Below, piece after piece: positions 1 through 64,000 of a stretch of DNA of 64,000 nt. The DNA is taken from assembly GCA_965219915.1 (NCBI GenBank), contig OZ244794.1, positions 579,343-643,342 of the forward strand, in the 5' to 3' direction. Origin of the DNA: Rhodothermales bacterium (GTDB lineage: Bacteria; Bacteroidota; Rhodothermia; Rhodothermales; Bin80). The notes under the pieces were generated by a model, which worked only from the letters and a program-made list of their open reading frames with translations, was not told the DNA's origin and made no database searches. The position numbers and the translations under genes are program-made. The first letter of the stretch is position 1; every line of letters starts with the position of its first letter.

Positions 1-561
1 CGGATTGAAAAGAAAGCGGAATCAGCTCCTCCTGTTCAGTTCAACTTCTCTTTGAAATGTTGAGAAAGACCAATAAATCTATCTCAACCGTGCATAACCT
101 GTACTAAATCACCGGGACATCTGCGGACGCTCCCCCTCACACAATCACTTATTGATCTATTTCTACCTTCGGCTCACTCATGCTGCACCCCCTACGATAA
201 GCTCACGAAAGGTGAGGTCTTCACCAAAGACACCTGTTTGAGTCTTTGATGGCTCTTCCGTGCTGGGTTACATTGGACCGCCTGATCTATTTCCCATCCT
301 CTACCTCAGGCGATGCAAGTTAAACAGATGCCGATCTTACCGACGCTTATAGATCCATTTCTCCGATGCTGCACGAACGACCCCTTGTGGCACGATGTCT
401 CTGGCCATCGCAACCATACGAGGGTATTGAAACAAGTCAAGGGGAAATGAATCAAGGCGGATTTGATGGGTCTCTTGATGTGATTCAGTTAGTGCTCTCT
501 CACAAGGATTAATTGATGGTGGCAGCAATTATATAGGAGGGCCCCTTGACTCATCTCTTCA

Positions 562-762
562 TCACGGCCTTCCAGACTTGTTTTTTGTTGGATCAACGAG
601 GTTGTATGTTCTCCCTGGCTTACTTGATGGAGGCAATGTTTTGTTTTTACTTACCGTGATTTCACGTCCGGGTCCGCCACGAGGACCTATTTCTTGGTAC
701 TGTCCAGAAGCTGGAGCTTTTTCTCCCGGGTTGAGTCCTTGGGTTTTTTTATTTTTGGGCAT
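562..762 (-). CDS. YjzC-like small protein (about 66 aa from the internal ATG at 762; the ORF track extends to a TTG at 864)
   Basis: Translation MPKNKKTQGLNPGEKAPASGQYQEIGPRGGPGREITVSKNKTLPPSSKPGRTYNLVDPTK matches the GxKAPxSGxY ... LPP ... VDPTK pattern I associate with YjzC-family proteins. I checked the ATG at 760-762 (minus strand) in the sequence. The family call is from memory and was not searched. Confidence 0.5.
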   Translation of the reverse strand: MPKNKKTQGLNPGEKAPASGQYQEIGPRGGPGREITVSKNKTLPPSSKPGRTYNLVDPTKNKSGRP

Positions 763-916
763 TAGGAGATTAGAGGTAGTGACTCGGGATTGCGTTACCA
801 TAGAGAAGCCATGATGATCCCCTGATAGGTAATTCTGTTCATATTGTTCCGTTAAATTCCGCAAATTTGTTTTCTTGAAATGTATTTAGAAATCTCGCGG
901 TGCACACGCGCGGATC

Positions 917-1567
917 ATGGTAAAATGTGTGGGGATTATATCACTTAATGAATCAACTGGACAGCCTACACAAAAGCCTTTCGCTCTTTATGAGAAATTT
1001 ATTGGTGCGTCATCTGACAAAGGCGACCTCGTACTTAATCCTTACTGCGGTTGTACGAGCACCTGGGTAGTTCCTGAATGGCTTGAAAGGCAATGGGTAG
1101 GCATGGACATCTGGGACGGATCCAAAGGAGTCTTGTTCAAGCGTCTGGAGAAAGAGGACATGATCATAGACGGGAGCATGGAAATTGGAGGCCAGCAGCC
1201 TCTATTCCCGAAAGACATCACGTTCACGACTGAATTGCCCGAACGCACGGATGAAAAGCAAGCTGCCGTCCCATTCCTACGCGCGAAGGAACGAGTCACA
1301 GAACCTGAGGGACCGAAGTGGACACGTACAAAAATGTACGGCCATCTGATCGACCGAAAAGGCTGTGAATGCCAATGATGCGAGTGTGAGTCCGATGACA
1401 AGTGTTACCTGCAAATGAATCATATTACATCTTGGTCCGACGTCGGACCGAATCATATTAGTAATCTAGTGTTGCGTTGTGTTCCGTGTAACCGGCTGAA
1501 AAGCAACGTATTTGCACTTTCCGGTCTACGGAGAGAGAACAGAAAACGTGGCTACATGGTCACATGA
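917..1567 (+). pseudogene. Relic of a beta-class N4/N6 DNA methyltransferase with a C-terminal HNH module; 5-prime truncated and interrupted by an in-frame TGA at 1376-1378
   Basis: GQPTQKPFALYEKFIGASSDKGDLVLNPYCGCTSTWVVPEWLERQWVGMDI corresponds to the (H/Y)PTQKP ... DPFCGCGTT ... GRxWIGIDI block of PF01555-type methylases. The upstream DPPY catalytic motif is absent and motif I is degenerate. The same frame continues past the TGA as CECESDDKCYLQMNHITSWSDVGPNHISNLVLRCVPCNRLKSN, an HNH signature (Cys pairs, H-N-H spacing), up to the stop at 1565-1567. Confidence 0.65.
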
Positions 1568-1574
1568 GAATACC

Positions 1575-1964
1575 ATGGATAATTATATGCAGACTATTAT
1601 TACCGTTGCGCTGACACTTATAGGGACACTATTGAGCGTCGGATTTGGAGCATGGATAAATAATAGATCGATCAGAAAAAGGGATGAGAGATTAATAAAA
1701 TTGGATGTATTAAAACGTCTTATGTCGTATAGATTCGTCCTCTCTGATGAATGGCGCAAACTTCGAAGGGATGATAGTGCTGAATTGATTGAATTTCATT
1801 GTGCTTTAAATGAGGTAGTAATAGTATTCCATTCAAACAAGGATATTATATCAATACTAAAGTCTTCTTGGGACGGTTGCGAAAAAGAGAAATTGAATCG
1901 TTTGCTTGAAAAAATGTGCGACGATTTGAGAATACCAATTACGGGACAGCCAAATTTTATATGA
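1575..1964 (+). CDS. Small single-pass membrane protein, hypothetical (possibly DUF6680-like)
   Basis: From the ATG at 1575 the translation is MDNYMQTIITVALTLIGTLLSVGFGAWINNRSIRKRDERL..., an N-terminal TM helix followed by a helical soluble part. The coding stretch is AT-rich. The TTG start at 1512 in the ORF track would overlap the HNH relic. The DUF6680 resemblance is a weak recollection. Confidence 0.45.
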   Translation: MDNYMQTIITVALTLIGTLLSVGFGAWINNRSIRKRDERLIKLDVLKRLMSYRFVLSDEWRKLRRDDSAELIEFHCALNEVVIVFHSNKDIISILKSSWDGCEKEKLNRLLEKMCDDLRIPITGQPNFI

Positions 1965-2015
1965 TCAATCGGGACAGGATTTGTATTATCCCAGATCCAT
2001 ATCCTTCATAGACAA

Positions 2016-2291
2016 ATGAAAATCACAGCAAAACTTTTGATTAAGGAAATAGAAGAGATGGGGTTTAGAATTTGGCGGACTGGTCTCGTGAATGGAGAAA
2101 TTGTGATAAAAAAGAGATTTTATGATCCAGAAGAGATTGGAGATTTTCAAAAGCGTCTTATTGCTCATTTGAATGAAAAGTATCCTGATTTAGAGCTGAA
2201 TCAAAAGGATTTTGGTCTGTCATGGAAGAAGATTCCTCATCTTTTAGATCGTAGTAGTAGTCTCACTTTCACTACTCATAAAATATTGTAA
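2016..2291 (+). CDS. Hypothetical protein, 91 aa
   Basis: ATG-initiated ORF with protein-like composition (MKITAKLLIKEIEEMGFRIWRTG...) in an AT-rich islet. I recognised no motif. Confidence 0.35.
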   Translation: MKITAKLLIKEIEEMGFRIWRTGLVNGEIVIKKRFYDPEEIGDFQKRLIAHLNEKYPDLELNQKDFGLSWKKIPHLLDRSSSLTFTTHKIL

Positions 2292-2911
2292 ATAATTATG
2301 GATACACACGTACTATAATTCCCAGCAACTCTCCGAAGTATTGATACAACCGATATTGATAAAAAAATTTCCAACTTCCCTCTTGGGGGATACCATTACC
2401 CTGCAGGTTCATCTTCGTCTGGATCATAGCCGAATTCGTGGATCAGCTTCCCATCGTGTTTCCGTTCCATCCAGTCTTCAAAATATTCTTTAAATTGACA
2501 ATCCGCACATTCTTCATTATCATTGTGGCACGTGTCTTGAGTCAGTTATACGTACGCCCTCATAGCATATTGATCACCATCACACCCGGTGCGTAATGTG
2601 GAAGTACGAGTGCTTCCGTAGATGATGGCGTTGGCTCGCAACTGGTCAAGAGAAGAGTTTTCCAAGTTTCCGGGTTATTCGAGCACCGGACGATTCTCTG
2701 TGGTACTTCGCTGGTATCCGCACGGGAATCCCACATAGTCGTGATGCCTTGCGTGGACATTGTCTCATTGTGAGTTGAAGTTTACGGCTGGAGATAATCG
2801 GCGGAATTCCCAACATTCAACTTAAATGGAACGTCGCGAATGTAGGTGTTTGAATTTCAAATTGCCGGCTCACTTCGCCCGGAATTGGTGGCTCACTTGG
2901 TCGGAATATGC

Positions 2912-3091
2912 AATCAGTGCCTCTGATTGGAACATGGTGCATTTTGAGCAGGCTCCGGGGGATTTTCATGTCTTTGGAATTATTGTCAGGTCGGGCATTT
3001 TGCCCCCAGGTTCCCCGTTGGTGCATGGGAAGTACTAATGATAGCCGACGCCCGATCTTTCCGTGAAGCGATTACTGGTACTGACCGTCGT
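2912..3091. repeat. Copy A of an unclassified ~180-bp element, immediately 3-prime of the 636-aa gene
   Basis: Aligns by eye with 5481-5656 at roughly four-fifths identity. Long identical blocks include gcctctgattgga, tgcattttgagc, gtcaggtc, gttggtgcatgggaag, atagccgacgccc and tgaagcgattactg. The conserved hairpin caatcag-tgcct-ctgattg lies at 2911-2929. Confidence 0.7.
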
Positions 3092-3244
3092 AGCAGTTCA
3101 TTGTTCGGCTCGTCTACCAGTCCGGCAGTGCCGAATCATTTGATGTATCACAAAATCGCGATCCAATGTAAACAAATGCGGGTGAGGTAAAGGCGTACTA
3201 CTTTACCCAAACCCGGATTGGTGTCACATCAGAAGAAGTATGCC

Positions 3245-5155
3245 CTACGGTCCAAGCCTCCCCTGTTCTGTCTTGACTTTCTGTAACAAGAGTTCAAGCT
3301 CCTTGCGAATGACCCCGATTCCTCGACTTACTTCTTTATTGAGTTCTTGGATCGTGTCAGACAGATCTGTCATACATTGGTGCCGATGGTGGGCAAGTTG
3401 ATCCCGTTTTTCTGTAATAAATATCTGCCAGCCATTTTCAAGATCTTTGCGTTGCTTTTCAAACGAACCGAGCATTTCTCTTACACGAATAATTCCTTCT
3501 TCTGTATAAAGCATGAGCTGTAGAAACTGTACTGCCCTTTCTCCAGTCAACTCCTTCTGGGGAGATGTTTCAATGATTCGTGCTGCCTCGGATTCTAAAT
3601 GCCGAACACGTCGATAGGATTGACTGATTAGTTCTTGTAATGAAAGCTTTAGATCTCTCCTCAAAACAAAGCGTTTCCACATTGGAATTCTTTTGAGAAA
3701 CGACAGCCTGTCGTTTAACTCGGTCAGTGACGAATTCAGCAATGCTCGTGCTTCCTCAGAGTTGATTCGGTAAATGTTTCTACGTTGAATAACTACATCG
3801 CTACACTGTTGCTCCAGCTCATTCTTGCATGTCTCCGCAAGCCGTTTGAGCTTATCTGTTTGGTCTTGAACCGACGATTTGAATTTCTGTCGAGAATCTT
3901 CCTGCAGGGACTGAATTTTCTTTTCGCTTTCCTCAGACGCTTTGTCATATTCTCTGACGGCATTTATCAAAGGCTTCTTCTTGAGTCTATTTGAGCTGAG
4001 CCGGCCTACTATGCTGCCTGCAATTCCACCGATAATTCCACAGATAGTAGTGCCAATACCAGGAAATATGATCGTTCCAACTCCTGCTCCCGTAGCTAAG
4101 CCTGCACCTCCACCAATAGCTGTGGTAGAGACATCCAAACCCAAATTCTTGGCTGCATGACGGAGGTCCGTCTTTTGAGCTTGAAGTAGTCGAATTTCCC
4201 GCCAGCCGGATGAGGCCAACGTGATTAGAGGAATGCCACCACCCACTATGTCCACATTACCCAAGAGCCCATCGCTCACGGCTTCAGCATGCTCACCCAT
4301 GCCTGCACGGGATAGCTCACTGTCCACCAATACAATTCCTTGCCTTCCCTCATGAACAGCCTCCTCCAACTGTTCAAAGGAGTCTTCTGTGTTGAGATAG
4401 ATCGCATCTTCGGGGATCCCAGCCATATCCCCCGGTACAATCACGGGAATATGAGGGTATTTATCAAAATGATCCGCCAATGAACTTGCATCAGCGACTG
4501 TCTTAACGTTTACGAAATATTCACCGTTTAAGACCAAGTCATACCCTTCTTGATTTGAAATATCTGGCATCTCAACCTGATAACCGAGTTCTATCAAATT
4601 CTCGGCAACGATTGGCTCACTCAAATGCCCCATGAGTTTGTAAACTGCCGCCTGTGGAAGCGGCTCTCCGATTTCAGCAGATTCCCAACTGGCCAAATGC
4701 TTACTCAGATCTCCGATCGTAACAAGTTGCTCACCTGCAAGTGTTCCCATTGCAGTATATAAATGCTCATCTATCTCCATCAGATTCTGGATGGCATCCA
4801 TGCCAAACAACGTACCCTGCGTCGCCCCTTCAATCGTAGTACATGCGACTTCGTTGGAGACATCAGGCATGGAGAAGGAAGATTTTGCACTAGTGGGAGA
4901 AGATGATTTTGTAGATTCTTCTCCAGAAACAGGCTTTTCAAGAAACTCAATCAAGTGCTTTTGGTGTTCCTTGGCGTCTGTTGTCGCAGCGGCCCCTGAT
5001 ATAGGCTCTCCAAAACGTTCAATCAAGTGCATTGCGCCCAAATCTGGCACAAACTCAGGCCTATGAATCAGGCTTGCAACGTTCTTTCTAGTTCGAAATA
5101 TCCATACAGAAATGCCGATTGCTGCGAATATTCCAATCAACGATGCGATCAACAT
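3245..5155 (-). CDS. Hypothetical membrane protein, 636 aa: N-terminal anchor, PD-(D/E)xK-like core, glycine-zipper hairpin, C-terminal coiled coil
   Basis: A long uninterrupted ORF. The segments are the anchor MLIASLIGIFAAIGISVWIF-RTRK, a core GHLSEPIVAENLIELGYQVEMPDISNQEGYDLVLNGEYFVNVKT, and a glycine zipper TTAIGGGAGLATGAGVGTIIFPGIGTTICGIIGGIAGSIVG. The last ~240 aa are charged and heptad-rich. Confidence 0.8.
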   Translation of the reverse strand: MLIASLIGIFAAIGISVWIFRTRKNVASLIHRPEFVPDLGAMHLIERFGEPISGAAATTDAKEHQKHLIEFLEKPVSGEESTKSSSPTSAKSSFSMPDVSNEVACTTIEGATQGTLFGMDAIQNLMEIDEHLYTAMGTLAGEQLVTIGDLSKHLASWESAEIGEPLPQAAVYKLMGHLSEPIVAENLIELGYQVEMPDISNQEGYDLVLNGEYFVNVKTVADASSLADHFDKYPHIPVIVPGDMAGIPEDAIYLNTEDSFEQLEEAVHEGRQGIVLVDSELSRAGMGEHAEAVSDGLLGNVDIVGGGIPLITLASSGWREIRLLQAQKTDLRHAAKNLGLDVSTTAIGGGAGLATGAGVGTIIFPGIGTTICGIIGGIAGSIVGRLSSNRLKKKPLINAVREYDKASEESEKKIQSLQEDSRQKFKSSVQDQTDKLKRLAETCKNELEQQCSDVVIQRRNIYRINSEEARALLNSSLTELNDRLSFLKRIPMWKRFVLRRDLKLSLQELISQSYRRVRHLESEAARIIETSPQKELTGERAVQFLQLMLYTEEGIIRVREMLGSFEKQRKDLENGWQIFITEKRDQLAHHRHQCMTDLSDTIQELNKEVSRGIGVIRKELELLLQKVKTEQGRLGP

Positions 5156-5480
5156 TGGTTATCTAAATGCCTTCTTTAATTATTGTCGATACGTCTTGTG
5201 AGCTGCCCTATTTTCGCTCTCGCAGGCCTCGATGCATTGAACACAGGTCCTGTCAATGTCTAAAACTATAGAGTACATCCCGTGCTACTTAATCCAACGC
5301 ATCCGACAAAAGCCAGTATAGCAAGCGCCGCGCCACCGAGTATACTCACTCAGCAATATCCCAATAAATTCGTCAAAATCCCCTGCAAGTATAATTCATT
5401 CGTGATCATAAATTGTGGCAAGTTCGTCTCTGATTCGGATTAGCTTTGACGCGTAGAGTAAGTGATTCAATCGGTGGGGT

Positions 5481-5656
5481 AATCAGAGCCTCTGATTGGA
5501 GCGTGTTGCATTTTGAGCGCGGCTCGGGGGGATTTTGAAATCTGAGGAACCATCGTCAGGTCAAGCGTTCAGCCTCCAGTTTCCCTGTTGGTGCATGGGA
5601 AGCACAAAAAATAGCCGACGCCCCGATGTTTACTTGAAGCGATTACTGAGCGTCGT
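5481..5656. repeat. Copy B of the ~180-bp element, in the 715-bp region 5-prime of the 636-aa gene and at the islet/core boundary
   Basis: Same orientation as copy A and the same conserved blocks. The hairpin aatcag-agcct-ctgatt is retained. It ends in the local hairpin cgtcg-tgct-cgacg. Confidence 0.7.
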
Positions 5657-5870
5657 GCTCGACGAGGAAACTACAGCACAGCCCTAAGCATTGATGGAGC
5701 AAATTGAGGAATAAGGGGAGATGATCATCATGCTACTAAACCTGAACATCTACCGTTTAGACTGAACGCATATGCTCACTCGAAACACCTTTCATCTAGT
5801 CTAGAATTCTAGAATCTCCGGATATGTCTACAGACTGGACAATCCCCCGAATGCTGTGATGAAAATACGG

Positions 5871-7202
5871 CTACCTGGCTGTCAAATTCTGTCCATCCCA
5901 GCTAACGGTCTTTTCCATTTCCAGCGAAGAGTTGATCATGTGAGCACACGCGGCGGCATGATGTCCTACCTCTGCGTTTTCCTTGGTAGCGCTGCCGTTT
6001 CGTATCGCATCCAGCCATTCCTGAATATGAGCAAGGATGGATGATTGTCCTTCGGAGTAGTAAACTTCTTCACCGGCCACAGTTGCCTGGGGGCGGCTGG
6101 AGGGCATTTCCTCAAGGCGAACGGCTGGATCGGCAATGTAGGCGTCTGCCAAGTCCTTTGGCCAGCTGTCGGTGATCCAGCCATTGCCCTCGTTAACACG
6201 CTCAGGGATGAAGCGCAGTCCTCCTCCAAACACCAGGGAGCCTTCCGTACCCAGAATACGCATACCACCACCGCTGCCTCCCTGATTATTGAAGGTGCCG
6301 CTCAGGCTCACCATAAAGCCATCCCGGTACTTCAGTGATGCATTAATGGTGTCAGGTACATCGCGGGAGCGGGTCCAGCGATACAACCCGCCCATAGCCA
6401 TAACGCTCTCAGGGATTTGAGCACCCATTACGTAATTGATGGTCGTGCATGTGTGGACATACAGATCAGTGGACATGCCGCCTGAATAGTCTTTGTAGCA
6501 GCGCCAGCGGAAGAAGCGTTCAGGGCTGTATGGTCGCTTGGGTGCTGAGCCAAGGAACAGATCCCAGTCGACGGTTTTCGGCGAGGCGTCTGGCGGTATC
6601 GGGTATATCCATGCGCCGGAAGCAGTGTTGCGATTCACGCTTGCGCGTACCATGGTGACTTGCCCAAGTTTTCCCTCCCGGATCATCTGGCGTGCCTTTT
6701 GGGCAAGCATGCCGTTGGGTCCGGGGCTACCCACCTGTACGGCAAGGTTGTGCTTCTTTTGCGCTTCAATGATGTCCAACCCTTCCTCAATAGAGTAGGT
6801 GAGCGGCTTTTCAATGTAAGCGTGCTTGCCCGCGTTGAGCGAATCAACAGAGTGCCGATAATGCCAGTGATCAGGACTGGATATCACAACCGCGTCAATG
6901 TCACTGCGGTTGATGATTTCCCGGTAGTCCGCCATCACGTCAGCCTTTCGGTCTGTTCGGTCCCTCATACGAGACAGTCGTCCCGTGTAAGCGTCGCAGG
7001 CAGCCACGATCTCCACTTCGGGAAACTGCTTGAAAGCTTCGACCAGTTGATGTGCTCTGGCTCCTGCCCCAATCATGCCGATCGTGATACGATCACTTGG
7101 AGCCACAACCGCAGGACGCGCTGAACCCAGAGCAAGTCCGGCGGTGCCAATTGCACCGGCGCGCATAAAATCACGCCGGGAAACTAAAAAACGTCGAGCC
7201 AT
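5871..7202 (-). CDS. Gfo/Idh/MocA family oxidoreductase with twin-arginine signal
   Basis: The N-terminus MARRFLVSRRDFMRAGAIGTAGLALG is a Tat motif. It is followed by the Rossmann block ITIGMIGAGARAHQL and EKP in YIEKPL, typical of the family. Confidence 0.9.
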   Translation of the reverse strand: MARRFLVSRRDFMRAGAIGTAGLALGSARPAVVAPSDRITIGMIGAGARAHQLVEAFKQFPEVEIVAACDAYTGRLSRMRDRTDRKADVMADYREIINRSDIDAVVISSPDHWHYRHSVDSLNAGKHAYIEKPLTYSIEEGLDIIEAQKKHNLAVQVGSPGPNGMLAQKARQMIREGKLGQVTMVRASVNRNTASGAWIYPIPPDASPKTVDWDLFLGSAPKRPYSPERFFRWRCYKDYSGGMSTDLYVHTCTTINYVMGAQIPESVMAMGGLYRWTRSRDVPDTINASLKYRDGFMVSLSGTFNNQGGSGGGMRILGTEGSLVFGGGLRFIPERVNEGNGWITDSWPKDLADAYIADPAVRLEEMPSSRPQATVAGEEVYYSEGQSSILAHIQEWLDAIRNGSATKENAEVGHHAAACAHMINSSLEMEKTVSWDGQNLTAR

Positions 7203-7213
7203 TGCCAGGGAGG

Positions 7214-8212
7214 TTACATGATTGGAATTAGTACGAGATTTCTGTACAGGACACGGCCGTGATCCCCTTGAAGATAAATGGGGCCGGGTGAGGCTTCGTC
7301 GGCTGTCATGGCGCCACCAGTCACACCGAGAACAGGTTCATTGTCAATGATCTTCGTTCCGTTCAGAATCACCGTGAGGTGGCGCTGATAGAGGGTAATG
7401 TCCATTGATTGCCATTCACCGGCCGGCTTCTCCGCGCTGGCTGAAGGTTTGATTCTGCTGTAGAGGCCCCCCATGTGATGACTGTCCAAGTCCATTCCGT
7501 AAGTGTCTGCAACCTGAATTTCATAGATGCCGCGTAGATAAACACCGCTGTTGCTGCCCTCGGGCACATTCACATCCAGCGTCAGACGAAAGTCCTCAAA
7601 GGTGGCATCCGTACGCAGATTTCCGTAACTGATATGCTCACCGTTCTCCGGTTGCACCGGATCGTTAACGAGCATGCCCTCTTCGGCTTTAAAACCGTTG
7701 GTTTGCTGGTCGTTGATTATACTCCATCCGGTAAGATCTTCGCCGTTGAACAGCTCAATGGGTTCTCTATAGGTTGCCTGCGAGAGATCTGGTGCAGGAG
7801 GCAGTTCGGGAATCCGCGCTGCCTCAAACTCTATTACACGGGTACCGATTGCAGATCGGTTTGGAAAATATGCCGTACCTGACAGGCGGTCGCCATCAGG
7901 CTTGAGTTTGAGCGTATTGGTGAGGATGTGCCTCCGTGTACTTCCGTCTTCAAGCTCTCTGTTGACGGCTTGTGTTCTCGTGACGGTCAGTACATCACCG
8001 GTGACGTTTACACTTGCCACAGGGAGTACGCTGCCGCCATACCAGAGAAGAGATGCATCCAGTATTCCCTGATCTTGGGTGACTTCCAGCCAGCCAGCCC
8101 CACCGGGCAGGTACAGGGTCCACCTACCTTCAAAGGCGGATATATTGTCCTGGGCAGTGGCTGAAACTGCAATAAGGGATAAGAAAACTGAGAGGGTTAG
8201 TCGCGAAAGCAT
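7214..8212 (-). CDS. DUF1080 (3-keto-disaccharide hydrolase-like) domain protein, secreted
   Basis: It has a signal peptide. The C-terminal half (DLTGWSIIND ... FEDFRLTLDVNVPEGSNSGVYLRGIYEIQV ... LTVILNGTKII ... GPIYLQGDHGRVLYRNLVLIPI) matches the DUF1080 jelly-roll pattern. Confidence 0.8.
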   Translation of the reverse strand: MLSRLTLSVFLSLIAVSATAQDNISAFEGRWTLYLPGGAGWLEVTQDQGILDASLLWYGGSVLPVASVNVTGDVLTVTRTQAVNRELEDGSTRRHILTNTLKLKPDGDRLSGTAYFPNRSAIGTRVIEFEAARIPELPPAPDLSQATYREPIELFNGEDLTGWSIINDQQTNGFKAEEGMLVNDPVQPENGEHISYGNLRTDATFEDFRLTLDVNVPEGSNSGVYLRGIYEIQVADTYGMDLDSHHMGGLYSRIKPSASAEKPAGEWQSMDITLYQRHLTVILNGTKIIDNEPVLGVTGGAMTADEASPGPIYLQGDHGRVLYRNLVLIPIM

Positions 8213-8260
8213 GACTTTGTTGTCGTTAAGGGTGAGATAGTTAAGAATTATTCAAGCAGC

Positions 8261-9106
8261 CTATTCAGTGCGGCGCTCAATAGGCGTCTGAGGGCCAGTG
8301 AGGACCATGCGTCCCCACGTAGCGTCGTCGTCACCGGTTCCGTAAATCATGAAATGTCCACCATAGGGTCCTCCATCTGGATCACAATGTACAATTTCGA
8401 GTCCATAAACATCCCCAACGTGCGGCGGCGTCCAGCGAGGATCGCTGGCTCCAAGCGTGGGAGCCATTCTGACACGTGCTTCCAGCACAAAATCGGCTTC
8501 TCCTGTACCCCAGGGGTCGAATTGGAATGCGTATGACACGGCCTCTGACGGGATTGGCTCCTCCACGTATCGCTCCTCGGCAGTCCCATGTCGCCACCAT
8601 GCCGCGTAATCCGGTCGAGATGCGTCTGCTACAAAGCAGAATGCGTTATCACCCTGACCAAAATACTCTGGAGCTTCGTCTCGAGGTGCCTCGACAAAAA
8701 AACAAATACTATCGCGCAGATACCACGCGCGCGGCTCCTGCCCGGGAGCATCAACGTCGTTAGCGTTGTCTTTCACTTCGGCCCCAAAATATAGGTGCTC
8801 AGCGTCCCAGGCCACATAATAACGGGCTTGCAGGTCGTCCTCCGGATGGGGTTCATTCCCATGGTCTGTGAGTCGGTTACGCCGGCCATCGTCATACCAG
8901 AATGTGTGGCGAAGACGGTAAATATCCCAGATTCCATCCGTGAACGCCAAGTCTTTCCACTCAGATAAACTCCCGTCTATATTGGGGGCGGTTTCCAATT
9001 GGGGAACAAGGAGTTGGACAGTCTGGGTTGGACGCGGCGCATCCTGGCCGGCTGCCAGAAACGCAGGAACGGTCAGTAGGAAAAGGAAAACTGAGTGCTT
9101 GATCAT
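8261..9106 (-). CDS. Secreted carbohydrate-binding (CBM9/DOMON-like) protein
   Basis: From the internal ATG the translation is MIKHSVFLFLLTVPAFLAAGQ, a signal peptide. APNIDGSLSEWKD and YYVAWDAEHLYFGAEVKDN resemble CBM9-type modules. The longer start at 9166 would nearly abut the sulfatase stop. Confidence 0.55.
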   Translation of the reverse strand: MIKHSVFLFLLTVPAFLAAGQDAPRPTQTVQLLVPQLETAPNIDGSLSEWKDLAFTDGIWDIYRLRHTFWYDDGRRNRLTDHGNEPHPEDDLQARYYVAWDAEHLYFGAEVKDNANDVDAPGQEPRAWYLRDSICFFVEAPRDEAPEYFGQGDNAFCFVADASRPDYAAWWRHGTAEERYVEEPIPSEAVSYAFQFDPWGTGEADFVLEARVRMAPTLGASDPRWTPPHVGDVYGLEIVHCDPDGGPYGGHFMIYGTGDDDATWGRMVLTGPQTPIERRTE

Positions 9107-9169
9107 GATCGGAGTATAAGCAGACTGTAGAGACAGAAAGTTAGCAGTTGCACGCATACTGCGCACAAT

Positions 9170-10531
9170 TTACTCGTAATCCCATTTGAGAATCCAGGGA
9201 TCGCCCGTGTTCTGCTGATATGCGCGCAGTCTATTCTGATAGTCTTCCAAAATAGGCTGATGGGCAGGATCTCCGGCAAGATTATGGACTTCGTGCGGGT
9301 CATTCTCGAGATCGTACAATTCAAACCTCGGCCGTTCAAGGTAGTTCTTAACGGGTCGTTTGCCGTAGTGTGTCAGTCCTCTCGATAGTGTTGCCTGCCA
9401 AGTCTCTGAGGCCCAGAGATCAGTGGCAAAAGGATAGGGTAGGCCGTGAGCAATATTCCAGATGAGTTTGTAGCGACGTCCCCGGACTACTCGCATGGGG
9501 TAATACATTGTGACCTCATGGAAGGTATGTGAAGCAAAGACCTCATTCCAACCCTCGGTTGAGCTTTTCGTCATTGCATTCTTGAAGCTGCGACCGTGCA
9601 TGGTTGGGGCTTCCGAAATCACGCCTGCCAGATCCAGGAGGGTTGGCGACAGGTCGGCCCAAGTCACCATAGCATCACAGACCCCAGGGGTTACATCAGG
9701 TCGCCGGATAACGCACGGCAGACGCATACCGGGTTCGTAGAGTGTGGTCTTTGCCCCTGGAAAAGCCACGCCGTTGTCTGAAATAAACACGACGACCGTA
9801 TTCTCCCATTTACCTGAGCTTTGGAGGAGTTCAATCAAACGCAAGAGACCGCGGTCGGCACGTTGCACTGACATATAGTAGCGCGCAAGTTCTCTTCGGG
9901 TTTCGGGCAAATCCGGTAAATAGTCGGGCACGAGTACCTCGTCGGGCGATACAGGATCACTTCCGTCTCGTACAAAGGGCCGGTGCGGTTCACTGGTGCA
10001 GAAGTACAGGAAGAAAGGACGGCCATCTTCTTGATCAAAAATGGATGCGCAGGCCTCTGCACGCTCCATAGGTGAGGTGCGGGCAGCCGTAATTTCTTCC
10101 TCAAACGCATAAACAGAGGGGGGTGCAACATGGTACTTACCCGTTCTCACAGTACGGTATCCTGCACGACGCAGAAGCGTTGGCAGCGATTGCACATGGT
10201 CGAAGGTTTTGAAATGATGGAAAGAATGCATGTGGCCGTACTGCCCGTTAGCATGGTTATAGAGACCGCTCAATATGACAGATCGGCTGGCACTGCAGGA
10301 TGCCGTAGTACAGAAGCCATGGGTAAATCGTGTGCCGTGCTCGGCCAGATGGTCCAGCCCTGGCGTCTTGATCACGGGATTACCGTAACAGCCGGCGTCA
10401 TTCGTTCCTTGGTCATCCACGACAACCATTACAATATTTGGTTGTTGACGCGTGGTGAACTTGCCCGCCAGTACTGCACTGGCAGATAAAGTTTGAAGGA
10501 AGGACCTGCGTGTGAGGTGTCTGTCTTGCAT
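9170..10531 (-). CDS. Sulfatase (formylglycine-dependent), Tat-exported
   Basis: RRSFLQTLSASAVLAG is the Tat motif. It is followed by PNIVMVVVDDQG and CSASRSVILSGLY, the C-x-A/P-x-R sulfatase signature. Confidence 0.9.
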   Translation of the reverse strand: MQDRHLTRRSFLQTLSASAVLAGKFTTRQQPNIVMVVVDDQGTNDAGCYGNPVIKTPGLDHLAEHGTRFTHGFCTTASCSASRSVILSGLYNHANGQYGHMHSFHHFKTFDHVQSLPTLLRRAGYRTVRTGKYHVAPPSVYAFEEEITAARTSPMERAEACASIFDQEDGRPFFLYFCTSEPHRPFVRDGSDPVSPDEVLVPDYLPDLPETRRELARYYMSVQRADRGLLRLIELLQSSGKWENTVVVFISDNGVAFPGAKTTLYEPGMRLPCVIRRPDVTPGVCDAMVTWADLSPTLLDLAGVISEAPTMHGRSFKNAMTKSSTEGWNEVFASHTFHEVTMYYPMRVVRGRRYKLIWNIAHGLPYPFATDLWASETWQATLSRGLTHYGKRPVKNYLERPRFELYDLENDPHEVHNLAGDPAHQPILEDYQNRLRAYQQNTGDPWILKWDYE

Positions 10532-10616
10532 TATTGAAAGCGTTGGTAAGAGAGTGTTTGTATCCGCAGGAACACCTGATAGCGGAAATCGATAACTTGG
10601 GAAAAATTCTTGAAAA

Positions 10617-13600
10617 ATGCCTACTACCCGTGAAGCATCAAAGATAACCTTGCACAGAGGAGGTATTAGCGCTTTGGTTGTGCTTGTGATATTCTGTGTG
10701 CAGTGTGGATCTAATCCACAGGGGCCAATGCAATCGATTAATGAAGGAGATCACATTGTGCTAATTGGCAACAATTTGTGCTCGCGCATGATGAATTTTG
10801 GGTATTTTGAAACGGAATTGCATCTGCGGTTTCCAGAGCACAAGCTAACAATCAGGAACATGTGCGATGGAGGCAATACTCCGGGTTTTCGGCCGCATCC
10901 GGGCCGTGTTTCTCCATGGGCTTTTCCTGGAGCAGACAGCTTCTACACGGAACTGGCACAGCCCTCCAACAGTCAGGGGCATTTCGAGACGCCCGATGAG
11001 TGGCTGACGCGATTGCAGGCCGATGTGATTGTGGCTTTCTTCGGCTTCAACGAATCCTTCGCCGGCCTTGAGGGAGTAGATGCCTTTGAATCAGAACTGG
11101 AGGCATTCGTCCAGCATACGCTTTCCCAATCTTACAACGGAGAGGGTGCGCCTGATCTCGCACTGGTATCTCCGATAGGCTTTGAGGATCTGACGCATGT
11201 ACTGGATGTACCTGACGGTAAGCAGGAGAATGTTAATCTGGCGGCCTACACAGAAGCCATTCAGCGTGTGTCGCAGCGTCATGGCCTCCCTTTTGCTGAC
11301 GTCTTCTCGGCTTCCAGAAGGTGGTATAGACGTACGACGGAGCCGCTTACCATTGACGGTTCACAGCTCAATGAAGGAGGATATGTCTTGTTGGCAGAAA
11401 GTCTGACGGATCAGTTGTTTGGGGGTAGTCGAGTGCTTGACGATCAGGAACGTGTCCATTTGCTGGCTGCCGTAAGAGACAAGAATTGGCATTGGCACAA
11501 CGATTTCAAAATCCCGAACGGCGTGCATGTGTATGGGCTTCGGTATAACCCGTTTGGACCGGACAACTATCCGGCAGAACTGGAAAAGATTAGTCAGATG
11601 ACCGCGATTCGGGATACCGCAGTTTGGCGGGTTCTAGCGGGAACTACTATGGATCTGGGAGCAGCCGATGCGCGGACGCGCGAGCTGCCTGAGGTGGTTA
11701 CTAACTACACTCCTAGCAACAAGAACGGGGACCCTGGTTATCGTTATGGAGAGGAGGCCTTAGCGACGCTCACTACTGCGCCTGGATACGAGATAGCGTT
11801 GTTCGCATCCGAAGTAGAGTTTCCCGACTTAGCGAATCCGGTTCAGATGTCATTTGATAATCAGGGCCGTCTGTGGGTATCGGTTATGCCCAGTTATCCG
11901 CACTGGAGGCCGGGAGATCCGCCTCCCAATGATAAGCTTCTGATCTTGGAAGACACAGATCAGGATGGAATGGCAGACCGGCAGATTGTATGGGCAGACG
12001 GTCTGCATCTCCCGGTTGGATTTGAATTCGCTCCGGAAGGGGTATATGTAAGCCAGGGTACCAATCTCGTACTGCTCTCAGATACCGACGGGGATGATCA
12101 TGCAGACACGCAGCAGACCATACTGAGTGGTTTTGACGATCACGATACGCATCATGTAATCAGCGCATTTGTGGCAGATCCATCCGGAGCCATCTATATG
12201 GGGGAAGGGGTATTTTTGCATTCAAACGTGGAGACATCGTATGGTCCGGTTCGAGGAACGAATGGGGGATTCTATCGCTACAACCCGCAACGACGCCACC
12301 TCGAACGCACTGCGCAACTGTCCATTCCCAATCCCTGGGGAATTGCTTTTGATGAATGGGGACAGCCTTTCTTCGCGGAAACTTCCGGTCCAGATGTACG
12401 CTGGATGTCCCCCGGAAGCCTTAAGCCACGTTATGGTGTGGCGACACATAAATCATATAACCTGATTGAGGATGCCCATCGCGTGCGTCCTACTTCGGGG
12501 TTAGAGTTCGTACACAGTCGACATTTCCCAGACGAAACGCAGGGGGACCTGTTGATCAACAACACGATTGGGTTCCTGGGGATGAAACAGCACACGATGG
12601 CGGATGACGGGACTGGATACATCAGTACGCATCGACATGATCTAGTTCAGAGTACCGATGGGAACTTCCGTCCTGTAGATATGGAGTTCGCCCCAGATGG
12701 TTCGCTTTACTTCGTTGACTGGCACAATGTGCTGATCGGTCACATGCAGCACAATGCACGCGATCCCCTGCGCGACCATGTTCATGGCCGGATCTATCGA
12801 ATTACGTATCCATCAAGGCCTCTGGTTGAGCCTGCCAGAGTAGCAGGAGCTGGCATTGATGAATTGCTGGAGAATCTGACGTTACCGGAGTATCGCACCC
12901 GGTACCGAACGCGTCGGGAACTACGCGGTCGTGCGCCCTCAGAAGTCTTGCCTCGCTTGGACATCTGGATGGCAGATCTGGACCCGGATGAAGAGAGATA
13001 CGAACATCATCTTTTGGAGGCCCTCTGGGTAACCTGGGGATTGAATCAGGTGGATGAAGCACTTTTGGAGCGGTTGTTGGGTGCGAGGGATTTCCGGGTT
13101 CGTGCTGCTGCCGTTCGTGTACTTCGATACAATCCACAGCTGGGAAGGCAGATAGAACTGCTTACAGAAGCAGCAGATGATTCGAATGGTCGTGTTCGTC
13201 TTGAAGTGATGGCGGCCGCTTCTTGGCTGGAACCCGAACAAGGGCTACCCATTGTTGAAAAAGCAAGTCAGCGCACACTGGATAGGTGGAACATGAATGT
13301 TTCCGTAACGGCTATAGCTCATTTGCGAGGTCAGCGTGTGCAGTCTGATCGGCCCGAAGAAGAAATGCCTGAACTGGAAGGTTCGGACCTGGAGCTGTTT
13401 ACCGCTGGTAAGGAGATTTATGGGCGCGATGGGTATTGCATTACCTGCCATAGGCCCGATGGCAAGGGGTTGCCGGCATCGGGCTTTCCTCCATTGGCCG
13501 GCACAGACTGGGTATTGGGGGATTCAGAGCGCCTGATCAAGGTCACATTGGATGGTCTCATCGGACCTATGGAAGTGTTGGGCGAGAGTTATCCGGGTCA

Positions 13601-13787
13601 GGTGCCTATGACACCATTCCGGGATTTGCTGAGCAACGATGAGGTTGCTGCCGTACTGACCTATGTGCGCAATGCATTCGGGAACCAGGCTTCAGCAATT
13701 ACGCCGGCCCAAGTAGAGTCCGTTCGTGCCAGTACAGCGACCAGGCAGGGATACTATACAGTCGACGAGCTTTTACAGAACAGATGA
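10617..13787 (+). CDS. PVC-type heme-binding CxxCH protein (SGNH-like N-domain, membrane-bound dehydrogenase-type beta-propeller, HEAT repeats, C-terminal cytochrome c)
   Basis: It begins with a lipoprotein-like N-terminus. Further blocks are GDHIVLIGNNL, FDNQGRLWVS and DGSLYFVDWHN, then HEAT-like FRVRAAAVRVL, and a C-terminal CITCHRPDGKG heme motif. Confidence 0.8.
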   Translation: MPTTREASKITLHRGGISALVVLVIFCVQCGSNPQGPMQSINEGDHIVLIGNNLCSRMMNFGYFETELHLRFPEHKLTIRNMCDGGNTPGFRPHPGRVSPWAFPGADSFYTELAQPSNSQGHFETPDEWLTRLQADVIVAFFGFNESFAGLEGVDAFESELEAFVQHTLSQSYNGEGAPDLALVSPIGFEDLTHVLDVPDGKQENVNLAAYTEAIQRVSQRHGLPFADVFSASRRWYRRTTEPLTIDGSQLNEGGYVLLAESLTDQLFGGSRVLDDQERVHLLAAVRDKNWHWHNDFKIPNGVHVYGLRYNPFGPDNYPAELEKISQMTAIRDTAVWRVLAGTTMDLGAADARTRELPEVVTNYTPSNKNGDPGYRYGEEALATLTTAPGYEIALFASEVEFPDLANPVQMSFDNQGRLWVSVMPSYPHWRPGDPPPNDKLLILEDTDQDGMADRQIVWADGLHLPVGFEFAPEGVYVSQGTNLVLLSDTDGDDHADTQQTILSGFDDHDTHHVISAFVADPSGAIYMGEGVFLHSNVETSYGPVRGTNGGFYRYNPQRRHLERTAQLSIPNPWGIAFDEWGQPFFAETSGPDVRWMSPGSLKPRYGVATHKSYNLIEDAHRVRPTSGLEFVHSRHFPDETQGDLLINNTIGFLGMKQHTMADDGTGYISTHRHDLVQSTDGNFRPVDMEFAPDGSLYFVDWHNVLIGHMQHNARDPLRDHVHGRIYRITYPSRPLVEPARVAGAGIDELLENLTLPEYRTRYRTRRELRGRAPSEVLPRLDIWMADLDPDEERYEHHLLEALWVTWGLNQVDEALLERLLGARDFRVRAAAVRVLRYNPQLGRQIELLTEAADDSNGRVRLEVMAAASWLEPEQGLPIVEKASQRTLDRWNMNVSVTAIAHLRGQRVQSDRPEEEMPELEGSDLELFTAGKEIYGRDGYCITCHRPDGKGLPASGFPPLAGTDWVLGDSERLIKVTLDGLIGPMEVLGESYPGQVPMTPFRDLLSNDEVAAVLTYVRNAFGNQASAITPAQVESVRASTATRQGYYTVDELLQNR

Positions 13788-15523
13788 GACATTACACGAT
13801 CGGTATGCGATTCATTATTCCTGTTATCTGGGTTGTTACGTTCGCTTTAGGAGGATGTCAGATATCGGATGGTCCACAACGCCCTAATGTTATTCTTGTT
13901 ATCACCGATGACCAAGGGTATGGGGATATCGGTGCGCATGGCAACCCTGCAATCAGTACGCCTGTACTTGATCGCCTGCACGACGAAAGCGTGCGTCTGA
14001 CCGACTTTCATGTAGATCCAACGTGTTCCCCGACGCGCTCGGCACTCCTTACGGGACGCTACTCTACCCGAACTGGGGTATGGCACACGATAATGGGGAG
14101 ATCCCTAATGGCTCCGGAAGAAGTCACTCTGGCCGAACTGTACGCCGACGCGGGCTATCGGACTGGGATGGTAGGTAAATGGCATTTGGGTGACAACTAT
14201 CCACTGCGTCCGCAGGATCAAGGGTTTGAAGAAGCTTTTTACCATCCGGCGGGCGGTGTTGGGCAGGGGCCCGATTATTTTGGGAATGACTATTTCGATG
14301 ACACGTATGTGCGCAATGGAGTCTTGGAGGAAACCGAAGGGTATGTGACTGACGTCTGGTTTGATGATGCATTGCGTTTTGTGGAGGAGCATCAGGATGA
14401 ACCTTTCTTTTTGTATCTGGCGACGAATGCCCCGCATGGGCCATACTTTGTGGAAGAGGAGTATGCGGCGCCGTACCGTGAGATGGGATTCCCTGATGTC
14501 ATGGCGCGGTTCAGCGGCATGGTTACGAACATTGATGACAATATGGGTAGGCTGCTGGCGCAGTTGGACTCCCTTGAGTTGAGTGAGAACACGCTTCTCA
14601 TTTTCATGACGGATAACGGTTCAGCTGAGGGTTGGGCCAACTGGCGCGGACAGGAGGGAGCATGGGAAGGATATAACGTGGGTATGCGCCAAGGCAAGGG
14701 ATCCGAGTATGATGGTGGGCATCGTGTACCGTTCTTTTTGCGTTGGCCTGCTGCTGGTTATGTCGGATCGCGGGAGGTGGATGCCTTGACGGCTCACATT
14801 GATGTATTGCCCACGCTGGCCGACCTCTGTGATCTACCGCTGCCAGCAGATCTGGATGGCGTTAGTCTGGTACCACTGCTACACGGAGAAGAGCAGCCGG
14901 AACGCACGCTATTTGTTCATTCTCAACGTGTTCCGTACCCGATCAAATGGCGTAAATCTGCTGTCATGACTGAACGTTGGCGGTTGGTTAACCAGAACGA
15001 GCTTTATGACATCCAGGAGGATCTAGGGCAGGAGAATGATGTTGCCGAACAGTTTCCCGAAGTGGTTGATGAATTGCGCGCAGCATACGAGCAGTGGTGG
15101 GATCACCTTACTCCTTCGTTTGATGGCTATGTTCGGATTGGGCTCGGGTCTGATTCGGAGAACCCGTTGGCACTCAATCCACATGATTGGCACGTAGTCG
15201 AGCAACCTCAATCAATTTGGAATCACAGGCAGGTTGAGAACGGCAGGATGGGCAACGGCTATTGGGCGGTTGAGGTGGTCGAATCTGGCAGATACACTTT
15301 TGAGTTGCGTAGATGGCCCAGACACATGGATGAACCTCTTGAGAGTACTGAGGCACGTATTAAGGTAGGAGACCAGGAGGCGCGCGTGGAGGTCACCGAA
15401 GACCAGACGGCAGCAGTGTTTGAGTTTGATCTTGTTGCGGGACCCACTACCGTGCAGACCTGGCTTGTCCAGCCGGACGGGCAGGAACGGGGTGCCTACT
15501 TTGTGTATGCGGAGCGCGAGTGA
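13784..15523 (+). CDS. Arylsulfatase
   Basis: PNVILVITDDQGYGD plus CSPTRSALLTGRY. The start overlaps the upstream stop (ATGA). Confidence 0.9.
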   Translation: MRHYTIGMRFIIPVIWVVTFALGGCQISDGPQRPNVILVITDDQGYGDIGAHGNPAISTPVLDRLHDESVRLTDFHVDPTCSPTRSALLTGRYSTRTGVWHTIMGRSLMAPEEVTLAELYADAGYRTGMVGKWHLGDNYPLRPQDQGFEEAFYHPAGGVGQGPDYFGNDYFDDTYVRNGVLEETEGYVTDVWFDDALRFVEEHQDEPFFLYLATNAPHGPYFVEEEYAAPYREMGFPDVMARFSGMVTNIDDNMGRLLAQLDSLELSENTLLIFMTDNGSAEGWANWRGQEGAWEGYNVGMRQGKGSEYDGGHRVPFFLRWPAAGYVGSREVDALTAHIDVLPTLADLCDLPLPADLDGVSLVPLLHGEEQPERTLFVHSQRVPYPIKWRKSAVMTERWRLVNQNELYDIQEDLGQENDVAEQFPEVVDELRAAYEQWWDHLTPSFDGYVRIGLGSDSENPLALNPHDWHVVEQPQSIWNHRQVENGRMGNGYWAVEVVESGRYTFELRRWPRHMDEPLESTEARIKVGDQEARVEVTEDQTAAVFEFDLVAGPTTVQTWLVQPDGQERGAYFVYAERE

Positions 15524-15600
15524 GAGGATTTGTTTGGCCAGTAGTGCGGGAGCCTGCGAAAAACTTGTCTGGTAACATCAGGGGGATCAGCTTGGGAGCG

Positions 15601-16689
15601 TCAATTTCCGGTAAGTGCCTCAAGGAATCCTTCATAGGCCGGCTTGGGTCTGTACTCCGCATCAAACAGCAGCCCCCACTCCGGATTACCCCAGAAATCA
15701 ATCAGCCAACTCTCGGGATCACGTAATCCCCACCAGGTGATTGCAAATTGATTGGCTTCGGGCAGGTCCATGAAGGCCGTTACAATGTCCTTTACGCGTT
15801 GCTTCTGAAGTTCACTCCGTACAGTTGTGAGTTCAGACAGATCACCTTGGGGGTTGACTCGGACATCCATTTCAGAGATATGAATCAGAAGGCCTCGTTG
15901 AACTATGGCATCCATCACTGCAACAATATTGTTCAAGGGAGGGGTGTTATAGGTGATATGCATCTGCAGCCCAACACCGTCAATCGGTATGCCGCGGGTC
16001 TGAAGGTCATCGATCATGGAAAACATTGTGTCTCGCTTGGCGGCATCCCAGATCGTACCATAATCGTTGTAGAAAAGCAGTACATCGGGGTCGGCGTTCC
16101 TGGCATACTGGAACAACCGGGCTATGTAGTCTGGCCCCATCCGTCGGCGATAGACTGAATTGCGGAACGCTCCTGATCCATCTTCAAAGGCTTCGTTAAT
16201 CACATCCCAGCTTACGACATCGTCTTTGTAGCGTCCAACGACATTAGTGATGTAATCTTCGACAGCATCCTCAAACTCAGCATCGGTCCCGCTGAAATTC
16301 TCTAGCCAGGATGGGGTGGACTGGTGCCAGACCAGCGTATGTCCATGGACCTGCATGTCGTATTCTTTTGCAAAGTCAACCAATGCGTCGGTGGGGCCCC
16401 AGACGTAGTTTCCCGAAGGATCTGTCATGTGCCGCATTTTCATCTCATACTCAGCAGTCACGCTGTTGAATACGGTGCGGACAACCTGTGAGTGGGGTGC
16501 AGAACTCAATCGGTTTGATTGGAGCGCAACTCCCACAGGAAAGGGGGCCACAGAGCGCAGCGGTGTGTATTCGTTGTTGGGTTCGGGCTCCCGTACTGCG
16601 ACTGTGCTGTCTTTGCAGCCGAGAGCAAGTATGGCCCAAAAGAAGAGAAGAAACAATCTCGAATGTATACAATTGATAATAACTCCCAT
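15601..16689 (-). CDS. Endo-1,4-beta-xylanase, GH10, lipoprotein
   Basis: LALGC is the lipobox. NSVTAEYEMKM, GHTLVWHQSTPSW, WDVINEAF, LFYNDYG and IHISEMDV are the GH10 catalytic-Glu contexts. Confidence 0.85.
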   Translation of the reverse strand: MGVIINCIHSRLFLLFFWAILALGCKDSTVAVREPEPNNEYTPLRSVAPFPVGVALQSNRLSSAPHSQVVRTVFNSVTAEYEMKMRHMTDPSGNYVWGPTDALVDFAKEYDMQVHGHTLVWHQSTPSWLENFSGTDAEFEDAVEDYITNVVGRYKDDVVSWDVINEAFEDGSGAFRNSVYRRRMGPDYIARLFQYARNADPDVLLFYNDYGTIWDAAKRDTMFSMIDDLQTRGIPIDGVGLQMHITYNTPPLNNIVAVMDAIVQRGLLIHISEMDVRVNPQGDLSELTTVRSELQKQRVKDIVTAFMDLPEANQFAITWWGLRDPESWLIDFWGNPEWGLLFDAEYRPKPAYEGFLEALTGN

Positions 16690-16736
16690 TACTTTCCGCC
16701 GTAATTTATATAGGCGCGCGCATTAAGCGATTAGCC

Positions 16737-19727
16737 ATGAATGGACAAGTAGTTTACCGCCTCGCCTTCTGCATTGTTGCCGTGGTTGCAATCTTGTTGC
16801 AGGGGTGTACCCGTTCAGACTTGGCGCACGATCTACCTGACAAGGTAGATTTCAATTATCATGTACGGCCCATCCTGTCCAATACCTGTTTTGTGTGTCA
16901 TGGGCCTGACATTAGCACCAGGGAGGCGGAGTTACGCTTGGATACCTATGATGGCGCCACTGCCCGGCGTGAAGGTGGTCAAGCTATTGTTCCAGGTAAT
17001 GCAAAACGCAGTTTGCTCATCCAGCGCGTTAGTGCCCACGATCCGGAGGAGCGCATGCCTCCGCCAAAGATCAACAAGATACTCACTGAATACGAAATCG
17101 CACTTCTTTCTAAATGGATTGATCAGGGGGCGGAATACAAGACTCATTGGGCATTGATTCCGCCGGAAAGCCCGCCCGATGAGGCTACAATTGATGCATT
17201 TTTGCAGGCAGACATCGAAAAAAGTGGCATTGAGCCTGCGGCCTCGGCGTCGAGAGCCAGCCTGATTCGACGTGCGTCTTACGTATTGACCGGGTTGCCT
17301 CCCTCACCAAAGGCCGTTGAGGCATTTAAGGAAGATGAATCCCCCGATGCCTATGAACGGGTATTGGATACCCTCCTGGATTCTCCCGCGTTTGGTGAGC
17401 GCTGGGCGCGTCACTGGATGGACCTGGTACGATACGCGGAGGCAAGAGGGCATGAGTTTGATTTTTCAATTCAGGGTGCGTGGCAGTACAGGGATTACCT
17501 GATCCGGGCCTTCAACGAGGATGTTCCCTACGACCAGTTTGTCCTGGAACACCTTGCGGGTGATGTTCTAAAGGAGCCCAGACGCAATTCAAAAGAGGGG
17601 TTTAATGAGTCTGTTATTGGGACCGCGTACTTCGCACTCGGTGAAGGGAAGCACAGTCCGGTTGATACGCGCATTGACGAAGCTGAGCGCATAGACAACA
17701 TTATTGACGTGACCACCAAAACATTTCAGGGGCTAACCGTAGCCTGCGCGCGTTGTCACGACCATAAGTTTGATCCAATTCCGACCACGGATTTTTACTC
17801 GCTATACGGCATTGTTGAGAGTGCGCGATTTACGCCTGTTCCCATTCTGTCGGAAGGTTATCTGGCCGGGTTGCGCTCGCTGATTGATTTCAATAAGACG
17901 TTGCGCCTGGATATTGCGAACCGGTGGCAGTCATCCCTAGGCGTGGTTCCAGCCGTTCCGGCTAGTATGACAATAAATCCGCCGACCTTACGGGACACAA
18001 CCGGATCGTGGGAGCTACTGGGCGATTTTCGGGACGGAGCGATTGATGCGTGGTTCGCGGACGGTGCGGCGTTTGAAGGAGGCACCTCTCACGGCTTCCC
18101 CGTGATAGAGGATGCCCGTTTGGTGCAGCTTTCTGAGGGAGTGGCGAGCAGCCGGCATATATCAAAGGGTATTCCAGGGGCACTGCGGTCACCCACTTTC
18201 ACTATAGCCCATGATACGATCACGGTCATGGCAAAAGGCTTTAAGTCATCGCTGCGACTTGTGGTTGATAATTTTCAGCTTATACGAGCTCCAATTCATG
18301 GCGAGCTTGATCAAGTAATCAGCAGTGATGAGTTAAGACCCTATCGGTTCCCTTTAGATTTGTGGCAGGGGCATAAAGCCTATATAGAGTTACTTGTCGG
18401 GACCTATGACAGGAAACAATTTCTTACGGATCAGCACATGCTCGTTGTTAATGATTCGTCCTACTTTGAAATTGCTTATGCCGTAGCCCACAATGAGGCC
18501 GCTCCCTCAATGCCGCGCCGGGAATTTGAAGAGGCCCCACTCCCGCAATCCGTAAGTGCCTGGGCTGCACAGAAAGCTAGTCCTGCACAGGTGGCAGCCA
18601 TTAACCAGGCTTTGGAATCCGGTGAGCTGGAGCGGCCACGAGTTAATGATGTGGTTCGTCAGGAGCAGGAGATCAAACAGGCCATGCCCGCCGCGGAGTT
18701 CTTTATTGGTATGACTGAAGGGGACGTGGTAACGAGTGCGGTCTTTGGGCGCGGCAACTATAAAACCCCTGTGGGGGACCCAGTACCGCATAGATTCTTG
18801 ACTGCTCTTGATCCTACCGGTAGTACTTTTAACAAGACGGCCAGCGGGCGACTGGAGTTCGCCGAGGCAATGATAGATCCTGCCAATCCTCTCACTGCAC
18901 GTGTGATGGCAAACCGCCTGTGGCATCATGTTTTCGGGACAGGGATTGTAAAGACCGTAGACAATTTTGGGGGGCAGGGGAGTCTTCCGACGCATCCAGA
19001 ACTGCTTGATTATCTAGCATTGCGCTTTGTGGAGCTGGATTGGTCAATGAAATCCATGCTCCGGGAGATCATGCTTTCGGAGGCTTTTCAGCGTTCAACT
19101 CAGGTCCCTGAAAATGCCGCTGAACTTGACCCCTCGAATCTACTGTTATCGCATTATCCTGTACGGAGGCTGGAGGCCGAGGCGATTCGTGATGGTATTT
19201 TGGCGGTGTCGGGAGCGCTAGACCCCACCATGTATGGTCCGCCGATACCAATTCATTTAACGGAGTTCATGACGGGTAGAGGACAACCCGCTGTTAACGG
19301 ACCATTGGATGGAGATGGTCGGCGAAGTATCTACATTGCTATACGCCGAAATTTTCTCTCACCGATGATGCTCGCCTTTGATATGCCGATCCCGTTCTCT
19401 ACGTTCGGGGCTCGTAACTCCAGCAATGTGCCTGCACAGTCCCTTACTTTGCTCAATGACGCGTTTGTTGCCGAGCAGGCCGTTCTCTGGGGAGACTCAC
19501 TGGTGGAGCAACCCCATCTTGACATTGCGGATCGTGTGAGGCATATTTACTTACGGGCGCTGTCCAGACTTCCTGACCCGAATGAGTTGCAGGAAGCTCA
19601 GGCCTTTATAGACGCAGAGGCCGAGGCACTTGGCCTGCAGTCCATAGAGATCATGCATGCCGCAGAGCTCTGGGCCGCATATTGCCATGTGGTGTTCAAT
19701 CAAAAAGAATTTATTTACTTGATCTGA
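16737..19727 (+). CDS. PSCyt1 / DUF1549 (PSCyt2) / DUF1553 (PSD1) domain protein
   Basis: An N-terminal CFVCHGPD heme-like motif and the overall ~1000-aa layout are typical of the planctomycete-type family. It is followed by its usual DUF1501 partner. Confidence 0.85.
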   Translation: MNGQVVYRLAFCIVAVVAILLQGCTRSDLAHDLPDKVDFNYHVRPILSNTCFVCHGPDISTREAELRLDTYDGATARREGGQAIVPGNAKRSLLIQRVSAHDPEERMPPPKINKILTEYEIALLSKWIDQGAEYKTHWALIPPESPPDEATIDAFLQADIEKSGIEPAASASRASLIRRASYVLTGLPPSPKAVEAFKEDESPDAYERVLDTLLDSPAFGERWARHWMDLVRYAEARGHEFDFSIQGAWQYRDYLIRAFNEDVPYDQFVLEHLAGDVLKEPRRNSKEGFNESVIGTAYFALGEGKHSPVDTRIDEAERIDNIIDVTTKTFQGLTVACARCHDHKFDPIPTTDFYSLYGIVESARFTPVPILSEGYLAGLRSLIDFNKTLRLDIANRWQSSLGVVPAVPASMTINPPTLRDTTGSWELLGDFRDGAIDAWFADGAAFEGGTSHGFPVIEDARLVQLSEGVASSRHISKGIPGALRSPTFTIAHDTITVMAKGFKSSLRLVVDNFQLIRAPIHGELDQVISSDELRPYRFPLDLWQGHKAYIELLVGTYDRKQFLTDQHMLVVNDSSYFEIAYAVAHNEAAPSMPRREFEEAPLPQSVSAWAAQKASPAQVAAINQALESGELERPRVNDVVRQEQEIKQAMPAAEFFIGMTEGDVVTSAVFGRGNYKTPVGDPVPHRFLTALDPTGSTFNKTASGRLEFAEAMIDPANPLTARVMANRLWHHVFGTGIVKTVDNFGGQGSLPTHPELLDYLALRFVELDWSMKSMLREIMLSEAFQRSTQVPENAAELDPSNLLLSHYPVRRLEAEAIRDGILAVSGALDPTMYGPPIPIHLTEFMTGRGQPAVNGPLDGDGRRSIYIAIRRNFLSPMMLAFDMPIPFSTFGARNSSNVPAQSLTLLNDAFVAEQAVLWGDSLVEQPHLDIADRVRHIYLRALSRLPDPNELQEAQAFIDAEAEALGLQSIEIMHAAELWAAYCHVVFNQKEFIYLI

Positions 19728-21175
19728 TGAAAGGTCCACACAGGTTAACGTGTCGAATGACACGTCGAGAAATGCTTACCATGTGTCGCAACGGATTCGG
19801 CGGTGTGGCACTAATGGGGCTTATGGGAAGTTCTTCCTTTGGCAATATCATTAAGCAAGTTGCCCCATCAGGGCCTCACCCATTGGCTCCGCGCCCGAGT
19901 GATTTGGTTCCCAAGGCCAGGAGCATCATATTCCTGTACATGGACGGCGGTGTGTCACAGGTTGACAGCTTCGATCCCAAACCGCGCCTTGCCAGAGAGC
20001 ATGGGGACAGCCCGTACGACAAGTTTACGGTTGATGCCACTCAATTCAACAGCATTGGCACAATCCTGAAAAGTCCATGGGATTTTCGGCGCTATGGCGA
20101 AAGCGGTATCGAGGTGAGCGATCTCTTCCCGCATGTAGGTGAATGCGTGGATGATCTTGCAGTCATCCGATCTATGGTAGCGGATTTTCCAGAGCATACG
20201 AATGCCAACTATTTTCTTCACACAGGGATAGGGATCCAAGGGCGCCCTTCCATGGGTGCCTGGATAAACTATGGGCTTGGAACCGAGAACCAGGATCTGC
20301 CAGGTTATGTAGTCCTGGATGGTGGACTAATTCCGCCGGGGGGTCTGGATAATTTTAACAGTGGATTCCTGCCTGCGTCGTATCAGGGATCAATTTTCAG
20401 GGCCGGTGATACTCCCTTGGCGAATATTGAGCCCAAAGAGCCGACTTCGGAGCTACAGCGACGCAAGTTGAATCTTATGAGCCGAACGGACAATCATTTG
20501 CTTGGTCGTATTGGTAATTCTGATCAGGTGGAATCAGCAATCACCAATTATGAGTTGGCCTATCGGATGCAGGCTTCGGTTCCAGAACTGACCGACCTTT
20601 CAGGGGAAACGGAAGCGACCAAGAAGTTGTATGGGATGGATTCAAGTGAACCTGACACACGTATCTACGCTGCGCAGTGCTTGCTGGCCAGACGACTGGT
20701 TGAGCGCGGCGTACGGTTTATTGAGTTAACCTGTCCAAATGTGAAGGCTGATAGATGGGATCAGCACGCAAACCTCAAAGAGGGCCATGAGCGCAACGCC
20801 CTTGCCGTAGATCAGCCCATAGCAGGTCTGATCAAGGATTTAAAGGCACGTGGTATGTTTGAAGATACTCTCGTGATCTGGGCCGGTGAATTTGGACGAA
20901 CGCCCTTTGCACAGGGCACCAACGGAAGAGACCATAACCCATCGGCATTCAGCATTTGGCTGGCGGGGGCAGGAATCAAAGGAGGTACAGTGTACGGTGC
21001 TACCGATGAGTATGGCTACCGGGCTATTGAAAACGTGACCACGATCCATGATTTACATGCAACCATGTTGCACCTGTTGGGTCTGGAGCATGAGCATCTC
21101 ACATATCGCTTCAGTGGACGCGATATCCGGCTCACAGATGTAGGTGGAAACGTCATCAAAGGGATTCTCGCCTGA
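19727..21175 (+). CDS. DUF1501 domain protein (sulfatase-fold)
   Basis: The ATG at 19727 overlaps the upstream TGA (TGATG). An alternative ATG at 19757 gives MTRREMLTMCRNGFGGVALMGL (Tat-like). IIFLYMDGGVSQVDSFDPKP and WAGEFGRTP are characteristic. Confidence 0.85.
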   Translation: MKGPHRLTCRMTRREMLTMCRNGFGGVALMGLMGSSSFGNIIKQVAPSGPHPLAPRPSDLVPKARSIIFLYMDGGVSQVDSFDPKPRLAREHGDSPYDKFTVDATQFNSIGTILKSPWDFRRYGESGIEVSDLFPHVGECVDDLAVIRSMVADFPEHTNANYFLHTGIGIQGRPSMGAWINYGLGTENQDLPGYVVLDGGLIPPGGLDNFNSGFLPASYQGSIFRAGDTPLANIEPKEPTSELQRRKLNLMSRTDNHLLGRIGNSDQVESAITNYELAYRMQASVPELTDLSGETEATKKLYGMDSSEPDTRIYAAQCLLARRLVERGVRFIELTCPNVKADRWDQHANLKEGHERNALAVDQPIAGLIKDLKARGMFEDTLVIWAGEFGRTPFAQGTNGRDHNPSAFSIWLAGAGIKGGTVYGATDEYGYRAIENVTTIHDLHATMLHLLGLEHEHLTYRFSGRDIRLTDVGGNVIKGILA

Positions 21176-21435
21176 GGTTGGCTTGCAACGGTACAAGAAG
21201 GTTGAAAAGAGAATCATATACCGCACCGCCCGTACCTCGCGGTAGCAGGTATGCCAGTTTTGCGGATCACGGAGGTGCCAGTAGCAAGCCGCTCGCCACG
21301 CGGCTCTGTCTAGTCTGCAGGATTCGTTTGGGCCAAACTCAAGTGATATCAACCCCGGGACTGTAACAACTGAACGGCTCCAAAGATGGTAAATTTGCAT
21401 AAGTTTACCCGAGAAAGAGGCAGAATACATCGTAC

Positions 21436-22188
21436 ATGAAACTGGAAGGACGTGTAGCACTGGTTACGGGCAGTACAACCGGTCTTGGTAAAGCAATGGC
21501 GCACGCACTGGCTCGGGCGGGAGCTACCGTTGCCCTCAACTATGCGAACAATGAAGTACGGGCGCTACGTGCCTTGGCCGAGTTTGAGGCTGCGGGCACG
21601 CGCGCAATGTTGTTCAGATCGGATGTATCGGAAGAACAAGGTGTTCGTACGCTGGTTTTGCAGGTCTCTAAGAAACTGGGGCCCATTGATATCTTGATAC
21701 CGAATGCGACTCCCGATCAGCCGCAACGGCGGATTGAGGATTATTCGTGGCAGGATTACGAGCGAATGCTGGATTTTTTTGTGAAGAGTCCTTTTTTGCT
21801 GACGAAAGCCTGTATCCCCCATATGAAGCAACAGCGGTGGGGGCGCATTATCAATATCATCAGCGAGGTCTTTTCGTTGGGGGTTGCGCAGTTTACGGCT
21901 TACGCAGCTGCTAAAGGAGGGCAGGTGGGGCTTTCGCGCAGTCTTGCAACCGAGCTTGCGCCATTCGGGATCACGGTGAATATGATTTCTCCTGGATGGA
22001 TACCGGTTGAGCGCCACCAGTCGGAGTCACAATCAATAAAAGATGGTTATTTGCGGACGGTGCCGATTGGTCGCTGGGGAACCCCGGATGACATTGCCGC
22101 GGCAGCCTGCTACTTTGCAAGCAATGAGGCTGCTTTTGTAACGGGACAATTCGTTACGGTGAATGGCGGCCGCTCCTATGGTCTATAA
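21436..22188 (+). CDS. SDR family oxidoreductase (FabG-like)
   Basis: VALVTGSTTGLGKAMA (TGxxxGxG) and YAAAKGG (YxxxK). Confidence 0.9.
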   Translation: MKLEGRVALVTGSTTGLGKAMAHALARAGATVALNYANNEVRALRALAEFEAAGTRAMLFRSDVSEEQGVRTLVLQVSKKLGPIDILIPNATPDQPQRRIEDYSWQDYERMLDFFVKSPFLLTKACIPHMKQQRWGRIINIISEVFSLGVAQFTAYAAAKGGQVGLSRSLATELAPFGITVNMISPGWIPVERHQSESQSIKDGYLRTVPIGRWGTPDDIAAAACYFASNEAAFVTGQFVTVNGGRSYGL

Positions 22189-22191
22189 TCG

Positions 22192-23223
22192 ATGATACAC
22201 AAGATTCCAATGCTGCTACAGGTAAGATATTATGTTCATTGTGCGGTGACCGGGTTTCTGGTGCTCTTTCTGGCCGCCTGTGGATCTTCGGATGAAGCGG
22301 ATCGCCCTGAAGTTGGCTTTGTCACTAATGGTATTGCATCTTTCTGGACGATTGCGGATCGCGGTGCTAACGCAGCCGCGGAAGCGTTTGATGTAGAGGT
22401 ATCGGTCATGATGCCTCCGGATGGTCCGTCGGGTCAGAGCCGGATGGTCCAGAGCCTTTTGGCCCGAGGCGTAGACGGGATTGCAATCAGCCCATCGGAT
22501 CCCGAGAATCAAGCGGGACTCCTCAATGAAATCGCACAAAACACCAACCTCATCACGCATGACTCGGACGCGCCAGATAGTCAGCGTTTAGTGTATGTGG
22601 GGATGGATAACTATGAAGCTGGGCGGATGTGCGGTCAATTGCTGAAAGAAGCAATGCCTGAGGGGGGCGAAGTTGTGCTTTTTATTGGCTTGTTGGGCCA
22701 GCTTAATGCGGATCTTCGACGTCAGGGGGTCATTGATGAACTCATGGTCCGCAGTCATGATAACAGTCGACGCGATCCAGTTGATCGGGTTGTAGCAAAC
22801 GAGCGCTATACAATTCTGGACACGCGCGTTGATCAGTTTGATTTTGCACGGGCTAAGGGGCAGGTAGAAGACGCACTGGCGCGGTATCCGGAACTGGATG
22901 CAATGATTGGCCTTTTCGTGTATAATCCGCCCCAAATATTGGAAGCTGTACGTGAGGCCGGAAAGTTAAATGAGATTACCATTGTTGGTTTTGATGAGGA
23001 TGATGTGACGTTACAGGCCATCCGCGACGGTGAAATTGTTGGAACCGTGGTTCAAGATCCCTATCGGTACGGGTATGAGTCTGTTCGTGTACTCGCGTCA
23101 CTTGCGCGCGGTGATCAGTCCGTAATTCCCGAGAACCAGTTTATAGACATTCCCGCACGGCGCATCACTGCTGATAACGTTGATGTTTTCGAGGCTGAGC
23201 TGAGGGAACTCCTCGGCAACTAA
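22192..23223 (+). CDS. Sugar ABC transporter substrate-binding lipoprotein (ribose/RbsB-like periplasmic binding fold)
   Basis: FLAACGS is the lipobox. The sequence has type I PBP features and sits next to an RbsA/RbsC-like pair. Confidence 0.8.
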   Translation: MIHKIPMLLQVRYYVHCAVTGFLVLFLAACGSSDEADRPEVGFVTNGIASFWTIADRGANAAAEAFDVEVSVMMPPDGPSGQSRMVQSLLARGVDGIAISPSDPENQAGLLNEIAQNTNLITHDSDAPDSQRLVYVGMDNYEAGRMCGQLLKEAMPEGGEVVLFIGLLGQLNADLRRQGVIDELMVRSHDNSRRDPVDRVVANERYTILDTRVDQFDFARAKGQVEDALARYPELDAMIGLFVYNPPQILEAVREAGKLNEITIVGFDEDDVTLQAIRDGEIVGTVVQDPYRYGYESVRVLASLARGDQSVIPENQFIDIPARRITADNVDVFEAELRELLGN

Positions 23224-23228
23224 GTAAG

Positions 23229-24776
23229 ATGCGTGTGCCCGGGGAGACGCCGCTACTTGAGGTTCGGGGGATCACAAAGCGGTTTCCTGGGACGCTCGCC
23301 CTGGATTCTGTGGGTCTGCACGTTGGGTACGGGGAGGTCGTTGCAGTGATTGGCGAGAATGGGGCTGGTAAGAGCACGCTGATGAACATCTTGGCAGGTG
23401 TGCTCTTACCCGACGAGGGTATGATCCATCTGGATGGTCAGGTTCAACAATTTGCATCTGTAAAGCAGGCACATGCTGCAGGCATTGCGCTGATTCACCA
23501 GGAGCTCAGCCTGCTTCCAAACTTGAGTGTTGCCGCGAATCTATATCTGGGTCGTGAGCCAGCCCGTGCAGGCTGGATCGATAAACGTAAACTTCGCACT
23601 CAGGCATTAAGATATCTTGAGCGGGTGGGCCTCAAGTGTGATCCTCAAACACTGGTTGCCGAACTACCGATAGGGCAGCGACAGTTAGTAGAGGTGGCCC
23701 GTGCATTAGCGTCCAACGCACGGCTTCTGATCATGGATGAACCGACTTCAAGCCTGGCGGAGGAGGAAGCCGACGTACTGTTTGATGTGATTCGTGAGTT
23801 ACAGGAGCGGGGGGTGAGCATACTGTATGTATCTCATCGGCTAAGGGAGGTGATGTCAATTGCTGATCGTGTAGTTGTACTTCGTGACGGGCGAATCACC
23901 GGAAGACTCGCGCAGGAGTCTGTCACAAGGGATGAAATGGTGAAGTGTATGATTGGACGGAGCGTGAATCGCATTTATACTCGGAAGCGCAACGAGCCAG
24001 GCCCTCCAGTCTTGCGTGCGGAACGTATTGTTACAAGGAACTCAAAAGAACGAAGCCTATCTTTTTGCCTGCGTGAAGGGGAGATCGTCGGACTGGCTGG
24101 TTTGGTTGGATCAGGACGCACAGAGTTGCTTAGAATACTCTTCGGCGTGGATATGCCAAAGACCGGACTTGTTACCGTAGCCGGCCGACCCGTTGAGCTG
24201 AAATCTCCTCACCACGCCATTGCAGCGGGTATTGCACTGGTTCCCGAAGATCGGGCAAAGCAAGGCTTGATACTGGAAATGTCCACACAGCCGAATCTGA
24301 GCCTGGGAGCATTGTATCGACATTATATGGGTTGGAAGTTGCTGGATCGTACATGGGAGAGTGACGTGACAAAGGAAATGGTTAGCCAGTTGAATATCCA
24401 GGGTGTCCAAACGGGTAAGCCAACGCGTCACTTGTCCGGTGGTAACCAACAGAAGGTCGTACTAGGTAAATGGCTTACGCTACATCCTCGTGTTCTTTTA
24501 CTGGATGAGCCTACACGTGGTATAGATGTGGGGGCGAAACAGGAGACCTACAAAGCTATTGACGAACTGGCTGCCAGAGGGATGGCGATACTGTTGGTTA
24601 GCAGTGAGTCTGATGAAATCATTGCACTTTCTGATCGTGTGCTGGTAATGCAGGATCACGCCATGGTAGGAGAACTGGATCATACCGAACTCAATGAAAA
24701 GGCGTTAATGCAGCTGGCAACGGGGACGGCTCACGATTCCCACATTGAAGAAGAAAAAATTGGGGAAGCTGCATGA
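23229..24776 (+). CDS. Sugar ABC transporter ATP-binding protein, duplicated ABC domains
   Basis: GENGAGKST (Walker A), LSGGNQQKV (signature) and LLLDEPTRGID (Walker B) appear in a two-cassette layout. Confidence 0.9.
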   Translation: MRVPGETPLLEVRGITKRFPGTLALDSVGLHVGYGEVVAVIGENGAGKSTLMNILAGVLLPDEGMIHLDGQVQQFASVKQAHAAGIALIHQELSLLPNLSVAANLYLGREPARAGWIDKRKLRTQALRYLERVGLKCDPQTLVAELPIGQRQLVEVARALASNARLLIMDEPTSSLAEEEADVLFDVIRELQERGVSILYVSHRLREVMSIADRVVVLRDGRITGRLAQESVTRDEMVKCMIGRSVNRIYTRKRNEPGPPVLRAERIVTRNSKERSLSFCLREGEIVGLAGLVGSGRTELLRILFGVDMPKTGLVTVAGRPVELKSPHHAIAAGIALVPEDRAKQGLILEMSTQPNLSLGALYRHYMGWKLLDRTWESDVTKEMVSQLNIQGVQTGKPTRHLSGGNQQKVVLGKWLTLHPRVLLLDEPTRGIDVGAKQETYKAIDELAARGMAILLVSSESDEIIALSDRVLVMQDHAMVGELDHTELNEKALMQLATGTAHDSHIEEEKIGEAA

Positions 24777-25750
24777 AAAAAGTGTTCGGGATACTCGGAG
24801 TGTTTGTTGCCGTGTTTGTGCTCACAGCGATCCTGGAGCCGAACTTTCTTACCGCCTACAATCTGCAGAATACGCTGCGATGGACCGGTCTATTCGGAAT
24901 AATAAGTATCGGAGCAGCCTTTGTCATCATTACTGGCGGTATTGATCTGTCTACGGGATCTGTCATTGCGCTTGTTGGTGTTCTCGTGCCAATGTTGCTG
25001 GTTGATGTTGGCATGCCACTGGTACTCGTTCTGCTGATCTTGTTTGGTGTTCTCTTGACAATGGGCATTTTTCACGGAGTTCTGGTGACTAAGCTCAACC
25101 TGCAGCCGTTTGTTGTGACCTTGTGTGGGTTACTGGTTTACCGGGGGCTTGCCCGGTGGCTTGCAGGTGATCAGACACAGGGTTTCGGTTCGGCTTTTGA
25201 CGGTTTACGACAGTTGGCGATTGGCCGCGTTCCCATTGCCGGTGATTTTGGGCTTCCGATTCCGTTCCTGATCTTGATTATTCTGGCTTTTTTATCTGCG
25301 GGATTTCTGCATAACACTGTTTGGGGGCGCTACCTGCTGGCACTGGGATACAATGAGGAAGCCGCGCGCTTTAGTGGGATCAACACGAGTCGGATGATCA
25401 CAGTAGCCTATGTGATTGGCGTGATGACCGCTGGATTCGGGGGGCTGCTGTTTTCACTTGATGTGAACTCTATTCAGCCAGCCGTACATGGTAATTTTTA
25501 CGAGCTCTATGCGATCGCGGCGGCGGTTCTAGGAGGATGCAGTCTGCGAGGGGGTGAGGGATCTATTTTTGGTGTGGTGATCGGGGCAGCAGTGCTGCGT
25601 CTCCTTTACAATGCAATTAACATATTGGGTATTCCAACACAGCTGGAGTTCGCTATTATTGGCACGGTCATCCTCGTGGGCGTTAGCACAGATGAGATCG
25701 TTCGCCGGATAGCGGCGCGCCATGAACTAAAGACAACGCGTGGCACATAG
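24773..25750 (+). CDS. Sugar ABC transporter permease (RbsC/BPD family)
   Basis: A polytopic hydrophobic protein with ITGGIDLSTGS, typical of ribose-type permeases. The start overlaps the upstream stop. Confidence 0.9.
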   Translation: MKKVFGILGVFVAVFVLTAILEPNFLTAYNLQNTLRWTGLFGIISIGAAFVIITGGIDLSTGSVIALVGVLVPMLLVDVGMPLVLVLLILFGVLLTMGIFHGVLVTKLNLQPFVVTLCGLLVYRGLARWLAGDQTQGFGSAFDGLRQLAIGRVPIAGDFGLPIPFLILIILAFLSAGFLHNTVWGRYLLALGYNEEAARFSGINTSRMITVAYVIGVMTAGFGGLLFSLDVNSIQPAVHGNFYELYAIAAAVLGGCSLRGGEGSIFGVVIGAAVLRLLYNAINILGIPTQLEFAIIGTVILVGVSTDEIVRRIAARHELKTTRGT

Positions 25751-25813
25751 ACGCAGAGGACTGGTTCTCGCGTTGTATTTTTGACACACACGAATTGTTA
25801 ATCAAAAAATCAA

Positions 25814-26698
25814 ATGCACCTTGCGATTCACAACTGGATGAAAGTCGAACCGATAGAGGTTACCGTTGAACGGTTAGCCAAGTACGGCTATAAGAGCCTT
25901 GAAATTCAGGGTGAGCCCTACAAATACGATACCGGTGAGGTTCGTAAGCTTCTGAATAGCTACGGGGTGCGTTGTTGGGGCAGTGTCACCTTGATGCTTG
26001 ATGAGCGCAATCTCCTTGCAAAAGACGAGGATCAGCGAGCAGAATCAGTGACTTATGTGAAGGATTGCATCACGATGGTGGGCGAATTGGGTGGGGAGGT
26101 TATCTCGGTGGTGCCCAGCACGGTCGGGAAGATCGTTCCAGATTCAACTCCAGAGAAGGAGTGGGACTGGTGTGTTGCTGCTCTACAGGAGATCAATGAG
26201 CATGGGCGTCAGCATGGGGTCAAGATCGGCATTGAGCCCATTAATCGATTCGAGACTTATTTCATTAATCGGGGTGCTCAGGCGTTGGCTTTGGCTGAGG
26301 CGGTAGCCCCGGATTGTGGTGTATGTCTGGATATCTTTCATATGAATATTGAGGAGGATGATCCGATTGCCGCAATTCACGAGGCACAAGGCCGCCTGGT
26401 AAACTTTCACGTTGCAGACAACAACCGCATGGCCTGTGGCATGGGTTGTTTGGATTGGCCGGCAATCGTGCAGGCGTTAAAAGAGGTTGGTTACGACGGG
26501 GCGATCTCGGTGGAATTTTGTCCTCCACTTGATCGTACTCCGGCGAATCGGTTTCCGGGCAGTGTAGACTCCAACCCTGAGGGGATATCGGATTCAGAAC
26601 TTAAATTTCTGGAGGATCATGGAAGCAGCGTATTCAGTTCTGATTTTTATGAAATGCATGTGCGTCGTTCCGCCGAGACGTTAATGCCGCTGATTTGA
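25814..26698 (+). CDS. Sugar phosphate isomerase/epimerase (xylose isomerase-like TIM barrel)
   Basis: GYKSLEI, KIGIEPINRFE, CLDIFHMNIEE and AISVEF follow the AP_endonuc_2 fold pattern. Confidence 0.85.
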   Translation: MHLAIHNWMKVEPIEVTVERLAKYGYKSLEIQGEPYKYDTGEVRKLLNSYGVRCWGSVTLMLDERNLLAKDEDQRAESVTYVKDCITMVGELGGEVISVVPSTVGKIVPDSTPEKEWDWCVAALQEINEHGRQHGVKIGIEPINRFETYFINRGAQALALAEAVAPDCGVCLDIFHMNIEEDDPIAAIHEAQGRLVNFHVADNNRMACGMGCLDWPAIVQALKEVGYDGAISVEFCPPLDRTPANRFPGSVDSNPEGISDSELKFLEDHGSSVFSSDFYEMHVRRSAETLMPLI

Positions 26699-26882
26699 AG
26701 CAATTCTATGAATATGTGTCACAGGTAGCCCCGCCTGCACGAAATGGATGTGCTCCACTCTGGAGAGAAGAGTTACACACTTGGGTTTATAATTCCTTTG
26801 GCACAGTAGGTGTCACAGTACTCGCGTTCGTCCGCCTACCCAAGTCCTTTTCTTTGAATTTTCAAATCAGTCTAATTGACGA

Positions 26883-29417
26883 TCACTCATCGCACAAGAG
26901 TTCTATCCTAAACTGGTTCCATTCAATCGAGTGATTCTTGATCAGTCCCGCGTCACATAAATGCCCTATAATGGTCATCAGGCGCTTGGGTTTAAGCCTA
27001 AAGATCTCCCCCATCATAAAACTTGCAACGGCTGCTATATCACCTTTCTCGTATGCATGAGACTTCCCGCAAGCGGAAGCAAAGTACAGCAATGCCTCAC
27101 GTGCCAATACTCGATCTTCCTCTGGTATGGCATCTATATTTACCGTTCCAGCCCACACTTCAACTTGGGACATTTCGAGAATGCTACTCACTATGGATTC
27201 AGAATTCCTCCACTCATCTGTAATCCAACGAGCATAAATCAATATTAAACCGCTAAACTCCGGCATCCGGCCATACTCTCTCATAATTTTCCGATACACC
27301 CTCGCTGCCCACTTGGAGGTCCCTTGAACTGCATAAGCCGCAAGGGCAATTGTAAAAATACGGGACTCCAGCAGCGAAGGCATCTGGATTTGATCAACAA
27401 ATTCCGCCACCCCGTCAGTCAGATTCATGATCTCTTTGGCAACCCCTTCCGAGATTCCATCAAGTTTACCCCGAACCAACTTGGAACCCTCAGAATTCCA
27501 GTCAATCTGTTCGCCTAACCACACTATCGTATCCCAATCAAGGCTGGGCGGTGACTTGAAGATGGGATGTAGAGTCGTATCATGGGTTTGTAGTCCGTGA
27601 TTAATATCCCAAGCGCTAATCGGTGAACTCGGGAATTCTGTGTCCGATAACCGATTCATCTCATCAACAGAATCCACTCCTGAATCAGGAGGTGCGGAAT
27701 AACATATTCCGGGTCTGCTCCCTGATACGTAAGCAACTGTGGTTGCAGCACTTTGGAATAGCTTCGTGCCTCGGGGAGCTGGTAGTGCCTGTTTGATTGT
27801 TTTTGGCAGTTCTTCCTGTATTTGAGCGTCCTCAGCTACAAGTACAAGACTGGTAAGGTGTGTGACCAGTCCCGCTTGAACCGCTATATTCGCCGCCCAT
27901 TTCTCCTCTGCACCTGAAAAAGCCAAACTGGCTGCATAGGCCGCAACCGCCTCCGAGAATTCACCACTGACTTGGCGATTCTTAGTCACGTGAGACCAAG
28001 ACGCCTCAATTGATGCATTATTGCGGGCCGCTACTACATGTTCTGGTAGCCCCGAACTATCTAAATCACAACGAACACCTCGAATGGATTTTCGTCGCAT
28101 TCCCTGTATACAGGCCTGAATGGCCTGGCTAACATCCGCCCCAAAACTAAAATGAATATCTCCTCCACTAAGCACGGCCAGATGCCCGACATTCGCTTCC
28201 AGACTCCCCTCTCCCACCAGAACCACAAATATTCGATGTCCACGCTTTGCCAACTGCTGAACATCTAAATCATAGCTTTGACCATCAGTTATCAACAGGA
28301 TATCCCGGCCTTCTTCAGAGGTGCAAACTTGATTTAAAGCACGTCCGATGGAAGTTCCCCCGCGAGGACCACCTAGTTTGGAAAGCAAGCTCCCAAATTC
28401 TTCGGAGTTGCTGGAGTTAAATTCTCCCACACGGTCACAATCGGTATCAAATTCCCATAAAGCCAGGTGATCCCCATCTATCAGTAATGGTTGCACTTCA
28501 CGTAGGCCGCGAACCACAGCTTCGTGTTGAGTTTCGTAATCATCACCGGAATATGTGCACGGACTGCCCATAGAGCCGGATCTGTCCACAAGCACTGCCG
28601 CATTCAGGGGGGCACGCTGCTTATCGTGTGGAGATATTTGAAGCGACACTAGACGACCGTCTCCGCTAATACCGGCCAGTTCTGAAGTGGCTACACCGGA
28701 CACTCTAAGTTCAATTGGGGCATTACCAGGAATTTTAGCAAAATAGAGATCCCCTTCCACCTGACATAAACTGCCCTCTGCTAATTCTACACTTGCTGCA
28801 TCATGCTGTATGCTTAGCGTAGCCTCAGGGATGGGGCCACCAGTGGTTAGTGCATCTACATCCTCCAATGGAGATATTCCATAAACGTCACCCACTGTAA
28901 GAGGAATTCGCAATTGACCGATACCCTCATGAAAACGTAGCAATTCTGCCCAGCGAGTCGTGACCGTTACTGTTTTACCGGAACCAAGATTGCCAACTGA
29001 AAGGGAATGAATCCCTCGCAGTAGCTCTTCATGCAACACTGCGGCCTTGCCCTCATCGATCGCCTCCTCGTACGTTTCAAGTGCCTCCTGTTTTGGCTTT
29101 GCCTGCGCATCGTAAGACTTCCCGTCAATAATCGCGCTCAATCCAAAAAATGCTGCGTGAATAGATACCGGTAGACTCATCACAGCTTCAATGGGGCCAT
29201 CAGCTTTGTTGATATATGTTCTTACGGCTTTTACAAAAGCCAGACCACCACGAATCGTTACATGGAAATCCAGTTTTACCAACGGTGCGTCATTTGCTGT
29301 GGAGTCACTATGCACTAGATCTGCAAATGGATCATCGTGCCGCCTTCGCTCTGGAAAATGCGGTAACGCCAAGAAATCAACGGTTGTAGAATCGGGTGAG
29401 AATTTGTGTAGCGTCAT
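26883..29417 (-). CDS. Cytoplasmic VIT-vWA domain protein with an uncharacterised ~300-aa helical C-terminal region
   Basis: VIT-like block: VKLDFHVTIRGGLAFVKAVRTY ... AKPKQEALETYEEAIDEGKAAVLHEE ... SVGNLGSGKTVTV. vWA MIDAS motif: AVLVDRSGSMGS (DxSxS), with later TSIGRAL and LLITDG. There is no N-terminal signal peptide (MTLHKFSPDSTTVDF...). Confidence 0.8.
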   Translation of the reverse strand: MTLHKFSPDSTTVDFLALPHFPERRRHDDPFADLVHSDSTANDAPLVKLDFHVTIRGGLAFVKAVRTYINKADGPIEAVMSLPVSIHAAFFGLSAIIDGKSYDAQAKPKQEALETYEEAIDEGKAAVLHEELLRGIHSLSVGNLGSGKTVTVTTRWAELLRFHEGIGQLRIPLTVGDVYGISPLEDVDALTTGGPIPEATLSIQHDAASVELAEGSLCQVEGDLYFAKIPGNAPIELRVSGVATSELAGISGDGRLVSLQISPHDKQRAPLNAAVLVDRSGSMGSPCTYSGDDYETQHEAVVRGLREVQPLLIDGDHLALWEFDTDCDRVGEFNSSNSEEFGSLLSKLGGPRGGTSIGRALNQVCTSEEGRDILLITDGQSYDLDVQQLAKRGHRIFVVLVGEGSLEANVGHLAVLSGGDIHFSFGADVSQAIQACIQGMRRKSIRGVRCDLDSSGLPEHVVAARNNASIEASWSHVTKNRQVSGEFSEAVAAYAASLAFSGAEEKWAANIAVQAGLVTHLTSLVLVAEDAQIQEELPKTIKQALPAPRGTKLFQSAATTVAYVSGSRPGICYSAPPDSGVDSVDEMNRLSDTEFPSSPISAWDINHGLQTHDTTLHPIFKSPPSLDWDTIVWLGEQIDWNSEGSKLVRGKLDGISEGVAKEIMNLTDGVAEFVDQIQMPSLLESRIFTIALAAYAVQGTSKWAARVYRKIMREYGRMPEFSGLILIYARWITDEWRNSESIVSSILEMSQVEVWAGTVNIDAIPEEDRVLAREALLYFASACGKSHAYEKGDIAAVASFMMGEIFRLKPKRLMTIIGHLCDAGLIKNHSIEWNQFRIELLCDE

Positions 29418-29424
29418 GGGAATC

Positions 29425-29808
29425 CTATTTGTCTGGTTTTGAAAAAATGCGTTCCAAGACTGATTTGATATGCTCCTCTAACTCGTCAATTGGAACGCTT
29501 TCTGCAATCAGGCTTGGGTTAATAATTAGCGATATACCTGGAACAACTTGAAATGGCACGCCTGTTTGGGTCTCCATCAGTAGCCGGATTGAAGCTGGAG
29601 AAAAACCTGCTGCACGCAGATGCTGATATCGCTCAATCGCCGATACATGGACATCCCCATACACAGCATTGGCCCTGCCTCCAGTCGGGGGAGGTACAAA
29701 GCCTTCAGCAATCAGGTAGCGCACCTGACGTGCTGTGTATCCGGTCGTTTTGGTAAGTTCTCGCATCGTCATTTTCCTTTTGACGTACTTTTTGTCAAAA
29801 GGTTTCAT
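29425..29808 (-). CDS. MerR family transcriptional regulator
   Basis: MTMRELTKTTGYTARQVRYLIAEGFVPPPTGG is a MerR-type N-terminal HTH. The stop lies 7 nt before the VIT-vWA start. The start is ambiguous (ATGs at 29808 and 29772; the ORF track extends to 29874). Confidence 0.75.
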   Translation of the reverse strand: MKPFDKKYVKRKMTMRELTKTTGYTARQVRYLIAEGFVPPPTGGRANAVYGDVHVSAIERYQHLRAAGFSPASIRLLMETQTGVPFQVVPGISLIINPSLIAESVPIDELEEHIKSVLERIFSKPDK

Positions 29809-30318
29809 TTTCAAGAGATTTTTTTGTTCCCTTGGAAATTCCCACAACAATTGCTCGCCTCTACTGCAATGCACATCCCACTTTAGCCGTCCGGTTCAGT
29901 CACAATTTGAATGGAATGAATTGACTTGCGTAAACCAAGACCAACATTTTCATGGAGGACACTTTTCCAGTTTTTGGATGCCCCTAAGAGACAGGCTCAC
30001 ATGACAATCGCGAATAGCCATGTCTTCTCGGGTCACCTGAATGTGATAGAGATATTCGGTGATCTCTATATGTCCGATCTGATTCAGGATGGCACAGCTT
30101 GCTAGCAATTGAATCTAGAAACAATTCCGCGTCGGGCACTCCCTCTGGTAAGGGTTAATCAGGCCTGCTTAGTTTGAATCACGTAATCCCGTGCTGTGCT
30201 GAACGGGGCTCGGGGAAGGGTCAGAAAAGCCTCAAGACGGTTGACGTTCTGGAAACCTAGACCTACATCGCGTGTACAGGCAACGAAAGCTAGGTGCTAA
30301 GGAGAATCAAGAATCAAA

Positions 30319-30582
30319 ATGCGGATGAAAAAGATAGACTGGACCAGCAAGCGCGTCGAAAGACTCAACATTATTCTGTCCTGTGTCGGATGGGGCCTTC
30401 TAGCCTTGGCAATGGTGTTGGAGATAGTGTTCAAGGGGACTTTAGATCTGACAGCAAGCGGTAATACCGGCATCGTGTTCATGGTTTGGTTTATGGGCCA
30501 ATTGTTCTATGCTTATAAGCGTGACCAGCAGCGCTTATTGGATCGCCTGGAAGCAGGTGGCCTCCTCAAGAAAGAACCCTGA
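30319..30582 (+). CDS. Small two-TM membrane protein, hypothetical
   Basis: There are two hydrophobic segments (LNIILSCVGWGLLALAMVLEIVF and GIVFMVWFMGQLFYAY). The gene is divergent from the MerR gene. Confidence 0.4.
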   Translation: MRMKKIDWTSKRVERLNIILSCVGWGLLALAMVLEIVFKGTLDLTASGNTGIVFMVWFMGQLFYAYKRDQQRLLDRLEAGGLLKKEP

Positions 30583-31021
30583 CGAAATCCACAAAGAGGC
30601 GTTGATCTGTGATTGGGGGCTGTTCACATCACCGTTTCCATTGTCCCACTGGTACGCCAGGGTGACAGGCGTGTGGGCAAAAACGTATAGAACCAAACAA
30701 GGACGGGCCTAGTGCACAATATTCTGCCCCCGCGAATTCAATCAAAAGCGGGAACCCTACCGAACCACAAGCCACCAATCAATCGAGGGGAGTCGAGCCC
30801 ACCGCCGCGAGCCCTGATATAATTGCAGACCACACGAACAGCGCCGGAAAGGGAAACTTGGCGGCCATCCAGTATCGTGTCGTGGTGCGACCAGGAGCCC
30901 CGTTGACTGTGGCACGGAAGTCATCGGTAGCACCGCCCGGTGAAGGGAATTTCAGTACCAACCATACGCGGAGCGGTGTGCTCGTCGAACGGAAACAAAA
31001 TAGAATTACTGAGATGTCCGG

Positions 31022-31948
31022 TTACATGACACGATCCACGAAGGCACGTGTATGCACTTCAACAGGCACTTTCATGAGTTCCAATACTCCACGGGCTACA
31101 TGTTCGGAGAGCCGACGAAAGGCCTCCTCCCCTTTCTCCTTGGTAGCGCGTAGCGGATTCCCGATAACCCCGCTCTCAATAAACTCGTGGTGATCCATGG
31201 GGAAATTGAAGTAGTTGTATCCTTCGAATTCCACGTCCGGCATTCCATCTTTCTTGGCAAAGGATTGGGGCAGAAAATCAGGGATATGCGCCTTGGTGAA
31301 TGCTGCACGCTCCATACGGACCAGATTCTCATTCCATGCAAGATCCTGTGCGGTTTCCAGCTCACTGGCATGCCAACCAGGTGTCTCCTCGGGTGGATTT
31401 TCCATCAATCCCTTCAGAATTCCCGTGTAGCGCTCCATGTACGGCTTAACAAAGCTGATCAGAGCCCCTGTTTCATAACGGAGTTTTCTCAGAACTGGGT
31501 CAACAACCTTGACATTTGAACCATGGCCATTAATGAAAATGATTCGATTGAATCCATGGTGAATCAGACTGCGGGCGACATCGTGCATTACAGCTAGTAG
31601 CGTCGTACTCCGAACCGTGATGGTGCCGCGTCCCTGGCCGGGCTCATGCATATGCTGCGGTGAGTAACCCATCCAGATGGGCGGCGAGTGCACGACGCCA
31701 ATCAGGTGTGACACACGCTGGGACATATGAATTGCGGTGATGGTATCCGTATAGAGCGGCAAATGTGGTCCATGCTGCTCTAGGCTGGCCACGGGTACTA
31801 AAACGATATCCTTGTGCTCGAGGTAAGCTCTGATGTCCGTCATGGTCAGATCTCCCAGATCCCATGACAGGAATTGGGCTCGGAAGTCGTCGTCGCCGGA
31901 GGTCAATTTCGGCAGGTGGCTAAGGTCGATAGGTGAGGAAGCGATCAT
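31022..31948 (-). CDS. Creatininase-family amidohydrolase
   Basis: VLVPVASLEQHGPHLPLYTD, FINGHGSN and WHASELET match PF02633 metal-ligand contexts. Confidence 0.85.
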   Translation of the reverse strand: MIASSPIDLSHLPKLTSGDDDFRAQFLSWDLGDLTMTDIRAYLEHKDIVLVPVASLEQHGPHLPLYTDTITAIHMSQRVSHLIGVVHSPPIWMGYSPQHMHEPGQGRGTITVRSTTLLAVMHDVARSLIHHGFNRIIFINGHGSNVKVVDPVLRKLRYETGALISFVKPYMERYTGILKGLMENPPEETPGWHASELETAQDLAWNENLVRMERAAFTKAHIPDFLPQSFAKKDGMPDVEFEGYNYFNFPMDHHEFIESGVIGNPLRATKEKGEEAFRRLSEHVARGVLELMKVPVEVHTRAFVDRVM

Positions 31949-33174
31949 GTGTGCTGTGATTCCATGAGTTGGATGAATAAATCTGCCACGGCGACCCCGA
32001 AACTTGGGTCATTCACATGGCAGTCGTAAAGTTCTATCGGAATATCCGTTCGCAAGTGCTGCTTTAGCTCGCCGATGAATCGGCCGTCAGCTTCAGGATC
32101 CCAAAAGACTCCGTCGGGCACATTTGGGATAGACAGGCCTCTCAGAGGAATGACCATCTTGACGGGGCCTTGGGCAGGATTCAGTTTTCGGGCAAAGATT
32201 CGGCCAAGCTCAGCCATCTCATCGCCGGTGGCGCGAACGAGTACGTACTCTGGGTTATGATCATACTTGGGGCGGCTGCGCAAATCTTCAGGAACGGTGC
32301 CAGCATTCCAGACACTGAAGTCAATGCACCCCGGGACAACGACCTGAGGCAATCCCAGACGGCCGATAACTTCCAGGCGGTCGGGACCGCCATCGTGAAT
32401 GCCTCCTACAAGCGGGTCGTAGACCTCGTTAGTTGTGAAGTCAATCACGCCAACGAATTGGTTTTGCATTGCCAGTTCCTCCATGGCCGGGCCGCCCACG
32501 CCATTGGAGTGGAAAATAACTGCTTCAAATCCAGCGCGCTCCAAGCGCTCTTTTGTCGCCATGACAGCAGTCGTAGTATTGCCCAACATGGTGATCGCGA
32601 TGTTGCGGCCCTTAGGTGCAACCAGACCGCGGCCGTGCAAGGCCATTCCATAAAGTGCTGCGGCTACATTGTCGAAGATACTGCATGCAATAGGATTCAA
32701 TCCCAGGATATCCACTACAGAGTGAACGATCATCATGTCACGTGTACCAACCAGTGGTGCGAAGTAGTGGTATCCTGAGGCAATAGGGGATACCAGTACT
32801 TTGGGTACACCAACTGGGAGTACCATCATGGCTGCGGCCCCCATGACCGCCCCTTCAGCACCGCCCATACTCACGATCGCGTCAAGCCGCCCAGTGCGGT
32901 ACAATTCCGATACGAGATTTTTGAGCGATTCACGCATCAGGTCAACGGCTTTTCCCCGACTGCCTGCGGTACGCATGGTTTCCAGGTCGGAGCCCGCGTA
33001 GGTTGCTGATTGTTCGTGTGGAATATCCGGTACGATATCCAGCGGTTCGCCAAGAATGCCGGAGTCAATCACGATAGTGGATAGCCCTAGTTCCTGGAGC
33101 CGGTCACGGAGATACGCAATTTCTGGACCTTTGGTGTCCAGTGTGCCAATAAGTACAGCCGTTTTGGCCATCAC
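31945..33174 (-). CDS. UPF0261 / Tm-1-like ATP-binding domain protein
   Basis: MAKTAVLIGTLDTKGPEIAYLRDRL is the hallmark N-terminus of UPF0261. There are 4-nt overlaps with both neighbours. Confidence 0.85.
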   Translation of the reverse strand: MMAKTAVLIGTLDTKGPEIAYLRDRLQELGLSTIVIDSGILGEPLDIVPDIPHEQSATYAGSDLETMRTAGSRGKAVDLMRESLKNLVSELYRTGRLDAIVSMGGAEGAVMGAAAMMVLPVGVPKVLVSPIASGYHYFAPLVGTRDMMIVHSVVDILGLNPIACSIFDNVAAALYGMALHGRGLVAPKGRNIAITMLGNTTTAVMATKERLERAGFEAVIFHSNGVGGPAMEELAMQNQFVGVIDFTTNEVYDPLVGGIHDGGPDRLEVIGRLGLPQVVVPGCIDFSVWNAGTVPEDLRSRPKYDHNPEYVLVRATGDEMAELGRIFARKLNPAQGPVKMVIPLRGLSIPNVPDGVFWDPEADGRFIGELKQHLRTDIPIELYDCHVNDPSFGVAVADLFIQLMESQHT

Positions 33175-34262
33175 GAATGAGAAGGTAGTCGTGTGAGCAA
33201 GGTCTCGTAGAGGCCCTGTATATGCAGATTGCTCTTATCACGAAGACGGAGTTCATGGAGTGTTACGGGATCGTCGCACACGATAGATTTTGCGCCACGA
33301 CTGATTGCATCCTCCAGTCGTGCTTCGGTCAGCCGGACGCCAATATCAGGCCGGGTAAACTGAATCGCTGTGCTTCCAACCGGGTGTGCACGATCTTTTC
33401 GCCAAAACAGCTCCAATGGAGCATGGCCGAGAGCCACCTGACAAAGTGCGCGCGCAGCGTTGAAACGTCCTGGAAGTCTAACCGCATGCGTAGGGTCAAC
33501 ATAGGCCGTGGCATTTTCTGTGATTCCAGCTGGGGGGATCATTTCGAGACTCTGAACCTTCATGGCCAGAAAATCAACCAGATCGAGGATTACTACATCT
33601 TCGGGCCATGTAATATCCAGTCGTTCCTGGTGCATCTGGCGAATAGCGAAGAGGTCCTGCGGCGAAAGCACCAGGAGCTTTTTAATTCCGGCACGCTGGA
33701 CCTCTTCTATGCACAGACGGGCCTGCGCATGTGCGGTTATTGGATAGCCCAACGAGCACGGGATAAACCCGCTGTCAAGTCCACAGCCCACAGGTACGAC
33801 ATCGAGTCCGCAGGCCTCCAAGAGTTTTAGGGCAGCTTGCATAGTCTCCCGAGCAAGATTGAAACCCACATCTCCCACAAACAGGCCCCACTCCCCCTGC
33901 TTAGTAACAGGTTCATAGCTTCCGAAGGCTGAGTGATTTTCAGCGATCCGTTTATGTGCACTGACCACTTTTGAAGGTGCAAGACCATTGTCGGCCACTT
34001 CTGCACGTATGGCGGCGATGGCAGCGGGCAATGGCTGATCCGTTACACAGTGTGCTCTACAGTTACCTCCGTCAGGTTCAGCGTACAGAACATCCAGTGT
34101 ACTGGCATTCCAGGTTAGTTGGCCTCGGCGTTGCATAGCTGCGACCAGGGCGATGCCATGCGGAGTGACGGACTCATTGTGAGTTATGTGACCCACTGGG
34201 GCCACATGTCGGCACATTAGGCAGAAGCGACAATTCTCTATGGCACCAATCGCTGTATTCAT
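33171..34262 (-). CDS. (Fe-S)-binding protein, heterodisulfide-reductase/GlcF-like
   Basis: An N-terminal CRFCLMCRHV cysteine cluster and further Cys-containing C-terminal segments. It is positioned after a GlcD-like flavoprotein. Confidence 0.6.
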   Translation of the reverse strand: MNTAIGAIENCRFCLMCRHVAPVGHITHNESVTPHGIALVAAMQRRGQLTWNASTLDVLYAEPDGGNCRAHCVTDQPLPAAIAAIRAEVADNGLAPSKVVSAHKRIAENHSAFGSYEPVTKQGEWGLFVGDVGFNLARETMQAALKLLEACGLDVVPVGCGLDSGFIPCSLGYPITAHAQARLCIEEVQRAGIKKLLVLSPQDLFAIRQMHQERLDITWPEDVVILDLVDFLAMKVQSLEMIPPAGITENATAYVDPTHAVRLPGRFNAARALCQVALGHAPLELFWRKDRAHPVGSTAIQFTRPDIGVRLTEARLEDAISRGAKSIVCDDPVTLHELRLRDKSNLHIQGLYETLLTRLPSHS

Positions 34263-34272
34263 TTGCTACAGT

Positions 34273-35721
34273 TCAGTGTCCGAACCCAACTTTACCCGGG
34301 TTCATGATCCCGTTTGGGTCTAGTGTTTTCTTGATCCGATCCAGTAGCGGCCATGCATCTCCATACTGGCGACGCATGAACCGGGAGAGCTTCAAACCGA
34401 CACCATGGTGCTCATTTACCATTCCCCCATTCTCCAAGACTGCGGTCATGGCCGTATTCCAAACCTGGTTATGAAGCCGGACGGCTTCTTTGGCATCATC
34501 GGGAGGATTGCGGATGATAAACCTTGTATAGACCATCACCCCCCAATGGAACCAGTGGGAAAAATGACCAATGAAGTCAATATCCCACTCTTTGTAGCCT
34601 TCCTCGACTGCTTTTTTTTCTGCGAAATATAGTTTTTCAATCTTATCGTAGGTCGTCACGGTTTCTGTGGTCCCGTACATCCACGGCAGCTTGAGGCTTT
34701 GTGGAGGATAATAAAAGTCGTAGCGCTGATTCCACCAGGCCTCGCCAGGTTCGCGCCCGAGATCACGAGCCCCGAACCCATTGATTATATCCATAGCCTT
34801 TTCTTCCTGCAGGGTTGCAATATCCTTATCGCCATCAAATCCCAGCACCATGTAGGCACCTTCAAGTTCGTAGCCCAGTATTTTCTTCACTCGGGATGCG
34901 GTTGAACGGGGATCATATAGGCGAATCACAAAGGGCTCCAGCCGGCGTGTCATGATTTGTCGCCCTGCCTCAATAGCATCTGTCAAGTCTTCGAAAAGCA
35001 CCGCACGCAGCAGGCGGCATTCGGGCAGGTAGTCCAGCTGCATGGTTGCTTCTGTGATCACACCGAAGGTACCCTCGGAGCCCAGGAACAACCGATAGAA
35101 GTCAGGTCCAGCTGCATGCTGAGGAACGATTGGTGTGCGTAAAATATGCCCGTCCGGCAGCACAACCTGCATGCGCAGTACCAAGTCCTCAGCTTTGCCG
35201 TACTTGGTACTGATTGTTCCTGTTCCGCGAGGAGCCAGGTATCCACCCAGCGTAGCACAGTTTGCCGAGGCAGGATAGTGTGGAAGCATGAGACCTTTCT
35301 CGTTCACGGCCCATTCCAATTGCTTGCCGTTGATGCCAGCCTCGGCGGTGACGGTCAGAGATTTTTCGTCAATCTCAACGATCCGGTTCATCCGCTTAGT
35401 ATCAAGGACTATGCCCCCGAATACGGGCAATGCACCTCCCTGAGAACCAGATCCGCCTCCCCAGGGAATAACTGGAATTCGATAGGCGTTGGCGACCTGA
35501 AGGATAGCCGAGATCTCCTCGGCACTCTTGGGACGGACGATGTAGTCGGGCTTGCGTGGCGTTTCACCGCGGTCCAGCCACATTTGTGGTAGCCAAAACC
35601 AGTCAGTGGCATACACGAGTCGGTCCGCGTCGTCGGTTGATACATGTGCATCGCCCACAATCTCCGCGAGCTCGCTGCGAACCATTTCGGGTTGAAGCCC
35701 CGTCCACTCCATTCTAAGCAC
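34273..35721 (-). CDS. FAD-binding oxidoreductase (FAD_binding_4, GlcD-like)
   Basis: IPVIPWGGGSGSQGGALP and NEHHGVGL are typical of FAD-linked oxidases. Confidence 0.85.
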   Translation of the reverse strand: MLRMEWTGLQPEMVRSELAEIVGDAHVSTDDADRLVYATDWFWLPQMWLDRGETPRKPDYIVRPKSAEEISAILQVANAYRIPVIPWGGGSGSQGGALPVFGGIVLDTKRMNRIVEIDEKSLTVTAEAGINGKQLEWAVNEKGLMLPHYPASANCATLGGYLAPRGTGTISTKYGKAEDLVLRMQVVLPDGHILRTPIVPQHAAGPDFYRLFLGSEGTFGVITEATMQLDYLPECRLLRAVLFEDLTDAIEAGRQIMTRRLEPFVIRLYDPRSTASRVKKILGYELEGAYMVLGFDGDKDIATLQEEKAMDIINGFGARDLGREPGEAWWNQRYDFYYPPQSLKLPWMYGTTETVTTYDKIEKLYFAEKKAVEEGYKEWDIDFIGHFSHWFHWGVMVYTRFIIRNPPDDAKEAVRLHNQVWNTAMTAVLENGGMVNEHHGVGLKLSRFMRRQYGDAWPLLDRIKKTLDPNGIMNPGKVGFGH

Positions 35722-35811
35722 TAGGCAAGGTTGATAACTACGATTGGGCTTGCACTAACGCAAGTCTCAATTGATTCTTTAACTTCGTATTATGGGCAGT
35801 AAAATACTCAC

Positions 35812-36717
35812 TTGTCGGAAAATACAGCCATGGTTATCGCACTGCATTTGATATGGAGCCTGGTATTAGGTTTTGGAGCCCTCGACCAGTCGTCTGTACT
35901 GATTGTATCAGGACAGAACAATCATGACTGGGAACGCACCGTAGGACATCTTGAGCAGGCGCTCCTGGATGCTGGGATATTTTCGGTTGATGTAACACTA
36001 TCTCCGGGGAAAGAAGCTGATCAGGAGGCCTGGGATGGTTGGCAGCCGAGCTTTGATGAGTACGATGTGGTTGTGCTGGCCTATAATGGAGAGCCCTGGC
36101 CGGAGCGTGTGCGTGACGATTTTGAGGAGTTCGTCTCTGGGGGCGGCAGTGTTCTCGTTCAGCATGCGGCAAATAATGCATTTCCGGGATGGGAAGCCTA
36201 TGAGTCTATGGTTGGGCTTTTATGGCGAGGAAAAGATGCTGGTTATGGGGCGTACTGGGATGAGGAGCAGGGCCTGTTGCGGATACCTCCCGGAGAGGAC
36301 CGAGGTGCTGGGCATGGGTCGTTACATGACTGGCAGATCACAACACAGGACGCTGAACATCCTGTTATGGCAGGTTTACCCGCCGTGTGGATGCACCCCT
36401 ATGATGAGCTTTATCACGGCCAGCGTGGTCCGGCGGAAGAAATGAATGTGCTGGCGACCACATGGAGTGATCCAGAGTTCGGCGGAACCGGTAGGCACGA
36501 ACTAATGGTCTGGTGGAGGCAGTTTGGTGAAGGTAAAGTCATGACATTCTTACCAGGTCACCTTTGGGGAGGGCAGGAAGACGATCGCGCGCTTCGTTGC
36601 GTTGGGCTCAGAACACTATTGCAACGCAGCGTGGAGTGGCTAGCCACGGGGGAAGTTACGTTACCGGTACCGGAGAATTTTCCGACGGCGGAGAAAGCCG
36701 TCGTGATCGGTGAATAA
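35812..36717 (+). CDS. ThuA domain protein
   Basis: VLIVSGQNNHDW, VVVLAYNGEPW and VLVQHAANNAF match the ThuA glutamine-amidotransferase-like fold. TTG start. Confidence 0.7.
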   Translation: MSENTAMVIALHLIWSLVLGFGALDQSSVLIVSGQNNHDWERTVGHLEQALLDAGIFSVDVTLSPGKEADQEAWDGWQPSFDEYDVVVLAYNGEPWPERVRDDFEEFVSGGGSVLVQHAANNAFPGWEAYESMVGLLWRGKDAGYGAYWDEEQGLLRIPPGEDRGAGHGSLHDWQITTQDAEHPVMAGLPAVWMHPYDELYHGQRGPAEEMNVLATTWSDPEFGGTGRHELMVWWRQFGEGKVMTFLPGHLWGGQEDDRALRCVGLRTLLQRSVEWLATGEVTLPVPENFPTAEKAVVIGE

Positions 36718-36848
36718 ACAGTTCTTGTCGGCTTTATTGTTGTGCGGGACTCAGGGCCATGAGCATTCCTGGAGACATACAGGTTGACGGTCCAACGCAA
36801 CCGCCTAAAGCCGCCTGCCTTCACGGGGATGCATCTTGATGCCTGCCC

Positions 36849-37793
36849 TTACAAATCTGCTGGACGCATTCCTGGTTTGAATTTATCTCCGAACCCGGAA
36901 TTATTCGGTTCGTAGGGGGCAGCGAACGATGCATCTGCACCTTCATCAGGAATATCATGTCCCAGAGCCCAAAGGATACCATTCAATGCTAATTTTCGCA
37001 TGGAAACATCCTTGAAATCATAGGGGTGACCCAGTGTCGTGAAGAAGACTCTCGCAGGCACTCCGCTCGTTCCTGTATATGTTTTGGTCCAGGCCACGGG
37101 ATTTGTGAGAGGAAACCGGTCCAGACGTCCCGCATTGGCATGGCCTGACTGTAGTGCTGTACCATTAAGTAGCGGTTGACTATCCCCGTACAAGGACCAT
37201 TCACCACCATGCACATGGTAGAGCCAGGAGAAAGCATCAAAGTTGGTAACCCCGTTCAGGATCGGATGCGTCTGCATGTCCTCAATAATTTCCACGTGTG
37301 TCAGAGGATTGCTGCCGTCATCGAAATGACCGTGATGCGTGATCCATTGTTGCCCGAAGACGCGCGTAGGCCAGTCGTTATTTAGGTGTTCACGTTCTTC
37401 GTCGTCCTTGTACAGAAATGCATGCGTTGTTGTACGGAATCCGGCCATTGGTTTGCCAGATTCTGCAAATTGCAGGATGTAGTGCGCCTGCGAGTCAGGC
37501 AAAGCCCGGAACCGGGTGAAAAGTACCATCATATCCGCATGCTCAAGCTGCTGCAGGCCGTCAATATTGTCCAGCACGTTGGGATCTATGTACCCTTCTT
37601 CATTCAGTGCATAGCAGACGCTGACCTTAAAGCCGTAGTCTCTTTGCAGAATCCTGGCCAACATGGGCATGGATTCTTCTGATCGATATTCTTCATCTCC
37701 GGTCACAAAGACGATATGCGGACTGGTGGGTGTCTGTGCTGCACTGGTTCCAACAAGCAGCAATCCAATTAACGCAGCAAATAGGGAGCGCAT
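36849..37793 (-). CDS. ThuA-like domain protein, secreted
   Basis: It has a signal peptide. IVFVTGDEEYRSEESMP and ADMMVLFTRF are typical of the ThuA-like proteins associated with PVC heme-binding genes. Confidence 0.65.
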   Translation of the reverse strand: MRSLFAALIGLLLVGTSAAQTPTSPHIVFVTGDEEYRSEESMPMLARILQRDYGFKVSVCYALNEEGYIDPNVLDNIDGLQQLEHADMMVLFTRFRALPDSQAHYILQFAESGKPMAGFRTTTHAFLYKDDEEREHLNNDWPTRVFGQQWITHHGHFDDGSNPLTHVEIIEDMQTHPILNGVTNFDAFSWLYHVHGGEWSLYGDSQPLLNGTALQSGHANAGRLDRFPLTNPVAWTKTYTGTSGVPARVFFTTLGHPYDFKDVSMRKLALNGILWALGHDIPDEGADASFAAPYEPNNSGFGDKFKPGMRPADL

Positions 37794-37896
37794 GATATTG
37801 AAAAATGGTTCTTGATCGTAATGTACGACGTTCGTTGGTAAGATCGGATTACATGGCTGCTTATTTTAGGGTTCATTTAGTAAACATCTTGCGATC

Positions 37897-39300
37897 ATGT
37901 ATAGACTGATTCCCGTTTTACTGCTTATAGCAGCATGTACCAGCCCCCAGGAGGGTCCGGTCAATGTCTTGGTATTTTACACGGACGATCAGCGATTCAG
38001 CACGATTGGTGCATTGGGTGATGAGGACGTGCAAACCCCCAATCTGGATGCGCTAGTGCGGCGTGGCACAGTGTTCACGCATGCACACACCATGGGTGGC
38101 CAGCACGGTGCACTTTGTGCTCCTAGCCGGTCGATGCTTATGACGGGGAGGCCCCTTTTTCGATTGCACGCCAGGGGAGACAGTATCCCGCCAAATCACA
38201 TTATGTTACCGGAGGTCCTTGCGGAAACGGGTTATATGACCTTTGGTACCGGCAAGTGGCACAATGATCGCTCATCATTCGCACGGGCGTTCCAGGCGGC
38301 GGATAATATCTTTTTCGGAGGCATGCACTGGCCCAATCAGGGAGGGCATGAAGCCCCTCATCTAAATGAGTTTGATTCTACGGGCGCGTATCCGAGATCG
38401 GCGCGACGACAGGTAGAGGGATATTCTAGTATGCTCTATGCGGATGCAGCTATTGATTTTCTGGCGGACGCACGCACGATGGATCAGCCCTTTTTTGCCT
38501 ATGTGTCCTTTACGTCACCGCATGATCCAAGAACCCCGCCCGAGCCATACGCCAGTTGGTATCATCCAGACTCAGTTTCGCTGCCACCCAATTATTTGCC
38601 GGAGCACCCATTCGATAATGGCGAATTGTATGTTCGTGATGAGAGGCTTCGTGAGCATCCGCGCACCGAAGCCATTGTACGCGAGGAGCTCGCGCTATAC
38701 TATGGGATGATCAGCGAGCTGGATGCCGAAATTGGACGAATCATGGATGCGCTTGAGGCAAACGGACAGTTGGAAAACACACTCATTGTAATGGCAGGCG
38801 ACAATGGGCTGGCGGTCGGCAGCCATGGTCTTCTTGGAAAACAGAACCTATATGAACACAGCATGCGGGTTCCGCTCATTATGGCAGGTCCCGGTGTTCC
38901 CTCAAGTGAGAGACGCAGCCAACTGGTCTATATCTTTGATATTTTCCCGACAGTTGCAGAGTACTTGGGTATTGCATCGCCCACGACAGTTGAAGGCCAG
39001 AGCCTGCGGCCCATCATAGACGACCCGCAGTTGCCGGGTCGAGGGGCAGTGTTCTACGCGTACCGTCATTTTCAACGCGGAGTACGCACGGCAGATGGTT
39101 GGAAGCATATACAATATCAGGTGGACGGGACCCACACTGAGCAGCTTTTCAACCTCAATACGGATCCACATGAAACGCAAAACCTGGCCACAGATTCCAC
39201 ATACGCAGCGCAACTTCATGAGCTGCGTGAGCTGCTTACTACGGAAAGTGTGTACTGGTCGGACCCACTGGACCTGACGGCCCCCAATTGGGGACGTTAA
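37897..39300 (+). CDS. Sulfatase
   Basis: NVLVFYTDDQ plus CAPSRSMLMTGR, and a lipoprotein-like N-terminus (LLIAAC). Confidence 0.9.
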   Translation: MYRLIPVLLLIAACTSPQEGPVNVLVFYTDDQRFSTIGALGDEDVQTPNLDALVRRGTVFTHAHTMGGQHGALCAPSRSMLMTGRPLFRLHARGDSIPPNHIMLPEVLAETGYMTFGTGKWHNDRSSFARAFQAADNIFFGGMHWPNQGGHEAPHLNEFDSTGAYPRSARRQVEGYSSMLYADAAIDFLADARTMDQPFFAYVSFTSPHDPRTPPEPYASWYHPDSVSLPPNYLPEHPFDNGELYVRDERLREHPRTEAIVREELALYYGMISELDAEIGRIMDALEANGQLENTLIVMAGDNGLAVGSHGLLGKQNLYEHSMRVPLIMAGPGVPSSERRSQLVYIFDIFPTVAEYLGIASPTTVEGQSLRPIIDDPQLPGRGAVFYAYRHFQRGVRTADGWKHIQYQVDGTHTEQLFNLNTDPHETQNLATDSTYAAQLHELRELLTTESVYWSDPLDLTAPNWGR

Positions 39301-41684
39301 GGTCGGATATGCGTCTCAAAAAGCTTAAGGATTCGACGGTACTCATCTGTCCAGCTGGAGGGTTCCTGGAAACCATGCCCCTCGACAGGGTAGAGGGCGA
39401 TCTCCCAATCCTCTTTGCCAAGTTCGATCAGACGTTGACCGAGCCGGACAATATCCTGAAATTGCACATTCAGGTCCACCATCCCGTGTGGCATTAGCAG
39501 TGGATCCTCCAGCCCTTCCGCAAAATTGATGGGCGAACTGCGGGCGAAGGACAGGGAGTCAGTCGCAGGTGTATTCAGAATATTGGAGGTGTACGTGTGA
39601 TTATAGTGTGCCCAGTCCGTAACGCTTCTCAGGGCTGCGCCGGCGCCGAAGTATTCGGGAGCGGTAAAGAGTGCCATGAGGGTGATAAAGCCGCCGTATG
39701 AGCCGCCATAAATCCCGATTTGATCGGGACCAATGCCATAGGTCTCTGTGATGTAACGGGATGCATCTACATAGTCCTGCAAATCACGGCCACCCATGTG
39801 ACGGTAGATCGCCGTGCGCCAGTCGCGGCCGTATCCTGCAGACGCGCGGTAGTCAAGTTGCATGACCACGTAGCCCAGGTCCGTCAGGAGGTTGTGAAAC
39901 ATGTATTCCCGATAGTAGCTGGACCATCCGTCATGGACATTCTGCATATAGCCCGCTCCATGTACGAAGAGCACCGCGGCACCATTGGGTTCCGCGGGTT
40001 CAAAGACATGCGCGGGCACCATGGCACCGTCTGAGGCCTCAAACCGGCGGGTCTCTGGTGTGCGCCACGGATAATCAAGCCATGTTTCTGTTGGTGAATG
40101 TGTTACTCGTGTGGCTTCTTCCATTGGGACCTGTACAAACACCTCGGGTGGGCGTGTAGAGGTTGAATTCAGGACACCAAGCATGTCCCCGTCGGGGCCG
40201 ATGACCGCCGCATTACGGCCGGCGAGCGTTGTGAGCTGCTCACGCGCTCCCCCCGTCACAGACATTTGATAGAAGTGGCGCACGGAAGATGAACCTTCAC
40301 TGCTGGTGAAGAACCATGTACGCCCGTCACGGGAAAGTACAGGACTAAATACCTCAAATGGACCGTCGGTCAGCTGAGCAATGTTGCCGGTTTCAACGTC
40401 AACTGTATACAGGTGACTATAGCCACTTGCTTCGCTCTGGAAATAAAAATGTCGATTATCCGGTAGCCATCCACCGGTACTACCACCCCCGAACCAGGAA
40501 ATGCCGGGCCCGGCGATCCATGCTTCATCATGCTGACGGTCCAGGAGGTCTAGTGCGCCTGTGGCTGGATCAAGGCGCGCCAGCCACCGATCCTTGTTAT
40601 CGTCTGCCCGAACTTCCAAGACGGCGTGTTTGCCATCACCGCTCCAGAATGGACCGTAGCTAAACAGTACACGCTTGGACTCGGATGAATCTATCGCTAC
40701 TCCTTCCTCACGCAAAAATTCCGGCACATCGTAAGCGCCTTCCAGTTGGTGCAGGTCAATCTGGTAGGTGGTGTCTCGTTCCAGGTCCTGAATGTAGAGT
40801 GCACGGTTTTGTGGCGTGGCCCCGACCTTGGCCCGGGCCGTAAGCATTTCTGCGTAACCGCTCTCGGTGACCCAGTCTATTGCCCGGGTACGCTTGTTTT
40901 GCGCGGGGGAGGAAGAGGTAACGAAGGATACGTAACGCTCAGTGGGATCAAGACTAAGTTGCGAAATGGATCGTGATCCCACGTACCATGTCGGGGGTGT
41001 TTCCAGGGCCTGTTGGTCCCGTTCGCGGGCAGATTCGCGTAGTTCATCCTCTTCCTGTTCCTGACGAATGATCTCGAAGAGTTCGGACTGTTGGGCCTCG
41101 AGAAAAGCATTCTGATCATCAGACTCTGAATCGCTTGGTGCCTGCCCGCTTCTGAGATCGGTGAGCTCCACCAGTGCGCCCGAGTCAAGAAAAAGCTTGT
41201 AGAGGTTATTGTCTCGCACGAAAATGACCGCATCTCCCGCAAGCGCAAACCTTGGCGATCCTTCAAATTCACGAGTTTGCGTCAAACGTGTTTGTGAATT
41301 GGTGCCGCGGTCAAAAAGGTATAGATCTCCTCCGCGACTGTATACCTTACGTGAGAAATCGGCGTCATAAACGTGTTCGTCGTGCTGCCAGCCCGTGAAC
41401 GCAGGTCCCGGATTGAGCCGTTCATCCCTGGACACCTTTCGAGGAGTCAGGTCATCGCGCGTGATTTTGAAGAGAGAATCACTCTCGAAAGCCCCCATCG
41501 GATTCCAGTTAAAGTAGAGCGTTTGCCCGTCCTCGCTCCAGTATGGCATAGATGGCCAGTCCCCGATGTATGTAGCGGGATCCTGCATAATGGTAGCAAC
41601 AGAAAGTTCTGACTCCTGCGCAGACGCAGGGAATGCAAGCAGAAGGATCAGAAATGATGTAGTGATTGGTCTGGAGGAGTGCAT
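39297..41684 (-). CDS. S9 family serine peptidase (prolyl oligopeptidase/DPP-like), secreted
   Basis: It has a signal peptide and an N-terminal beta-propeller region. IYGGSYGGF is the nucleophile elbow, with C-terminal D and H contexts (HGMVDLNV, EGHGF). Confidence 0.9.
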   Translation of the reverse strand: MHSSRPITTSFLILLLAFPASAQESELSVATIMQDPATYIGDWPSMPYWSEDGQTLYFNWNPMGAFESDSLFKITRDDLTPRKVSRDERLNPGPAFTGWQHDEHVYDADFSRKVYSRGGDLYLFDRGTNSQTRLTQTREFEGSPRFALAGDAVIFVRDNNLYKLFLDSGALVELTDLRSGQAPSDSESDDQNAFLEAQQSELFEIIRQEQEEDELRESARERDQQALETPPTWYVGSRSISQLSLDPTERYVSFVTSSSPAQNKRTRAIDWVTESGYAEMLTARAKVGATPQNRALYIQDLERDTTYQIDLHQLEGAYDVPEFLREEGVAIDSSESKRVLFSYGPFWSGDGKHAVLEVRADDNKDRWLARLDPATGALDLLDRQHDEAWIAGPGISWFGGGSTGGWLPDNRHFYFQSEASGYSHLYTVDVETGNIAQLTDGPFEVFSPVLSRDGRTWFFTSSEGSSSVRHFYQMSVTGGAREQLTTLAGRNAAVIGPDGDMLGVLNSTSTRPPEVFVQVPMEEATRVTHSPTETWLDYPWRTPETRRFEASDGAMVPAHVFEPAEPNGAAVLFVHGAGYMQNVHDGWSSYYREYMFHNLLTDLGYVVMQLDYRASAGYGRDWRTAIYRHMGGRDLQDYVDASRYITETYGIGPDQIGIYGGSYGGFITLMALFTAPEYFGAGAALRSVTDWAHYNHTYTSNILNTPATDSLSFARSSPINFAEGLEDPLLMPHGMVDLNVQFQDIVRLGQRLIELGKEDWEIALYPVEGHGFQEPSSWTDEYRRILKLFETHIRP

Positions 41685-41685
41685 G

Positions 41686-44600
41686 TTATAGGTCTAGTTC
41701 TAGGATGTCCAAAGCACAGAGTGCGTTTACCAGGCGGATTTGGTATGTAGTTTTGCAGCTTGATGCCAGCAGACGCGGGGAAGCAAAGGCCAGGCTTAAG
41801 GCTTTAGCACGGCTTAGTGCTACATTGATGCGCTCTCGGGACAGCAAAAAATCCATGCCCCTAGGCGTGTCCTCGGCTGAGGTTGAGGTCATTGATACCA
41901 GAGCTATGGCCGCTTCCTGACCTTGGAACTTGTCTACAGTGCCAACTCTGATACTGTCTGGTAGCATAGTCTGCAGCATATTCACCTGGGCATTGAACGG
42001 GGCCACGACAATGATATCCTTTGGACTAATGGAGAGGGTTTTTCCTTGGCGATCTGTCCATTTGCCTTCGAGCAGACGGTTGATGACGGACTGCATAGCG
42101 AGACCCTCCTCTTCGCATTGCTGCATTCGGGGTTCCCGGTGTGTGACCGGCACAAGATAAGCCCCCGTCTCCGGGAGACCAGAAGCATGAATGGCCTGAC
42201 GTGAGATAGCTCGGTTTGCACGGAGACGACCCTCGTAGAATTGCACGGAAATATACTTGCACAGCTTTGGATGCATGCGCCAGGTTTCACCCAGGAAGAT
42301 GCCTCGACCAGGCTTTACAAGGCGGTCGTTTCCAAGCATCCACTCCAAGCAGGAAAGGTTGGCCGGATCTGGATGACTGGCCTGAATAACCTGGGGAAGT
42401 TGGCAAGGATCGCCGATCATGACAACGTTGTTTGCGCATGAGGTCATACCTAACAGGTTGGCGAGAGATACCTGGCCTGCCTCATCGACAAACAGATAGT
42501 CGAATTCATTGGCCATCTCCGGGCGACACAGGAGCCATGCGGTTCCCCCCACGATATCCGCACTAGAGAGTGCGCTATCGTTGTTTTTTTCCACTGATAT
42601 GATGTTGGGGTGCACGCGTTTAATGGTTGTACGGGAGGATACCTTGTGCACGATAGCTGGGATTCGGGGGGGCTTGGCAGCTTCAGCACACCCGATAAGC
42701 ACATTGCGAATCGCTTCGTGACTATTAGACGACACGGCAACCCGGTACCCCTGGCGAACCAGAGATAGAATTGCCCGGGCTGACACGAAAGTTTTGCCCG
42801 TACCAGGAGGTCCCTGGACCATCAGTACAGTGGACTGCATCCCGCTGACGGCCTGCTCCATTTGGGTCACGGATGAACGTTCGTCATCGTTCAGGACAGA
42901 CAGGTCGGACAAATTTGGTGCATTACGCTCAAGGAGGTCTTGAACAGCAGGGGGTGCTTTTCCATCGCAGATGTCTTTAACCAGCCGATGAATGGCGGCC
43001 TCGATAACAGCAGTGGAAATGGGCATACCCGGAAGCAGATCCAAAGCATCGAGGAGAAATTCGGCCGACGTTTCACCAATCCTTAATTTTATGCGGCGTG
43101 TCTTTGGGTCAAGTTCCGGGATGCGGACTGATTTAATATTTTCAATGTCCAACGCAACGCAGCCATCCTTTTCAGCAGCAATCTTCGTGAACTGTTGAGG
43201 ATAGGCGTATGCGCGCTCAACTGATTTCTTAACAGGGTATGGTGCTCCGACAGCGGTTAGGCTAGCCAGACAATTGTTGTCTTCAATCAGTTCTTCGGTA
43301 GACTTCTTGGCGGCATCGAACACCGACCAGGCCTGGGGTTTCTTTTCGCGGTAATGAAAGAGCCCCAGGGCAATCAGTGTTTTTTTCAGTTTGGTGGATA
43401 CTGAGGAAGTAAATACACGGTCTTTGAAGTTCTCGTTGACTTGCTCCCGTTCGATAGCTCCTTGAGTTTGCGCGCTACCCAGCTGCGCAGGTACCGACTC
43501 AATCAGATCGGTACGCAGGGAGAGCAGCCAGTCACGGAGTTTTTCCGTGGACTCGCAATCAATCCGGTTGTAGTCCTCCAGCTCCTTGAGGTCCTCGTCT
43601 GCAGTTGGATCTCCCGCATCCCGTTTGACTCTCCAGTTGTTATAAGCAATGATTGATCCAGTTGCGGTCGTAACATCACCTGTTCGGCTTTCCATGTAGA
43701 AGGCCTCCAGGCTTTTGAGCGAGTAATTTTTTTCGGATGTAAAGATGCCGCCGCGCACAACAGCGTAGAGATCAACAAACCTTTTTTCGCGCTGCCAACC
43801 GTCCAGCGTGTCTTCTCCGAAGCTATACTTGGTGGTCAGACGGCGGAGGGCGGTGAGTTCGTACGGAGCATAATGGTATATGCGTGCACTTGGAAATTGC
43901 TTTATTTGTTGTTGAAAAAATCTAAAGAGATCCTTGAGTGCCTGTTCCTCCTCTGAATGATTGTGGGCCCAGAGCGCTTTGAATCTCTGTCGATACCAGA
44001 TGCCGTGAAGGTATTCCAGTTTTTCTTCTCCGTTTTCGCGGTAATGAGGGTTGCCTTCTATGTCATAGAAGAGGTCACCCCGGTCTGGGGCGGGGAGCAG
44101 GTCAAATCCTTTCCCCTTTTCGTGCGGCCGAAGGGCTGTAGTTGGTGCACCTCCCTGCTCTCGTGCCACTTGAAGCTGGGCTTGAGTACGCAGGTTCTGG
44201 AGTGTCTTTGGAGCCATCTTAGCTACTTTGTCCCCCTCCTTGAGGGCCGCTAGGGAGGCCATGGATTTTATACCTGCATTCTCGAGACGCACTACCTGTT
44301 GCCCCCGGATGCCCGCGACCATATACAGGCTATCTTCGTCTATCCACTGATCGTTACAACGTGTGCGCCAGTGACAAAAGCTGCATTCTGAGCAGCGTCT
44401 TGGACGTGTGTCTTCAGGGTGCGTTACAAACTGTACGAGGCGGTCTCGCAGTTGGCGCACATAGTCTGCACACTCCGCCAGCCTATGTGTTGACCGGTCT
44501 CCTCGCCCAAGTTGGAGGTGTCCGTACTCGGGTTTTTTCCCCTGAATTTCAGCCAGGAGGTCTGAATAAACGACTAGCTGCAGTATATGCTTGGGGTCCG

Positions 44601-45012
44601 GAGTACGTTTGAGCTTCGTGTCAACGACTTCATAGGAGAAAGCCCCCAACGCAGAAGGTTCTTCAATGCGTTCCAAAAAATCTACATAGCCCTGCCAGTT
44701 CCCACCCTTGAGTGCGCCCTGGTAAACAACGTCAACGCCACTCCTGAGTGCTGCAATCGTTTGCTCAACAGCATCGGGGCCGCGTTTGATGGAAACCACG
44801 TGCTTGCCTGCATTCAGGAGAGCATTCAGGTATGCCTGCTCATGTTCATTCCCCAGTTGACTGAGCAGCTTTGCGTCTTCCGAGTCAGGTTCAGGTTTCA
44901 GGTCTTCACCATGCGCTTTTCTTAGATCAAGGTGCGTGGCATGTTTGCATGCTGAAAACCGTTGTAGGTCTGATGCGTAGAGGCGGGGCGTCCCGTCTTG
45001 ACCGAGTTTCAT
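41686..45012 (-). CDS. Fusion protein: TM0106-type RecB/Cas4-like nuclease + RNase H-like domain + SF1 (Upf1/DNA2-like, AAA_11/AAA_12) helicase
   Basis: N-terminal YEVVDTKL and QLVVY (D-ExK-like) plus the Cys cluster CSECSFCHWRTRC. Mid-region FYDIEGNP and IYHYAPYE (RNase H-like). Helicase motifs GPPGTGKT, LFVDEAGQ, IGDPCQLPQV, VGTVDKFQGQE and INVALSRAK. Confidence 0.85.
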   Translation of the reverse strand: MKLGQDGTPRLYASDLQRFSACKHATHLDLRKAHGEDLKPEPDSEDAKLLSQLGNEHEQAYLNALLNAGKHVVSIKRGPDAVEQTIAALRSGVDVVYQGALKGGNWQGYVDFLERIEEPSALGAFSYEVVDTKLKRTPDPKHILQLVVYSDLLAEIQGKKPEYGHLQLGRGDRSTHRLAECADYVRQLRDRLVQFVTHPEDTRPRRCSECSFCHWRTRCNDQWIDEDSLYMVAGIRGQQVVRLENAGIKSMASLAALKEGDKVAKMAPKTLQNLRTQAQLQVAREQGGAPTTALRPHEKGKGFDLLPAPDRGDLFYDIEGNPHYRENGEEKLEYLHGIWYRQRFKALWAHNHSEEEQALKDLFRFFQQQIKQFPSARIYHYAPYELTALRRLTTKYSFGEDTLDGWQREKRFVDLYAVVRGGIFTSEKNYSLKSLEAFYMESRTGDVTTATGSIIAYNNWRVKRDAGDPTADEDLKELEDYNRIDCESTEKLRDWLLSLRTDLIESVPAQLGSAQTQGAIEREQVNENFKDRVFTSSVSTKLKKTLIALGLFHYREKKPQAWSVFDAAKKSTEELIEDNNCLASLTAVGAPYPVKKSVERAYAYPQQFTKIAAEKDGCVALDIENIKSVRIPELDPKTRRIKLRIGETSAEFLLDALDLLPGMPISTAVIEAAIHRLVKDICDGKAPPAVQDLLERNAPNLSDLSVLNDDERSSVTQMEQAVSGMQSTVLMVQGPPGTGKTFVSARAILSLVRQGYRVAVSSNSHEAIRNVLIGCAEAAKPPRIPAIVHKVSSRTTIKRVHPNIISVEKNNDSALSSADIVGGTAWLLCRPEMANEFDYLFVDEAGQVSLANLLGMTSCANNVVMIGDPCQLPQVIQASHPDPANLSCLEWMLGNDRLVKPGRGIFLGETWRMHPKLCKYISVQFYEGRLRANRAISRQAIHASGLPETGAYLVPVTHREPRMQQCEEEGLAMQSVINRLLEGKWTDRQGKTLSISPKDIIVVAPFNAQVNMLQTMLPDSIRVGTVDKFQGQEAAIALVSMTSTSAEDTPRGMDFLLSRERINVALSRAKALSLAFASPRLLASSCKTTYQIRLVNALCALDILELDL

Positions 45013-45095
45013 AGGAACACTTTGTCGTCGTAGTACAAAGTTAGTGCCAATAGCTTAATTTGATGCACGAATCAATCAAATAATTTCTAGTTGTC

Positions 45096-46232
45096 ATGCG
45101 CAAGGCATTCTTGCTAGCTTCCGCAGTTTTGCTGTTCGTTGCGGCCTATATCTATTGGCCGGATGATCTTCCATTGGATAAAATTCGTCTTCCAGACGGA
45201 TTCACGATTGAGGTATACGCCGACAGTGTGCCGGATGCGAGACAAATGGCATTGTCGCCGAGCGGCGTATTGTATGTTGGCTCGCGCAGAGACGGGACGG
45301 TACATGCAGTCGTAGATTCGGACGGTGACATGAAAGGGGATGAGGTTCTCGTGATTGCTGAGGATCTGGTGATGCCATCGGGGCTAGCGTATCGGGAAGG
45401 GGCGCTTTATGTTGCGGCGGTCAGTCGCATTCTCAGATATGATGATATTGATTCACGTTTACAGGATCCTCCCGAGCCGGTCGTCATTGTGGATGACTTG
45501 CCAACGGAGCGGCATCACGGATGGAAGTTTATTGATTTCGGTCCAGATGGAAAGCTCTATGTTCCGGTAGGAGCCCCTTGTAATGTTTGTGAGCGTCCAG
45601 ATCCATTTGCCACGGTCCTGCGCATGAACGCGGACGGGACGGAACGAGAGGTTTATGCACGGGGCATTCGAAACTCAGTTGGCTTCGCCTGGCATCCGAC
45701 GACTGGGGAATTGTGGATTACGGATAATGGCAGCGATAACATAAGCGAGGATCCTGCCATAACGGATGATTTGCCATCATGTGAGTTGAATCATGCTCCA
45801 GAACCGGGTATGCACTTTGGGTATCCCTATTATCACCAGGGTGATACACCGGATCCCGAATTTGGAGAAGGCCGTACAGCCGATGAGTTTACCCCACCAG
45901 CGATCTTGCTGGGCCCACACGTGGCTCCCTTGGGGATTGATTTTTACACGGGGACGATGTTTCCGGAGTCATATAAGAATCAGGCATTCATTGCGGAGCA
46001 TGGCTCGTGGAACCGCAGGGAAAAGATTGGTTATCGGGTTAAGCTAGTCCATTTTGACGAGGACGGATTGGCTACAGGTCAGGAGGTATTTGCAGAAGGT
46101 TGGCTGGAAGGAGATACCAACTGGGGGCGTCCGGTTGATGTCGAAACACTTCCAGACGGCTCCATTTTGATCAGTGATGATCAGGCCAATGCCATTTACC
46201 GGGTCACGTATTCCGAAGAGGAAGAGGAATAA
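45096..46232 (+). CDS. PQQ-dependent sugar dehydrogenase (sorbosone dehydrogenase/GSDH family)
   Basis: HHGWKFIDFGPDGKLYV, GIRNSVGFAWHP, ELWITDNG and GPHVAPLGIDFY. Confidence 0.85.
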   Translation: MRKAFLLASAVLLFVAAYIYWPDDLPLDKIRLPDGFTIEVYADSVPDARQMALSPSGVLYVGSRRDGTVHAVVDSDGDMKGDEVLVIAEDLVMPSGLAYREGALYVAAVSRILRYDDIDSRLQDPPEPVVIVDDLPTERHHGWKFIDFGPDGKLYVPVGAPCNVCERPDPFATVLRMNADGTEREVYARGIRNSVGFAWHPTTGELWITDNGSDNISEDPAITDDLPSCELNHAPEPGMHFGYPYYHQGDTPDPEFGEGRTADEFTPPAILLGPHVAPLGIDFYTGTMFPESYKNQAFIAEHGSWNRREKIGYRVKLVHFDEDGLATGQEVFAEGWLEGDTNWGRPVDVETLPDGSILISDDQANAIYRVTYSEEEEE

Positions 46233-46532
46233 GAGGAATCCGTTCAACACGTGCATCCTTCCAGCTCGTCGGGTATGTGGATCCGATTCGGCGGAAAAAC
46301 CAAGGGCCGCAGAAACCCTAGCCTGAGCCAGTGGCGTGCCGGACCAAGTCCACCGACCTGATTGTAGATGCATCAGTCCCGAGTGCACACAGGCGGGGAG
46401 TAACTTCTGGATGCACACGCCCATTGAATTGGACAGACAAGTTCATTGTTATCCAATTTAGATTTTGGATTCTGCGTAGCTTCTGGTGCAGCCAGTCTCC
46501 TGGAGGATTTCATGCGTGCGGACTGGTTGTCG

Positions 46533-48035
46533 TCAACTGTTTTCCAGTTCTTCTACGTGATCCCTCAAAATCTGCAGCGCCACATCTATGTCATTGAGAT
46601 GCGTCCGGAATGAACCAACAGCCAATCGCAGGACGGTCCTGCTGTGAATGCGTGTTGAAGTCATAAAAACTCGTCCATCTTTATGCAGGTTGCGCACCAG
46701 TTTCTGGTTGAATAGGTTGGCATCCCCTCTTTTGGGGACATACCGATAAGTAATTATAGACAAATCAGGACGTGATCCAACTTGAAATCCGTCAAAGGTT
46801 TGGATGCGTTCGTAAGCGTATCGAGCCAGGTGGATTTTCTCTGACAGTGCTGCGCGGAACGGGGCCACCCCAAGAAGCTTCAATGGCAACCACATGCGTA
46901 GTCCACGAAAATGCTTTGACAACTCTGGTGACAGGTAAGCCGGTGAGAGTTCGTGCGCATCCGAGTCCATATCAAGCATGTAGACTCCACGGCTTCCGTG
47001 GGCCGCTCCAAGAACATTCCGGTCGCGCACCAGAAGAGCGCCCGTACCGAAAGGTAAAAAGAGTGTCTTGTGTGGATCCAGAACAAGCGAGTCGGATTTG
47101 TCCATGCCGGACAAAACTGTTTGACCTTCAGGGCAAAGTGCAAAGAACGCACCGTAAGCGCCATCAACATGTAACCAGAGGTTGTGTGCGCGAGCAATTG
47201 AGGCGATGTCTTCCAACGGATCAACCATCCCCGTATTGGTTGTTCCGGCAGAGGCAACAATCAACCAGGGATTCAATCCGGCCGCTTTATCGGCGATGAT
47301 TCTTTTCTCGAGTGCGTCGGCTGACATTCGGCAGTGGCCGTCCTCGCCAACTTTACGCCGCACACAATTTCCCATACCAGCTATCCGAAGTGCTTTGTCA
47401 ACGCAGTGATGCGTGTGTTTGGTCAGGTAAACAATTGCCCGATCATAGTCCGCGCTGCGGAGCCCATGCGCTTCACGCGCCGTGATGATGCCGGACAAAT
47501 TGGCAATACTCCCACCGGATGCAAGGTATCCCCCAGCGTCTTTTGGATATCCAACAACTTCTGCCATCCATCGAACAAGCATGTTCTCCATGCGGACTGC
47601 ACCCGGGGCGGAATGAAACACGCCGGCATATCGCCCCCCAATGGCTGCGAGAAAATCTCCAAATGCGGAATGTACCAGCCCACCAGCCGGGATGTAGCCG
47701 AGGTACCGGGGAGATCCTGAGTTTAATCCTTTATGGTCGACATGGTCATATAGCAGTTGCAATACCGCTTCCAGTGATATTCCCGTTTCTGTAATGGGCG
47801 ATGACAGCAAACCAATGCTTCGGTCTTTCGAATCAACGAAGGCGGGCGTTTTATCAACATTTGAAATATGCTGACGGGCGTATTCTTCAACTTTGGAGAA
47901 AAGGCTATCCAATTGCTGCGCGTTGGGTTCCAGTACGCCGGCTCGACGTTCAAGCTCGGCCAAGAGCTTGTAGTTAACTGGGAAATCGGCGTTGGTATTG
48001 GATTGAATTTTCGTATTCTTTACAGTTCTGAGCAT
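46533..48035 (-). CDS. PLP-dependent group II decarboxylase (aromatic amino acid/glutamate decarboxylase family)
   Basis: GGSIANL, HVDGAYGAF, and SLVLDPHKTLF containing the PLP lysine. Confidence 0.85.
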   Translation of the reverse strand: MLRTVKNTKIQSNTNADFPVNYKLLAELERRAGVLEPNAQQLDSLFSKVEEYARQHISNVDKTPAFVDSKDRSIGLLSSPITETGISLEAVLQLLYDHVDHKGLNSGSPRYLGYIPAGGLVHSAFGDFLAAIGGRYAGVFHSAPGAVRMENMLVRWMAEVVGYPKDAGGYLASGGSIANLSGIITAREAHGLRSADYDRAIVYLTKHTHHCVDKALRIAGMGNCVRRKVGEDGHCRMSADALEKRIIADKAAGLNPWLIVASAGTTNTGMVDPLEDIASIARAHNLWLHVDGAYGAFFALCPEGQTVLSGMDKSDSLVLDPHKTLFLPFGTGALLVRDRNVLGAAHGSRGVYMLDMDSDAHELSPAYLSPELSKHFRGLRMWLPLKLLGVAPFRAALSEKIHLARYAYERIQTFDGFQVGSRPDLSIITYRYVPKRGDANLFNQKLVRNLHKDGRVFMTSTRIHSRTVLRLAVGSFRTHLNDIDVALQILRDHVEELENS

Positions 48036-48324
48036 GATATCCTTTATGATTTTATGTTGTGTGAGGTCTTATACTCCGAGCCCAACGGCAGCACAGGAGT
48101 AGAACTCTGGTATTCACCGGAGAGCTTGGCTTCCGGGGATATTAGCAAACAAGTGACGCACGGCAACTTCTCACACGCTGGGGTTCACCTCTCTTGGGAT
48201 GCTGCTAGATCAACGCTGTTGGGAAAGAGCGCAGTAGTCCAGCGGGAAGCATTCCTCCAGTCCGACGACAGTTCAATATACGCAGATCAGGACTAAAAGC
48301 TTCATACCACGAAGACTAAATTTT

Positions 48325-48969
48325 ATGGATAGAAAAATCCTCACCGACAGGATAGTTGAGGCCGGTGCAATCGCTATCGTGCGTGTTAGGGAAACGTTGT
48401 CGCTGGAGCCCGCGGCAGAGGCCCTTGTTCGTGGTGGAATTACAGTACTTGAAGTTACATGCACGACCCCGAATGCGCTTCCCACAATTGAAGCCTTGAG
48501 GCGGTCTTACGGAATGGATCTATTGATTGGGGCAGGGTCTGTGATTACTGAACAGCAGGTAAAAGATGTTGTCTCGGCGGGTGCATGCTTTGTTGTCAGT
48601 CCGGTCACAAAGAAAAGTGTAATTGATGCTGCACACGCCTTTGATCTACCAGTTCTGCCGGGTGCACTGACTCCAACTGAAGCACAGGTGGCTGATGATC
48701 TTGGGGCGGATATGGTAAAAATCTTCCCTGCAGGGCAGTTGGGTTTCAGTTATGTGAAAGCACTTCTGGCCCCGTTACCACACTTGAAATTGGTACCTAC
48801 AGGAGGTGTTACGCCTGAGAATGCCGGAAAGTGGATTCGCAGCGGAGCTGCGGCAGTAGGGATTGGCAGTGCGCTGGTCGACGTAGCAGCGATTCGAAGT
48901 GGCCAGCTTTCCGTGCTTACGGAACGGGCGTCCGTTCTGTGTGCAAGTATCGCTGAAGCCCGGCAGTAA
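48325..48969 (+). CDS. eda: KDPG / 4-hydroxy-2-oxoglutarate aldolase
   Basis: ITVLEVT, GAGSV, FVVSP, LPGALTPTE, VKIFPA (Schiff-base Lys) and VPTGGV. Confidence 0.85.
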   Translation: MDRKILTDRIVEAGAIAIVRVRETLSLEPAAEALVRGGITVLEVTCTTPNALPTIEALRRSYGMDLLIGAGSVITEQQVKDVVSAGACFVVSPVTKKSVIDAAHAFDLPVLPGALTPTEAQVADDLGADMVKIFPAGQLGFSYVKALLAPLPHLKLVPTGGVTPENAGKWIRSGAAAVGIGSALVDVAAIRSGQLSVLTERASVLCASIAEARQ

Positions 48970-49759
48970 GTTCGATAAGGGCAGGCATCCGGCTACGACC
49001 ATAGCGTGGTAAATTTGGTGAGCTCAACGGCAACGGGTTGTTCGGAGAACAGAGAGGAACCACCCATTTTCCGATCTCGTGACTGAGCCGGTATATTGGA
49101 CATCTGAGTCGCCATGTGTCTGCAGGTTTCTGGACGAAGCCGTTGGACGGCAGCTTCGATTTGACCCAAGACCGCGAAAATCGAATTCGCAAAGTCTACT
49201 GTGAACCAGTGCAAATCCCATTTGAAGACCTGTCACAGTGCGCTATCAGTTCGTTTTGCGTGTGCTGGCAGGTGATCGAATTGGCGCTTCGTGCTTCACA
49301 GCGCATCTTCATTGAGGCGGAGCAGCGAGCTGCGAGGCCTCAATGAAAACAACTTTTCACCGTGAAACTCTAGGAAACCTGCAACGGTAAAAACTTTTGT
49401 CGTCAACTGCAGAGAGTTTTGTCGCTCAACAACCTGCCCGAACTCTCGCTTGGCTTCCATTACTACACGCATGGCAACAAAAGAGCGAATGTGCAGGCTT
49501 AAACGCCCAAATCAGATCCCTTAGCCCCAAATTACCGCCAGATTCACAAATTCATCGCTTCCCCTAAACTTACTGTTTCTGCGCGATGACCGCCCCACGA
49601 CGCACTAAATCCTGATCAACCCACCAAAAACAACCCAATCTGCCCCCAAATACCCGAATTCATCATATAATCCCATGACCAAAATCATTTTCTGTCAAGC
49701 ACTATCTTAACTTGTCCTGATTTTTGTCCTACAATTTGGGAAACACTTCAACCAGTACA

Positions 49760-50461
49760 ATGGAGCAGGTAGCACTGGACCAAACCATTTGTGCTTACTA
49801 CGAGCAGGGTGCTCGCAGTCCGCACTCTCGATACCGCTCCTGGGAGCACTGCCACGGGTTCTTCCAAGAGCACCACAAGGAGCTTCTAGAGGTAAAGAAC
49901 GATGCTGCTCTCCATCTGGGTTTCTACCTCGCGAGCTGGGGTATGTATCGAGGTTCGAGCTTCCTCTTGCAGCATACGTACACGGTCCACGTGCACGTCA
50001 TCAATGCCTTGGCGTCACCTCAGTTCAGGAACCTCTGGCAACATGACGTCGGCAGTCATGATGACGATGTAAAACTCGCATCGACCATTATGGACCTAGT
50101 GACGTCGGTTAAGGCTGCGTATGGGCAATTAGGGAGGCCGACAGATACGCTGACCACGAAGATCTTGCTGGGAACAATAGGCTGCCTCCCGGCCTGCGAT
50201 CGCTTTTTCATCAAAGGTTTCGGGGTGCAGGGGTTTAAATACTCTTCTCTGAATAAACTCTTCATCGATCGTATCCTACGGTATTGCATCGACAGTCGGC
50301 AGGAACTGGCTAGGCTACAGTCCAAGATCATTGATCGTGGTGGCCCTCATTATCCGCTCATGAAGCTGGTGGACATGCATTTTTGGCAGATCGGGTTCGA
50401 TCTACAAAATCAAAAAAAGACCAAGGGATCTGATTCCATTGAAAGAATCAGGTCGTCATAA
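49760..50461 (+). CDS. Hypothetical protein (conserved-looking, unassigned family)
   Basis: The ORF track starts at a TTG at 49724; the first ATG is at 49760 (MEQVALDQ...). Well-formed blocks are RYRSWEHCHGFF, LHLGFYLASWGMYRGSSFLL, KILLGTIGCLPACDRFF and YPLMKLVDMHFWQIG. I cannot name the family. Confidence 0.6.
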   Translation: MEQVALDQTICAYYEQGARSPHSRYRSWEHCHGFFQEHHKELLEVKNDAALHLGFYLASWGMYRGSSFLLQHTYTVHVHVINALASPQFRNLWQHDVGSHDDDVKLASTIMDLVTSVKAAYGQLGRPTDTLTTKILLGTIGCLPACDRFFIKGFGVQGFKYSSLNKLFIDRILRYCIDSRQELARLQSKIIDRGGPHYPLMKLVDMHFWQIGFDLQNQKKTKGSDSIERIRSS

Positions 50462-51346
50462 CGATAAGGCAAGGCCCATAGCCCCCAGTACACCAGCTTT
50501 ATTTCCCAATCCAGGGGGCACGATGTAGTGATCAATCCCGTGTAGGATTGTGTCGGCTTGGACGTAACCATTCAAATGTGACTGTACACGGGAACGGATA
50601 GCCGTGAACAAGTGCTCCTGTTGCATCACTCCACCTCCCATGATGACACGCTCGGGGGATAACGTCAGAATTAAATTTGTGACTGCGAGCGAGAGATAAT
50701 GCGCCTCAAATTCCCATGCTGTATGATCTGGTGGTAAAGATTCCGCAGGGATTCCCCAGCGCGCTTTGATCGCGGGCCCGGAAGCCATACCTTCCAGGCA
50801 TGGACCATGAAAGGGACAATGTCCTTTGAAGTCATCTCCCTTTGCACGTGGCAAAATGAGATGTCCCATTTCCGGATGTACGAGTCCTTGAACAGGCTGA
50901 CCATTCACTAGCGCTCCACCCCCAAAACCCGTCCCAATCGTAAGATAGAGGAGGTTTTGCGTCCCCTGTCCCGCTCCCCATAAGTATTCGCCGACGGCAG
51001 CACCATTGACGTCCGTATCAAAGGCAACAGGTCGTTGCAAATCTCGTGCAATCCGTCCTGCCAAGTCTGTGTTCGACCAGCCTGTTTTCGGGGTACTGGT
51101 GATAAAGCCATAGGACTCTGAGTCCGGTCGCACATCAGCGGGACCGAATGTTGCGATTCCGATGGCGTCTGGCAAATGGGGTTGCGAACGAAAGAAATCC
51201 AACGTGCAGCCGAGTGTGTCCCGGGGAGTCGTAGTAGGGAATTGCTCCAAGGCATGAATGTTATCCGGCGGGTACCCGATGGCACAGACAAACTTCGTGC
51301 CTCCCGCTTCTATGCCTCCCAGGAGAGGGGTTGATGTGTGCGTCAA
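50456..51346 (-). CDS. ROK family sugar kinase (fructokinase-like)
   Basis: GIEAGGTKFVCAIG, LTIGTGFGGG, and the zinc-site context HPEMGH ... CPFHGPC. Confidence 0.85.
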   Translation of the reverse strand: MTHTSTPLLGGIEAGGTKFVCAIGYPPDNIHALEQFPTTTPRDTLGCTLDFFRSQPHLPDAIGIATFGPADVRPDSESYGFITSTPKTGWSNTDLAGRIARDLQRPVAFDTDVNGAAVGEYLWGAGQGTQNLLYLTIGTGFGGGALVNGQPVQGLVHPEMGHLILPRAKGDDFKGHCPFHGPCLEGMASGPAIKARWGIPAESLPPDHTAWEFEAHYLSLAVTNLILTLSPERVIMGGGVMQQEHLFTAIRSRVQSHLNGYVQADTILHGIDHYIVPPGLGNKAGVLGAMGLALSL

Positions 51347-51712
51347 AACGGCAAAAAATCAGTGGGTTATGTATATGAGTACCCAATCGCGGTGAAATAG
51401 GTCATGTGATTAGCGGCATTGCACGTGTGGCCTGTGTCCGGAAGTACGAGACCTGCACGGCGAGAGACGCAGTATCAATCACTTGGTAACCTGTAACGAT
51501 GACATGACGGCAACTATGCAAAAGGGACTCATATTTCGTGGGGCGATAAGGATCTCTGATGGAATTGTCTGTCCCCAATAGTAGGTAAGTGGCTATAGAG
51601 CTATCCTTCGGGGCCGAACCCGCCGGTAGGGTAGCCAAGAATGTCCTGCCTCCCGTGAATACTCCTATCCCGACCACAAACGAGATGATGAGCCAGAGGG
51701 CCCTGTGTGTGC

Positions 51713-52816
51713 CTAGGGATTTGCATCCGTGGGCGGGACAAATTTATGGCGAAGGACTAAAGGATTGCCGACGTCTCCATCTGGCAGTATCTCATTGTCA
51801 GCCATGCGGTAGATATAGCCGTTAGCAGCCGCTTTAGGCCAAAATGGAACTACGGCCGTGCGGGCGGGGAATGCTCCCACGTTGCTGACCACCGCGATGC
51901 CCGAGTGCAGTAACACATCTGGTAGACGCCATTCTATCGGCAGCCCAATGTAAACGATCATGCGAGTGGTGCTATCGATAGAATATATTCCTGAATTGTT
52001 TGGATACTCATGGATCTCGTCTCGCCTGGCTAGCAAGTCTGTCCCGGGCTTCCCAATGTCCCGGACCCGCTTGGTGAAAAATACTGGATCAACCTGGGCG
52101 GCATTACCACGGTTAAATACCGGCAAAGCATCGGACCATTCGACATATTTGTAGTACGGGCCATCTGCAAAGCACGCCATCGATCGCCCTCGCAAGCCCT
52201 TAAAGAGTACGTTAAGCCGCGGGAATTCAGGCTTCTCAATCTGCCATGTGTCCAGCATCTCCAAGTCGCGTGTTACAGCATGGACCTCGGGCTTGAAGTA
52301 CGGTATATAACTTGACTGCATGAGAACGGAGTCCCCAATTGCGCAGGCTCCCTCTATGCCAATAGGGTGGCGAATTTCGGTCGCTGTGCAATCACCTGAC
52401 TCGTCTATGACTGCAACCAACCCGTTACCACCCAAAAGCATAACTCTTCCGCCGCCTATAAACCGCGCCAAATTAACACGCTTGCCGGTGTGATCAGGCT
52501 GACAGGTGCCGATTAAGTACGTCTGAATGTGCTTCCCAGAAGCCGAAAAATGATGCACGCTCCTTGAGATTTCATCGGTGATCAGCAAATTTCCTTCTCG
52601 GCTCACATCCAGGAAGTCGACAGTTCCGACTACAACTTCGGAGTCCAAGCGAATCGTGTCCGGGGATGCGAATAGATCACCAAATGGCGCAATAGGTGAC
52701 TCCACGATATTCCGCGTTGGCGAATCAGAAGTGGCGCAGCCGGCTGCCACCACCATTGCAACCGCCAGAATAGTCCCCGGCCTCAGGTCGAGATAAATCG
52801 GGGCACTCCACTTCAT
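51713..52816 (-). CDS. Lipoprotein, probable 6-bladed beta-propeller family
   Basis: VVAAGCATS is the lipobox. The ~370-aa size and repeated hydrophobic-strand pattern fit the family. The assignment is tentative. Confidence 0.5.
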   Translation of the reverse strand: MKWSAPIYLDLRPGTILAVAMVVAAGCATSDSPTRNIVESPIAPFGDLFASPDTIRLDSEVVVGTVDFLDVSREGNLLITDEISRSVHHFSASGKHIQTYLIGTCQPDHTGKRVNLARFIGGGRVMLLGGNGLVAVIDESGDCTATEIRHPIGIEGACAIGDSVLMQSSYIPYFKPEVHAVTRDLEMLDTWQIEKPEFPRLNVLFKGLRGRSMACFADGPYYKYVEWSDALPVFNRGNAAQVDPVFFTKRVRDIGKPGTDLLARRDEIHEYPNNSGIYSIDSTTRMIVYIGLPIEWRLPDVLLHSGIAVVSNVGAFPARTAVVPFWPKAAANGYIYRMADNEILPDGDVGNPLVLRHKFVPPTDANP

Positions 52817-52831
52817 CGGAGCATCCCCCGG

Positions 52832-54685
52832 TCAGCTGGCGTTGGTTGCATCCACGAGAATGCGTGTCATGCGCGCAACGAATGCAGAGGGTTCTGAAAG
52901 GTTACCATCCATCAAGAGTGCTCCTTCGTACACTTGTTCAATAGCTTCCTCAACTAGGTTGGATTGTTTTTTCCCAGAGTTCAGTGCCAGAATATTTTTC
53001 ATGAGTGGGTGCTCCACATTGACTTCCAGGACCTTTTTTGCTCCCTCATAGTCTGGATTCATGGATTTCATCATGCGCTCCATCTGCGGGTCCATTCCAT
53101 CTTTGGATGTCACCAGTGTCGCAGCAGAATCCACTAGGCGTTTGGATGCAGCCACATCCTGTATCCGGTCGCCCAACTGAACGCGAAAGAGCTTGAGGAG
53201 GGTATCAGTATCATCATCGGGCAGTGAGACGTCTTCCAGATCATCACCAAGATCAAGGTCCGTCCCGGTGATACTCGTAAATGACTTTCCTTCAAAATCC
53301 CCCATGCTTGGCAGCGTTAGTGTATCAACGGGGTCTGGAAGGAGTAATACCTCAATACCCTTGCGAGCGAAGACCTCGAGATGAGGGCTGGTGCGAGCGG
53401 ACTCGAGGGAATCAGACAAGAGGTAGTAGATATTTTCCTGATCCTCAGGCATGCGCTCAACGTAGTCCTTGAGTGCAGTTAAGCTCCTGCCGTCTGAGTG
53501 GGTCGAATAGTACCGCATGAGCTCCAGGAGCTCATCGCGTCGGTCGTAGTCGCTCCAAAATCCAGCTTTGAGAATTCCACCAAAGTTGCCAAAGAACTTA
53601 TCATATAGCTCCTCCTCATCAGAGGTCCAGTCTTTTAGAAGGCCGAGAATCTTGTTGATGAGAGTAGAGCGGATTCGCTGGGCGGCACGACTGTTCTGGG
53701 TAACCTCCCTGGATACATTCAATGGAAGGTCATCCGTATCTACCACCCCTTTTACAAACTGTAGATAATCCGGCAACAACTCCTGCGCATCGTCTCGAAC
53801 GAATACCCCTGAGCAGTAAAGATGAAGACCGCGTTGATTCTCTTGCTGGAAGATGGGTGCGGAGGGTTGTGAGGGGATGAAAAGGAGTGCACCAAACGAA
53901 ACCAGTCCCTCAATCTGCAGGTGTAAATGCCCGATAGGCTCCGAGTAATCGGCCGTCAGGAACTTGTAAAACTCGTTACGCTCTTCATCCGTGATTTCGT
54001 CCTTGCGTTTTCTCCATAGCGCTTTGATTGTATTTGCCTGCTCAGAGCCCAGGATGATTGGGAAATCCACGAAATTTGAGTACTTCCGAATGATCGACCG
54101 TACGCGGAGCTCCGTCGCAAAATCTTTGGCGTCCTCCTTTAGGTGTAGTTTGACATTGGTCCCATGCTCACTACGGATGCCTGGACTTATTGAATACGTA
54201 CCTGCACCATCACTGCTCCAGTTCAGCGATTCGGCTTCTTCACCGGCATGCAGCGTTTCGATCTCTATTTTATCGGCTACCATGAAGGCAGAATAGAAGC
54301 CCACGCCAAACTTTCCGATCATGTCGGCATCAACTTTTTTACCGGCTGCTTTCTGCTCCTCAATAAAGGCCAGCGTACCACTACTTGCAACGGTTCCAAG
54401 TCGGTTGATCAGATCATCGCGTGTCATGCCAATCCCGGTGTCCTCGATGGATAGGGTATTGGCCTCCTCGTCCACAGTGATAGTAATCCGTAGGTCTTTC
54501 TTGTCACCTTCGGAATGGTCAGTCAGCTGACGAATGCGGGCCTTGTTGAGTGCATCCGATGCATTGGAGATTAGTTCTCGCAAGAAAATCTCCTGGTTGG
54601 TGTAAAGCGAATTAACGATGAGATGCAGCAACTGCTGCATCTCAGCCTTGTACTCGAATTGTTGAGATTGTGTGGTTTCCGCCAT
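52832..54685 (-). CDS. htpG: Molecular chaperone HtpG (Hsp90)
   Basis: FEYKAEMQQLLHLIVNSLYTNQEIFLRELISNASDA, IGKFGVGFYSAFMVA and full-length colinearity with Hsp90. Confidence 0.95.
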   Translation of the reverse strand: MAETTQSQQFEYKAEMQQLLHLIVNSLYTNQEIFLRELISNASDALNKARIRQLTDHSEGDKKDLRITITVDEEANTLSIEDTGIGMTRDDLINRLGTVASSGTLAFIEEQKAAGKKVDADMIGKFGVGFYSAFMVADKIEIETLHAGEEAESLNWSSDGAGTYSISPGIRSEHGTNVKLHLKEDAKDFATELRVRSIIRKYSNFVDFPIILGSEQANTIKALWRKRKDEITDEERNEFYKFLTADYSEPIGHLHLQIEGLVSFGALLFIPSQPSAPIFQQENQRGLHLYCSGVFVRDDAQELLPDYLQFVKGVVDTDDLPLNVSREVTQNSRAAQRIRSTLINKILGLLKDWTSDEEELYDKFFGNFGGILKAGFWSDYDRRDELLELMRYYSTHSDGRSLTALKDYVERMPEDQENIYYLLSDSLESARTSPHLEVFARKGIEVLLLPDPVDTLTLPSMGDFEGKSFTSITGTDLDLGDDLEDVSLPDDDTDTLLKLFRVQLGDRIQDVAASKRLVDSAATLVTSKDGMDPQMERMMKSMNPDYEGAKKVLEVNVEHPLMKNILALNSGKKQSNLVEEAIEQVYEGALLMDGNLSEPSAFVARMTRILVDATNAS

Positions 54686-54699
54686 TAGGGTATTATCGG

Positions 54700-55584
54700 T
54701 TACTCTCCGGTCAATGACGACTGGTCAGGGAAAAGTTGGTTCAATCGACTCTCGTAAACCCTGTAGGTAAATTGACTGCCGCCGGATGTGATAGCTATCG
54801 CAGACTCGGCGGGCGTTGCCTGGACAGACGAAGTCGTGTTTGTACTGGTTGAAAAATCAATACGATAGTTGGAGTCTGTCAGGATCTGCACCGGAATATC
54901 ATCAAAGAATCCATCTGCGCTCAAAGGGGAGAACCGCCGAATCCAGTTGGTTACCTGCAGGCTGTCTCCTGGTTGGCCGTTGACCATCCACACTCCATTA
55001 TTGAGGGATACTTCGTAACTGTCGTCTGGACGAGTCACCCGAGCGGACATGACAGTACCAGTCCCAAGATCAAGAATTCGGCGGTCCCGCCATCGATCAA
55101 GGTCCTGGCTTACAGTTATTCGTCCGTTTGTTGAATAGACATTGGGGTCATCTCCGATTTGGACGTAAATGGACATATAGTCCCGCCCCTGTCTGGAAAT
55201 CACGAGGTCCTCAGCACCGTCTGGCCATGAAAGGCTCACAGTGGTGGCGGTTGAATCAATGCCGTAAATGCCGTAGCGATCGGGGTTGCTGGTCACACGG
55301 TTGTCGAGCGACAGATCTTCCAGCTCACTTAGTAGGCGTGCAACAGTCACCGAATCGGCTGGCATATCTACAGGTTCACGCGTGAACCATTGCAAGCCCT
55401 GTTTTTCCACGGTGAGTGCTATATCCGGTAGGGTGACGGATATATGAGTGACTTCACTGGTTGGGAGATCAAGTTCTGGTACATCAACGTTGCTCGGATT
55501 CCGATCAAATACACCGGAAATCCAGGCAATAATCAGGAGCACAACCAGTGTGCCACCGAGCACAAGAGTTTGCTTATGCTGCAT
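54700..55584 (-). CDS. DUF4340 domain protein
   Basis: An N-terminal anchor and its position directly after a GldG-like gene; the sequence pattern is typical of DUF4340. Confidence 0.6.
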   Translation of the reverse strand: MQHKQTLVLGGTLVVLLIIAWISGVFDRNPSNVDVPELDLPTSEVTHISVTLPDIALTVEKQGLQWFTREPVDMPADSVTVARLLSELEDLSLDNRVTSNPDRYGIYGIDSTATTVSLSWPDGAEDLVISRQGRDYMSIYVQIGDDPNVYSTNGRITVSQDLDRWRDRRILDLGTGTVMSARVTRPDDSYEVSLNNGVWMVNGQPGDSLQVTNWIRRFSPLSADGFFDDIPVQILTDSNYRIDFSTSTNTTSSVQATPAESAIAITSGGSQFTYRVYESRLNQLFPDQSSLTGE

Positions 55585-55592
55585 GAGTCAGG

Positions 55593-57110
55593 TTACTTCA
55601 ATACTACGATTTGTCTTGCACGTCGCTTGCGCCAGCGCGCAATTCCAAAAATGACCACAATCAACAACGGTCCAAGCATGTTGGCATATTTGATGAGTGG
55701 CCGCGAGTCTTCAGATATATCGCGCAGCGTGCGTGGTTCGATAGATTTTGAGCGAATGCTCAGGAGTGCATCATCCTGGGCGAGCCAGTCTACCAAGTTC
55801 AATCCAAACTGGGCATTACCTCCCTGTGGGGGTATGACCGATTCGTTCACAAAGTCGCCGTCTCCGACGACGACCAGGCGCGTTGGCATCCCGGTGCGTC
55901 CAGGTTCATAAGCACTTGGAAAACTGCCGATAAAGGCGGCCCCCAGCAGGTATGGTCCGCCAGCCAATGTTGCGGAGGTCTGTGTTGGCTGCAACATAAA
56001 GAATCCTTGCTGTAGGCCGCTCTGGGGGGACGAATAAATGAGGGGTTCGCGCGTCACGCCACTTGGCAGTACTGCGCTTGTGTCTACAGAACTGACGAAA
56101 TAAAAAACGATATCCTGCAGACGATTGACCATCTGGTTTTCTGTGTTGAAACGAGATGCAACCGGGAAGAGCGGATACTGGATTTGCTGCGAAATATTGA
56201 AAAAGCCCTGGCGCCGCTGCACATTGACGACGGAGCTTTGCTCATCCATAATGAGGTTGGGCATAAGCACAATCCCGTAATTGGCGAGTAGCGGTTCGAG
56301 GCCAGTAAACAGTTCGACCGCCTGCCCGGACTGTAAGTTGGCGGCCACGCGATTGAGCAGAAATCCAACGCGCCCGCCTTCCATGATGTAACTGTCGAGT
56401 GCCCTCAGGTCAGGTTCGGGGATCGTATCGGTTGGCGCAACGATAACCAGCACATCGGGCCTGTCTTCGCCTTGTAGGTCCAATCCTGTTACCGCTTGCA
56501 CATTGTAATTGGTCGCGAGGTTCTGTTGCAGTAGTGGCATATTCTGCATCAGATCGGGCTCTCCGTGGTCCGTCCAGAATCCAGCTGTCGGCTTTTCTGC
56601 CCGCGTCAGTCGCCGAATCGCACTAGTCAGATCGTACTCGAGTCTTGAAAGATCCTGAATTACTGGAATTGACTCACGGTTGTTTTCGTACTCAATTGCT
56701 ACACCCATATAGGCGTTTTTTAGCTGTACGTTATCACTTTCAATGACCTGAATCTGTACAGGTGGAATACCCAGGCGGGTTGCTTCTGCACGAATATCTT
56801 CATCCTCTCCCGGATCAATGAATTCGTATGCCACATTCTGTCCGCCGTATGCACGGTAATCATTCAGCTTATCTCTCAGAAATCGCCGATTGGATGCGAA
56901 TTGAGCGGGCAGGTCAGCGCTGAAATAGGCTTTGATCGTGACCGGATCTTCCAGATTTTCAACAATTTCTTTGGATGCACGCGAGAGCGAGTAAACGCGG
57001 TCGTCTGTTAGATCCAGGCGTCCGAAGAAGTTCAGGCCGATCAGGTTTACCACTACCAGGATCGCAGCGGCAAGAATCAGTGTAGTTTGTGAAGAAAAAT
57101 CTCGTTTCAT
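55593..57110 (-). CDS. GldG-family ABC transporter accessory protein
   Basis: There are N- and C-terminal TM anchors. DRVYSLS and VVVGDGDF blocks are typical of PF09822/GldG. Confidence 0.8.
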   Translation of the reverse strand: MKRDFSSQTTLILAAAILVVVNLIGLNFFGRLDLTDDRVYSLSRASKEIVENLEDPVTIKAYFSADLPAQFASNRRFLRDKLNDYRAYGGQNVAYEFIDPGEDEDIRAEATRLGIPPVQIQVIESDNVQLKNAYMGVAIEYENNRESIPVIQDLSRLEYDLTSAIRRLTRAEKPTAGFWTDHGEPDLMQNMPLLQQNLATNYNVQAVTGLDLQGEDRPDVLVIVAPTDTIPEPDLRALDSYIMEGGRVGFLLNRVAANLQSGQAVELFTGLEPLLANYGIVLMPNLIMDEQSSVVNVQRRQGFFNISQQIQYPLFPVASRFNTENQMVNRLQDIVFYFVSSVDTSAVLPSGVTREPLIYSSPQSGLQQGFFMLQPTQTSATLAGGPYLLGAAFIGSFPSAYEPGRTGMPTRLVVVGDGDFVNESVIPPQGGNAQFGLNLVDWLAQDDALLSIRSKSIEPRTLRDISEDSRPLIKYANMLGPLLIVVIFGIARWRKRRARQIVVLK

Positions 57111-57127
57111 GACTCAGCAGTCTCAAT

Positions 57128-57835
57128 CTATTCGGGCCGCTTGGCCAAGGTGTATGTTGTCAGCAGGAAAGCAAATCCTGTCAGTGACAGGTAGTACAGA
57201 ACATCCCGTGTATCAATGACACCTCGCATAAGGTTCTGGAAGTGATAATCTGCTCCCAGGTATTGCATTATTACTCCTAGTTGACCGGGCACAAAATCTG
57301 TGATTTTGTCGAGCAGAAACAGGACAAAGATGATCGCAAACCCCAGGATGAATGCAACGATCTGATTGCGGGTCAAACTGCTGGCCCAAATACCGATGGC
57401 ACCGTAGGTAGTCCCCAACAGAAAGAGCCCTAGATACCCCCCGACTGTTCCACCTAAGTCCAGATCGCCAAGAACGGCCAGTGTGAGTGCGTATACGACG
57501 GTCAGTGCGATAGCCAATAACAAAAGGAGTGCCACGGAGAGAAGTTTACCTAGAATGACCTGCCAGTCACGTATGGGTAGCGTCAGTAGCAATTCCAATG
57601 TTCCGGCACGGCGCTCTTCTGCAAATGTCGACATGGTCAGGGCCGGCATGAAGAAGAGGAATATGAAGGGTGCAATCGAAAAAACAGAGTGAAGTGAGGC
57701 CACATTCTGCAAAAACAAGGCGTTGCCGAAAAACCATCCAGTGATGGCCAGGAATACGCACAACACAACGTAAGCTGCGGGTCCGTCAAAATAGGCCCTT
57801 AATTCACGCTTCGTGAGAGTCCAGGTTTGGTTCAT
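57128..57835 (-). CDS. ABC-2 type transporter permease (GldF-like)
   Basis: A six-TM hydrophobic protein with FAEERRAGTLELLLTLP, the conserved ABC-2 motif. Confidence 0.8.
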   Translation of the reverse strand: MNQTWTLTKRELRAYFDGPAAYVVLCVFLAITGWFFGNALFLQNVASLHSVFSIAPFIFLFFMPALTMSTFAEERRAGTLELLLTLPIRDWQVILGKLLSVALLLLLAIALTVVYALTLAVLGDLDLGGTVGGYLGLFLLGTTYGAIGIWASSLTRNQIVAFILGFAIIFVLFLLDKITDFVPGQLGVIMQYLGADYHFQNLMRGVIDTRDVLYYLSLTGFAFLLTTYTLAKRPE

Positions 57836-57880
57836 TATTGATAGTTAAACGTCGTACTAGGAAGTAGATATCTTCGGTGC

Positions 57881-58804
57881 TCACCCGCCGGTCAGCTGGC
57901 GGAAAACATCTTCCAGGTTCTCATGTCTCCGGGAGAGGCCGGTGAGCGTCCATCCATTGCTGACAGCCAACCGGTATAGATCGGCTCGAATATCACTCGA
58001 GGAATTCAGATTGAAGTATGCCTCTCCATTGACATCTGTGCCGTGTTCGACAACTTCGGCCATATCCCAGGTGCCGAGTACGCCTGCAACATCCTCCTCA
58101 TTATCGATCAGTGTGATTGAGACATGCTCGCCAGCCGAGAGATTTGCTTGGAGTTCTTCGGGGGTCCCGTCGGCCACCAGGACACCATTGTCGATGATGA
58201 TAACACGGTCACAGGATGCCTGTACTTCGGGTAGGATGTGTGTCGAAAGGACGACCGTCCGCTCCTTCCCGATGGTTCGAATGAGTTCGCGAATTTCTAC
58301 AATCTGGTTGGGGTCGAGGCCACTGGTTGGCTCATCCAGAATCAGTATCGGCGGGTTATGAATCATAGCCTGAGCGAGGCCAACCCGTTGCCGAAAGCCT
58401 TTGGATAAAGCATCTACGCGCTTTGAGAGAACTTCCTGCAGACCACATGCGTGTGTCATTTCTGCGATACGGTCAGCACGATCATCTTTCTGAACGCCGC
58501 GCATTGCAGCCACGAATTCCAGATAATCGTAGGTAACCATATCCGAGTAGAGGGGTGTGCTCTCGGGCAGATACCCAATTTGGTGACGCACTTCAAGTGT
58601 GTTTTCGCGGATATCCATGCCATCAACAAAGATGGTTCCCTCATTGGGAGGCAGGTAACCGGTCATTACTTTCATGGTTGTGGTTTTTCCAGCGCCATTC
58701 GGACCCAGAAAACCAACCACTTCTCCTTGGTTCACTTGAAAGGATATTGAGCGCACGGCCTGAACGGGGCCATACGATTTGCTGAGATTTCTAACCTCGA
58801 TCAT
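57881..58804 (-). CDS. ABC transporter ATP-binding protein (GldA-like)
   Basis: From the ATG at 58804 the translation is MIEVRNLSKSYG. Also present are GPNGAGKTT, LSKGFRQRV and LILDEPTSGLD. Confidence 0.9.
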   Translation of the reverse strand: MIEVRNLSKSYGPVQAVRSISFQVNQGEVVGFLGPNGAGKTTTMKVMTGYLPPNEGTIFVDGMDIRENTLEVRHQIGYLPESTPLYSDMVTYDYLEFVAAMRGVQKDDRADRIAEMTHACGLQEVLSKRVDALSKGFRQRVGLAQAMIHNPPILILDEPTSGLDPNQIVEIRELIRTIGKERTVVLSTHILPEVQASCDRVIIIDNGVLVADGTPEELQANLSAGEHVSITLIDNEEDVAGVLGTWDMAEVVEHGTDVNGEAYFNLNSSSDIRADLYRLAVSNGWTLTGLSRRHENLEDVFRQLTGG

Positions 58805-59277
58805 GTGACAAGTTGGATCAAACGCCGTTTTTACGCATCTAGGCAAATGCTGTGCCAAGATGGCATGCGCACATAAAAACGTTTGAAAGATCGAGTTTAG
58901 TTTGCGACTGGAATGCTAGGGTCGGCTCGGGCACACAAATATACGCACAATTAGCTCTTAGCCACGAACCTTGCCGTCATTTTATCTGCTATTTTGGCAG
59001 GTAAGTGTGACAAATCAGGCGAAGTTTTCAAGTATCAAAGCAGCAGTTTCGTTGTTTGAATTTACTCATAGTCTTGGGGCAAGCGGAATCTGGAAGGGTG
59101 GCACGTGCAATATGTCATAAACTGCCGCTTTTAAACATACAAACGGCTATGAGCCCATGTTGCATTCTAGTTTTGGCATCTGTAAGTTATCCTGCGTTGG
59201 TAGATTGGGTTGGGGAGTTGTTTGCTTCTTTCGGGAACGCCAGCCTTGTCTTGGACTATTAATCTATTTTTTGACCC

Positions 59278-59739
59278 ATGAAACATCCTTCGTTCCTGGC
59301 CTTGATCGGCCTAACTATTGCTTTTGCCGGCTCCCCTGCGGATGCCCTTTCCCAGTCTCTCTTGAGTCGTCCTGTAGCGGTTCTTAGTCTCGACATTGAC
59401 AAAATGCCTCCGTGTGATTCGGTGGAGGCTCAGGCACCACGCGTTGCTTGTTACGATGACGTCAAACACAAAACTGTTCCAGTTGACAAAAGGGAACGCT
59501 CATTTCGATTGCGGGTCTCAGAGACCGGGGACGCGGAACTGTTGTTTGAGGAACTCGCAAAGAATTCGCCAGAGGAATATAGATGTGAGCTGCCGAGAAG
59601 CCCATCCCCCGAGGAACGGGCTGAATTGAAAAAATGCATGGACAAGTTTCCTGATTGTGATAAGAAAAGGTGGGAGGACGGTGAGGACGGGGGCTTGATC
59701 TTTATTTGCAAATGTAGGTGCTTGTTTAGCAGTTGCTGA
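59278..59739 (+). CDS. Secreted Cys-rich hypothetical protein
   Basis: Signal peptide MKHPSFLALIGLTIAFAGSPADA. It has ten Cys, including a C-terminal CKCRCLFSSC. It is followed by a strong terminator. Confidence 0.5.
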   Translation: MKHPSFLALIGLTIAFAGSPADALSQSLLSRPVAVLSLDIDKMPPCDSVEAQAPRVACYDDVKHKTVPVDKRERSFRLRVSETGDAELLFEELAKNSPEEYRCELPRSPSPEERAELKKCMDKFPDCDKKRWEDGEDGGLIFICKCRCLFSSC

Positions 59740-59768
59740 CGCTTTCTTTGCGGAACCTTCCAGTAGGG

Positions 59769-59816
59769 GGGCTACTTTTCAACCATTATTGGTCGGAAAG
59801 TAGCCCATTCTTTTTT
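59769..59816 (+). terminator. Rho-independent terminator
   Basis: A 10-bp stem gggctacttt (59769-59778) pairs with aaagtagccc (59797-59806). It is followed by attctttttt. Confidence 0.6.
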
Positions 59817-59926
59817 CTGCTGGGTTTGAGGCCGTGTTTGCTTACCAATAGACCGTAAGCGGCAGCGGCCTCTGCATTGGGTGCTCTTTCTCTAGTACCT
59901 TATGCGGCTTCGGCCCGCGAGGTACA

Positions 59927-61025
59927 GTGCATATAATTGTAAATCCACTGGTGCTCTCGGGAGACGGCGATGAGAGAAAGGCTGTGCAGGAGGCCGCAGC
60001 GGACTATTTTGCGGCAGATAATACCGGGGACGCCCTTTTTGGAGGGCCCGTGCCGGATCGTGGTGTGGATCCGGCACTGTATGCGGCAGACGGGAATCTC
60101 AGCGCATACATGAGGAATCTGGACAATACATGCCGGGCGGGGAATTTCTCGGATTGCGGAACCAACGCGTACGAGAAGAGCCTAGTGCTTTCGGGAGCCG
60201 TCTGGTCATTGCGCGGCAGGGCGCCCCTGGATGCACCGCGGGCCACGAAGTTGTTCTATCGCGCACTGGCCATGAAACCGCAGCCGCCGAATTTTGCAAC
60301 CGTCGCCAGAAATATGCACAAAGCAGCTGCCACCTTGAGTGAGCAAATTGCGATATACGACGTGTTCTCGGATCGCCTTGAGCTTGGCCCTATGTGGCCG
60401 ACCGAACTGGTCGCCACATGCAGCACATCGGGCAACATTGTGCTCACCTGGACGGACACGGCCTCGAACGAAGCCGGCTATGAGGTCGTGCGGCAAACCG
60501 ATGACGGAGCGCGGAAGGTTGTGGCGCGCATCGGTCCAAACGTCGAAACGTATTCCGACACCGGTGCGTCGTGCGGAGGCAGTTCACAGACGACGTATTC
60601 CTATCACGTGATCGTATTCAGCACGTCCGGTTCGGCGAACACCGATACGCTGCGGACGGTGTCCGTGCCAGCCACATATCCCGCAAACCAGAGCAAGAGT
60701 CAACTCCGAGCGTCAAGTCCGGTTGTACCGGAAGCCCTCCAGACCGATTAACCGGTAACATTTGCAACGGAGCTGCGCGGCGTGTATCCGAACCCGTTCA
60801 ATCCTGTAACCACCGTATCGTATGCGCTGAAGGAAGAGGATCAGGTGAGCTTGGTCGTCTACAACGTGCTGGGCCAAAGAGTAGCGGTGCTGGTGGATGG
60901 CGTACAGGCGGCAGGAGAACACACCATTGCGCTCGATGGGAACCGGCTGCCCAGCGGGCCGTATTTTTTTGCGTATGGAAACGTCTGCCTATCGGCAGAC
61001 CCGCATGATCATGCTGGCCAAGTAG
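59927..61025 (+). pseudogene. Decayed copy of a gluzincin-like metallopeptidase C-terminal part + FN3 + T9SS sorting domain
   Basis: Homology to the 63101+ gene starts just after where HEYAH should be (this copy reads VHIIVNPLV). There is an in-frame TAA at 60749-60751 (GAA in copy 2). Removing one T from the T7 run at 60964-60970 restores a canonical T9SS end, PYFLRMETSAYRQTRMIMLAK-stop, at 61023-61025. Confidence 0.65.
59937..60799 (+). repeat. Segmental duplication, copy 1 (pairs with 63141-64000)
   Basis: Colinear nucleotide similarity. The 3-prime ~380 nt (FN3 plus linker) are near-identical; the 5-prime part is much more diverged. Confidence 0.85.
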
Positions 61026-61055
61026 CCACAGGACCCCCAATTGCCCCCTTTATTC

Positions 61056-62912
61056 ATGCAATTACAGCGATCCCTCCTGTTGATACCGGGATTGATTGCA
61101 CTGCTGCTGGTGCACGCACCGGCGGAAGCGCAGTCCTTCGGACCGGCGACATGGATCCGGCAGGCCTGGATCGCAGGGGACGACTTCATTCCCATGGATA
61201 TCACCATTGGTCCGCACGAGGAAGTCTTTGTGACGGGCCTGGTGAGCGTGGGAAAAGATGCCTGGTTTGAGGCTTCGGCGGATTCAGCGGATATCCGCAT
61301 GCTGGACACGCCAGTCGGCGGTGCCGGGTTTCTGGTTCGATACGATGGCGAGACCGGCAAACTGGGATTCGTGCAGCCAGGAAGCGTGCTCCCCGTTGAG
61401 CCCTCGTCTATTGCCAGTGATTACAGCACCGGCTACTCCGTCGCCGTGGTCGATGGTCGTCTGTTCCATGGCGAAGGTCTCGGACCAAATGAGGGTTACA
61501 GGACGGGCTCGGCCATGGTTACCGTGCGTGATCTGGAGGGCTCGGTACAGTACCGGATCGGACCACGCGAGCGTAGGCCGCTAGCGTGGACCATTTACAT
61601 ACAGGGGATCCGCTCCGACGCGCAGGGCAATCTCTATCTGGCCGGCACGTACAGAGACACGCTTTACTTTTCGCCGGATGTGGTTCTGGCTCCGTCCAGA
61701 AGCTTCCACCACCATACATGGGATGTATTCGTGGCCAGCTACGCGCCGGACGGCATGGTGCGCTGGGCACGCCAGGTAGAAAGCGGCCCGGGCGACCTGT
61801 GGATTTCGAACGGGTGGTTCGGCAGGGCAGCCTTTGACGTGGATGCAGCAGGCAATATGGTGCTCGGGGCCGTCGCCGATGGCACGCCGCCTCCTGCATT
61901 CAGTACTGCGGAAGACGGCGTCGTGCTGGCGCATTACGGCAGCAGCGACGGCGCACTGCAACGCATTCAAACGCTGAACGATCTGGGAATCTCCTACACC
62001 CCTTCATTCAGTACGCTGCGCAATAACATGGGCCCGATTTACCGCGGCTTTGCGTACACTTACGTGGCGATTCCGAAAAGCATTCGTCTTGACAGGGGCG
62101 GGAATATGTACGCGCTGTGGCGCAAGAGGACGGCTAATGCCGCATTATTCAATTCGCTGACGGTTGGCGATACGACGCTGCACCGCCGGCAGGAGGTGTA
62201 TATATATGTCCTGACGAAGTTTGATGCACAGGGGACGTTTTTGTGGGCCCGGAGGCTGGACAGCGATTATGTGGTGTCCCCGGGCGGCTTGGAGGTCGCA
62301 GAGAATGGCCACGTATATGTGTGGGGATTTTTCCAGGGGCGTTACGTCGAGATTGAGGGAGTGCGGTTGACGCAGGAAGAAGCCGAGGGTTATGACAGCT
62401 TCGTGGCGCTCTACGACGAAAGCGGCCATCTCGTGCGGGCGCTCCATCTGGAGACCACCGGTGACATGGGGGATTTTATTGAAGGGGTGGCGATAGGGGC
62501 TTCGGGAGACGTATATGTGAGTGGTAGTTTCACGGCCGATCGGGTGATTTTGGGTGCGGATACGCTGTACGCCCGGGGCGAAGGCAACCTGTTCATCGTC
62601 AAATACGGCGCCACATCCCTGTCGTCGGAGGCCTCAGTTGAGATCCCCTCCGGGGAGATCAAGGTGTCGAATTATCCCAATCCGTTCCGCCACAGGGCGA
62701 CCATCGCGTACCGCGTGCCCGCGCCGGGCCATGTCCGTCTGACGGTGTACGACGTGCTTGGACGCGAGCTGGCCGTGCTCGTGGACGAACGGCAAAGCGC
62801 CGGATCGCACTCCGCAAAGCTGGACGCGTCCAGTTGGCCGAGCGGCGTATACCTGTACCGCCTCGAGGTCGGCAATCAGGTTGCCACAGGCCGGCTGGTG
62901 CGTCACAAATAA
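61056..62912 (+). CDS. T9SS-secreted protein with SBBP-like beta-propeller repeats
   Basis: From the ATG at 61056 the signal peptide is MQLQRSLLLIPGLIALLLVHAPAEAQ. Repeated D(A/S)xGNxYxxG motifs are present. The C-terminal sorting domain is YPNPFRHRATIAYRVP ... GVYLYRLEVGNQVATGRLVRHK. Confidence 0.8.
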   Translation: MQLQRSLLLIPGLIALLLVHAPAEAQSFGPATWIRQAWIAGDDFIPMDITIGPHEEVFVTGLVSVGKDAWFEASADSADIRMLDTPVGGAGFLVRYDGETGKLGFVQPGSVLPVEPSSIASDYSTGYSVAVVDGRLFHGEGLGPNEGYRTGSAMVTVRDLEGSVQYRIGPRERRPLAWTIYIQGIRSDAQGNLYLAGTYRDTLYFSPDVVLAPSRSFHHHTWDVFVASYAPDGMVRWARQVESGPGDLWISNGWFGRAAFDVDAAGNMVLGAVADGTPPPAFSTAEDGVVLAHYGSSDGALQRIQTLNDLGISYTPSFSTLRNNMGPIYRGFAYTYVAIPKSIRLDRGGNMYALWRKRTANAALFNSLTVGDTTLHRRQEVYIYVLTKFDAQGTFLWARRLDSDYVVSPGGLEVAENGHVYVWGFFQGRYVEIEGVRLTQEEAEGYDSFVALYDESGHLVRALHLETTGDMGDFIEGVAIGASGDVYVSGSFTADRVILGADTLYARGEGNLFIVKYGATSLSSEASVEIPSGEIKVSNYPNPFRHRATIAYRVPAPGHVRLTVYDVLGRELAVLVDERQSAGSHSAKLDASSWPSGVYLYRLEVGNQVATGRLVRHK

Positions 62913-63100
62913 GTCGCGGCCCCCAGCTGCTGCCCAGCGAAATCTACCACTCCGAACGCTTCTAAAACAGTTTCCGGAACACCTCCCCTCCGGTTTATGC
63001 GCGTGGCTTTTGACATGCACGAAGATGCCGTGCGGATCCTCGCGCTGCGTCAGGTCAGCTACAATGTACAATCGCAACTACATGTTGCGGAGCCGCTGCC

Positions 63101-64000
63101 ATGTCCAATGAGGTCGTCATGCACGAGTATGCGCACCTAGTTGTAAATCCACTGGTGCCCCCGGGACGTAGTCGAGGAACGGTTGATGAGCGAAAGGCTG
63201 TGCAGGAGGCCGCAGCGGACTATTTTGCGGCAGATGCGACTAGGGACGCCCTGTGGGGAGGGCCCGTGCCGACTCGTGATGTGGATCCGGCACTGTATGA
63301 GGCAACCGGGGATCTCAGCGCATACATGAGGAACCTAAACAATAAGTGCCTGAAGGATTACGAGCTGTGCGGAGGCGACAACGAGTACGAGAAGAGCCTG
63401 GTGCTTTCGGGAGCCGTCTGGTTATTGCGCGGCATAGTTTCCTCGACCACGCAGTACTTTTATCGCGCACTGGCCATGGAACCGGGGCCGTCGAATTTTG
63501 AAGCCGTCTACGATAATATGTACGCAACTGCTGGCGAGGGCGAGAAAGGTGCGATACATGGAGAATTCTGGGATCGGCTTGTAATTGGCCCTCTGCGGCC
63601 GACCGAACTGGGAGCCAGGTGCAGCACATCGGGCAACATAGTTCTCACCTGGACGGACGAGGCCTCGAACGAAGCCGGCTATGAGGTCGAGCGGCAAACC
63701 GATGACGGAGCGCGGCAGCTGGTGGTGCGCCTCGGTCCAAACGTCGCAACGTATACCGACACCGGTGCGTCGTGCGGAGGCAGTTCACAGACGACGTATT
63801 CCTATCACGTGACCGTATTCAGCACGTCCGGTTCGGCGAACACCGATACGCTGCGGACGGTGTCCGCGCCAGCCACATATCCCGCAAGACAGAGCCAGGG
63901 TAAACTTCGAGCGTCAAGTCCGGTTGTACCGGAAGCGCTCCAGACCGATGAACCGGAAACGATTGCAACGGAGTTGCGCGGCGTGTATCCGAACCCGTTC
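63101..64000 (+). CDS. Metallopeptidase-like (HExxH) + FN3 + T9SS-domain protein; partial at window end and apparently lacking signal peptide and N-domain
   Basis: MSNEVVMHEYAHLVVNPLV ... KAVQEAAADYFAA has HExxH plus a downstream Glu, gluzincin-like. The FN3-like part is NIVLTWTDEASNEAGYEVERQ. The last codons, YPNPF, begin a T9SS domain. The reading frame opens only at 63014, after a TGA. Confidence 0.6.
   Translation, partial: MSNEVVMHEYAHLVVNPLVPPGRSRGTVDERKAVQEAAADYFAADATRDALWGGPVPTRDVDPALYEATGDLSAYMRNLNNKCLKDYELCGGDNEYEKSLVLSGAVWLLRGIVSSTTQYFYRALAMEPGPSNFEAVYDNMYATAGEGEKGAIHGEFWDRLVIGPLRPTELGARCSTSGNIVLTWTDEASNEAGYEVERQTDDGARQLVVRLGPNVATYTDTGASCGGSSQTTYSYHVTVFSTSGSANTDTLRTVSAPATYPARQSQGKLRASSPVVPEALQTDEPETIATELRGVYPNPF
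63141..64000 (+). repeat. Segmental duplication, copy 2 (pairs with 59937-60799)
   Basis: See copy 1. The offset is about 3.2 kb, in the same orientation, and the copy runs off the window. Confidence 0.85.

Follow-up and report, generated by a model that had tools for sequence, protein, structure and literature searches.

Results

The locus and its surroundings

The window, by which we mean the whole 64 000-nt stretch of DNA analysed here, carries on its minus strand a complete open reading frame (ORF) of 636 residues, intact and with an ATG start, at the position assigned to it in an initial annotation made from the sequence alone. Its full-length homologs are 91–25% identical to it. The parts of the gene, together with the repeats found around it, are listed below.

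2912–3077, plus strand: left copy of a 168-nt direct repeat
3245–5155, minus strand: complete ORF, encoding 636 aa and ending in a stop codon (3245–3247)
3248–4003, minus strand: residues 385–636, basic juxtamembrane stretch (R385...KKK), then a helical-bundle tail with a conserved RLG end (from the model, charge and conservation)
4004–4126, minus strand: residues 344–384, glycine-zipper hairpin of two Gly/Ala-rich hydrophobic arms with an invariant P365-G-x-G368 turn (from composition, hydropathy and translation)
4127–4255, minus strand: residues 301–343, connector helices into the membrane segment (IP.IT...S..REIRLL...KN.G.D; from conservation)
4256–4648, minus strand: residues 170–300, PD-(D/E)xK-like core (from the fold model, invariant residues and weak profile matches)
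4502–4504, 4508–4510, 4538–4540 and 4616–4618, minus strand: codons of the core motif residues K218, N216, D206 and E180, respectively (translation-checked)
4649–4798, minus strand: residues 120–169, conserved helical pre-core (NL..IDEHVY.AM..L.G.QL..IGDL; from conservation and a dN/dS of 0.09–0.14)
4799–5092, minus strand: residues 22–119, variable Ser/Thr-rich linker, of low confidence or unstructured in the model (pLDDT about 30–57)
5093–5155, minus strand: residues 1–21, N-terminal hydrophobic membrane anchor, followed by RTRK (from hydropathy, conservation and a helix model)
5481–5648, plus strand: right copy of the 168-nt direct repeat, inside the 715-bp upstream intergenic region

The gene lies, as originally described, in an AT-richer stretch, having a GC content of 0.43–0.51 compared with 0.52–0.57 for the flanking genes. 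The accompanying statement that it had no metabolic neighbours was wrong for the upstream side, where the start of a Gfo/Idh/MocA oxidoreductase gene lies at a distance of 715 bp, with sugar and sulfatase genes beyond it. The flanking repeats that had been mentioned are indeed present, as a 168-nt direct repeat bracketing the gene with copies that are 81.5% identical; the left copy is 98% identical to its counterpart in a syntenic locus (L008), and further copies were absent from both the window and two metagenome scans. A known RNA or a dispersed element was considered for these repeats and rejected, with Rfam being blank, covariation weak (four copies only) and metagenome matches lacking. 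Of a proposed methyltransferase-HNH relic the methyltransferase part stood, as a DpnA-like C-terminal fragment at 917–1378 (E 3e-6), whereas the HNH remnant was weak (E 0.1). A scan for sigma-70 promoters and terminators around the gene gave matches that were no commoner than in shuffled sequence, the promoters of this phylum probably not being covered by it.

Layout of the protein and selection upon it

The ORF is real and under purifying selection, with a dN/dS of 0.24–0.36 over its whole length. By part, this ratio was 0.09–0.20 in the core and 0.35–0.8 in the linker, glycine zipper and tail (0.25–0.80 for the linker segment of residues 22–119 and 0.35–0.55 for the zipper), and the dN of the gene was about three times that of its housekeeping neighbours at equal dS. 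Because the motif residues are invariant family-wide and dN/dS is low, the sequence features described here exceed what would be found by chance. The protein has a conserved architecture of five parts, namely an N-terminal anchor, a variable linker, a helical pre-core with an alpha/beta core, a Gly-zipper hairpin and a helical tail.

The N-terminal hydrophobic segment reads MLIASLIGIFAAIGISVWIF and is followed by RTRK, in agreement with the initial annotation. Its Kyte-Doolittle mean over 19 residues reached 2.45, it was modelled as a helix (pLDDT 87), and both the hydrophobic segment and the basic residue following it are conserved in the 636-aa type; by the positive-inside rule the anchor is predicted to be N-out and C-in. 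The linker varies in both length and sequence in the alignment, and its residues 75–100 are Ser/Thr-rich as claimed (46% S+T), with a pLDDT of about 30 and poor conservation. In the pre-core D129, Q143 and L150 are invariant, and shorter and longer variants of the protein also carry an equivalent segment ahead of the core. The connector, poorly modelled with a pLDDT below 50, has P309, T312, S316, L323, T329, N337 and D341 as invariant residues.

The PD-(D/E)xK-like core

Residues 180–218 read EPIVAENLIELGYQVEMPDISNQEGYDLVLNGEYFVNVK, with E180, D206, N216 and K218 at the positions where a nuclease-like signature had been proposed. In 121 diverse representatives G176, E180, D206 and K218 were 100% invariant, with position 216 being N in 98 and Q in 23 of them and never acidic. 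An AlphaFold2 domain model with a mean pLDDT of 70.6 (the models overall being moderately confident, at pLDDT 65–71) predicted helices at 168–189 and 223–232 and strands at 194–195, 207–209, 213–217 and 238–241. The topology of the modelled core was alpha-beta-beta-beta-alpha-beta-alpha-beta-alpha at pLDDT 70–90, in which helix 1 carries E180, strand 3 carries N216-x-K218 and D206 lies at strand 2, and its predicted alpha-beta-beta-beta-alpha-beta arrangement is that of the PD-(D/E)xK superfamily.

Profile searches gave sub-threshold matches to PDDEXK_5 in 8 of 21 members and in 4 of the 8 distant relatives scanned (best E 0.0028–0.099, always below the 26.1-bit cut-off) and, in the same register, matches to Mrr_cat that were likewise below cut-off (E 0.016–0.062). 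Sequence searches of the PDB using two profiles returned unrelated proteins at chance level (E >= 0.21), and hhalign comparisons with YraN and Mrr, the latter including a 120-sequence Mrr alignment that was shallow (Neff 1.6), were non-significant though in register (E 0.16–0.41). When the core domain was compared with the PDB and BFVD using Foldseek, no match was found at E <= 0.001, all E values being 0.0066 or higher, and the only two below 0.1 (BFVD ranks 1 and 2) had an rmsd above 11 A and lacked nuclease annotation. Among the non-significant PDB neighbours I-Ssp6803I came at the top (prob 0.98, 57 columns), with a CdiA-CT tRNase (115 columns), EcoRV, Hjc, Mus81 and DdmD further down, and the BFVD neighbours included proteins named PD-(D/E)XK, VRR-NUC and phage resolvase, at an rmsd of 1.9–3 A over 47–60 residues. 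A Foldseek search with the full-length protein was likewise non-significant, coiled coils swamping its results. The core thus had zero significant sequence, profile or structural matches to PD-(D/E)xK families. The nuclease-like core put forward initially is in keeping with the topology, the invariant E, D and K and the top PD-(D/E)xK neighbours, although every match stayed below significance.

For a QxK variant of the site there is a precedent in Escherichia coli Mrr, the sequence of which reads FE...GIDG...VQAK; Mrr is active as a restriction enzyme and its QxK motif is catalytic. We conclude that the core very probably has a PD-(D/E)xK-type fold, with its E...D...(N/Q)xK residues under absolute constraint. 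It is also strongly acidic family-wide, with a median net charge of -16 over about 133 aa, or -15.5 per 100 aa compared with 0 to -9 for neighbouring proteins, which argues against the core alone binding nucleic acid.

The glycine-zipper hairpin and the helical tail

The segment at 344–384 was as Gly-rich as had been claimed, its 41 residues being 34% Gly with zero charged residues among them. Hydropathy of the hairpin was 1.4–2.1 in all 28 aligned homologs, the small-xxx-small (GxxxG) pattern and the P365...G368 turn were kept in these 28 as well as in distant types, the two arms had lengths of about 21 and 16 residues, and basic residues flank the hydrophobic elements on the predicted cytoplasmic side. 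The protein missed the Pfam gathering thresholds of Gly-zipper_Omp (15.2 bits compared with 25) and YMGG (11.9 compared with 28.9), several homologs carry precomputed PF13488, PF13441 or PF20721 matches, and one (L029) matched C19orf12 at E 1e-4. The closest profile matches of the hairpin were to Gly-zipper segments of tape-measure proteins (PHROGs), lysins and Gly-zipper membrane families. These sequence properties support the hairpin as a conserved membrane element. Glycine zippers are known as oligomerisation and channel motifs.

In the tail the model placed helices at 394–461, 466–488, 500–529 and 552–634 (pLDDT 80–90). Residues 387–636 are 35% charged with a net charge of +9, and 88% of the family have a tail of net positive charge; R591 is invariant, and W493, R569, E573 and G635 are nearly so. 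The earlier picture of a charged, heptad-rich tail was borne out with regard to charge and long helices, whereas heptads were weak, a strong a/d pattern being found in 17% of 28-residue windows, and in place of a single long coiled coil the model gave an antiparallel helical bundle.

A PADLOC search of the window protein assigned no named defence family, consistent with what had been stated at the outset. It did give matches to LeoB and LeoBC over residues 320–465 (E 1.7e-8 and 4e-6), which spanned only profile positions 423–584, i.e. the C-terminal membrane region, and DUF3482 matched weakly in one homolog. GTPase families gave no match in Pfam or NCBIfam at E <= 1. We rejected membership of LeoB/LeoBC, as the match was confined to the Gly zipper, tape-measure PHROGs matched equally well and a GTPase domain was lacking; the similarity probably reflects, at the level of a motif, a generic glycine-zipper hairpin.

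Family, distribution and genomic neighbourhoods

The description of the protein as an orphan did not hold, since we found 35 close homologs and, using a core-profile search, 796 cluster representatives. Most of the latter have 600–640 aa and the same layout, with the core at the same position, and the whole family keeps the hairpin and the helical tail. The family is present in Rhodothermales, Latescibacterota, Terriglobia and others, covering many phyla, with shorter and longer variants in Bacillales, Campylobacterota and Proteobacteria. Its distribution is patchy, some genomes hold truncated or decayed copies, and the gene is solitary and found at different genomic sites in related genomes, with no conserved neighbour or operon partner of the 636-aa type among 385 neighbouring ORFs. 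Phage and viral collections contained zero relatives and plasmids only one, and a phage or plasmid origin was rejected on these grounds; the lack of viral relatives has no bearing on what the protein targets. Literature searches found neither experimental work on any family member nor a paper in which one protein has both a Gly zipper and a PD-(D/E)xK core.

Of the sampled loci, between about a third and a half had defence or mobile genes within four genes of the homolog, as a raw fraction uncorrected for background, and about half were plain metabolic or housekeeping neighbourhoods. Among the former, DISARM DrmA/DrmB adjoin the homolog in one locus (L021), a type I restriction-modification operon ends 28 bp before it in another (L026), GmrSD, Fic, transposases and ThiF/JAB lie near it in a third (L002), PDDEXK_4 and HTH/M78 genes in a fourth (L006), and E2, E1-JAB and AAA_15 ATPase genes in a fifth (L003). 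The ubiquitin-like E2/E1-JAB operon of L003, 5 bp downstream, was considered as a partner and rejected as a mere neighbour, recurring only in the near-identical lineage L024. In L005 the homolog lies at the end of a conjugative type IV secretion (T4SS) module of an ICE, after a same-strand coupling-protein gene. The proposed defence or mobile islet is supported by a gene that is solitary, relocating and often beside defence or mobile genes, and in the window itself by a low-GC islet with a methyltransferase relic; with about half of the loci being metabolic, the association with defence islands is partial.

Distant relatives with a weakly JukA-like partner

Six of eight distant relatives matched the PADLOC profiles of PDC-M72B (E 9e-10 to 6.5e-5) over about 120 positions of the core, whereas the window protein had no PDC-M72B match in PADLOC at E <= 1; no paper mentioning PDC-M72 was found in the literature. 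These distant short and long types have a conserved overlapping upstream partner in 7 loci and carry it fused in 4 others. The partner module is weakly JukA/YaaW-like (PADLOC E 7e-6 to 0.017; HMMER pairwise P about 2e-5), its similarity to JukA having a low hhalign probability, and in one case it is combined with LRRs. A profile of the module found none of the 636-aa-type members (E > 0.1), nor did the window protein match JukB in PADLOC at E <= 1.

Discussion

The protein at 3245–5155 is a member of a widespread, undescribed membrane-anchored bacterial family with a restriction-enzyme-like core, and judged from its sequence and those of its relatives it is probably an accessory defence or conflict effector. 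In the explanation that we find best, and to which we would give a probability of roughly 0.4, it is an inner-membrane, cytoplasm-facing protein having a PD-(D/E)xK-type catalytic domain as its working part. The core would then be a metal-dependent phosphodiesterase, most likely a nuclease, which the N-terminal helix and the Gly-zipper hairpin would hold at the membrane, and probably oligomerise there, so that it would stay clear of the chromosome. Binding of a substrate or partner could be the task of the basic tail, which might also, or instead, clamp the acidic core in an inactive state until a trigger arrives. Acting as a self-contained effector against invading DNA, of a phage or a conjugative element, the protein might cleave incoming nucleic acid at the membrane, or else be an abortive-infection effector. 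In the distant relatives the JukA/YaaW-like module, as a separate upstream gene or an N-terminal fusion, may serve as a sensor, with the 636-aa type lacking it. A more specific version, which we offer tentatively and hold to be doubtful as a whole, is that the protein is the single-gene form of a widespread, undescribed anti-phage or anti-plasmid family, in which a tail-inhibited acidic PD-(D/E)xK head, held in the inner membrane by the glycine-zipper hairpin, fires at the site of DNA entry and which elsewhere is split from or fused with a JukA-like sensor; split, fused and single-gene forms would, as part of that same reading, make up a modular 'membrane nuclease' superfamily of its own, separate from SNIPE, from Juk and from the dynamin-like systems.

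The initial annotation had instead proposed a single-gene abortive-infection sensor-effector. In such a model the core or tail would sense an infection cue and oligomerised zippers would then form a pore that depolarises the membrane, with the nuclease-like fold not being the killer. The hairpin is the sole membrane element common to all architectures, including short forms without an anchor, its closest profile matches are the Gly-zipper segments of tape-measure proteins, lysins and membrane families, and zippers are known for oligomerisation and channels; the acidic core would moreover be a poor direct binder of nucleic acid, and the defence and mobile contexts apply as for the explanation above. 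However, the E180, D206 and K218 with N/Q216 found in all 121 members resemble a working active site, nuclease-derived sensor domains usually lose their catalytic residues, and it is the core that evolves slowest (0.09–0.20) while the zipper is faster (0.35–0.55). The arms, at about 21 and 16 residues, are also short for two full transmembrane helices, and could equally form a re-entrant anchor; a zipper that makes pores and one that simply anchors or oligomerises would look alike in these data. Residues of a catalytic type that never vary speak for an enzyme and against a degenerate sensor, and we disfavour a nuclease fold that senses for a permeabilising zipper and regard this model as unlikely.

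Function outside defence was also considered, either as an accessory membrane protein for nucleic-acid processing in DNA uptake, conjugation or entry exclusion, or in membrane remodelling or stress, the remodelling version invoking a mitofusin- or LeoBC-like layout of enzymatic head, helical bundle, membrane hairpin and helical bundle. The metabolic or housekeeping setting of about half of the loci, the gene that follows a same-strand T4SS coupling-protein gene in L005, the LeoB/LeoBC and DUF3482 matches that reach from the hairpin into the beginning of the tail, and an architecture that is stable across many phyla would all agree with such roles. Yet the gene is without synteny in related genomes and without a conserved neighbour, is patchily distributed with decayed copies in some genomes, and has a GC below its surroundings and a dN above that of its neighbours, and the LeoB likeness is limited to a Gly-zipper region shared with tape-measure proteins, with no GTPase domain. 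Taking both versions jointly, we find a non-defence role quite unlikely. That the acidic core is a non-enzymatic protein-binding or decoy module, which might for instance trap basic phage proteins of the DNA-binding or ejected kind at the membrane and use its invariant residues for folding or cation binding, would suit its extreme, family-wide negative charge opposite a basic tail, its lack of a significant match to active nuclease families and the N or Q in place of the canonical acidic residue, but is very unlikely considering that the invariant residues fall exactly on the canonical catalytic positions of the fold, that the restriction enzyme Mrr has such a QxK variant and that overall acidity is compatible with a small local substrate site, or with binding by the basic tail.

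Comparison with known systems

With the PD-(D/E)xK superfamily, as exemplified by Hjc, I-Ssp6803I (PDDEXK_5) and Mrr_cat-like proteins, the window protein shares the predicted core fold and the invariant E, D and x-K. It differs in having N or Q where the second acidic residue would be expected, in the domain being very acidic, and in the setting of this domain, which in a membrane protein is flanked by an N-terminal anchor on one side and by a Gly-zipper hairpin on the other, with a helical tail of 250 residues in addition. That a very acidic head is conserved together with a basic tail points to electrostatic autoinhibition as a candidate mechanism.

The likeness to the dynamin-like LeoBC and DUF3482 proteins (PADLOC 'Dynamins') consists of the Gly-zipper hairpin with the helix that follows it, whereas the window protein has neither a GTPase domain nor a LeoA-like neighbour. 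PDC-M72 is an unvalidated PADLOC 'phage defence candidate', with a name that implies additional components; the PDC-M72B profiles, matched by the core in the short and long types of distant relatives, have 168–193 positions and are far shorter than the 636-aa protein. If our preferred reading is true, it would provide a function for about 800 'hypothetical' sequence clusters as well as for the candidate PDC-M72B.

JukA has been reported to act as a sensor at the site of infection, combined with effectors of various kinds, and uncharacterised PD-(D/E)xK proteins were noted beside jukA (10.1101/2022.09.17.508391). In the distant relatives a membrane module with weak JukA/YaaW likeness stands ahead of the module homologous to the window protein, either as its own gene or in a fusion. 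The 636-aa proteins, the one in the window among them, lack such a module or neighbour, and the window protein shows no similarity to JukB. The split and fused variants would offer a natural dissection of sensor and effector, and since the two-gene form occurs in cultured Bacillales, experiments are feasible.

For SNIPE, finally, membrane tethering of a defence nuclease can give discrimination between self and non-self, with the tethering proposed to spare host DNA and a separate basic surface binding DNA (10.1101/2025.11.03.685801). Any parallel is one of working principle only, there being zero homology: both would be single-gene proteins with an N-out N-terminal transmembrane anchor and a cytoplasmic remainder holding a nuclease-type domain. 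SNIPE has a DUF4041 domain and a GIY-YIG (T5orf172-type) nuclease, neither of which was found in the window protein using Pfam and PADLOC, and SNIPE in turn lacks both the Gly-zipper hairpin and the long tail of helices. If the membrane-held nuclease reading is true, the family would represent a second and unrelated solution to the problem illustrated by SNIPE, in which it is location and not sequence that marks DNA as self or non-self, and this solution would combine the fold of a restriction enzyme with a glycine-zipper hairpin.

The reading frame and its islet

The gene sits at one border of a gene-poor islet of low GC, with the following features.

1-5870: low-GC islet, GC 0.35-0.47, running off the start of the window
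3245-5155, minus strand: ORF of 636 aa with an ATG start
2912-3077 and 5481-5648: direct repeat of 168 nt (81.5% identity) bracketing the gene
917-1378: relic of a DpnA-like N6/N4 DNA methyltransferase, C-terminal third (E 3e-6)
1415-1567: HNH-like remnant, weak match to PacI (E 0.1)
1512-1964: ORF of 150 aa with a hydrophobic segment, one of several small islet ORFs with no detected relatives

GC was 0.43-0.51 over the gene, falling to 0.35-0.44 immediately downstream, and the metabolic genes on either side had 0.52-0.57. The methyltransferase half of the methyltransferase-HNH relic proposed in the initial annotation was recovered, the HNH half giving only the weak match listed. The gene had also been described as having no metabolic neighbours, which is incorrect, as a Gfo/Idh/MocA oxidoreductase gene is located 715 bp upstream, followed by sugar and sulfatase genes.

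Translation and composition analysis located all of the previously listed sequence features at their positions, including a hydrophobic N-terminal stretch of 21 residues followed by RTRK, a linker with 46% Ser and Thr (residues 75-100), the segment EPIVAENLIELGYQVEMPDISNQEGYDLVLNGEYFVNVK holding E180, D206, N216 and K218, a glycine-rich segment of 41 residues (344-384; 34% Gly, no charged residues) and a tail of 250 residues, 35% of them charged.

The closest relative on a long contig, at locus L008 of another genome, was syntenic with the window and 81% identical in amino acid sequence; more distant orthologs were found at other genomic sites. Both flanking repeats (L008 12057-12245 and 9487-9699) and the low-GC downstream stretch were shared, with the equivalent of the islet spanning about 8 kb from a Gfo/Idh/MocA gene to an AP_endonuc_2 gene. 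Identity to L008 was 94-96% for islet DNA downstream of the gene (window 1-2881) and 98% for the left repeat, compared with 87.7% for the block (within window 2912-8000) that holds the gene together with the housekeeping genes upstream of it. Judged from these identities, exchange of the islet between the two lineages may postdate the divergence of the chromosome around it. The 168-nt repeat contains small hairpins (e.g. AATCAG...CTGATT) and had no match in Rfam. Beyond the flanks of the gene no copy was seen, whether in the rest of the window or in two pattern scans of metagenomes. The repeat could have been left by the insertion or recombination event through which the gene arrived, or could act as a local regulatory element.

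Family size, distribution and selection

The protein had been called an orphan, a description that does not hold. A word-indexed search gave 35 relatives, mostly full length and of 91-25% identity, from Rhodothermaceae, Bacteroidota and Chthonomonadales MAGs, named, if at all, as 'hypothetical' or 'glycine zipper domain-containing'. When a profile built on the core (residues 120-345) was searched exhaustively, 796 cluster representatives (50% identity) came up at E <= 0.001, of which 573 reached E <= 1e-10. Most matches were 600-640 aa long with the core near residues 100-330, and this constancy of core position and length indicates that the whole architecture is conserved. In a species-level genome scan, this 636-aa type was located in Rhodothermales, Latescibacterota, Terriglobia, Chthonomonadales and Chromatiales. 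The lack of a named family was borne out, with no model of Pfam, NCBIfam or PADLOC covering the window protein above threshold. No account of the family turned up in the literature searched, which gave no paper on PDC-M72 (an unvalidated PADLOC candidate system) or on a protein with both a glycine zipper and a PD-(D/E)xK core, and no relatives were seen in phage genomes or viral contigs.

Compared with four orthologs, dN/dS of the gene was 0.24-0.36 overall, with 0.09-0.20 for the pre-core (residues 120-169) and core (170-300) and 0.35-0.8 for the linker, glycine zipper and tail. Its dN was about three times that of four housekeeping neighbours at similar dS (about 0.3). Such a pattern, of a gene that is maintained yet changes more quickly than the genes around it, is usual for accessory and conflict genes. 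Truncated or disrupted copies on three Rhodothermales MAG chromosomes (at L014, L023 and L041; a 430-aa ORF comprising residues 204-635 only, a match without an intact ORF and a 137-aa fragment) indicate that it has been lost recurrently.

Several carriers in different phyla (Rhodothermales, Bacteroidota, Terriglobia and Latescibacterota) bear labels such as SB0664_bin, RHO3_bin and Plut_, found in the record titles of loci L015, L019, L021 and L022 and in names among the 35 relatives, which we take to be sponge- or coral-associated MAG series. Horizontal transfer would fit the 38-44% identity seen across phyla within this one presumed habitat.

Predicted structure and the nature of the core

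AlphaFold2 models on the family alignment had a pLDDT of 65 at full length and 70.6 for the core alone. The modelled N-terminus consisted of a helix (1-30), a disordered linker and short helices (106-162), residues 293-386 including the glycine-rich hairpin were modelled poorly, and tail helices (394-461, 466-488, 500-529 and 552-634) reached a pLDDT of 80-90. The glycine-rich segment has two hydrophobic arms flanking an invariant turn, P365-G-x-G368, and a 19-residue hydropathy of 1.4-2.1, making membrane insertion possible in all 28 of 28 aligned homologs. Since basic residues trail both hydrophobic elements (RTRK, and R385...KKK), the positive-inside rule predicts that linker, core and tail face the cytoplasm.

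The modelled core (helix 168-189; strands at ~194, 207-209 and 213-217; helix 223-232; strand 238-241; further helix, strand and helix) followed the canonical alpha-beta-beta-beta-alpha-beta order, with E180 in helix 1, D206 at strand 2 and N216-V-K218 in strand 3. Among 121 diverse representatives, exactly four positions were 100% invariant (G176, E180, D206 and K218), and position 216 was N in 98 and Q in 23. An amide replacing the second acidic residue has precedent, because E. coli Mrr (FE...GIDG...VQAK) reads VQAK at this site. Sub-threshold matches to PDDEXK_5 in the same register were obtained for 8 of 21 close and 4 of 8 distant members, with Mrr_cat and a pPIWI-associated REase also among the matches. 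Foldseek against the PDB placed I-Ssp6803I first (probability 0.98, 57 columns), followed by a CdiA-CT tRNase (115 columns), EcoRV, Hjc, Mus81, R2 endonuclease and DdmD, while the named BFVD matches were PD-(D/E)XK, VRR-NUC and Holliday-junction-resolvase proteins (rmsd 1.9-3 A over 47-60 residues). No Foldseek match was below an E of 0.001 (best 0.0066 overall, 0.12 against the PDB), and the two BFVD matches with E < 0.1 had rmsd above 11 A and no nuclease annotation. Among PDB sequences, profile searches brought up nothing but unrelated proteins at chance level (E >= 0.21). Comparison by hhalign with YraN and Mrr of E. coli, and with an alignment of 120 Mrr sequences, was non-significant (E 0.16-0.41), with E180 and D206 falling on the catalytic E and D of these partners. 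The lines of support are convergent, each being non-significant by itself, and we find it quite likely that the core has a PD-(D/E)xK fold.

These data bear upon the initial annotation, in which the protein was a sensor joined to a pore. That interpretation is weakened by the perfect conservation of the catalytic-type residues and by a zipper that evolves faster than the core, and we now regard it as unlikely.

Genomic neighbourhoods of the homologs

Clustering of 385 neighbouring ORFs from 35 loci revealed no partner common to the 636-aa type. Defence or mobile genes lying no more than about four genes from the homolog were found as listed.

Defence and mobile genes near homologs in other genomes
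L021: DISARM DrmB and DrmA directly downstream of the homolog
L026: complete type I R-M set, the methylase gene ending 28 bp before the homolog
L002: GmrSD, Fic, several transposases and a ThiF/JAB pair
L003: E2, E1-JAB and AAA_15 ATPase
L005: end of a relaxase/T4SS/coupling-protein module
L006: PDDEXK_4 and HTH/M78 genes
Locus not assigned: matches to Type IIG, PDC-S01 and PDC-S19

The defence-island context previously suggested applies to these loci, about half of the sampled loci having plain metabolic or housekeeping neighbourhoods, a raw share without a matched background rate. The link to defence or mobile DNA is therefore genuine, but incomplete. A membrane role outside defence would suit the metabolic half; we hold it to be quite unlikely.

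In L003 (11886-16245) and L024 (11763-16180), a Multi_ubiq/Prok-E2_E gene 5 bp downstream of the homolog was followed by JAB-ThiF (E1) and AAA_15/AAA_21 ATPase genes. Bacterial ubiquitin-like conjugation operons of this kind are linked to defence; as this operon occurred in the one L003/L024 lineage, it counts as a neighbour of the gene and not as its partner. An AAA_14/DUF4143 ATPase gene was also seen a few genes from the homolog at three otherwise unrelated loci (L003 6212-7459, L047 5541-6689 and L049 7265-8515).

Distant relatives and a partner module

Distant relatives retained the pre-core, the core (with QVK), the glycine-zipper hairpin and a shorter tail, in two further architectures. 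The short type (424-441 aa; Bacillales and a Spirochaete) had a conserved upstream gene overlapping by a few bases at seven loci (L027, L030 of Fictibacillus arsenicus, L031, L033, L034, L039 and L040). The partner encoded by this gene is 300-524 aa long and has hydrophobic hairpins, to which its longer versions add about 200 aa of coiled coil. In the long type (725-1043 aa; Sulfurimonas, Arcobacteraceae and Pseudomonadales), the same module was fused N-terminally (345-435 aa; L029, L032, L036 and L038), fused and separate forms matching at BLASTP E 1e-57 to 6e-8 and profile E 1e-67 to 4e-17. A 767-aa Paracoccus plasmid protein, compared without its N-terminal part, may belong to the long type. 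In an Arcobacteraceae MAG, the 1043-aa relative (L032 8672-11803) carried, after partner-like module, core, glycine zipper and tail, C-terminal leucine-rich repeats (LRR_8, E 6e-18), a typical ligand-sensing add-on of immune proteins. The split and fused arrangements suggest a two-component system of partner module and putative effector.

The partner module weakly matched JukA/YaaW (PADLOC E 7e-6 to 0.017; for E. coli YaaW, HMMER pairwise P about 2e-5 and hhalign probability 5%), and the cores of distant relatives matched PDC-M72B, component B of the candidate system, with E down to 9e-10. JukA is reported to be an infection-site sensor that pairs with varied effectors, and uncharacterised PD-(D/E)xK proteins are listed among jukA neighbours (10.1101/2022.09.17.508391); by this analogy, the module present in the window protein would look like an effector. 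The partner-module profile found no JukA-like partner or fusion in the 636-aa type.

An acidic core and a basic tail

The core had a net charge of -20 over residues 170-300 (-15.5 per 100 aa, compared with 0 to -9 for six neighbouring proteins). Family-wide, Bacillales forms included, the median was -16 over about 133 aa, with <= -8 in 98% of members, and the tail was net basic in 88% (median +8). So acidic a core would probably not bind nucleic acid by itself. The basic tail might provide that binding, in the way that a separate DUF4041 surface does in SNIPE, a membrane-bound defence nuclease (10.1101/2025.11.03.685801), or tail and core might form an electrostatic autoinhibitory pair, or the ligand might be other than nucleic acid. 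An acidic head that is non-catalytic and merely binds protein is very unlikely, the catalytic-type residues being invariant.

The charge dipole, with an acidic catalytic-type head (residues 120-300) opposite a basic tail (387-636), is conserved family-wide, and suggests intramolecular electrostatic autoinhibition or a bound basic partner.

Proposed mechanism and comparison with known systems

Building on the observed architecture, conservation, selection and context, our leading interpretation, with a probability of about 0.4, is that the window protein is a membrane-embedded, cytoplasm-facing PD-(D/E)xK-type enzyme acting as a self-contained conflict effector, of which catalysis, topology, tail role and defence function are the predicted parts. 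The anchor and glycine-zipper hairpin would localise the protein and probably oligomerise it, and the basic helical tail would bind substrate or partner, and/or restrain the acidic head. The protein is a good experimental candidate, although its family is one of many uncharacterised ones associated with defence islands.

When tested for membership in Juk, LeoABC and SNIPE, the window protein belonged to none, and PADLOC gave no match between the PDC-M72B profile and the window protein itself. Among PD-(D/E)xK domains its core is most like the small ones of Hjc, I-Ssp6803I and Mrr type, and its hairpin is similar to the generic glycine-zipper hairpins that occur in LeoBC and tape-measure proteins, among others. 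By analogy, the protein would work most like SNIPE as a membrane-tethered defence nuclease, with no domains in common between the two.

Follow-up and report, generated by a model that had tools for sequence, protein, structure and literature searches.

The window, a stretch of 64,000 nucleotides from a Rhodothermales contig, carried a pair of genes on its reverse strand. The upstream gene encoded a MerR-type winged helix-turn-helix (HTH) regulator of 113–115 aa (29425–29772). The downstream gene (26883–29417), recognized from its open reading frame, Pfam matches and alignment, encoded an 844-aa VIT-vWA protein predicted to be cytoplasmic. Both reading frames were found where the first-pass annotation had placed them, 7 nt separating the end of the MerR gene from the ATG of the VIT-vWA gene. 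A 23-bp palindrome, the predicted operator, preceded the regulator gene (29778–29800).

The regulator and the VIT-vWA protein

The regulator scored 50.2 bits against MerR_1 (PF13411; cut-off 21.6). Its conserved start, set by aligning 44 orthologues, was the ATG at 29772 (MTMRELT) or at 29766 (MRELT), and the stop codon lay at 29425–29427. The start at 29874 proposed earlier had to be given up: the upstream peptide MKPFDKKYVKR is translated operator, interrupted by a stop codon in one locus (L037). Every one of about 300 regulator homologues was 109–184 aa long. The AF2 model (mean pLDDT 82) showed the HTH, a wing and two helices, and ended in a beta-hairpin (aa 70–82) and a short helix (aa 93–108). 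Foldseek matches to PbrR, CadR, CueR, NmlR and CvkR were weak, the best PDB matches being the metal sensors PbrR, CadR and CueR. The regulator had no Cys, no C-terminal metal-binding loop, no long dimerisation helix and no ligand-binding domain of its own. With the CueR and CadR equivalog models it scored ~22 bits, against cut-offs of ~150.

In the 844-aa protein, Pfam scores and invariant residues confirmed a VIT domain and a vWA domain with an intact MIDAS. The VIT domain and the beta-sandwich next to it (aa 45–262; 28632–29285, reverse strand like all parts of this gene) matched PF08487 at aa 47–153 with 70.8 bits (cut-off 26.5; E-value 1.4e-19). The pLDDT was mostly 85–95, falling to ~45–60 around aa 181–194. 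This region carried the clade-invariant motif VLHEELLRGxH (H129, E131, H137), as well as H205-D206. The vWA domain (aa 270–440; 28098–28610) exceeded the cut-offs of VWA (PF00092; 27.5 vs 23.8) and VWA_2 (PF13519; 27.8 vs 27), and gave Foldseek matches to vWA domains. Its MIDAS was complete (D278-x-S280-x-S282, T355, D378) and invariant in 28 homologues.

The remainder had been described as a single helical tail of 300 aa and is in fact composed of four parts. The post-vWA region (aa 441–548; 27774–28097) completes a fold like that of the inter-alpha-inhibitor heavy chains (ITIH), as seen by Foldseek with ITIH1 (6FPY; E-value 1.3e-21, ~620–650 columns, 11–12% sequence identity). It holds the motif GLVTHLTSLVLV, which aligns weakly with PARP4. 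Then come a disordered, Pro/Ser-rich linker (aa 549–624; 27546–27773; pLDDT 23–38), unalignable and differing in length between homologues, and a family-wide helical C-terminal domain (aa 625–715; 27273–27545). The latter had invariant W640, L647, A694 and R706, and a pLDDT mostly of 86–91, with one block near 66. The last part (aa 716–844; 26886–27272) is a clade-specific extension, present only in relatives of ~84% or more identity. The winged helix earlier suspected at this end found no support: pLDDT was mostly below 65, and phmmer against 1.84e9 representative proteins gave five matches. Two were stand-alone proteins of 133–144 aa, two were 4,000-aa proteins (one NACHT, one TPS) with seven phmmer stretches each, as repeat units, and the fifth was a fragment of the VIT-vWA family itself.

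The family, with at least 541 homologues of typically ~700 aa, was conserved over its full length, with 78 invariant columns. No hydrophobic N-terminus or signal peptide was found in any of the 28 aligned homologues. This family-wide absence supports an intracellular location, as had been proposed. LPXTG, DPHF, HExxH and CxxC motifs were absent from the 844-aa protein, and no catalytic, enzymatic or toxic effector domain was recognizable in it. Residues 45–548 form a complete fold of the inter-alpha-inhibitor-heavy-chain, PARP4 and VWA5A type, with the MIDAS intact. The view of VIT-vWA proteins as classically extracellular found no support here: the best PDB sequence match of the window profile was the VIT domain of intracellular PARP4 (E-value 4.5e-17, vs 1.5e-5 for ITIH4).

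Pairing, operator and surroundings

The adjacency of the two genes was conserved across phyla. Among 47 genome loci from Rhodothermales, Acidobacteriota, Gemmatimonadota, Chloroflexota and Alphaproteobacteria, a MerR gene adjoined the VIT-vWA gene in 44; it came immediately before it, with matching strand, in 42 and immediately after it in two more. The same pairing was found in a betaproteobacterial clade with 23–28% identity, and the same arrangement in distant copies from Massilia, Aquabacterium, Rhizobium and Limnobacter and from metagenomes. Across the clades both partners were homologous, the VIT-vWA protein with an E-value of 1e-23 and the regulator with an hhalign probability of 97% (E-value 3e-11). 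The commonest arrangement was an overlap of stop and start codons by 4 nt (14 of 41 orthologous loci), and the two genes are translationally coupled. The loci compared held no third conserved gene. The pair is a real two-gene operon, patchily distributed over at least five or six bacterial phyla. We found no description of it in the searchable literature, in agreement with the first-pass annotation, which had not recognized it as a known system.

The operator in the window reads TTTTGACA-N7-(T/C)GTCAAAA, and in its extended form CCTTTTGAC-N9-GTCAAAAGG it spans 29776–29802. The 23-bp palindrome lies 5 nt before the ATG, and a sigma-70-like -35 box, TTGACA, overlaps it. The consensus across loci was TTTYGACA-N7-TGTCRAAA. 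Allowing four or fewer mismatches of 16, we detected the motif in front of the regulator gene in all but one of 42 orthologous loci (41), always with the 7-nt spacer; of the shuffled controls, 3 of 840 reached three or fewer mismatches. It occurred once in the 64-kb window, and nearly all sites in 823 kb of sequence preceded the gene for the MerR-like protein. In two loci with swapped gene order (L040 and L025), each gene had its own operator copy. In Acidobacteriota and Gemmatimonadota, the centre of the palindrome was occupied by a -10 box (TATAAT), with TTGACA 17 nt before it. Since the conserved palindrome overlaps the core promoter and the operon's 5′ end, and swapped-order loci carry one copy per gene, the operon is likely self-regulated, as suggested before. 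That the MerR-like protein acts as a repressor is deduced from the operator position only. A MerR-style activator mode is possible instead, because the promoter scan placed the window -35 box within the left half of the palindrome and gave a spacer of 16 nt.

The cassette was convergent with a sugar ABC operon, but it shared the orientation of the operon upstream of it, which comprises creatininase, UPF0261 and FAD-oxidase genes. The adjoining 1.1 kb, previously called gene-poor, contained an 87-aa open reading frame, 84–85% conserved in two relatives. A higher AT content than in the neighbours was real but modest (GC 0.485 vs 0.514–0.530; GC3 0.42 vs 0.50–0.58). The patchy distribution, the low GC3 and the location of betaproteobacterial copies on plasmids and integrase-bearing islands make horizontal mobility likely. 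A recent insertion was not borne out: relatives of ~85% identity had the cassette at the same locus.

Neighbourhoods were heterogeneous, and most of the 269 neighbour proteins were housekeeping proteins. No defence family was enriched among these 269, and no MoxR or transporter gene was linked to the cassette in the neighbourhoods compared. No PADLOC model matched the VIT-vWA protein, and 2.9 million viral contigs contained no relative; the regulator gave a weak, HTH-only match to the PADLOC model mad1 of MADS (E-value 5.3e-06). Some copies adjoined CRISPR-Cas and IS elements (L049), BREX (L057) or, on a plasmid, AbiEii, a methyltransferase and an integron integrase (L052). Such copies beside CRISPR-Cas, BREX or AbiE weigh against a role in stress tolerance. 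Some neighbour proteins matched the Mokosh-like, SoFic, DpdJ and mad3 models. Others were of repair type: ExoI-DinG (L021), PD-(D/E)XK (L023), umuDC (L058) and UvrD (L064), and in two loci (L010, L012) a YprB-RNaseH plus SF1 helicase gene lay divergently upstream of the cassette.

Related systems and the Limnobacter homologue

Several known proteins share part of this design. VWA5A/BCSC-1, Dictyostelium Vwa1 and the VIT-vWA module of vault PARP4 are cytoplasmic and, like the window protein, consist of VIT, vWA, a second VIT-like part, a loop and a helical C-terminus; in Vwa1 and human VWA5A, the loop is long and disordered and the C-terminal domain alpha-helical (PMC10539598). The eukaryotic VIT-vWA proteins, whose functions are poorly understood, differ from the window pair in having no dedicated DNA-binding regulator as partner, and PARP4 carries the module inside a BRCT-PARP-MINT protein. 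The ITIH heavy chains share the fold of VIT, vWA and hybrid region, and the MIDAS motif. In contrast to the window protein, they are secreted and bear both a signal peptide and, at the C-terminus, a DPHFII site for cleavage and glycosaminoglycan attachment.

CvkR, NmlR, HspR-DnaK and TnrA/GlnR resemble the window regulator in the MerR-type winged HTH, the palindromic operator and the lack of a small-molecule-binding domain. MerR-family repressors have a long antiparallel coiled coil, whereas the window regulator ends in the beta-hairpin and a helix of only 16 residues. Their operators lie inside a 19–20-nt spacer; here, in the phyla with an evident sigma-70 promoter, the operator centre falls at the -10 box and the spacer measures 17 nt. 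We infer only that the window regulator may be controlled by its partner protein. DdrO-IrrE and CapH-CapP are self-contained, mobile pairs of a small HTH repressor and a larger sensor, linked to DNA damage or defence, in which a metalloprotease partner cleaves the repressor. The likeness is one of analogy only; unlike IrrE and CapP, the window VIT-vWA protein has no HExxH protease motif, and nothing downstream is regulated in cis.

The closest functional information comes from Limnobacter thiooxidans LT3126, a 708-aa VIT + VWA protein (bioRxiv 10.64898/2026.05.23.727404). It was induced by gamma rays (21.6-fold in RNA, 30.1-fold in protein), and also by heat and oxidative stress, together with the unlinked LT3115 and LT3105. 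Its overexpression raised survival at 500 Gy ~200-fold, with no growth cost. The preprint mentions neither a MerR partner nor an operator (bioRxiv 10.64898/2026.05.23.727404). LT3126, of about 700 aa, and the window protein are alike in the cytoplasmic VIT and vWA, the conserved MIDAS, the patchy distribution over phyla and the likely horizontal transfer. The homologue P0315 from Limnobacter sp. aligned with aa 57–546 of the window protein (E-value 1e-23, ~23% identity). Its gene is preceded by an overlapping MerR-like gene, homologous to the window regulator, in the order umuD-umuC ... SRAP / MerR-VIT-vWA-SprT-like. We infer that P0315 is orthologous to LT3126 and that a MerR gene lies beside LT3126. 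The window clade differs from Limnobacter in having an invariant His/Glu motif of its own, the motif DP(I/F)AxL at the N-terminus and another C-terminal domain, and the window genus in its extra fused C-terminal domain. The identity of only 23% and the lack of the clade His/Glu motif in P0315 weigh against transferring the function.

Candidate functions of the operon

A module against phages or mobile elements, or one similar to toxin-antitoxin pairs, had been suggested and is a weaker rival that we consider unlikely. Here the HTH protein would be autorepressor and antidote, and the VIT-vWA protein would sense invader proteins through its MIDAS and cause growth arrest or sequestration. The layout recalls type II toxin-antitoxin operons, in which a small, autoregulated HTH gene overlaps the larger gene that follows. 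The patchy, mobile distribution with low GC3, the copies next to CRISPR-Cas, BREX and AbiEii, the neighbours matching defence models, the mad1 match and the repetition of the fused C-terminal domain in a NACHT protein also fit. Set against this are the missing PADLOC match for the VIT-vWA protein, the mostly housekeeping neighbours, the lack of relatives among viral contigs and of an effector domain, and the Limnobacter homologue, which was not toxic when overexpressed without a regulator. Equally improbable to us is a sensor-regulator pair with its output elsewhere. The VIT-vWA protein would then be a receiver and anti- or co-repressor, and the MerR-like protein would run a dispersed regulon, for example of helicase-nuclease and other repair genes. 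A regulator with no ligand-binding domain suits this, and some members of the MerR family are known to be controlled by another protein (HspR by DnaK, TnrA/GlnR by glutamine synthetase). LT3126 is co-induced with unlinked genes and protects when overexpressed alone, as an anti-repressor would, and the divergent helicase genes of L010 and L012 have the LT3115 architecture. However, in the 823 kb scanned the operator is nearly confined to the cassette, with just one site in the 64-kb window, and a highly conserved ITIH-like protein of 700 aa is large for a pure co-regulator.

A metal-homeostasis module, with a MerR-type metal sensor and a metal-binding vWA chelatase or metallochaperone, is very unlikely. 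The metal sensors among the regulator's PDB matches and the clade-invariant H129, E131, H137, H205 and D206 of the VIT domain speak for it, and vWA proteins are known to take part with MoxR ATPases in metal-cofactor insertion. The regulator lacks the features of such sensors and falls far below their model cut-offs, neither MoxR nor transporter genes accompany the cassette in the neighbourhoods compared, and the betaproteobacterial clade lacks the His/Glu motif. Another candidate was a truncated or degenerate secreted or sortase-anchored adhesin, beside an unrelated regulator by chance. The sole NCBIfam match was indeed the 'marine proteobacterial sortase target' model, but it covered the VIT domain only, scoring 61 bits where the cut-off is 551.65. 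Together with the missing signal peptides (28 of 28 homologues) and LPXTG, the full-length conservation and the conserved adjacency and operator, this effectively refutes the candidate.

The best reading is an autorepressed stress-tolerance module. For the window clade, we tentatively favour a two-gene operon that is autonomous, represses itself and is induced by stress. The only experimental lead, that from the Limnobacter homologue, points to stress or radiation tolerance. Repair-type neighbours recur, yet in a minority of loci, and many of the helicases and nucleases could equally be defence candidates. In the proposed mechanism, a dimer of the MerR-like protein would bind the palindrome and hold both genes at a low basal level. 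Stress, by analogy with Limnobacter ionising radiation, oxidants or heat, would lift the repression. The VIT-vWA protein would then be a hub that binds damaged proteins or nucleoprotein complexes in a metal-dependent way through its MIDAS, and survival would rise. It may also bind its own repressor, as the strictly shared inheritance of the two genes and the coupling of their translation suggest. In this way the operon would sense the remaining free VIT-vWA protein, a feedback resembling that of HspR-DnaK or the conditional cooperativity of toxin-antitoxin systems.

Gene pair and its distribution

The VIT-vWA ORF of 844 aa (window positions 26883-29417, minus strand) starts 7 nt after the end of a MerR-type regulator ORF on the same strand (29425-29772). 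Pfam recognized a VIT domain at aa 47-153 (70.8 bits, cut-off 26.5), a vWA domain at aa 275-414 (PF00092, 27.5 bits vs 23.8; PF13519, 27.8 vs 27) and, on the small protein, MerR_1 (PF13411; 50.2 bits vs 21.6). The two-gene arrangement described in the first-pass annotation is thus real, with its ORFs, gap and domains. The cassette is also AT-richer than its neighbours, as proposed there, with a GC of 0.485 vs 0.514-0.530 in the flanks and a clearly lower GC3 (0.42 vs 0.50-0.58 in eight neighbouring genes). Its placement "against local gene orientation" stands only in part: the cassette is convergent with the sugar ABC operon and shares its strand with the upstream creatininase, UPF0261 and FAD-oxidase operon. 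As signs of insertion, direct or inverted repeats flanking the cassette were not found, and Rfam and tRNA scans of the cassette region gave no match. The gap at 29875-31021 contains an 87-aa ORF (30319-30582, plus strand) that is divergent to the cassette and encodes two predicted hydrophobic helices. At two related loci (L001 and L002) the encoded protein is 84-85% conserved, and the entire 1.1-kb gap is 81-83% conserved at DNA level. The ORF is missing at every other cassette locus, and is therefore genus-specific and outside the family-wide unit.

At least 541 homologues of the 844-aa protein were found, with a typical length of ~700 aa. Scanning one genome per GTDB species gave 47 loci, from Rhodothermales, Bryobacterales and Terriglobia, Longimicrobiales and Gemmatimonadaceae, Caldilineaceae and other Chloroflexota, and Alphaproteobacteria. 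Two copies are present in the alphaproteobacterial isolate Lichenifustis flavocetrariae. A homologue of the small protein was encoded directly upstream on the same strand at 42 of the 47 loci, and directly downstream at two (L025 and L040), so that the adjacency, on which the first-pass annotation had based a possible system, is kept across phyla. The commonest junction was a 4-nt ATGA overlap (14/41 loci). At L040 the VIT-vWA frame is broken into two ORFs, which may mean a pseudogene or a long-read sequencing error. The small protein has ~300 homologues, nearly all of 109-148 aa and none above 184 aa, a narrow range which indicates one dedicated family. There was no third conserved gene: all-against-all clustering of flank ORFs revealed sharing only among a handful of closely related loci, and Pfam and PADLOC tallies of 269 neighbour proteins gave no common neighbour, the set being heterogeneous and mostly housekeeping.

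More distant copies (the beta-clade, 23-28% identical to the window protein) occur in Massilia sp. H6 and Aquabacterium olei, in both cases on plasmids, and in Limnobacter sp.; in each of them a MerR-family gene lies upstream and overlaps the VIT-vWA gene. The MerR gene is placed in the same way in Rhizobium leguminosarum, whose pRlX5 copy is 35% identical. The regulators of this wider superfamily are homologous to that of the window (hhalign probability 97%, E 3e-11). The plasmid search yielded distant relatives only, and a scan of viral contigs found none. The window copy is a member of a widespread, essentially uncharacterised operon family.

Anatomy of the VIT-vWA protein

An AlphaFold2 model built from 28 sequences (pTM 0.71) was confident for aa 45-548. 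This region as a whole resembles inter-alpha-inhibitor heavy chain 1 (6fpy; Foldseek E 1.3e-21, about 620-650 columns), the VIT domain and the MIDAS-bearing vWA domain forming a single ITIH-heavy-chain-like unit. The sequence profile best matched intracellular PARP4 (E 4.5e-17), with ITIH4 far behind (1.5e-5). The MIDAS motif residues (DxSxS...T...D) are invariant in the 28 homologues. A deep 6_3 knot has been predicted for VIT-vWA (ITIH-like) proteins, among them human VWA5A and bacterial members (bioRxiv 10.1101/2023.06.16.545156), and the window protein has the same fold. The core is followed by a disordered, variable segment (aa 549-624), a helical domain conserved family-wide (aa 625-715), and an extension modelled with low confidence and confined to relatives at least 84% identical (aa 716-844).

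All 28 homologues lack a signal peptide and an N-terminal hydrophobic segment, which bears out the intracellular location first proposed. LPXTG, DPHF and HExxH motifs are absent from the 844-aa protein. In this it differs from the secreted ITIH heavy chains, which have a signal peptide and a C-terminal DPHFII processing/glycosaminoglycan-linkage site. The protein carries the traits of the intracellular subclass: it lacks a signal peptide, and its long disordered loop leads into a helical C-terminal domain. A core with a long loop and a helical C-terminal domain has been described for Dictyostelium Vwa1 and human VWA5A (PMC10539598), and the window protein shares this layout, the C-terminal domains being compared by description.

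Three other assignments were discarded. The marine proteobacterial sortase target model TIGR03788 scored 61 bits vs a cut-off of 551.65, in the VIT region only, and LPXTG and signal peptide are lacking. Foldseek matches to M1 aminopeptidases had TM-scores of ~0.14 and were taken as beta-sandwich similarity. The invariant H-E-x5-H, considered as a metalloprotease site, is not HExxH, lies in a predicted beta-hairpin and is missing from the beta-clade.

Clade-invariant motifs were VLHEELLRGxH (aa 129-137, window 29005-29033), H205-D206 (aa 205-206, window 28800-28805) and the N-terminal DP(I/F)AxL (aa 29-30, window 29328-29333), the latter inside an otherwise disordered segment. All three are missing from PARP4 and the beta-clade. 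Judged from the sequence, they might make up a metal-binding site or serve as a MIDAS ligand in cis.

A phmmer search with the extension against 1.84e9 representative proteins gave five matches. Two were small stand-alone proteins (133-144 aa); two were giant proteins, a NACHT protein of 4112 aa and a TPS-secreted one of 4035 aa, each with seven matched stretches; and one was a fragment of the VIT-vWA family. The shared piece spans aa ~753-843 (window 26886-27158). This fused C-terminal domain resembles a mobile repeat or interaction domain of an uncharacterised kind. The winged helix earlier suspected at aa 800-844 found no support in Pfam, in the low-confidence model or in the phmmer matches.

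The regulator and its predicted operator

The AlphaFold2 model of the small protein (mean pLDDT 82) begins with a MerR-type HTH, its wing and a pair of helices. A beta-hairpin (aa 70-82) and a helix of 16 residues (aa 93-108) make up the C-terminal part, which has neither the long antiparallel coiled-coil dimerisation helix nor the effector-binding region usual in the MerR family. The N-terminal winged helix-turn-helix was recognized as MerR-type by PF13411, by a profile matching CueR, CadR and SCO5550, and by Foldseek (PbrR, CadR and CueR over the DNA-binding domain, also NmlR and CvkR; weak, E about 2e-3). The small protein contains neither Cys nor an effector domain, and its scores for the equivalog models were far under the cut-off.

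Aligning the regions upstream of the conserved MerR start codon revealed a palindrome, TTTYGACA-N7-TGTCRAAA, present with at most 4 mismatches in 16 at 41 of 42 loci and always with a 7-nt spacer. Just 3 of 840 shuffles reached three or fewer mismatches. In the window the predicted operator lies at 29778-29800, the sole match in 64 kb, and across 823 kb of sequence scanned the sites are almost confined to the cassette. The half-sites are constant while the spacer is free to vary in the aligned loci, and at locus L037 a stop codon falls within the in-frame upstream "ORF" running through the palindrome. Together, these indicate that the palindrome acts at the DNA level and that the true protein has 113-115 aa. 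The longer MerR ORF of the first-pass annotation was therefore abandoned, its upstream extension being palindrome DNA.

In Acidobacteriota and Gemmatimonadota, the centre of the palindrome is a TATAAT-like hexamer preceded, at a distance of 17 nt, by a TTGACA, and the right half-site extends into the Shine-Dalgarno sequence. In the window, the left half-site itself is the TTGACA -35, with a -35/-10 spacer of 16 nt; for locus L036 the spacer of the predicted promoter is possibly 19 nt. In either arrangement the palindrome overlaps the predicted core promoter. In MerR-family activators, which act by DNA distortion, the operator dyad sits in a -35/-10 spacer of excessive length (19-20 bp). A dyad centred on the putative -10 with a 17-nt spacer, as in Acidobacteriota and Gemmatimonadota, is the geometry of a repressor.

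Where the gene order is swapped, a separate palindrome precedes each gene (L040, 5739-5761 and 7993-8015; L025, 4323-4345). Five alphaproteobacterial loci (L043, L032, L044, L046 and L034) have two tandem palindromes ~44 bp apart upstream of the regulator gene, flanking a TTGAC -35, which suggests that binding may be cooperative. GACA...TGTC dyads were found upstream of the Rhizobium and Aquabacterium copies. Inspection of the sequence upstream of the cassettes in Limnobacter and Massilia gave no convincing SOS (LexA) box.

Possible roles of the pair

The pair is an autonomous, translationally coupled unit with a conserved promoter-overlapping site, and encodes a cytoplasmic ITIH-like MIDAS protein. 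This protein type is already known, and one distant member has newly been linked to radiation resistance: LT3126, a 708-aa cytoplasmic VIT+VWA protein of Limnobacter thiooxidans, was induced by gamma rays 21.6-fold in RNA and 30.1-fold in protein, and likewise by heat and oxidative stress, and its overexpression raised survival at 500 Gy ~200-fold with no growth cost (bioRxiv 10.64898/2026.05.23.727404). The homology with the window protein was established on P0315, a VIT-vWA protein of Limnobacter sp., from the same genus as LT3126. A MerR gene is not mentioned in the preprint. Co-induced with LT3126 was LT3115, a helicase with a YprB RNase H-like domain (bioRxiv 10.64898/2026.05.23.727404). 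The same architecture is found in ~1110-aa YprB-type RNase H-like + SF1 helicases encoded upstream of two cassettes, on the opposite strand (L010, 1600-4938; L012, 747-4070).

Other repair-type neighbours were an ExoI-DinG fusion (L021), a PD-(D/E)XK nuclease (L023) and umuDC (L058). In Limnobacter sp. (L053, DAIDBE010000002.1) the cassette is flanked by an SRAP gene, itself preceded by umuDC, and by a SprT-like gene, so that enzymes forming and resolving DNA-protein crosslinks adjoin the VIT-vWA gene. The L053 island (3574-13786) reads umuD-umuC, six unknown genes, SRAP (divergent), MerR-VIT-vWA, SprT-like, T5orf172 and IS elements. A small DUF3293 (PF11697) gene was found near beta-clade cassettes in three otherwise unlike contexts (L057, 6889-7317; L058, 10050-10355; L064, 9499-9930).

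We tentatively favour a role in stress tolerance, at slightly less than even odds. The regulator would repress its own operon, stress would induce it, the VIT-vWA protein would serve as a non-enzymatic binding hub, and a complex between the two proteins would give feedback. A defence or toxin-antitoxin-like module is rather unlikely. Gene order, overlap and operator match a type II toxin-antitoxin layout, and single copies adjoin CRISPR-Cas, BREX or AbiE. The VIT-vWA protein has no recognisable toxin domain and no family match in PADLOC-DB v2, where the regulator's only match, to mad1, was weak and limited to the HTH (E 5.3e-06). Among the neighbours, mostly housekeeping, each family was seen in three cassette neighbourhoods at most. 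The Limnobacter homologue overexpressed alone was not toxic (bioRxiv 10.64898/2026.05.23.727404). Directly downstream of the L049 cassette, on a 5.47-Mb metagenome contig, lies a tyrosine phosphatase-ADP-ribosylglycohydrolase fusion (12252-13727), curious beside the PARP4 similarity of the VIT-vWA protein, in a region with cas3, cas4, cas1, cas2 and many IS3 copies.

A sensor pair with a dispersed regulon appears similarly doubtful; in the 823 kb scanned, the predicted operator hardly occurs outside the cassette. For metal homeostasis, the likeness to CueR and CadR stands beside a regulator free of cysteine and of an effector domain, and we regard this role as very improbable. That the VIT-vWA protein is a degenerate adhesin, with an ITIH-like core and neither secretion nor sorting signals, has almost no credence with us.

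Beyond the stress-tolerance role, a bolder and speculative proposal, which we consider unlikely as a whole, is that the pair is an unrecognised, widely transferred one-operon damage sensor-effector. The putatively knotted, ITIH-like VIT-vWA protein would capture damaged proteins, DNA-protein lesions or invader proteins via its MIDAS, would be restrained by direct binding to its dedicated repressor, and would be a prokaryotic counterpart of VWA5A, Vwa1 and the PARP4 vault module. To our knowledge, the intracellular VIT-vWA proteins (VWA5A/BCSC-1, Dictyostelium Vwa1 and the PARP4 module in vaults) have no established molecular function.

The searchable literature on VIT-vWA proteins holds no description of the MerR-like partner, its operator or the clade-specific features, and no account of VIT, vWA and MerR together, in agreement with the initial view that the pairing is not a described system. 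These results define a bacterial superfamily in which a VIT-vWA module is tied to its own MerR-type regulator and an identifiable operator, and supply a putative regulatory partner for LT3126, the sole characterised bacterial member, which is radiation-protective. Operator, regulator and MIDAS site offer genetic handles, and several carriers are cultivable. If the cassette serves defence, it would be a new defence architecture; if it serves stress tolerance, it would be a small transferable determinant of radiation and oxidative-stress survival. Should it be a damage sensor-effector, a tractable bacterial system could reveal the role of this module in all domains of life.
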